Source: the human T2T-CHM13v2.0 reference genome, Homo sapiens. Taken from it: a stretch of 64,000 bases of DNA. A program made the translations under genes and the position numbers. Within the stretch, counting starts at the first letter, position 1, and each line of letters opens with the position of its first letter. Of this stretch, positions 1-64,000 are shown piece after piece. The notes below the pieces were generated by a model. The model was not told where the DNA came from, searched no databases, and saw nothing but the letters and a program-made list of their open reading frames with translations. The DNA lies in NCBI GenBank assembly GCA_009914755.4, contig CP068257.2:38528001-38592000 (forward strand), read 5' to 3'.

Positions 1-486
1 TCTCCCTCGGTCACTGGTCTGGAACCTCCACAGGGACAGACACAGCAACCTTGGTGTTTCCCATGAGCTCAGTGTCGAGTGGGTGTTTGGCAAATGTGTC
101 TACTGCAGGACCAAGGAGGGCGGGGGGGTTCTTCTAGATTGCCTCCCATGGCTGGTACTGCTCCAGGTACTACATGTGGCAACAAAGGCATGAGGTCTGC
201 TCTCAGTCCTGAGAAACACATGTTAGGGACACAGTTAGGGACATGCAGAGCTAAGGCTCAAAGGCCTATGCTCGCTGAGCCAGTAATGCTTGTGCTGCTC
301 ATGTGTCTTCTTGCCTTTACTGTTGCACCAACCGTGGAGGCTGCTGCCACCTGTGGAGCCCTATGTTTACCTGCATGGGGACAGGGGTCTGCCTGGTAGA
401 ACAGATCCAGGTGGTCCTGAGCAGGGAAGGGATAGGTCCTTGACCGCATTTGCCCAAAATTAGAGGTGAGCACTCATCAGGGATCA

Positions 487-820
<334 letters not shown>

Positions 821-1160
821 CCAAACAAGAGGGAAGGTACTGTCCAGTGACGGGGGGTGCAGGAGGGGGCTGGAAATGGAGGGCAGGGGAGGAGGCAGGT
901 GTGGGCCCCCCAGGCTTGGGACAGAGACAGTGAGCAGGCTTCCAGAGGCCTTTCCTGCTGGGGGCTGCAGCCTCGCTCTGCCCCAGCACACTCACGCAGC
1001 CCGGCCCAGCCTGGTGGGCACCACTCGCAGCCTGAGGGCGAAGACACTGAGGTGTTGCTGCAAGAAACTTGTGGCCCCAATCTTATGTCCACTTGAGAAA
1101 GTCGTTTATTCAAAGCCTTGCCCTAAACAAACAGGAACATTTTGCCCTACCACTTGAAAT

Positions 1161-1184
1161 ACACACACACACACACACACACAC
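1161..1184. repeat. (AC)12 microsatellite
   Basis: The sequence is ACACACACACACACACACACACAC. Confidence 0.95.
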
Positions 1185-1262
1185 GATAAAGAACAAGGAA
1201 AAGAGAGAGGAGGAGAAGGGGAAGGAAGAGGAGAAAGAGAAACAGGAGACAAAACGGGAGGG
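1185..1262. repeat. Purine-only GA/GAA-rich tract abutting the (AC)n
   Basis: The sequence is GATAAAGAACAAGGAAAAGAGAGAGGAGGAGAAGGGGAAGGAAGAGGAGAAAGAGAAACAGGAGACAAAACGGGAGGG. Confidence 0.85.
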
Positions 1263-1626
1263 CCCTGAACTTCCTGGCCCCCTCCTGAGTGCCCCCCTCC
1301 ATGTGCCTGGGCACTCTTCCCACACCCACTTACAGCACAACTACAGGAAATTTAACGTTTCCCCGCGGAGTTCTATTTGGGAAGTAGGAAGAGGCCAACA
1401 TTTTAGAATACATATCACACAGAATGTTCTAGATAGAGATGGAGGTTTTGGTGCTGCCTGCAGAGCCTTGACATAGACATAATTAGGAAAATACATCCAT
1501 GTTGAAATTTCCCAAGTGCCGCCCCCGCCTAGGCTTCAACTTGGGTTTCGAAGGTGTGTGATGTTTTAAACAAAGAGACCTGTTCAAATGTCAGATGAGG
1601 GATGACAGAAAAGGGGAAAGTGTCTA

Positions 1627-1974
<348 letters not shown>

Positions 1975-2694
1975 TCAATATGCAAGCAAAAAATTGCACT
2001 CAACCCCAAAATGAAAGAAAAAATAACAAAGATCACTTCCCTGGAAAAATCTTATGATAACTCAGTGCTCAGTAAAATATCATGAGTCAATGCATATATT
2101 CTAATGGATTCCATAGTCTCTCTTTCCAACTTAGTTTCTTTACTTTTAGGACAGTTGTTGGGACTTGAGTCGTGTACCCTTCTTAATTTTATTGCCTGAG
2201 TAGAAAATCATTGTTTGTCTGATTTATTTTCCCCTTACTCTTGGAAGTTACTTCTTTAAGTTGCATTTACTTTATAGAGTACGGTACCTCTGTATTTAGT
2301 AATATCTGGCATATAAATTGGAAGCTGAACCATTGTAAAGTGCTAAAAAGTAGAAACATAATCATAGATTTCTCCTGTCTCATCCTCATCCCTTTCTCTA
2401 GAGGGAAGAGAGACCATAGACAGGTCAGAAGAATATTGAAAATATTTTTAGTACTGAGCTTTTGTAAACCTTAAATGTTGGCGCTGGGGCGGTGCAAAAT
2501 ACTGGCTGAGACACGCATCTTAATGAAAAATGAGCATTGAAGCAAAAACAAAGGCATATTTAACGACTATTGCAATTATGAAGATAGACAATTCCAGTGT
2601 TCAGGCTGCAAGTCATTGAAGACTCCTCTCCTCGCAAAAATTGTCAGATATTACAGGTGCAAGTCCTATCTGCCTCCGCAAACCTGTGATCAAG

Positions 2695-3040
<346 letters not shown>

Positions 3041-3568
3041 TCAAAGCTACCACTTATTGCTACAAATAACCCCATATCTTAACTTCCTGCCTAAAACACT
3101 GTGCCTCTGGATACCAGGGTTCTCTATTTTCAAGCACTACTGGAAATTTGAGCTTCTGGGTTATTCTCAGTGACATGGTGGAAGGGCTAATTAATTTATC
3201 TCGGCCGCTAGGGGGCGATCGATCACTGTGCAATCTGAAAATTCCTTTTCTCTGTACTCAGAATGCTTGAAAATAGGAAACAATGAAAAATAAAATAAAT
3301 TTTAAAAAACCTTCTTAACATTTGGGAGAAAGTTTTTTAGCAAATAGCATTTCTGCATTCTCGTGAGACTTCTGCAGTAATAGAGAGAGCCTTGTTTTCA
3401 CTCCAGAAAAGCCCAATTCTTGTACCTGAAATGAATGAGGAAGAGTCTGAAAAGGGAGGGACTTGCTGGCTTTGCAGTCCAGCCCTGCCCCAGGGCGGGC
3501 AGATCAGCGGGGTGGGCGAGGTCACGAGGGAAGGCTTTTCCACCCGAGACCCCAGGCCCTGCAGGTCA

Positions 3569-3916
<348 letters not shown>

Positions 3917-4713
3917 CTAAACAGGAGAGAAAAGAACACACTAAAGAAGTCTTGAGGTAGGACAAGAGCGAAATCAACGCCCACACCCACGTAGGAAAGC
4001 AGAAATAAAGTGGAGTCATCGCCACGATGCTGGGGCGGTGGTCCGGTAGCAGCCGCAAACCCACGTACAGTGCAACTTGGTCTGTGCCAGGCACCCTTCC
4101 TTTACCTGTGAATGCATCCGGCCCTCCCAGCCCCTCTGAGCCACTGGACCGTCAATGGACACAGGAGGTCACCTGAGTATGCATGGCAGGAGCGGAATCT
4201 GAACATGGGTGTTGGGCCCCAGAGCCTGCGCTCTCATTCTGTCCTTCATGATGTACTGGTTGACTTGTCTAACTGGCGAGAAAGTGTCAAAATACAGATC
4301 ATGTTTGTGGCGTCTCCAGGTACGCTTACGACCGGGTGAGACTGACCCTCAGGCCTGCACCCAGCAAGAACTCTCGGGCTCGCTGCTGTGTGCCAGGCCT
4401 TGTTCCAGGCACCAGGGAATAGAATTGAGTTTGGAAATGTAAGAAGACAAAAGAAAAGACCCCCGTCCTCATGGAGCTTACATTCTAAGGAAATATCCCA
4501 GAATCACAGTGTTTCCAGGTTGAAAACTGGCATGGGAAGGTGAGTGCACACCCAATAGGAAGGTAATCTCTTTCATGAAGCCCCGAATCATTCTGGAATG
4601 ATTTGGGGGTGATTAAATGTGGGGCAAGAGAGAGGCTGGTGCTAACTCCACCCTGCTGATGTGAAGATGGTCCACCAGGTCAAAGTAGGATTTAGGCTGA
4701 TGCGTAGGACTCA

Positions 4714-5097
<384 letters not shown>

Positions 5098-5114
5098 TCA
5101 GGCAGTCAACAGAT

Positions 5115-5222
5115 ATGTGTGTTTATGTGTATGCGTGTATGTATACATACACACATACATGTGTATGTATGTATACATGTACATATGTATGTATATACAT
5201 ATACACGTACACACATACATTT
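5115..5222. repeat. Compound (TG)n/(TA)n/(TATG)n simple repeat
   Basis: The sequence is ATGTGTGTTTATGTGTATGCGTGTATGTATACATACACACATACATGTGTATGTATGTATACATG... Confidence 0.9.
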
Positions 5223-7789
5223 AAGTACAAACTATGGATCTGGATCTCTCAAGCCTCTGAAAGCTTTCTCCGTCCTGAAAGTGTTTATAATCGACCTGCA
5301 GAGAGGAAATAAGCACTTAAGAACCTGTAGAGAACTATGAAGTGTGGAAATGCATGGTAAGAAAGTGAAGGCCAGCAGGCATCTAGAAAGTGTGAGTATG
5401 GGTGGTCTGAAGTGGTGGGAAGACTCAGAGCCCAGGTGGGCTTGACGGAGGGGGGGAGGTGGCGGGGCACGGCTCAGAGAAGTAGAAGGATGATGGGGTG
5501 AGTGGAGCCTGCAAAGGGTGCACACCTGCCCAGCGGTAAGTCAGGAGGGAACGGACAGAGTGGAGCAAGACCTTGAAAACCTGCCAAATGTGACCGGGGG
5601 AGGGCAGACAATGAGAAGTCAGAAGAAGGTTTCGAGCTGATGAACAGCATTGATGGATTCAGCAAACACTTATGGATTGCCTAATAATAACTTCCCAGGG
5701 GATTCCATGCCTCAGCCTGTCATTAGTAATAAGTCTGACTTATCCAAGAGCAGTAAAATCATTTTTGTTTTTCACAGCAAGTTTCTCCATTTATGGTTTT
5801 CTTGGACTCCACTTGCTTTTCCCAACAGCCAATCTAATTTAGTATATTCATGGTGCCAGCAGGTGTCAGTGAAACAGTCGCGTAAACCATTTATTTATTT
5901 GTATCTGTTGGCTCGGAGTTAGACCCTGGTGGAAGAGCTCATACCTTTTTTATTATAAACAAATGTCTATGCTCCTCTGAATCCACAGATGTGCTGGCTT
6001 TTGCATTGATGAGCTATGGCTTTTCTCACTGTTTAGAAATAGATTTCAAGATTCTATGTTTTGAAAATTCAATTACTCTATGTGAAAATTGTTTTGCTGC
6101 AACCACTGAATTACATTTATGTGACCTAATTAATTAATCAAATGAATTTCCCTGTAAACGTCACCTATAAGTCAAATTTACCAACAAAGAGATTTCCCCT
6201 ATTTTACCTAGTGTTTTAATGTTAGATATAGTGACCCAAATAAAATAATATTATTTTTTAAATGAGATTTACATCCATTAAATATTCTAATTGTTCAACT
6301 GGCTCCCGGTGAGGCTTTAAGCCTCCCTAAGACAGCAAGTTGGATTCACAGTATGGGGGCTGTGGAGTCAGGTCAAGAAGAGTAGACAGTAAAGTCAAAT
6401 GCCTGTGAGAAAGTGTTTTCATAGAGCCACCAATTTAGCTAAATCCTCCACAAGAATGAAGGGACCTGCTTGCTGACATGTAGTTCCTCCAGTTTGGGGG
6501 GATTAATCCTGCCTGTGATCTGTTTGTACAGGTAGAAAGGAGAAATCTTCCCTTGTTTCCTCTCCATGGGTGAAAACCCATCCTAACTAGCTTAACTATA
6601 ATAGACAACGCAGGTGTTTTTGTTCTGTTCCATTTCAATATTTTGTTAAAAAGAAAAAGAAAATTCTTTACATTTTTCTTAGAAGAACTACATTTCAGTC
6701 CTGTGGTTCTAAAATAAAGCTTATTTTTTCTTAGTTGATACTTCTGCAAAATATTGTGTGGAATAATTATCTCATTTTGTTTTATAATAAAAGTAAACAA
6801 CCACCATTTCTATCCAATGCAATTCTATTCACATTTTGATGCATTTCAGTCTATTTATCTAAAGTAAAGTGTTTTGCCCCACATAGCTGTGTTTGTAGCC
6901 TGTACAATTTAGTGTCTGAGTTTTTCTTCTTCATTTAATATGCTATTATGATTATATTCCCATCTTTACTTCATAGTCTTTAAATATCATATTCCATCAT
7001 ATTGATGTTTTATTTTATTTAACCTTTTTTTAATTGTTGGGGATATTATTGTTTCCAGGTTTATTTACTACCACAAATGCTATGTTAGACACCTTCACAA
7101 TATAGTTTCTCTGTTTCTAAGTTTATTTATTGAACTCAAGTCCCAGAAGTAGATGACCATCTTATTTTTTAAGTCCATGTTTCAATTGGCTGTTAATGAG
7201 ATAGGGCTTTTTTGATTATTATTCTTCCAGATGTGCAATATCATAGGGTAAGTTAAGGGATTATATCACAAGGAACAAACAAGAGAGCTCTCCTCTATTT
7301 TTCTTAATATTCCAATTTTGAAATGAAATATATGGAGTAGAGTTATGCGTTATTTGATGGTAGTAGTGTTTTTACATCTTTTTTTTTCAGGGTGCTAATA
7401 TGATCTATAGTTTTCATGCAGAATAAATTGTTGCACCTGAGGAAGAAGTGAGATGTGTTTCTTATAAAGGGAACATATACTTTCAGTTTCATAGCTTGCA
7501 GGTCCCCAAACTATAAGGTTTAAAAACAGACTTAAAAGGTAGTGGGAGAGGATGGGAGCAGCAGCCAGTGGTTGCAAGCTTTCTCTGTGGGGTGATGCAA
7601 ATGTTTACAATTATGGCTACGGCTGCACATCTCTGTAAACATATGAAATACCACTGAATCATACACTTAAAATAGGGAATGCTATGGCATGCTAACTGTA
7701 TCTCAATAAAGCTGTTTTTTACAAAGGTAGTGTGCTAACTCATCTCTAGGTTATCTTTCTATTTCAATTACAACACTAACTGGCACCTC

Positions 7790-9230
7790 CACCATGATGA
7801 CCACCACCACCAATCAATGCTTACCACCTCTGCAGGTCACTGTCACCACTGCCAACATCAATGCCACTCCCTCAGGTCCCCCACACAGCCAAGCCACCAC
7901 CATCACTACTACCATCTTTACCACCATCATCACCACCAGCTTCATCTCTGTCAAAAATACTGTGAACACCACCACCACCAGCAATAGCATCTCTACCACT
8001 GACATCACCAACATTACAACCACCAGTATCAACATCACTGCCATAAAATTAACCTAATGGTAGAAGCACCTCTATCACTTCTTCCAACTTTACCACCATA
8101 TTTATCACAAACTTCACCAACAAACCACACTTTAACCTCCACTACTTCCATCATCATCCTTGATGTTACCACCATCACTGTCACTAAAAAGATGCTTCAC
8201 TTTATCACTATCCCAAAACCAACAACACTATCACCACCACCATCCATCACTCAATCACTATCCCAACACCAACACAACTATCACCACAACCATCCATCAC
8301 TCCATTACTATTCCAATATTAACATCACTACCACCGCAAATATCCATCACTCCATCACTATTCCAACACCAACATTGCCATCACCACAACCATCCATCAT
8401 TCCATCACTATCCCAACACCAATATCACTATCACCACAACCATCCATCACTCCATCACTATCCCAACACCAATATCACTATCACCACCACCATCCGTCAC
8501 TTCATCACTATCCCAATACCACCATCACTATCACCACCACCATCCATTACTTCTTCACTATCCCAACACCAACACCACTGTCACCACAACATCCATCACT
8601 CCATCACTATCCCAACACCAATACCACTGTCACCACAACATCCAATACTCCATCACTATCCCAACACCAACAGCACTGTCACCACAACATCCATCACTCC
8701 ATCACTATCCCAACACCAACACCACTGTCACCACAACATCCATCACTCCATCACTATCCCAACACCAACACCACTGTCACCACCACCATCCATCGCTCCA
8801 TCACTATCCCAACACCACCGTCACTATCACCACCACCATCCATCGCTCCATCACTATCCCAACACCACCATCACTATCACCACCACCATCCATTACTTCT
8901 TCACTATCCCAACACCAACACCACTGTCACAACATCCATCGCTCCATCACTATCCCAACACCAACACCACTGTCACCACCACCATCCATCACTCCATCAC
9001 AATCCCAACACCAACACCACTGTCACCACAACATCCATCACTCCATCACAATCCCAGTGCCAACATCACTATAACGACAACCATCCATTATTCCATCACT
9101 ATCCCAACACCAATATCACTATCACCACAACCATCCATCATTCCATTACTATCCCACACCAACATGAATGCCACCACAATGACCACAACTACTACTACCT
9201 CTACCACCTCCACTTCCACTTATTGAACAC
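7790..9230. repeat. G-poor, strand-asymmetric C/A/T minisatellite of about 1.4 kb; core 8190-9180 has about 20 copies of a 49-57-bp unit TCACCAC(A/C)ACATCCATCACTCCATCACTATCCCAACACCAACACCACTG
   Basis: The periodicity is visible in the raw sequence, with a 49-bp shift between 8581 and 8630. Units are interspersed with CACCACCACCATCC variants. The plus strand is almost devoid of G over 1 kb. It produces the spurious His/Pro/Thr/Ser-rich ORFs at 8057-9226 and 8160-9074. Confidence 0.9.
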
Positions 9231-12200
9231 TGTTTTTTCCCATTGTAATTGGTGCTTTATGTATATTATTTCATTTTCTTTCCCTAAAAAACCCCACACA
9301 GTATAAGTATGCTTCTTTACACATGAAGAAACAAAAGGTCAAATATGTTAAAACAACTATCTCAAGGCAAGTACAGGGTAGGAATTCTCCAAAGTTGTAT
9401 TTGGTATTAACCGCTCATAGAGCCTCAGAGAACTTTTCACCCTTTTGCAAAGTTTGTTAGTTTTGTAAAGTAATAGTATACATGGCATTTCTAATCAGAG
9501 GAAAATTTAATAGATCACATGAAGAGAAAATTGTATATTTTTATGCATAAAAGCAAGCAAAAATTCTTTATCAGGGAAAGTTTAAGTTACTTTATTAATT
9601 TGTAGATAGACTAGTCAGATTGAAATTTAGAAATGCATTTAAATTAAAGAAATCCTTGTGGATGTATTTTAAAACAACCTCTGAAAAAAATCCATAAATG
9701 TAGGGATTTTGTATATTAAGTGTAAGAAATGTTATGGCCTGTGGTTCAGGTTTTCGAAAATGACACTAGAGGCTCACTCTGAGTTATGGATGAGTCAGTA
9801 GGAGTGGAAGGTGTGCTTAGTGGAGACACGTGAATCCATTTGTCTGGCAGTGGGCTTCATATTCCCAAGGCAAATTAGTGCATAAGATCCTTAACTGGAA
9901 AATTGTTTTGAATGATGCTTTAGACATCTTTGCTTGGAGCATGTGTCTACTAGGAACAAAGGGAGATGGTTTTCTGGGATATAGAGAATATATCCTTATA
10001 GGGAAATGATCTTTAGAACACTGTATTAAGGTTGTTAATTAGCACTGTAGAACAATTGATACATGGGTGGAAATAATGGTTCACTTTCATGAAACTCAGT
10101 GAATGAGGTTAATGGTGGGGTAAGAAGAAAAGGAAAACAAGAAATCAGGTAGGGATCTGGAAACATATTTTGAATCTGAGTTGCATAATATTGGAGAAGA
10201 CAAATTTCCTAGGAAACCACTTTGACCATGCCTCTTTGATCTCTGTCTCCCGATCTCAGTAGTACCTGTTGTGAGATCTGATCGCTGCCTCATCTCTCAA
10301 GACTAATGCCTCCTGGGTGTTGCTTGCTCACCTGCGTTCCTCTCTGACTGCCTGAAAAAGGGTGGGGATCCCAACTGTCTTACATATTCCCACCTTATAA
10401 AAGCTGTTGTCAAAAAATGTTCTTCCTTCTTCTTTCAAAGAATACCCCCACTACTCCTTCTCTGCAGGCCAGCTCAGCTTCCAGCTCACCAGGGCTCTTC
10501 CCTAGACCACTCCCACCAAGAAGCCTTCTCCCTCCCTGGTCTCCACTGGCATTCACTGATCACTTCTACCTCCTCTAGTGGCCACCATTCTCAATGAAAC
10601 GTGGTTTCAAAGAATGTCATTGCAAGCTCTAGAATGCAAAGAACCCTACAGAATGAAATCTCACTTGTTATTTCCCCCTGTCTAAATCGGGGCTTCAACA
10701 CTGTGGATGTTCTCAGAAGATATTCTTGCAGATGGAGAAGAGAATGGTTTTGAACACACATGAGATGCAAAAAAAAGAGGTGGGTAAGAATGATCACAGG
10801 TACAGGTTTATAATCTAACTGGGTAAAGGACTGATAGCAAGGGTATGAAGTCAGAAGAAATTCCTTGACTGCAGACACATGGTTTAGCTGTTGAAGAGAG
10901 GCCTGGCTTAGCCACTACAGAAGTGGAGAACTCAGCAGTCTAGTGTGACAGCCGGGAAGTGTGGATTCAAGCTGAGAGTTGGCTTCCGCACTGGGACTTA
11001 GCCTGCTGGCCTACACAGAAGGATGACAGGTTGAGGCAGGATTTGGAGGGGTTGAGCTTCATTGCCCAGGCCCCACCAGGGATGAAAATAGCTTCTGATG
11101 AGCCAATTTATTTGGACACTGTCATTCATTTTTTTCCTTCTTAAAAGAAGGATTCCAGAAAGAGAATTTGCTCACTTACTCAGCCAGCCGGTGGGTTACA
11201 TGTTTTTATGATGATGGACCTGCAGATTTACAGCAAATCTCACCTGGTAACCAGTCATCTTAAGACAAATTAAAGGAGTCCTTTGAAACGTAAGCATATG
11301 GAAAAAAAAAAACACAAAAAAAACAAAAAACTAAGGGCTCCCTTCTACTCCTATTTAAGAACTCAATAAAACAAGGCCCTTTCCACAGGGAAAATGTTGA
11401 AATTTAGAAATGTGTTTAAGTTAAAGAAATCCTTGAGGACGTATTTACAAACAACCGACTTCTTTCCTAAGTGAGTGCTTTCTGTTTGCCTCTTCTCAAA
11501 TCCCCTTGAACGCAGTGCAAATCTAAGAGAAGGTCATGCCTGCTCCTTGTTAGGTTTCTCACACAAAGATTGTTTTTCCCATGTTGAACTTTACTCCCCC
11601 ATTCATTTGCCTTTGGATTCAGTAATGATCCTGATTTCTTCTCATTTCTTTCATTTATCTGCCATCTGTGGAATGCTCTCTCCCCCTTCCTAGCCTGGCA
11701 GGTTTTTTTCTCCTGTAGTCCTCCTCAACAGCCTCCTTTCATCCTCCCAGATGCCCTTTCTCCAGCTTCCAAATCCCTCCCAACCTCCACTTCCTTTAAG
11801 AAACCTTCTCTTTTGATCTCCATGACAACAGTCGCACCATGTCAATGTATTTGCACGGTGTGCAAGTGACTTATTTTATATGTCCTTCTCAATCAGTCGG
11901 CTGCAAGCCGCCTGTGGCAGATGCATCATCCTTTAAAGGGACAGTAAAACAGTAGACGTGCAAATGCTCACTGCACCTGCCTGGATGTGAATGATTAGAA
12001 CAGGCATCTCTTGTGCTGAAGACCACCAGCCATGTTCTGTTTCCCTCATGCCTCCTACCCCCTTCCCATTGAAAGGAAATGGCCTCTGCTGGATGTGCAG
12101 AATTCACCTGTTGGCTGGAGTCTGCTAAGAGCCTCACTGCAGAATTTCACGTTTGAAGAATGCTGCCTTTCTCAGGCATGCTGAATAATTTAGTTGGGAA

Positions 12201-12799
12201 ATGAATTGAACATTTTCTTTATAGATTCCTCCAAATCCACTTAAAATGTAATCTATCCTCATTTCCCTTATGTGACAAGTTGGGTGGACAGTCTTTTTCA
12301 TCTTTGTGCATTTTCTGCAGCCTCCCCTTACCTGCTTTCCAACATAAACAGTAGCCATTCCATAAGCTTGCTCAGTGAATGGGTGCATCACATTGAACAA
12401 ACCTTAACTGGGCATCTGTTCTACACAAGGCATGGCACAACCAGGGACACCTTTGAGTGAATCAGTGCTCAGAATACTGCCTGATACTTGCAGTGCTGAA
12501 GGTTTGCCCAGAGTACTATGGAGGGGCAAATCGTGGTCAGAAGGATTGCCAGAGAAGAGCATACTTCACCTGAGCTAAAGGGTGACTGGACATTGCCTTG
12601 GAGGGTACAATGCTGTCGCCAAAGCAATTGGCATACACAGCTGCACCCAGGTGCAAGGACAGAAGACACCCAGGAATGGAGAGAGGCTCAAGTGACTCTG
12701 GGGTGAGGTATCCATGGTGATCACAGGGGTGGGGGACGGTACAAGCACAGATGAAGCTAGGGACATATCTACGGGACAGAACCTATGGAGCCTGTATGT

Positions 12800-12962
12800 A
12801 GTGGTATGGTGCGCTACCAGCAACATCCACATCACCTGGAAAACTGTTAGAGCTGCAAGAACTGGGGACCCACTCAGAGTTCCTGAATCAGGAATAAACT
12901 CTGGGGGTGGAGCCTGGTGAGGTGTGTTTTAAAAAGCCCTCCAGGGGATACCAGTGCTCCCT
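12800..12962. mobile_element. MER5-like hAT-Charlie DNA-transposon relic
   Basis: The sequence CATCACCTGGAAAACTGTTAGAGCTGCAAGAACTGGGGACCCACTCAGAGTTCCTGAATCAGGAATAAACTCTGGGGGTGGAGCCTGGTGAGGTGTGTTTTAAAAAGCCCTCCAGGGGATACCAGTGCTCCCTGAGTCTGAGAATCACTG matches the recalled MER5A palindromic consensus (..CATCACCTGGGAACTTGTTAGAAATGCA..CTGAATCAGAA..TTTTAACAAGCCCTCCAGGTGATTCTGATGCAC..TTTGAGAACCACTG). Confidence 0.6.
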
Positions 12963-13325
12963 GAGTCTGAGAATCACTGTTGTTATCACTGGGAGTCACT
13001 CAGTGATTTAGATTTGGCTTTGCTGGGAGAGACTATTTAGTTAAAAAGCAGCAACTATGCATTCCCCCATTTCTCAGGTTAGCCAGTAGCCCATTTTCCT
13101 GGTTCTTGGCCAAACAAAAGGGAATAAATGCACATAAAACTGTTAGACCTTCCTGGTCTTGGGAGTAATTTAAAGATCTACCTTACTCAGCACTAAAGGG
13201 ATTCTGCTTTACAATAGGTATAGGGGTGGTGTGAGAACCAGCTGGCTATCTTGGTCCATGGACAATGGATTTTGAGGGGGCTATGTCAGGTCGAGGAGAC
13301 CTCTTACATTATTGCCTCAAATAAT

Positions 13326-13447
13326 TCCTTTCCTCTCCTCTCTCCTTTCTTTCCTCTCCTTTCTTCTTCCTTCCTTCCTTCCTTCCTCCCTTCCTTTCCT
13401 TCCTTCCTCCCTTCCTTTCCTTCCTTCCCTCTTTTTCTTTTATTTTT
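13326..13447. repeat. (TTCC)n/(CTTCC)n polypyrimidine microsatellite, equal to (GGAA)n on the minus strand, continuous with the tail of the minus-orientation Alu at 13448-13738
   Basis: The sequence is TCCTTTCCTCTCCTCTCTCCTTTCTTTCCTCTCCTTTCTTCTTCCTTCCTTCCTTCCTTCCTCCCTTCCTTTCCTTCCTTCC... It lies directly 5' (on plus) of the Alu poly-T. Confidence 0.9.
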
Positions 13448-13738
13448 CTTTCTTTTTCACAGGGTCTCACTCTGTCACCCATGCTGGAGTGCAGTGGTGG
13501 GATCATGGCTCACTGCAGCCTCAACCACCCCAGGCTCAAATAATCCTTCCACTTCAGCCTCCTGAGTACCTGGGATCACAGACATGTCACCATACCCGGC
13601 AAATTTTTGAACTTTTTTTGTAGAGATGGGTTTTTGCCATGTTGCCCAGGCTGGTCTCCAACTCCTGAGCTTAAATAATCTGCCCAACTCAGCCTCCCAA
13701 AGTGCTGGGATTACCAGCAGTGAACCACTGCTTCCGGT
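13448..13738 (-). mobile_element. Alu SINE, minus orientation
   Basis: It starts with T-rich sequence followed by CAGGGTCTCACTCTGTCACCCATGCTGGAGTGCAGTGG. It ends GCCTCCCAAAGTGCTGGGATTACCAGCAGTGAACCACTGCTTCCGGTC. Confidence 0.88.
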
Positions 13739-41644: not shown

Positions 41645-43455
41645 CCACCACGGACAGGAGGGAGGGACAAGAGAAACTGTGGACAGGACGGAGGCACCGG
41701 AGAAACTGTGGACAGCAGAGGCCAACAGAGAAACCGTGGACAGGAGGGAGGTACCAGAGAAACTGTGGACAGGAGGGGCCAGCAGAGAAACCGTGGACAG
41801 AACGGGCCACCAGAGAAACCGTGGACAGGAGGGGGCTACCAGAGAAACCGTGGACAGGGGGGGGTTACCAGAGAAACCGTGGACAGGGGGGGGTTACCAG
41901 AGAAACCGTGGACGGGAGGGGGTTACCAGAGAAACCGTGGACGGGGGGGCTACCAGAGAAACCGTGGACAGGAGGGGGTTACCAGAGAAACCGTGGACGG
42001 GGGGGGGGGGTTACCAGAGAAACCGTGGACGGGGGGGGGGGGTTACCAGAGAAACCGTGGACGGGGGGGCTACCAGAGAAACCGTGGACGGGGGGGGCTA
42101 CCAGAGAAACCGTGGACGGGGGGGGGGTTACCAGAGAAACCGTGGACGGGGGGGGGGTTACCAGAGAAACCGTGGACGGGGGGGGGGCCACCAGAGAAAC
42201 CGTGGACGGGGGGGGGTTACCAGAGAAACCGTGGACGGGGGGGCTACCAGAGAAACCGTGGACGGGGGGGGGTTACCAGAGAAACCGTGGACGGGGGGGG
42301 GTTACCAGAGAAACCGTGGACAGGAGGGGGTTACCAGAGAAACCGTGGACGGGGGGGGTTACCAGAGAAACCGTGGACGGGGGGGGCCAGCAGAGAAACC
42401 GTGGACAGAACGGGCCACCAGAGAAACCGTGGACAGGAGGGGGTTACCAGAGAAACCGTGGACAGGAGGGGGTTACCAGAGAAACCGTGGACAGGAGGGG
42501 GTTACCAGAGAAACCGTGGACAGAACGGGCCACCAGAGAAACCGTGGACAGGAGGGGGGTACCAGAGAAACCGTGGACGGGGGGGGTTACCAGAGAAACC
42601 GTGGACAGAACGGGCCACCAGAGAAACCGTGGACAGGAGGGGGGTACCAGAGAAACCGTGGACGGGGGGGGTTACCAGAGAAACCGTGGACAGAACGGGC
42701 CACCAGAGAAACCGTGGACAGGAGGGGGGTACCAGAGAAACCGTGGACAGGAGGGGGTTACCAGAGAAACCGTGGACGGGGGGGCTACCAGAGAAACCGT
42801 GGACGGGGGGGGGTTACCAGAGAAACCGTGGACGGGGGGGGGTTACCAGAGAAACCGTGGACAGGAGGGGGTTACCAGAGAAACCGTGGACGGGGGGGGT
42901 TACCAGAGAAACCGTGGACGGGGGGGGCCAGCAGAGAAACCGTGGACAGAACGGGCCACCAGAGAAACCGTGGACAGGAGGGGGTTACCAGAGAAACCGT
43001 GGACAGGAGGGGGTTACCAGAGAAACCGTGGACGGGGGGGGTTACCAGAGAAACCGTGGACAGAACGGGCCACCAGAGAAACCGTGGACAGGAGGGGGGT
43101 ACCAGAGAAACCGTGGACGGGAGGGGGTTACCAGAGAAACCGTGGACAGGAGGGGGTTACCAGAGAAACCGTGGACGGGGGGGCTACCAGAGAAACCGTG
43201 GACAGGAGGGGGCTACCAGAGAAACCGTGGACAGGAGGGGGCTACCAGAGAAACCGTGGACGGGGGGGGCCACCAGAGAAACCGTGGACGGGGGGGCTAC
43301 CAGAGAAACCGTGGACGGGGGGGGGTTACCAGAGAAACCGTGGACGGGGGGGGTTACCAGAGAAACCGTGGACGGGGGGGGCCACCAGAGAAACCGTGGA
43401 CGGGGGGGGTTACCAGAGAAACCGTGGACAGGAGAGGCAACAAGAGAACCTGCGG
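41645..43455. repeat. G-rich minisatellite/VNTR of about 1.8 kb, about 60 copies of a 28-30-bp unit ACCAGAGAAACCGTGGAC(A/G)GG(A)G(n)TT with G-runs of 5-12
   Basis: Direct reading shows the unit ..CCAGAGAAACCGTGGACAGGAGGGGGTTACCAGAGAAACCGTGGACGGGGGGGGTTA.. repeated head to tail. Variants are GCCACCAGAGAAACCGTGGACAGAACGG and ..GGGGGGCTACC... The array decays into diverged copies at both edges (41645-41800 and 43430-43470). It causes stop-free ORFs in all three plus-strand frames in the track (749/658/555 aa). Confidence 0.95.
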
Positions 43456-46400
43456 ACAGGAGATGGCCCCCACAGGAACAGACTCTGAAGGGCAGGCTGC
43501 CTTCCAAGGAAGGGAATAAAGGGAGGCAACAAACTGCAGACGAATCTGCTGGAGGTCCCCAGACAATATGCTCGAAGGGATGTTAAAGGTGGCCTTGGGT
43601 CCTTGTAGGGGAGAAGCAGTAGTCCCTGGGAATCAGAAAATATGGCAACCAAGGCAACCTGTGTAATTGCCACCTATGGGAGAAGAAGAATGTTCCAGAT
43701 AAGGAAGGGACAGCTTCACTGTGCCTGTGCCCGCTCAGATGACGCCTCTGGTGCTGCCACTGGGCATGACCAGAGTTAGGGGGGCAGGAGATGATGACAG
43801 GAGATACAATAACAAGGACTTGGGGTGTTCAGTGTTTCCTGGAAAAGAGTAAACCAAGGAAAGTCATCTGTTGTCAAATCCTGGGAGGACTGTCATTTGG
43901 CCAAAGGGTTAAGAGGTGGGAGGAGAGACACTGGATCCAGGAAGGTCTATTTTGGTGCAATAAATGTAAGAACTTGTAGCAGTCACAGCTGGCCAAAGGC
44001 AGAGCTGTGCTCCCTGGGTTAGTGAGTTTCTGTTTCTCGGATTGTTCAAGCATAGAGTGAATGGTCACTTGCAGAAGTTCTTTCTGTTACGAATGTGAAG
44101 TACTTTAATACATTGGTTATATGCTGCTTTCTTTGAAAATTAATGAAAAGGAAAGGAAAACTTTTGGGGGGATAATTTCACCGTTGCCTAAAACAGATGT
44201 TGAGAGTCAACAATTTGACTAATGGTTATTATGAGTCTCGTATACATGTCAGGCACTATGAGGGGCACAGGGACATAGCATAAGGTTTGTCAGAGACAAT
44301 TCCAGCCCTCAGGGCTCACTATGGCCCATAGGGGGACAACTGTTCAGTGGGGTGCAGATAGTAAATTAATAGTCACAAGCCCACCAAGTGTTCCAAGACA
44401 TGCTATGAATAGTGAAGGGGAATAGGTAGTCAGGGAAGGCTTCCTGGAAGAAGTGACATTTAGGCTGTTATTAATACTTGAAGGATCAGTTTTCTATGTA
44501 CTCAGTCTAAAACTACACTCACTTAAATTATGGTTGTAATTTTTATACACCAAAAATTTCTGGAGGAAGAAACTAATACATGAAAAATCTGACTAACACA
44601 ACTCGTACAGCAGTGAGTACAGGTGCTATCTACTCTCAGCACAGCTCCTTCCTCCCAGGGCTTCCAAACTGAAAGTAATTGAAGTTCTGTAGGGTCCTGG
44701 TAGAGACCTTGGTCATGGACTTGGATCTGCTTGTCCTGTGGGCTTTTCTCCTGGGACCCATGCTGCCCCTTAAAATGACTTGCTCCAGGGCTACATAAAC
44801 ATCTTAGCCACACCACTGGCCCTGTCTCTGGTTGAAGTAGGGCATGAAGGATGGAAAAGAGTATCCCTCAATCCCGCCTGTACTCAGCTTTATAGACAAG
44901 GAGCTTTCCTGCTTTGGTTATATAAACCATGATCAATTTATACATTTAAAGATGCTGTTGATAATAATGATTCTTAGATTTCAATTGCATGTAAATTAAT
45001 GCAATAAACATTTACAGTATGCTCTTCACTTGACATTGTGCTGGGTGCTGGGGATCCCAGGACACAGAGAACCAGAGTCCCTGCCTTTGGGAAACTCCTG
45101 GGTAAGAGTAGGGAGATAGTGAGGACACTTAGATGCTGAGTAAGTAGTTTAACACAGAGGGTTTTAGAGGCATTTTACTCCTAAGTATTTTCCTGCATGC
45201 TGGAGCAATCTACAAGCTACCACCTATTAGATGTTGAGTATGCTCCAGACAACGAGGAAGGCGTTTTCAATGTCTTCCCTTCTTAGAGTTCACCAATTTC
45301 CATTGAGTGTCTCCACATGTTGGGTGCGGTGCTGGGTGTTGGAGAAATGAGCTGGGTGAAAATAGACCTACTAGGTGCAGGGAGCCCCCAAGGAGCCTCT
45401 AGCGTGGTGGAGGTGAAATGCATTAATCAGCATATTTGTCAGTAATCATAGAGATACATATATAGTGACCCATAATGCCACCTGCCCAGATTGAAAGGGA
45501 GAAGGAGCTGGGTGAGCACCTGAGAATTGAGATCTATGGAGGGGGTAGTAACTGGGTGGCTCAGGGAAGGGAGGACTCCAGGCAGAGGGCAGCTGGTGGC
45601 CTTTGTGGTCTCCTTGCCAGTCCTTTGAGGTGGATGCAGCAGTGCCCACTTCACAGGTGAGATGCGCAAGCGAGGGTGCAGAGCTGGTGCAACGCAGGCC
45701 CAGCAGCGAATCCCACACAGGCTGGGTCCCAAATCACTGAGCCCAGGCCTGCCACCAGCATCCGGCAATGCCCGCTCCTCCATGAGGACAGGGGAGGTCC
45801 TGGGCTGCTCCAGTAGGAGAGGTCTCCTGTGTGCTCCCGCACCAACAGCATGGGCAGCCTGCAGCCCCATAGCCAGTGCGCAGCCAGTGAGATAAAGGGC
45901 TGTCCCTGTCCCCACGGTGCTCACTGCATCTGTCTGAGCTCTCATCACTGTCACTAAGTTCCAGGACAGTTTCTGCTCAAATGTGCCTGCCTCACCTAAG
46001 AAGCATTTGCTTCACTTCAAGACCTGTATACATGAACTTGTAAGAAAGGCAAGGTCAGCCTCTCCTCCCTGGGCCCTTGGGAAACCTGTTGGTCCTAGTC
46101 CCCAAAAGATGCTTGTTCAGCTCAGCACTGTCTTGGGTGAGCCCCCCAGGTCACTGTGCCTCACCCCTGAGCCCAGGGCCCTGGCTCTGCAGCATTTCTT
46201 GGCTACGGTGAGACTTGCAGTCCAATCAACCCCGGAAGGCCCTTCCTCAGACTTTGTGTAAGTGACACCTCACTTCTAGGCCCCCAGTTGCAACTCAGAG
46301 GCCGATGACCTGAGCCATTCCATCTTTCCTCATGTGCATTTCCAACCCAGCAGTCACAGATACTACTTTTCAAAACACTATTTTTTGTTTTGATCCATAT

Positions 46401-47356
46401 CTTCTCAATCTTCAAATTCTGTTCTCCTGAATTCCCGAAGAGTCACCCCTCGGCTTGCCTTTGCAGTCACCATTTCCTGGCTCTGTTCCTGGCTTGCTCT
46501 TGCTGAAACATTTCCTCACTCCTGACCTGTGGTTCCCAGCTGCCTTGAGCTTGATTTTTTACTACAGCTTTAGTGCCAAAGATATTAGATGGGTCACAAC
46601 TGGGTAATCTGAAATAACGTGCGGTATCCAGGAAGTGAAAAATAAAGCTGCTTTTGCGGCCTAGAAGGATTTTATTAACCCTTCCCATGCTGGTGGTGCT
46701 CGAATTCCTCATATCTTTTATGAGACACAGTAAAAATTCTGACTAGAGGCCACTGTGGTGGTATTCTACCCTCGCCCAATGCATCATAAAGTTCAAAATG
46801 GCCCGGGCATTGTTCCTTGAAGGCAATGAATGGGCACACCTGCAGCGGCCCTGGCAGCAGGGTCAGTTTTATTTATGGGCTCTGGGCCGAGTGGTCCTGG
46901 GTGCAGCAGCCAGTGTCGCCGATGGTCCCTGAGCATTTCCAGGAGGTTGCTCCAGAGTGAATTTTCCTTTTTCTGCACCAACCACCACTGCACAGTTTAT
47001 CCGACCAACACCAAGCACAGCTTGAGCTCAACGCTCTGGGTGCAGGACATGGGCTCAGGCTCTACAAAAGTCACCCAGCTCGGGAAACGGGAAGTGAAGG
47101 GAGCAGGTGAAATAGAAAAGGTCATGGTGGGGGCCTGTCTCCATCAGCCACTGCCCACATGCCAACAGGAAGCTGCAATATCAAGGAGTCCAGCAGGAAG
47201 CAAGACTGAAGTCTGGGCTGGCTAAAAAAGAAAGAAGCAGAGCTGAGCCTCAACACGAAACTCCACTCCCACAGCAGAAAGCCAGGATGTGCTTCCAGCA
47301 AGGAGACTGGGGGAAGTGGTGCCCTCTGAGCTCCTGTGAGCTGAGCTGTGCGCTTA

Positions 47357-47665
<309 letters not shown>

Positions 47666-48179
47666 TTAGACAAGAACAGAAGCTTTTTATTTGGAAGCAT
47701 TTTCTTTTTCCTAATCACATTTTAGGGAAGAGAAATTCCACTTTCCCAAGACTTCCAATTTTCATAGCCCTTAAGAACTGGACCAAGCCTGGAGGATATA
47801 AAATGTCACGATTCTAGTTTGGATCTCTAACTCAAAACATATTTTGGCCCCAAATGTTAAACTTCCCTTTCATTCTGGTCATCTAGTACATGGATTCCTA
47901 AAATTGAGCAAAGAAATTCCACCGCTGTACTTGTGTGCATGTGGCTTGACTGTCATGGGCTTGTCATCTTGACTGGTTCCTCTAAGGGCTTCGTTCCCTG
48001 TTTGGGGGCTTTACTTTGACATAATCCCAGGCACTGCAAAATTCTGCTTTAGCACTGACATTATACATATTCAAAATTTCCTGGGAATTAGGAAGTGTTA
48101 CATGGCAAGTTGAGGACACAGAGATGCCTGAGGCTGAGCATACAGCTCCCATCCTGAAATGACTGTGTTTATTCTCTTA

Positions 48180-48293
<114 letters not shown>

Positions 48294-49264
48294 CTATGTG
48301 TAAAGCAGAAAGAAATTCATCTTTTTCAGTAGGCAAAATGACTTTGAGCCGTAAAGCTCTCTCTCTCCACTCTTTCAGTTCTCCTGCCATGCCAAGCACA
48401 CACATAGGTACACTCACACACACACACACACACTCACAAAACCCCCATTCCTCCAGACTCACATACTAAATCACACACATGCACGTATCCCTCTGAGGAC
48501 AAATTATTTCAGTGTAATTGAAAGTAGGCGGATGGATAGGATTCACGTACATTATCCATGTCAGGTGTAGCTCATTAAATTGGATGTGTAATTTATATAA
48601 GATGTCGTGGTCAGCTTGACATATATCCCACATATACATTTTTTTTTTCATGGTATCCAAAGCAACCATGCCTAAAGAGACAGATTAAATACTGCAGGCA
48701 GGGCTGGGGGCCCGCAAGACTCGCATCAGATTCCTTTTCTAGGAGGATTCCAGGAATGGACCCTTGTCTGAGAGCCAATATAAGCATTTCAAACACAGGG
48801 CTTCCCCACCTCCCCACCCTGTGTGTGCTACAGTATCATCCTCCAACCGCATGACAACAGCACAAACCAGTTCACTGCTCACAGTCCTTTTCTCTAGCTT
48901 TTGTGATCCTCTTTTAACGACAGATTTTTTTTTTATTGTGGATTTTTCCAAAGAAGCAAGATAGTTTTTATGATAATATTTTTGTCCCAAAGCCCATCTC
49001 ATTTTTCTTTTTGCAGGAAGTTAAAACATGCACACAGCATAGGCCATCATTCCTGAAGGATTAACTGTCATTTAAAAACCTTATTTCTCACTTTTTTTTT
49101 TTTTTTACTACATTTGGGTTCCCTGCTGCGTTCATAATAACCCTATTCTTAATAACACTTAGGCTGAAGCACTATTTTTGAAGGCTACTTCACTAATCTC
49201 GCTGTGTGAAAGGGGAGAGAAATAGTGCTTCGTAAATAAATTCCGAAAGATTATCTGCTACTTA

Positions 49265-49570
<306 letters not shown>

Positions 49571-49832
49571 TCAGCAAAGCAGGGTTCTTGATTTTCCCTG
49601 GCAAAACACTCAGGTAAACCATGCTTCAAGAGATATTTCTTCAAAATGAAATTTATTCAAGAAACTGCTGCATGAGAATCTCGAGCAAAATAAAGGAAAG
49701 GCACCAGAAAAATGAAACTTGAGTAAGTGAGCCCTCAGCAGAAATTGCCATGCCGTTTCATATCCACGGCACGTTGCTCTTCCAACCCTGTTGAGGGCTA
49801 TGGCCTATGTCCCTTAGCACACCCAGAATGAT

Positions 49833-50207
49833 TGATATGGGTTGGCTGTGTCCCCACCCAAATCTCATCTGGAATTGTATGCCCATAATTCATTCCCATG
49901 TTTCATGGGAGGAACCTGGTGGGGGGTAATTGAGTCATGGAGGCGGATCTTTCCCATGCTGTTCTCATGATAGTGAGTAAGTCTTATGAGATCTGATGGT
50001 TTTAAAAATGGGATTTTCTCTGCACAAGTGCTCTCTCTTTGCCTGCTGCCAACCATGTAGGATGTGACTTGCTCCTCCTCGCCTTCCATCATGGTCATGA
50101 GGCCTCCCCAGCCACATGGAACTGTAAGTCCATTAAACCTCTTTCTTTTGTAAACAGCCCAGTCTCAGGCATGTCTGTATCAGCAGCATGAAAACGGACT
50201 AATACAA
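49833..50207 (+). mobile_element. Solo THE1-type MaLR LTR (ERVL-MaLR), about 375 bp
   Basis: It starts TGATATGGGTTGGCTGTGTCCCCACCCAAATCTCATCTGGAATTGTATGCCCATAATTC, runs through ...GGAGGCGGATCTTTCCCATGCTGTTCTCATGATAGTGAGTAAGTCTTATGAGATCTGATGGTTTT, and ends ...CAGCATGAAAACGGACTAATACAATG. This matches the recalled THE1 LTR consensus over its full length. Confidence 0.85.
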
Positions 50208-52543
50208 TGATGTTACTGGTTTCTAACTATCATTATAAACAATGGGGATAAAACTTCCACTTTTAGTCAACTTTAGGTGAATCCCTTGTTGCTGCTAACC
50301 AGTCCTTGTAACCACTTTTCACAATGCCCATCTCCCACAGTTGTTATAAACCTTGCAAACCTTTATCAGTCACTGGAGACCTCAAACCTGTCCTTCTTCC
50401 ATAACTTATAGCAGAGAATCTCGTCTCCAATTTACTGAGAAAAGGGAACCCTTTATTTGTGAAGCTTCTCAAGTTTCCTTTTCCCACATCAAAATTAAAA
50501 GAAGTCTAATACATAGACTTCTTTTCTTGGCAATAGATGACAAAAGATCCCACCCCAATTCCACAAGCCACTTATAAATTGTAGACTGCATATGACAAAC
50601 ACCTTTTAAAATGCATACTAAGCTTATCAGAAAGTGAGAGAAAAACCAGAGACCAAACACAAAAGCTGATAGTGAAAAGCCAGAGGTAATATATAATGGC
50701 GGTGCTTTGACTACCTGAGAGGCATGACATTAAATATGAGACCTCCAAAGCCAGGCTCCTCAAAGGGTTCTATCTTGACAGAAAGTATATAACCAAAATA
50801 ATAATAACAATAAATAAAAATCCACAAAGGCAAAGAGAGAAGAAAGCTGCCTCAGCTTGTGTTATATATGTAGAAAAACAATCTCTCCCCTGAGAATTTA
50901 TAAAACTGGCCTGACTCTACATAGGTCTGTAGTCAAATTCATGCTAAAGCTTTAACATGAAGGTGACCGTAATTTGATAATGGCCTGAGGAGCCTAGCAA
51001 AAGCTAACATACTCTAGAAGAATGTGTCCTCTGTCCAGGCCCACTGAAATGCACCCAGATAAAGCCCTGCTGGCCGTGAGCTCACAAACTGAAACTAAAG
51101 AACACATGAGAAAACTAACACCATGATTGAGAACCAGCCTCCCAGGACTTCAGATGATACAGTTGTCAGATACAGACTGCAAAATAACTATGCAAGAATG
51201 TTTAAAGATATTTTAAAAATATGATAAAGGAACAAGATGTTAACAAAAAGGACTAGAAAGGTTTGAAAATTCATCAAAACATAACAACCTTTTTATTTGC
51301 TTTTTATCTCATTTCCCCAATCACAGGAAGAAGCTCCCTTCCCCCATTTCTGAGGTCAAGCTCAGACTACGTACTTGATTGCTTGCCTCGTAAGACTTCC
51401 AAGGTACTTGACCATAGAAACACTGTGGCTTCTTCTAAGACTGGCACATACTGGGTCATGTCTTTTCCCATGGCTTACTAGAGAGGTTTGAGACATATAA
51501 TGAAACGTCAAAATACTACCAGTTCCGTAGCCTGAACACCCACAGAAGAACCTACATTTGGGAGTTTCTCTAGAGTCAGCAGCCATGTGGCAGAGATGTG
51601 CCCCACAGCACTGACCGTGTAATAAGATGGAAAGTAGGCAAATTGGTGACTCAAGAAAGAGGTGCCAAGAGTCCTGCATATCAAGGACAGTTGCTCACAA
51701 CTGTTGTGAAATTCCTTTTCTGGCATTTCTGAGATGCAGCAAAACTGGCTGTACTGTCCCCAGCCTTTGGTTCTGATCCCCCCCTTCCCCTAGCCTATAA
51801 AATAAATAAAAATGTTTATTTTTATTAATAGCTTTATTGTGGTATAATATCCATACCATAAAATTCACCTGTTTTAAGTGTGCAATTCAGTTGTACACTT
51901 AATATTGCATTCGCTTCCTAGAGTGCCTGTAACAAATTACTAGAATCTATGTGGCTTATAATAACAGAAATTTCTTCTCTCACAGTTCTGGAGGCTGGAA
52001 TTCCAAAATCAAGTCGACAACAGAGCCATGCTCCCTCTAAGAGCTCTAGAGGAAGACCCTTCCTTGCCTCTTCCAGCTTCTGGTGGCCCCAGGCATTCCT
52101 TGGCTTGTGGCGGCAAAACTTCAGCTTCTGCCTTATCTTCACATAATTTACATTCTTCTTTGAATGTTTCTGTGTCTTTTCACATGGACTTCTTATGAGG
52201 ATACCAGTCACTGGATTTAGGACCTACCCTAATGCAGTATGATCTCTTCTTAACGAATTATATTTGCAAAGACTCTATTTCCATATAAGGTCATATTCCA
52301 AGGTTCTAAGGGGACATTAATTTTTGGGGATACTATTCAACCCATTACAAATATATTTATATTATCCAGTACATATACATATATACCATTATAACCTGTA
52401 TACAAATATACACAGTTGTATAATCATCACTGAATCAAATCTTAAAGCATTTACATTACCCCAAAAGATTTCTCCTGCCCATTTGCAGTCATTTCTCTTT
52501 TCCCCCTCAAGTTCTAAGCAATCACTAATCTACCTTCTCTCCC

Positions 52544-52923
52544 TGATATGGTTTGGCTGTGTCCCCACCCAACTCTCATCTTGAATTGTAGTTTCCATAA
52601 ATACAATTCGTCTCCCATAGTGTCATGGGAGAGGCCTGGTGGGAGATAATTGAATCATAGGGGTGGTTACCTCCATGCTGGTCTCGTGATAGTGAGTGAG
52701 GTCTCACAAGAGCTAATGGTTTTATGAGGGGCTTTCCGCCCTTTACTCTGCACTTCCCCTTCCTGCCGCCATGTGAAGAAGCATATGTTTGCTTCCCCTT
52801 TCACCATGATTGTAAGTTTCCTGAGGCTTCCCTAGTCGCATAGGACTGTGACTCAGTTAAGCCTCCTTCCTTTATAAATTACCCAGTCTCTGGTATGTCT
52901 TTAAAAGAACAGACTAACACAAT
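52544..52923 (+). mobile_element. Solo THE1/MST-type MaLR LTR, more diverged
   Basis: It starts TGATATGGTTTGGCTGTGTCCCCACCCAACTCTCATCTTGAATTGTAG and ends ...TAAATTACCCAGTCTCTGGTATGTCTTTAAAAGAACAGACTAACACAATA. Its length is about 380 bp. Confidence 0.8.
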
Positions 52924-52929
52924 ACCCGT

Positions 52930-53345
52930 ATTACCTTTTTAGATCATTTTTTATAAATGGAATCATATAGCATGTATTCTTTAGTATCTAGCTTTCTGGA
53001 TTTTTTTCACTAAGCATAATGTTGTCAAGGTTCATCCATGTCATAGCACAGTACTTTGTTCCTTTTTATTGCTAAATGATATTGCAGCACACGGATATAC
53101 TGCATTTTTTTAAATCCACTCACCCACTGATGCACACTGGGGTTGTTTCTACTTTGGGGCTATTATGAGTAATTATACTATAAATATTCCTGTATAAGCT
53201 GTTGTGTGAACAAATGTTTTCATTTTTTTCCAGGAGAGATTCCTAGAAGTGGAACTACTGGGTTATATGGCAATTTCATGTTTAACATTTTGAGAAACTG
53301 CCACACTGTTTGACCAAGTGGCAGCACCATTTTGCACTCTTGTGG
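52930..53345 (+). mobile_element. L1 (older L1P/L1M) ORF2 3'-region fragment, directly abutting the THE1 LTR
   Basis: The sequence ...TGGAATCATATAGCATGT..TTAGTATCTAGCTTTC, GGGCATTTGGGTTGTTTC-like region, GTAATTATACTATAAATATTCCTGTATAAG and GAGAAACTGCCACACTGTTTGACCAAGTGGCAGCACCATTTTGCACTC corresponds to the L1 ORF2 end region (..ATGGCTGCATAGTATTCCAT...CGCCACACTGTCTTCCACAATGG..). Confidence 0.65.
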
Positions 53346-56300
53346 CCGGAGATTGGAGAGAGAAGAGGGAATAAGAGGAGGTGTTAAGATTCAGCATTTA
53401 TGGTGAGGGAACAAGAACATTCCCTTTCAACCATTTGAGTTCAACAATTTAAGTTCAACCATTTGAATTCAACAGGGGAACTCAAAGAGTAGAGATTGGG
53501 TGCACCTATAAAAAGGTGAGCTGGCATGTTCCTCGACAGCTGGAGGCTTACTGGCTGTAGAAACCCCAGGCTCACCATGGATCTGCCATCACAGAGGAAC
53601 TGAAGGTGGTGGCACTTTCTGTTTGGCCTCAATCCACTAATCAAGATTTTTTCTCATACGGGAAAGAGGCTAACTCAAGATAATTAGAGATCTCAAAGCC
53701 AACAAAAGTAACCTAAATTACAAAACTGTGAATAAATAAATTACAGGCCTATGAACAAGAAAATATTTACTCCTCATTCTTTCTCTCACGACTGGGGAAT
53801 GTGAATCAGAAACCATGACACCCACATATAATTTAGCTTTGAAAGGTGACCCCTGTCCACTACCATCAACCCCCACGCCCCAATTCCTGATGAGTGTCCT
53901 GATTCCTGCAACACCCTCATCCTTAGAATAAAATATAGAAACTCTTGTTGCAAAACTGAAAATCAATCCATGTTTAATGCCTCCCAGTCTCCTGGGCATC
54001 TCAAGGCTATGGTCAGGATTTCCTATTTTGCAGTGTTTGTAAAAAGGAAATGTATAAAATGGTAAGACATAAAAACAGACAGTTTTCCTTTGAGAACTTG
54101 GTAAGTCACCATCATCACCTCCCAAATCCAGGGTAGTTTAACACTCACTGACTATATTCCAATGAGAGCAAGCCAATTCTGAAGTAAGGGTTTCTGTCCT
54201 ATTCTAGGAGCTCCAAGGCTGGTGTTGACCCAGAATGTAATTCCCTAGTACTTTAAAACCACCAACTGGAAGAACTGTTCTCCAAAAACTGCAGCATTGT
54301 TTTGAGGACTTGTTTGTTTTCTTCTCTTTTCCTTTTTTAAAAAAATAATCACAAGTTTTATCGCATTTGATGAGAGAAGTACCTTGGCCAAACCATAGAC
54401 CTCTGGTTTGTTTATGACTTGCCCATCTTAATCTGCACACAATACTCCTCAGTTTTATTTAGATTTCTACTTTGAAAGAGTGCCCTACTAAAATGGGTAT
54501 TTTTGTTCTGGTTATTAAATTCAGCACTTAGAGAGAAATGCTCTGACTAGCCCATGTTCTCCTATCCAGCTCAAGTATTTTCAGCCCTTTAAAGTAATGG
54601 TGGAAAGGAAAAAATGAATCATTACCATGGCTTCTTTGCAATGCTAATGTTTGAAGGCATGACCTTTTCACTTGTCACAGTTATGGATGCCTAGAGATGA
54701 CAACATGTCTGTACAGCAGCCCTTTTTGCGAGGATTTCTGAAGCATAACAAATGGATGGGGTAATTTAACAGGGATTGGTACCAAGGAGAGGCTGTGGGC
54801 AAACCCTGCTAGCAGGGCCAAGGGAGATCCAGACCCAAGAAGGCTTTGTCCAAAGGTTGTGTGCTGCGTGCCTCTCTTGCAAAATTACCCATTGAGGAAG
54901 GTGCTGTTTTACATCATATCAATTTATAAATTTGCTTCATAAACTATAATATTATCTAACAGCATCCTTAATGCTCAGTAAATCTGTGTTCTTATGATAT
55001 AAGGGAGCATCCCTCTGACCTACTTTTTTGCAGCATAAAGATGCAGTGGTGTAGTGGAGCTGCTGTCATTGGCCAGGGAGATCTGATTGTGCACATCTCT
55101 GCCCAGCTTGGCAGTGCAGTCATGTCTCTTTCCCATTTAGCTTGAAATTGGCAATGGTGGTAGTATTTATACCACTGAAATTGGCGAGTGCTAGAAATCA
55201 CGGCTTTCTCCATCCTCTCCCCCTCAATAGCTAATTGTTAAACATTTACCAGAATAATACTTAGGAGAGTGTTTCACTATATTAATAATTTTAAAGGGTG
55301 TTCCCATCGTACAAGAGATACTGAGAAGATAGTAAGATTAAGCTAAGAGCAATAATTAACTTTATCAATGAAAGTAAACCCTTATTTATTAATTAAATAA
55401 TTAAAATATGAACAGTTTGTCACTGTACGTTTTGACAAGTAATTCAGTGATAAATTGATGAATATCTTAATTTTTTAACCCTAGGATACAGAGAGAATGA
55501 AAAATTCTATCAATAAATCACTGATATTAAAGACTGGTTCCAAACTTTACTCTCAAGTCTTTTAATGACTCTATCAATAATGCAAAATTAATCCTTATAC
55601 ATTTTTATGGTTTTTGTTCCTACCTGGTTCTGCTGAAAAGAAAACAGATTGAAAAGAAAACAACTGAAAAGAAAACAGGAGAAAGTACCAAACAGCCTGG
55701 ATAATCCCGAATGAGACAAGATTCCTGTCACAAGCATCTGGCTCAATACTTTCATTTTATAGAGAAGAAAGGGTGTCAAATGCCCAAATACAGGAGTCCA
55801 TCAGGATCTGACTCTGATCGGTCCTATTTGAAAACCATCATCGTCATGATCACCCCAAACATAGGAGATGGCCAACTGTCCCAGGGTGTCCAGGACTTCC
55901 AGTGTTTTAACACAGGAAGTCTGTATCCTGGGAAGTTTCTCAGTCCCTCCAGGCATTCAGAGCAGATATGGCAGAGGAGGGTGTGGAGCCAAGAACGAGG
56001 CAGCATAAACCTGGCCCAATGCCCAAGATGGGAAACTGAGGCAGGAATTACAGGGTTCCCGGGTGGGAGGTCAAAAGAAGGAGATGCTCTGGGACATAAA
56101 CACATTTTAAAGCTATTTTTTCAAGTCCCTTTTAAACCAGTCCTCCCAAATTTTTATTATGAAAAAATTTCAAACATACAGGAAGCCAATCAGCCATGTA
56201 TCTACTGCCTGGATTCCACAGTTCACACTTTAATGCACAGTGTTGAATCAAAATGTGTTTTCTTTGTTATCAAGATTTACTGAATACATTTTTTTTATTA

Positions 56301-56639
56301 TTCTATTTTAAAACTACCTTGGGTAAACACATACATCAGCGTGGGTCTCAAAGGTCGAGCTGTAAGATGGCAGCCACCTGCCTGGATTCTGCAGCTCAGG
56401 GTGCAGACCCACTGGCCTCCTGGTGTCCCAGGTAAAGGAACTGCCGCACCCTGGCCTGCAGAGGTGATGTGGGGTTAGGTGGTGCCTGGGGTAGAGTGGT
56501 GCCCCTCACATATGTCTTACCAAAAGGAAAGGTGAGGAAGGGGCCTGGGAGCAGAGAATCTGACTCCAACCTCCTGCCGCTGGGACTGGGCAGGACCCTT
56601 GGCCGTCCTGGGTTTTGGCTTTCTCACCTGAGTCATAGA

Positions 56640-56790
56640 GGAGCTGAATGGGATCACGGGCTCTCAACCTGGCCTGTATCTCGGAATCACCTAGAAGCCT
56701 TTAAAATAGGCCAGTGCTCAGGCCCCACCGCACGTTGGCTCAGAGTCCCTGGGGGTGGGGGTTATGCATGGATTTATTTAAGTTTCCCAG
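56640..56790. mobile_element. MER5-like DNA-transposon relic
   Basis: The motif GGAATCACCTAGAAGCCTTTAAAATAGGCCAGTGCTCAGGCCCCACCGCACGTTGGCTCAGAGTCCCTGGGGGTGGGGGTTATGCATGGATTTATTTAAGTTTCCCAGACGATCCTAA shares the core found at 12800-12962 and at 63655-63745. Confidence 0.5.
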
Positions 56791-56864
56791 ACGATCCTAA
56801 AATATACAGCCTGGATTGAAACAACTCAATCCGATGATCCCCAAGGTCTTTTCCCCCACTAATT

Positions 56865-57040
56865 GCCATTTCCCCTCCTTCTCCTTTTTTCTTTATTTCT
56901 TTCCCTCTATCCTTCTGTTCCTCCCTCCCAATTTTTTCTTCATTTTTCCCTTCCTTCCTTCTTCACTTTCCCCTCTCTTTCTTCTGTTTCATCCTCCCTC
57001 TATTTCTGTCTCCTGCTTTTTTCTGTTTTCTCCTTCACAG
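56865..57040. repeat. Polypyrimidine (CT-rich) low-complexity tract of about 175 bp
   Basis: The sequence is CCATTTCCCCTCCTTCTCCTTTTTTCTTTATTTCTTTCCCTCTATCCTTCTGTTCCTCCCTCCCAATTTTTTCTTCATTTTTCCCTTCCTTCCTTCTTCACTTTCCCCTCTCTTTCTTCTGTTTCATCCTCCCTCTATTTCTGTCTCCTGC. Confidence 0.85.
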
Positions 57041-57387
57041 TGCCATAATAACAACAATAGCTAATTTTTATGAGTGTTGACTGTGTGCTAAGAACTTTTC
57101 CATATACTGCATAAGTATTTCAGCCATACGACATGATGGAATAAAAACACTAGCCATGGAAATGACCCAAGACACATGAGTACTATTTTAAGTTGATTCT
57201 AAATTATGCTATAAATAGAAGTGAGACACATAGACAAAACATTTCCAGCAGATTAATTGGATTTGCATCTATATTAACAAAGGTCTATGCAGATGGTCAA
57301 ATAGAAACCAGACACCAAACACCGCCTTTAAATGGGCAAAAATAAAGATTAGAATATAAGAGAATTTTGGAATTAATTTCTACTTGA

Positions 57388-57721
<334 letters not shown>

Positions 57722-58290
57722 TCTCCTTAATTTCTAAGTAAGGAAACAGAGAACTAGGGGGTTTAAGACTGGAAATGACTAGACCTATTCCCCTTGCCTC
57801 TCTCCTATCCCTAATGCAAAGTTCTATTTTATTTAGTAAGTTTATTAAAAAATCAATATTACCATAAAAGTAATACAGTAAAATGATCTTCATTAATCCC
57901 TAAAGTGATGAATCTTTCCCATCCCCTCTCTTCCCTTCTCTTTCCTCCTTCCTTCCTCCAGGGTCTGGAAAGCTAAATGGTAGTAGCAGCACAGTTAGTT
58001 AATAACGCATCTGTCCTTCTGTCCTTTCACGTCTCAGATCATTTTCATATCATGAGCTTGCAGCAACACATGTGTTTCTCAGTGGAGAAGGGATTCTTAA
58101 TTCCATTTACCTATAATTACCTAGGATGGGGAAACTAAGTAATTAGCCTAAAGTCATACAACTAGTAAATGGAAGATCTAGAAGGAGAATCCAGGTCTTC
58201 TGATTCCAAGTGCAAAGCCTCTTTCCCTTATAGTAGCGGAGGAGGCCAAGGGTGCAGAGTGTCTGACCACAGGGGTATCTGACAGCCTGA

Positions 58291-58405
58291 CTGTCTTCAA
58301 GCCTGAACACCCTTGGAAGCCCCTCAGTCTGGGGCCTGAGTCCATTTACAGGAGACTCCTCATAAAGTCCGTGAAATTTCCACTTTCTCAGCTGCAAGGC
58401 AAGAC
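58291..58405 (+). repeat. Copy A of a 115-bp direct repeat (partner at 60408-60522, about 94% identity)
   Basis: The sequence is CTGTCTTCAAGCCTGAACACCCTTGGAAGCCCCTCAGTCTGGGGCCTGAGTCCATTTACAGGAGACTCCTCATAAAGTCCGTGAAATTTCCACTTTCTCAGCTGCAAGGCA. Confidence 0.85.
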
Positions 58406-59559
58406 CCAAACATCTCCCGCAAGCCTATTGCATATTTGTAGAATTAAGCAGACGAGACTGGCTACACAATTTGCAGGACCCAGAGCAAAATGAAAATATG
58501 GAGGCTTTTGTTCAAAAAGCAGGAAAAAGGTGCCATTAAAGTTCTAAAATATAAAGCTTTTTCCTTCCTTCTGTGGTCTCCCTCTCTCCCTCTGTCATGA
58601 TGGCCTTTATTTTTTATTTAATATCCCACTTCCTCTGGCATGGTGATACTGGCTGGTCAAGTGCTGACCCTCCCTAACTCCCAGTAACAGCCCTGTGACT
58701 TGGCATGCACACTCATGTGCCCCACCACATGCCTGGATCCCCACCATCATCATACCCAGGCCAGGGTGGGGACGTGTAGTCAGGCCTCTCTCAGTCGAAT
58801 AGGTGACCTTCAGTGACCTGGAGACCCACCCTGCCCGGTCATCCTCTGTAAACTCTCTGGTACTGCCACCTAGAAGCAGGGAGGGGTGCCACACCCAGAA
58901 ATGTTACAGGAGGCTGTCTCTGACCTTCTCCACATACTTACCCAGATCCCCATGGACTGGATGACCATAGCCATTGCTGGGCAGTTGCAGGAAAGGGGAG
59001 CCTGGGGCTCCAGGGGGCAGGAAAGTGAACAGCTGAAAACCTATTCTGGAGAGGCAGTGGGAGGTGGGATGACATGGGAGCTGTGGCTCCACATACCCTG
59101 TTCATGCTCCATTGTCACACTGGACTTCACTTGCAAAACACAATTTCAAAGACAAAATTGTTAAGAATTCAAGATGGCGGCTGCAGATAATCTTTGGCTT
59201 GTGGGACTGGACTGGTCTTGTACCGATGATGCTGTCCCTGAATGTCAGGACAGTACTCCACTTCCTAGGCAGCCTCTACTGCTTCCAGTAGAAAGAAACA
59301 GCCCAGGTACCTTGAGCAGGAGGGGAATAAGAAGAGCTGAGGAGAGGGCAGTCTCTTGGATAAGACTTAGATATGAGTAACCACAATCTGGAATCTGAAG
59401 TAGGGAGCCCACTCTGCCCATCATGAAGGCAATGGGTACAGAGGCAAGCCTTAATGAGGGAAGTGACTAATCCACTTGCAATCAACATCTTCCCAAGCCA
59501 CTCAATACATCACGATTATCTTTCATTAAACCTGTGGTCCCTATTCCTTACATCACCTG

Positions 59560-60265
59560 GGAGCCATAAAAACACCCACAGTATGCTGAGAATGATGACT
59601 TCCAGCTTCATCCCCTGGAAAGGATAAGATCTCATTCTTTTTTATGGCTGCATAGTATTCCATCATGTATACATGCCACATTTTCTTTATCCAGTCTATC
59701 ATTAATGGGCATTTGGGTTGTTTCCAAGTCTTTGCTATTGTAAATACTGCAGCAATAAACATAAGTGTGCATGTGTCTTTATTGTAGAATGAGTTATAAT
59801 CCTTTGGGTATATAACCAGTAATGGGATTGCTGGGTCAAATGGTATTTCTGGTTTTAGATCCTTGAGGAATCACCACACTGTTTTCCACAATGGTTGAAC
59901 TAATTTACACTCCCACCCACAGTGTAAAAGCATTCCTATTTCTCCACAGCCTCGCCAGCATATGTTGTTCCTGACTTTTTAATAATAGCCATTCTGACTA
60001 TTCTCACTTATAAGTGGGAGTTGATCAATGAGAATACGTGGACACAGGGAGGGGAACAACACGCACCGGGGCCTGTCGGTGGGTGGGGCAAGGGGAGGGA
60101 GAGCATTAGGACAAATATCTAATGCATGCAGGGCTTAAAACCTAGATGACAGGTTGATGGGTGCAGCAAACCACCATGGCACATATATACCTATGTAACA
60201 AACCTGCACATTCTGCACATGTATTCTGGAACTTAAAGTAAAATTAAAAAAACAAAAAACAAAAA
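59560..60265 (+). mobile_element. 5'-truncated L1PA-lineage 3' end (ORF2 C-terminus plus 3'UTR plus A-rich tail)
   Basis: It runs ...TTTTTATGGCTGCATAGTATTCCATCATGTATACATGCCACATTTTCTTTATCCAGTCTATCATTAATGGGCATTTGGGTTGTTTCCAAGTCTTTGCTATTGTAAATACTGCAGCAATAAACATAAGTGTGCATGTGTCTTTATTGTAGAATGA...TCACTTATAAGTGGGAGTTGATCAATGAGAATACGTGGACACAGGGAGGGGAACAACACGCACCGGGGCCTGTCGGTGGGTGGGGCAAGGGGAGGGAGAGCATTAGGACAAATATCTAATGCATGCAGGGCTTAAAACCTAGATGACAGGTTGATGGGTGCAGCAAACCACCATGGCACATATATACCTATGTAACAAACCTGCACATTCTGCACATGTATTCTGGAACTTAAAGTAAAATTAAAAAAAC. Confidence 0.85.
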
Positions 60266-60407
60266 ACACCCACAGTAGTATCTTCCCAGTCACAGCGAAT
60301 ACTTGCTGTCCTCAGGATTCTTTTTTTTTTTTTTTTGGTAAAATACACATAACAAAAAATTGGTCATTTTGGTCACTTTCAGTGGACAAAGTACATTCTT
60401 AGTCTGT

Positions 60408-60522
60408 CTTCAAATCAGAACACCCTTGGAAGCCCCTCATTCTGGGGCCTGAGTCCATTTACAGGAGACTCCCCATAAAGTCCTTGAAATTTCCATTTTC
60501 TCAGCTGCAAGGCACATTGCTG
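60408..60522 (+). repeat. Copy B of the 115-bp direct repeat
   Basis: The sequence is CTGTCTTCAAATCAGAACACCCTTGGAAGCCCCTCATTCTGGGGCCTGAGTCCATTTACAGGAGACTCCCCATAAAGTCCTTGAAATTTCCATTTTCTCAGCTGCAAGGCA. Confidence 0.85.
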
Positions 60523-61610
60523 TACAGCCTTCACTACAATTCATCCCCCAAACTTTTTCTTCTTCCCAACCTGAAACTTGGCAACTCTTAAACAATCCCT
60601 ATTCTCTCCTTTTCCTGGCCCCCAGGCCCTGGCAGTCACCATTCTACTTTCCGTCTCTATGAATTTGACTTCTCTGGGGACCTCCTATAAGAAGAATCAT
60701 ACAGTATTTGTCTTTTTGTATCTGGCTCATTTTACTTAGCATAATCTCCTCAAGGTTCAGTCAAGCTGTAGCCTGTGTCTGAATTTCCTTCTTTTCTAAG
60801 CCTGAATTATATTTCAAGATATGTGTACACAGCATTTTTTTAATCCAGTCATCTGTCAACGGACACTTGTGTTGCTTTCACCTTTTGGCTATTGTGAACA
60901 CTGGTGTACAAAACATTATTTTTTAGAGTCTGTAGAACTTTGCTAGAGAAAATGGCTTGAGTCTTTTTGCCTGTTTCTTCTCAAGCCATTCAAAGGCCAA
61001 GCAGTATTTTCCCTGTTTGTGGTCTCTGCCTCTCAGTTTCATCTCCGTTTCCTCATCTGTAAGAACAATGAGACCTGCCGCCTCCTAAGGCTGTAATGAG
61101 GATTAATGAGATTATGTTAGAGGAACCCTCTGAGGGTGTTGGAAGAATGGCCCCACAGAAACACCAAGTGTGATTATCCCTGCTGCAGAATCAAAAATTT
61201 CTCCTGTCCAAATACTTATTGTTCATAAGATTTCGGCAAGTGAGGCTGCCTACTGGGCAGCTCTAATCCTTATAAAGAAAATGATTTTTCCAGCCAGGAA
61301 TTAACAAATTCTTAGCACATACTAAAATATCTCCTCAGCTGGGTTATTATGCTTACATAATGAAGTTACTTAGATTATAACCGTTAATCAAATTCATGTT
61401 TCCAAGCTGGAGTGGGTCATATTTGATGCTAAGCTTGAACAAGAATGACAACATCTCCACTTCCTGGCAGCTTTTCCAGGCCCTTATGACATGATTGAAT
61501 GTGTCAGGGGAAAGACGAAGAACATTTAGGGTTCATATTACATTCACTCTGAAGTTATTTCAAGTCACATTATTGGAAGAAAGTTGATTTATTTTTTAAG
61601 ACAAGTATGA

Positions 61611-62054
<444 letters not shown>

Positions 62055-63654
62055 TAATAATTATGTAGAAAAAGGAAAATAGTAAATAGATTTTGATTTC
62101 CTGCCATCAATGATAGTAAAAAAATAAAGAAACAAGGAAGAAAATAGATCATGTCATCCTGAAAAATTGGGTAAGTGCTGTCCAGGATATTAATTGCAGC
62201 AAAAATATATTATGAGCCATGGGTTAGCCAGTTTTTAAGGTGACCTGTGGTAATCTCATCTCCTGGAATTCAAACTCTCCACATTTTATCACTCTGAGAC
62301 CAGATTATAAAAGGACTGTAGCTTCTACCTTCTACTTGGGTGCCCCAGTTCTCTCTCTTTCTGTCTGATCACTTGCTCCAGGGAAGCCTGCCATGATATC
62401 ACCAGGATACCCATGTGGCCTATGGAGAGGACCATGAGAAGGACAAGTCTTGGGCCAATAGCCTGCCAACAACCCTGTGTGGGAGCTGGGGGGTGGATTC
62501 CACCCCCGCCACCCTTCACTCTTATATTCAGATGCATTTCCCAGAAGGCAAGCAGTTTCCATGTGGCTTGGGGACAGACACAGAGTTGTCATGTCTGAAG
62601 CCATGTTCTAACTTTTGAGCAGCTGCTTTATGTACAGCTGTTTTTCATGGAGAAACAGAGAAGATAAATCATCATCCCCATTAGCACTCAATGGGGTGGT
62701 GAATTCTACCATGTCTTGTCTCCATCACCCACTGCACAGCACACTGCCTGTGGCTCCCAGCCGTTCAGTGTGCTGTGTCTTCTGGAAGCTGGGCTGGTTA
62801 TCTCCTTGAACAAGTCCTTCGGCCTCTCTGTGCCTCAATTTCTGTACCTATAATTACAGCACCCCCTCCTAGGGTTGCTGTAGAGATTACAAGCTAATAG
62901 CTCTTTAGGGTGTCCCAGGGATCTCCTCTACCTGAAGATTCTTGTCCAAAATGGGCCAACGCCCAGTATTTTGATCCTTCCTTCAACGTTATAATCTCCA
63001 CCATATTTCTGATTCCTAAAGTTTCACCTTTTCCTTGAAACCACTCTGACCATGTGATCTTCATCTGTGTTAATATTCATTTTCCACTGTGCCTCTTCAT
63101 TCAAGCATTAGTGGCATGATTCCATTGGCTTGCATGTGATGCCCATATGGTTTTTTTATTTGGTTATCTGGATTGTATCATTTATTTCATTCCTTTTTCA
63201 TTTGACTATGCTAGTATCAAGGACATAAATGCCCTTTTAAAAACATCTGGTGTAATAATGAGGATGATAATTATAGCTAATATGCATTAAGTTCTCTGCT
63301 GAGAAATGTATTAGCTTTTAATACCTACAGCAATCCTAGGAAGGAGGTTTTGTAAATATGAGTATAAAAATTGAGGCACAGAGAGGCTAAATGGCTTGTT
63401 CAAGATCACACAGGTAGAGAGGAGCGGAGCCAGAATTTTAAACCATGCAGCCCATCTGTTTCCCACCTGGGTATGGATGCATGAACAACTTGGTACATCC
63501 TTGGCTGCTTTTGAACTGTATGTAAAATACCATCAACCTTTCTGCATTCATTTGTGTCTGGCTTCTTTCCTTCCACCTTATGTTTGCAGATATCTACCAT
63601 ACATGTATAGTACCTGTTGTTTCTTTCCTTTTATACACAGAGTTATTATACAGC

Positions 63655-63745
63655 CCTGAACCAGCATCACCTGGGAACATGCTAGAAATGCACACTCTGG
63701 GGTCCCACAACCTGTCTGAATCATCCCCCACCTGGGGGCTGCTTT
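63655..63745. mobile_element. Partial MER5-like relic
   Basis: The sequence is CCAGCATCACCTGGGAACATGCTAGAAATGCACACTCTGGGGTCCCACAACCTGTCTGAATCATCCCCCACCTGGGGGCTG. Confidence 0.45.
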
Positions 63746-64000
63746 ACATCTGTTCTTTGTGGCATCCCTCCCCTACCCGTCACCCAGAGCCTTGTTTTCT
63801 AGTACCCTGCGTGCATATTGCAGAAGCAGCTCAGGCTTTGGAATCAGCAGAGCTAACTTTGAGGTTTTTTGGCTCTGCCAATTGATAAGCTATAAAATTA
63901 GGTGGGTATTTATGTTCTGAATCATCTATCAAATGGGTGCAAGGGTGATGCCCACCTCAATAGAGAGAAGCAACACAATTAAATACATGCAAAGACCTTT

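What the first reader, a model, noticed from the sequence alone, without database searches (positions are those of the whole stretch)
41645..43455. A G-rich minisatellite of about 1.8 kb, with 28-30-bp units carrying variable poly-G runs, in the intron that splits FN3-1
About 60 head-to-tail copies of ACCAGAGAAACCGTGGAC(A)GG(A)GGGGGTT were counted by eye. In most copies the G-run varies between 5 and 12 Gs. This looks like replication slippage layered on unit-number variation, so the locus is very likely hypervariable in both unit count and homopolymer length, and hard to sequence or assemble. Reference copies may be collapsed. The G-rich strand is the template strand for DSCAM, so the pre-mRNA carries the C-rich complement. 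Dense G-tracts on the template could form G-quadruplex or other non-B structures that impede Pol II or replication within this roughly 9-kb intron. Because the period is not a multiple of 3, all three plus frames are stop-free and yield the RGG/'PEKPWTGGG' pseudo-peptides in the track. I do not recognise this as a described VNTR.
Basis: seen in the sequence. Interest (0 to 1): 0.6.

Follow-up and report, generated by a model that had tools for sequence, protein, structure and literature searches.

The report
G-rich minisatellite in a DSCAM intron
A real 1.8-kb tandem array of 63 G-rich 27-32-bp units lies deep inside a DSCAM intron; it is an ordinary, probably length-variable minisatellite whose sequence gives only weak support for the proposed G-quadruplex roadblock.

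Summary
TRF finds one array at 41652-43462 (period 29, 63.3 copies, 89% matches). It has 63 units of 27-32 bp, and 50 of them carry a G-run of 5-12.

The context is also correct. The array lies mid-way in a 9,156-nt phase-1 intron (38281-47436, minus strand) that splits the first FN3 domain of DSCAM. The G-rich strand is the template strand.

What the sequence adds:
- An invariant 14-mer (59/63 units) sits next to a hypervariable G-tail.
- Both single-step intermediates between AGGAGGGGG and G9 are present.
- The edge units are decayed (CpG>TpG).
- An exact 281-bp (about 10-unit) block is duplicated 541 bp away.
- The composition is CpG-island-like (100 CpG, o/e 0.64).

Where the interpretation weakens:
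- There is no canonical G4 motif (loops up to 12 nt).
- G4Hunter averages 0.84.
- Only the two G12 runs offer three short-loop G-triplets.
- With the G-rich strand as template, the nascent RNA is C-rich, which should disfavour sense R-loops (established knowledge, not measured here).
- Hairpin folding is weaker than in shuffled sequence.

Hypervariability is likely but could not be tested, because no other allele or orthologue was reachable. Verdict: a new member of a known kind, of low-moderate interest.

The parts
41652..43462 (+). The minisatellite array: 63 head-to-tail units of 27-32 bp. The G-rich strand is the + strand (G 43.6%, C 19.7%, GC skew +0.38).
   Evidence: TRF period 29, 63.3 copies, 89% matches; unit list; composition.
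41671..41812 (+). Degenerate left-edge units 1-5. Three of the first four units have ACTGTGG in place of ACCGTGG (CpG>TpG decay).
   Evidence: Edit distance to the consensus is 6, 7, 2, 5, 5. Non-consensus 14-mers occur only in units 1, 2, 4 and 63.
41813..43415 (+). Homogenised core of 56 units (units 6-61). All carry the exact 14-mer GAGAAACCGTGGAC followed by a variable 13-18-nt G-rich tail.
   Evidence: The 14-mer is exact in 59/63 units. There are 21 tail variants, and the unit map is NOPQBGHHIDAJJDRKKSEDEEACLBAAABFCBFCBFADEEACLBAACBFIADGGMDECMCTU.
43416..43475 (+). Degenerate right-edge units 62-63.
   Evidence: Edit distance 5 and 8; unit 63 reads GAGAACCTGCGGAC.
42212..42492 (+). First copy of an exact 281-bp (about 10-unit) internal duplication.
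   Evidence: Exact 281-bp match at a shift of 541 bp. The repeat finder gives 98% identity over 300 nt for 42180-42479 versus 42721-43020. Unit identity at lag 19 is 0.25 against 0.07 when permuted.
42753..43033 (+). Second copy of the exact 281-bp internal duplication.
42497..42748 (+). Three-unit (85-bp) higher-order repeat, unit types B-F-C repeated three times.
   Evidence: Exact 167-bp match at a shift of 85 bp; TRF period-85 row.
41999..42042 (+). The two adjacent G12 runs (41999-42010 and 42031-42042). These are the only places where three G-triplets with single-nucleotide loops can be drawn.
   Evidence: Regex count; G-run series.
38281..47436 (-). Host intron: 9,156 nt, phase 1. The 5' splice site is CAG|GTAAGT and the 3' end is AAAG|AC. 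The array begins 3,974 nt from the 5' splice site and ends 3,371 nt from the 3' splice site, taking up 19.8% of the intron.
47437..47565 (-). Upstream exon (129 nt) encoding the N-terminal half of FN3-1 (…[42 protein letters not shown]).
   Evidence: AG/GT borders; Pfam fn3 profile positions 3-39.
38113..38280 (-). Downstream exon (168 nt) encoding the C-terminal half of FN3-1 ([12 protein letters not shown]…ELTITADEA).
   Evidence: AG/GT borders; Pfam fn3 profile positions 42-83. The joined exons give fn3 with E = 1.9e-15.

Best explanation
This is an ordinary GC-rich, strand-asymmetric minisatellite lying deep in a DSCAM intron. I expect it to be a neutral by-product of tandem-duplication dynamics with no sequence-specified function.

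How it arose and changes (shown = read directly from the sequence; inferred = my interpretation):
1. A roughly 29-bp unit, GAGAAACCGTGGAC-AGGAGGGGGTTACCA, was amplified head to tail (shown).
2. The array is kept homogeneous in its centre and decays at its edges, as expected for unequal exchange, replication slippage or gene conversion acting on whole units and multi-unit blocks. The pattern is shown; the process is inferred.
3. Two A>G transitions in the tail fuse AGGAGGGGG into an uninterrupted G9. Both single-step intermediates, AGGGGGGGG and GGGAGGGGG, are still present (shown).
4. Once fused, the homopolymer changes length by slippage, giving runs of G7 to G12 (inferred from the spread of lengths).
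5. Blocks of units, with their particular G-run lengths, were then copied as a whole: an 85-bp three-unit repeat and an exact 281-bp block 541 bp apart (shown). Block turnover has therefore been faster than G-run slippage or CpG decay.

Consequences I expect but could not test: the array varies in copy number between haplotypes, it is hard to place with short reads, and it is heavily CpG-methylated gene-body DNA. Any effect on DSCAM would be a weak, length-dependent side effect.
For: - Tandem architecture and purity.
- Invariant 14-mer in 59/63 units, with all deviants at the two edges, three of them CpG>TpG.
- Twenty-one tail variants. These include type A (AGGAGGGGG, 10 units), H (AGGGGGGGG, 2), I (GGGAGGGGG, 2) and E (G9, same 29-bp length, 6), plus length variants of G7, G8, G10 and G12.
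- Exact internal repeats of 281 bp (shift 541) and 167 bp (shift 85).
- Unit identity at lag 19 is 0.25 against 0.07 in 2,000 permutations, none of which reached the observed value.
- CpG o/e is 0.61-0.74 in every 200-bp window of the core, against 0.22 in the rest of the window. This fits young or continually homogenised units.
- No sign of another role. The spurious 749-aa ORF has no relative among 5.8 billion proteins. No Rfam family lies in or near the array. Both strands fold worse than shuffled sequence, z = +3.7 for RNA and +2.7 for DNA. No complementary copy of the unit exists elsewhere in the 64 kb. The array lies more than 3.3 kb from either splice site.
Against: - Neutrality is an argument from absence. 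No population, expression, methylation or chromatin data could be consulted.
- Weak G4-type motifs are strongly enriched: 47 two-tetrad motifs against 11 ± 2.7 in composition-matched shuffles, and 13 '1-long-1' three-tetrad candidates against 0.4.
- The array meets the compositional CpG-island criteria.
- The host gene is dosage-sensitive in the nervous system (my own knowledge). A length-dependent effect in cis therefore cannot be excluded.
- The origin of the founding unit was not tested. No transposable-element library was available, so it could be unique sequence or an internal repeat of a mobile element.
Confidence: 0.78

Rival explanations
1. Non-B DNA barrier. G-quadruplexes form on the G-rich template strand and slow Pol II or replication forks inside the intron. 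This would make DSCAM output, or the stability of the locus, depend on array length. It resembles the G-rich VNTRs handled by ATRX, or the CEB1/CEB25 minisatellites.
For: - Strong G richness and skew: G 43.6%, skew +0.38.
- 31 runs of G7 or longer, 20 of them paired with a neighbour exactly about 20 nt away. This allows three-tetrad G4s with 1-20-1 loops: 13 non-overlapping candidates against 0.4 in shuffles.
- 47 two-tetrad within-unit motifs. ViennaRNA with G4 energies places one in almost every unit.
- A single long loop flanked by two short ones is an accepted G4 class, as cited in PMC5491262.
- G-rich VNTRs can depress nearby genes in a size-dependent way (PMC13018553).
Against: - No canonical motif with loops up to 7 or up to 12 nt. 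G4Hunter averages 0.84, with only 20% of windows at or above 1.2 and 4% at or above 1.5.
- In yeast, minisatellite instability needed three G-triplets with single-nucleotide loops, and lengthening the loops stabilised the array (PMC5491262). Here that arrangement exists only in the two G12 runs, no more often than in shuffles (2 against 2.9 ± 1.6).
- The ψζ VNTR is 96% GC with G4-forming (CGCGGGGCGGGG)n units. This array is 63% GC.
- The sense transcript is C-rich, and R-loops favour G-rich RNA (my own knowledge). Transcription-coupled G4/R-loop formation from DSCAM transcription is therefore disfavoured.
Confidence: 0.1
2. RNA-level cis element. The roughly 60 C-tracts (C5-C12) in the unstructured intronic RNA would recruit poly(C)-binding proteins such as PCBP1/2 or hnRNP K. 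Alternatively, the repeats would pair with another part of the pre-mRNA, as the 38-bp VNTR in TERT intron 6 does. Either way, splicing or processing of the long DSCAM pre-mRNA would be tuned by repeat number.
For: - The pre-mRNA-sense array has 51 C-runs of 4 or more, up to C12.
- It is predicted to be less folded than shuffled sequence (z = +3.7), so the tracts would be accessible.
- A deep-intronic VNTR more than 1 kb from the junctions controls TERT splicing once nine or more repeats are present (PMC3948165 abstract).
Against: - No complementary copy of the unit (up to 3 mismatches in 18) exists on the other strand anywhere in the 64 kb. An RNA:RNA-pairing partner is therefore absent locally.
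- Protein binding is pure conjecture from composition.
- The flanking exons are constitutive halves of one FN3 domain joined in phase 1, so skipping either one would shift the frame.
- The 5' splice site is already a perfect consensus, CAG|GTAAGT.
Confidence: 0.05
3. Internal tandem-repeat region of an old transposable element, expanded in place. The array would then be one member of a dispersed family instead of a locus-specific minisatellite.
For: Many human minisatellites derive from mobile-element sequences (my own knowledge). The origin of the founding unit was not established here.
Against: - The unit occurs nowhere else in the 64-kb window on either strand.
- The flanks show only decayed copies of the same unit, with no Alu-like or other recognisable repeat ends next to the array.
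- The unit string appears in no searchable paper.
Confidence: 0.05
4. Sequencing or assembly artefact. The array length, or the G-run lengths, would be errors: a collapsed or expanded assembly, or homopolymer miscalls.
For: Exact internal repeats of 281 bp and 167 bp, and runs of G8-G12, are the kind of sequence that short reads and some long-read chemistries handle badly.
Against: - The array has an orderly biological structure: decayed edges, a homogenised core, and block duplications in which ten successive G-run lengths are reproduced exactly. Random homopolymer error would not reproduce them.
- The flanks join normal intron sequence.
Confidence: 0.02

Closest known systems
Classical GC-rich human minisatellites (Jeffreys-type VNTRs)
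   Same: - Unit length of 10-100 bp, array length in the kb range, head-to-tail order, and strong purine/G strand asymmetry.
- Interspersed unit variants that give a 'minisatellite variant repeat' map.
- Homogenised centre with degenerate ends.
- Twenty units contain GTGGACAGGAGG. This differs at one position from the core GTGGGCAGGARG as I recall it from Jeffreys et al. 1985. The pattern GTGGNCAGGANG occurs 20 times in the array and not at all elsewhere in the window.
   Different: - It is interstitial and deep-intronic, whereas many classical hypervariable loci are subtelomeric.
- Its variability is not demonstrated here.
- The PRDM9 13-mer CCNCCNTNNCCNC occurs only twice in the array.
- Fused poly-G runs up to G12 inside the unit are an unusual extra layer.
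G4-forming minisatellites CEB1 and CEB25 (Pif1- and Phen-DC3-sensitive in yeast)
   Same: G-rich tandem units. Like CEB1, the array lacks the canonical G3N1-7 consensus yet has long G-runs that could adopt non-canonical folds (PMC5491262).
   Different: CEB1 instability needs three G-triplets with single-nucleotide loops in every unit, and longer loops abolish the effect. Here only two of 63 units (the G12 runs) can provide this. The other candidates have a roughly 20-nt loop or only two tetrads.
ψζ-globin VNTR and other ATRX-bound G-rich tandem repeats
   Same: A transcribed, intronic, G- and CpG-rich VNTR. The known mechanism is size-dependent and acts in cis on gene expression (PMC13018553).
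   Different: The ψζ repeat is (CGCGGGGCGGGG)n, 96% GC, with demonstrated G4 formation and R-loops. This array is 63% GC with 20-nt A-rich spacers, and its G-rich strand is the template of the host gene. ATRX binding is unknown.
TERT intron 6 38-bp VNTR (splicing control by RNA:RNA pairing)
   Same: A deep-intronic VNTR far from the splice junctions whose repeat number matters (PMC3948165 abstract).
   Different: No complementary partner sequence was found in the window. The intron here separates two constitutive, frame-linked halves of one domain.
Compositional CpG island
   Same: 1.6 kb in which every 200-bp window has GC of at least 0.60 and CpG o/e of 0.61-0.74. There are 100 CpGs in 1,811 bp.
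   Different: The CpGs are there only because each repeated unit carries one or two. Nothing suggests a promoter, and the methylation state is unknown.

Membership tests
Minisatellite / VNTR | Head-to-tail tandem array of units about 10-100 bp long | tested here: met
   TRF period 29, 63.3 copies; 63 units of 27-32 bp.
Minisatellite / VNTR | Array length of roughly 0.1-30 kb with interspersed unit variants | tested here: met
   1,811 bp; 21 tail variants; unit map.
Minisatellite / VNTR | Copy number varies between individuals (the 'variable' in VNTR) | not testable with these tools
   No second allele or orthologue was found. Pattern scans of metagenome, genome and viral contigs returned nothing, and the ORF-based protein search returned nothing. 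Recent block duplications make variation likely but do not show it.
Minisatellite / VNTR | Jeffreys-type G-rich core motif (GGGCAGGARG, recalled from memory) | tested here: inconclusive
   GTGGACAGGAGG is present in 20 units. It is one mismatch from the recalled core. The pattern with that position left free occurs 20 times in the array and 0 times elsewhere.
G4-forming minisatellite (CEB1/CEB25 type) | Each unit carries at least three G-triplets separated by short (3 nt or less) loops | tested here: not met
   Only 2 sites, the G12 runs at 41999 and 42031. Composition-matched shuffles give 2.9 ± 1.6. There is no canonical motif with loops up to 12 nt.
G4-forming minisatellite (CEB1/CEB25 type) | High G4 propensity score (G4Hunter of at least 1.5 over the unit) | tested here: not met
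   Mean 0.84, maximum 1.96; 4% of 25-nt windows reach 1.5.
G4-forming minisatellite (CEB1/CEB25 type) | G4 formation in vitro, and helicase- or ligand-dependent instability in vivo | not testable with these tools
   This needs biophysics (CD, UV melting, NMR) and a yeast pif1Δ/Phen-DC3 assay.
ATRX-type G-rich VNTR (ψζ-like) | Very GC-rich, CpG-containing tandem repeat with a G4-forming unit | tested here: inconclusive
   CpG-rich (o/e 0.64), but GC is 63% against 96% for ψζ. Only weak or long-loop G4 candidates are present.
ATRX-type G-rich VNTR (ψζ-like) | Transcription produces G-rich RNA and R-loops over the repeat | tested here: not met
   The host gene is on the minus strand. The sense RNA over the array is C-rich, since GC skew is +0.38 on the + (template) strand. 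Antisense transcription was not assessable.
ATRX-type G-rich VNTR (ψζ-like) | ATRX occupancy and a size-dependent effect on the neighbouring gene | not testable with these tools
   No ChIP or expression data are available. The supplement of PMC13018553 is not held as text.
CpG island (compositional definition) | More than 200 bp, GC above 50%, CpG observed/expected above 0.6 | tested here: met
   GC 63.3%, 100 CpGs, o/e 0.64. All eight 200-bp windows from 41800 to 43399 pass.
CpG island (functional) | Unmethylated in the germline, with promoter-type chromatin | not testable with these tools
   No methylation or chromatin data.
Splicing-regulatory intronic VNTR (TERT intron 6 type) | Repeat RNA is complementary to another segment of the same pre-mRNA | tested here: not met
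   No reverse-complement match of the 18-mer (up to 3 mismatches) in the 64 kb. Folding is weaker than shuffled sequence. Only 64 kb of the gene could be examined.
Protein-coding repeat (RGG-like) | An ORF on a transcribed sense strand, with homologues | tested here: not met
   The stop-free frames are antisense to DSCAM. They have no relatives among 5.8 billion proteins. They are stop-free simply because no stop triplet occurs in the unit.

The most novel reading that the evidence does not exclude
The array is a length-polymorphic, CpG-dense, weakly G4-prone VNTR whose allele size tunes DSCAM output in neurons. The effect could run through ATRX or helicase handling of the G-rich strand during replication or antisense transcription, through repeat-length-dependent methylation, or through poly(C)-binding proteins loading on the C-rich intronic RNA. 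It would then be a hidden, SNP-untagged source of variation in a dosage-sensitive neurodevelopmental gene on chromosome 21.
Probability: 0.06. Interest if true: 0.6.

Novelty: new member of a known kind. Interest (0 to 1): 0.2.

Why it matters
As it stands, this is mostly a technical flag. The 1.8-kb array contains exact internal repeats of up to 281 bp and homopolymers up to G12. Short-read calls, methylation calls and 'CpG island' annotation there should be treated with caution, and array length should be genotyped only from spanning long reads.

It would matter biologically only if array length turned out to correlate with DSCAM expression or methylation. DSCAM dosage is implicated in Down-syndrome and autism-related phenotypes (my own knowledge), and large VNTRs are poorly tagged by SNPs.

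The sequence also gives a clear example of how a minisatellite acquires long homopolymers. Two transitions fuse neighbouring G-blocks, and both intermediates are still present in the array.

Tried and rejected
1. Looking for other alleles or orthologues:
- Exact-pattern scans for TTACCAGAGAAACCGTGGACNGG in metagenome contigs and genome contigs returned 0 hits.
- A two-unit gapped pattern built from the invariant 14-mer returned 0 hits in metagenome, genome and viral contigs.
- I searched the 749-aa spurious ORF spanning the array against 5.8 billion predicted proteins, hoping gene callers had called it on human or primate contigs. Of 8,000 word candidates, none was significant.

2. Literature:
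- DSCAM + VNTR, DSCAM + minisatellite, and DSCAM + tandem repeat + intron + long-read found nothing on this locus. The one VNTR paper that matched 'DSCAM' refers to DSCAML1.
- The unit string appears in no paper.
- The adVNTR-NN supplement has no DSCAM entry.
- The PNAS human-specific repeat paper is not held.
- A DOI I recalled for another VNTR paper turned out to belong to an unrelated paper.
- Two further papers have no supplements held as text.

3. Ideas tested and dropped:
- PRDM9 hotspot motif enrichment: only 2 sites in the array.
- Hairpin or cruciform structure: both strands fold worse than shuffled sequence.
- A hidden RNA gene: Rfam gives only an Alu-type SRP hit at 655-804.
- A coding reading of the RGG-like frames: rejected.
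- CTCF-like reading of CCACCAGAGAAAC: by eye only the first 7 bases fit the recalled motif. I did not pursue it.
Full report

Yes. Tandem Repeats Finder reports one array at 41652-43462, with period 29, 63.3 copies, 89% matches, 3% indels and score 2456. Its alternative periods of 85 and 114 reflect three- and four-unit higher-order structure.

Cutting the region at the conserved anchor yields 63 units: six of 27 bp, 22 of 28, 29 of 29, three of 30 and three of 32. The 18-mer ACCAGAGAAACCGTGGAC, with up to 3 mismatches, occurs 62 times. Every match is inside the array and on the + strand, where shuffles of the window give 0.05.

The longest G-run per unit is 5-6 in 19 units, 7-12 in 31 units and below 5 in 13 units.

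All three plus-strand frames are stop-free. The true reason is that TAA, TAG and TGA never occur on that strand of the array. The period not being divisible by three is not the cause.

**2. Context**

The window is primate DNA, with eight close matches to an Alu consensus segment. Minus-strand stop-free segments contain Ig and FN3 exon pieces.

The exon at 47437-47565 (129 nt) is preceded by CACAG and followed by GTAAGT. The exon at 38113-38280 (168 nt) is preceded by AAAAG and followed by GTACGT. Joined in frame, they read [54 protein letters not shown]…ELTITADEA.

Pfam scores the joined peptide as one fibronectin type III domain (E = 1.9e-15). Profile positions 3-39 come from the first exon and 42-83 from the second.

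A neighbouring Ig exon piece is 64/64 identical to PDB chain 6zr7, 'Down syndrome cell adhesion molecule'. The next FN3 is only about 80% identical to the DSCAML1 structure 1va9. The gene is therefore DSCAM, not its paralogue.

The intron runs from 38281 to 47436 (9,156 nt, phase 1) and has a consensus 5' splice site, CAG|GTAAGT. The array starts 3,974 nt from the 5' splice site, ends 3,371 nt from the 3' splice site, and fills 19.8% of the intron. Because the gene is on the minus strand, the G-rich plus strand is the template and the pre-mRNA carries the C-rich complement.

**3. Anatomy**

Each unit has two very different halves. The 14-mer GAGAAACCGTGGAC is exact in 59 of 63 units. The four deviants are units 1, 2, 4 and 63, at the two ends, and three of them read ACTGTGG, which is a CpG-to-TpG change. 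The remaining 13-18 nt form a G-rich tail with 21 variants.

The commonest tail is AGGAGGGGGTTACCA (10 units, giving a 29-bp unit). The tail with an uninterrupted G9 has the same length (6 units). Both single-substitution intermediates are present: AGGGGGGGG (2 units) and GGGAGGGGG (2 units). Around G9 lie the length variants G7, G8, G10 and G12.

The simplest reading is that two A>G transitions fused neighbouring G-blocks into a homopolymer, which then changed length by slippage.

The unit map is NOPQBGHHIDAJJDRKKSEDEEACLBAAABFCBFCBFADEEACLBAACBFIADGGMDECMCTU. It shows a three-unit block (BFC) repeated three times and a nine-unit string (DEEACLBAA) present twice.

At base level there is an exact 281-bp repeat at a 541-bp shift (42212 and 42753) and an exact 167-bp repeat at an 85-bp shift. 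The repeat finder gives 98% identity over 300 nt. Unit identity at a lag of 19 units is 0.25, against 0.07 in 2,000 permutations, none of which reached the observed value.

Ten consecutive G-run lengths are thus reproduced exactly in the duplicated block. This argues that the lengths are real and heritable rather than read noise. It also argues that block duplication has been more recent than slippage in those runs.

**4. Composition**

The array is 63% GC, with G at 43.6%, C at 19.7% and T at only 7.9%. It holds 100 CpGs, for an observed/expected ratio of 0.64. The rest of the window has a ratio of 0.22.

Every 200-bp window from 41800 to 43399 has GC of at least 0.60 and CpG o/e of 0.61-0.74. 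The array therefore satisfies the compositional definition of a CpG island and may be annotated as one.

The core units (5-62) all retain their 14-mer CpG, and decay is seen only at the edges. This suggests recent amplification or ongoing homogenisation.

A rough figure follows from a CpG transition rate of about 1e-7 per site per generation, which I recall from memory. On that rate, independent survival of all these CpGs becomes unlikely (below 5%) after a few million years. This is an order-of-magnitude inference, not a measurement.

**5. The G-quadruplex idea**

No canonical motif (four runs of G3 or longer) with loops up to 7 nt or up to 12 nt lies in the array. With loops allowed up to 21-25 nt, 9-15 candidates appear. 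G4Hunter (25-nt windows) averages 0.84, with 20% of windows at or above 1.2, 4% at or above 1.5 and none at or above 2.0.

Three kinds of arrangement can be drawn:
- **Within-unit two-tetrad motifs**, of the type GG-AC(A)-GG-N-GG-N-GG. There are 47, against 11 ± 2.7 in composition-matched shuffles and 0.6 per kb in the rest of the window. ViennaRNA with G4 energies (RNA parameters, used as a proxy) places such a fold in most units of the four 87-119-nt segments I folded.
- **Three-tetrad folds across two neighbouring G7-or-longer runs**, with loops of 1, about 20 and 1 nt. There are 13 non-overlapping candidates against 0.4 in shuffles, and 20 adjacent run pairs about 20 nt apart.
- **Three G-triplets with single-G loops.** These exist only inside the two G12 runs at 41999 and 42031, which is no more than in shuffles (2 against 2.9 ± 1.6).

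The best experimental guide is the work on the human CEB1 and CEB25 minisatellites. In vivo instability required three G-triplets separated by single-nucleotide loops, and lengthening the loops stabilised the arrays. Only a subset of sequences that fold in vitro had an effect in vivo (PMC5491262). By that yardstick most of this array is a weak G4 former.

The best-studied transcription-linked case is the ψζ-globin VNTR. It is (CGCGGGGCGGGG)n, 96% GC, and acts through G4s and R-loops that ATRX normally suppresses (PMC13018553). Here GC is 63%.

In addition, the sense RNA is C-rich. From established knowledge, R-loops favour G-rich RNA on a C-rich template, so this is the unfavourable orientation. 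A Pol II roadblock from DSCAM transcription is therefore not well supported. A replication-associated effect of the longest runs cannot be excluded.

**6. Other readings tested**

- **Hairpin structure.** It is weaker than in shuffled sequence on both strands: RNA sense strand z = +3.7, DNA G-strand z = +2.7. The C-rich RNA should therefore be open, with 51 C-runs of 4 or more. Binding by poly(C)-binding proteins is conceivable but untested.
- **RNA:RNA pairing.** No reverse-complement copy of the unit exists in the 64 kb. A TERT-intron-6-style pairing mechanism (PMC3948165, abstract) has no local partner.
- **PRDM9 motif.** The 13-mer occurs only twice in the array.
- **Jeffreys-type core.** Twenty units carry GTGGACAGGAGG, one mismatch from the classical minisatellite core as I recall it.
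- **RNA genes.** Rfam finds nothing near the array.
- **Coding.** The long antisense ORFs have no relatives among 5.8 billion proteins.

**7. What could not be done**

The tools hold no vertebrate genomes. Every attempt to find another allele or an orthologue failed. I found no paper or held supplement that mentions the locus.

Three things therefore remain untested: length polymorphism, evolutionary age, and any association with expression or methylation. The origin of the founding unit (unique sequence or mobile element) was also not testable.

**8. Verdict**

The thing is a typical GC-rich, strand-asymmetric minisatellite in a deep-intronic position. It shows clear internal signs of recent block turnover, and it illustrates how homopolymer runs arise inside repeat units.

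It is very probably length-polymorphic and awkward for short reads. This is an inference. I put the probability at about 0.85, based on general knowledge of arrays of this size and purity.

The proposed G4/Pol II barrier is only weakly supported by the sequence. I classify the array as a new, undescribed member of a known kind, with low-to-moderate interest (0.2).

The most novel reading not excluded is a length-dependent cis effect on DSCAM dosage. I give it a probability of about 0.06.

Noticed in passing
window 8197-9165: A second sizeable minisatellite: period 50, 19.6 copies, 87% matches, C/A-rich on the + strand (so G/T-rich in the DSCAM pre-mRNA). It lies in the large intron between the exon pieces at about 3.9 kb and 26.3 kb, and it also produces long stop-free + frames.
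   Followed up: no
window 41800-43399: The array meets the compositional CpG-island criteria in every 200-bp window (GC of at least 0.60, o/e 0.61-0.74, 100 CpGs in total). It may therefore be annotated as an intragenic CpG island although it is only a repeat.
   Followed up: partly
window 41652-43462, minus (pre-mRNA) strand: In the transcript sense the array carries 31 copies of GGTAAC (a weak 5'-splice-site-like string) and only 14 AG dinucleotides, where composition predicts about 28. Cryptic-splice or decoy potential was not assessed.
   Followed up: no
window 655-804: An Rfam Metazoa_SRP hit scoring exactly at the gathering threshold (70 bits). It lies next to an Alu-consensus match at 531-564, so it is an Alu-type SINE and not an SRP RNA gene.
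   Followed up: partly
window 38371-38395: An uninterrupted A25 run on the + strand (T25 in the pre-mRNA), about 90 nt upstream of the acceptor of the FN3-1 C-half exon. The acceptor itself has an A-rich stretch between its pyrimidine tract and the AG.
   Followed up: no
window 27379-27470; 22244-22286; 34951-35021; 15464-15514; 13347-13428: Small repeats: a 30-bp repeat x3.1 (91% matches), two (AC)n tracts, one (AG)n tract and one (TTCC)n tract. All are ordinary intronic micro- or minisatellites.
   Followed up: no
window about 48170-48270, minus strand: A short exon encoding the second half of Ig9 ([32 protein letters not shown]) lies between the Ig9 first-half exon (about 49.3-49.5 kb) and the FN3-1 N-half exon. 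Ig9 is therefore also split by an intron.
   Followed up: partly
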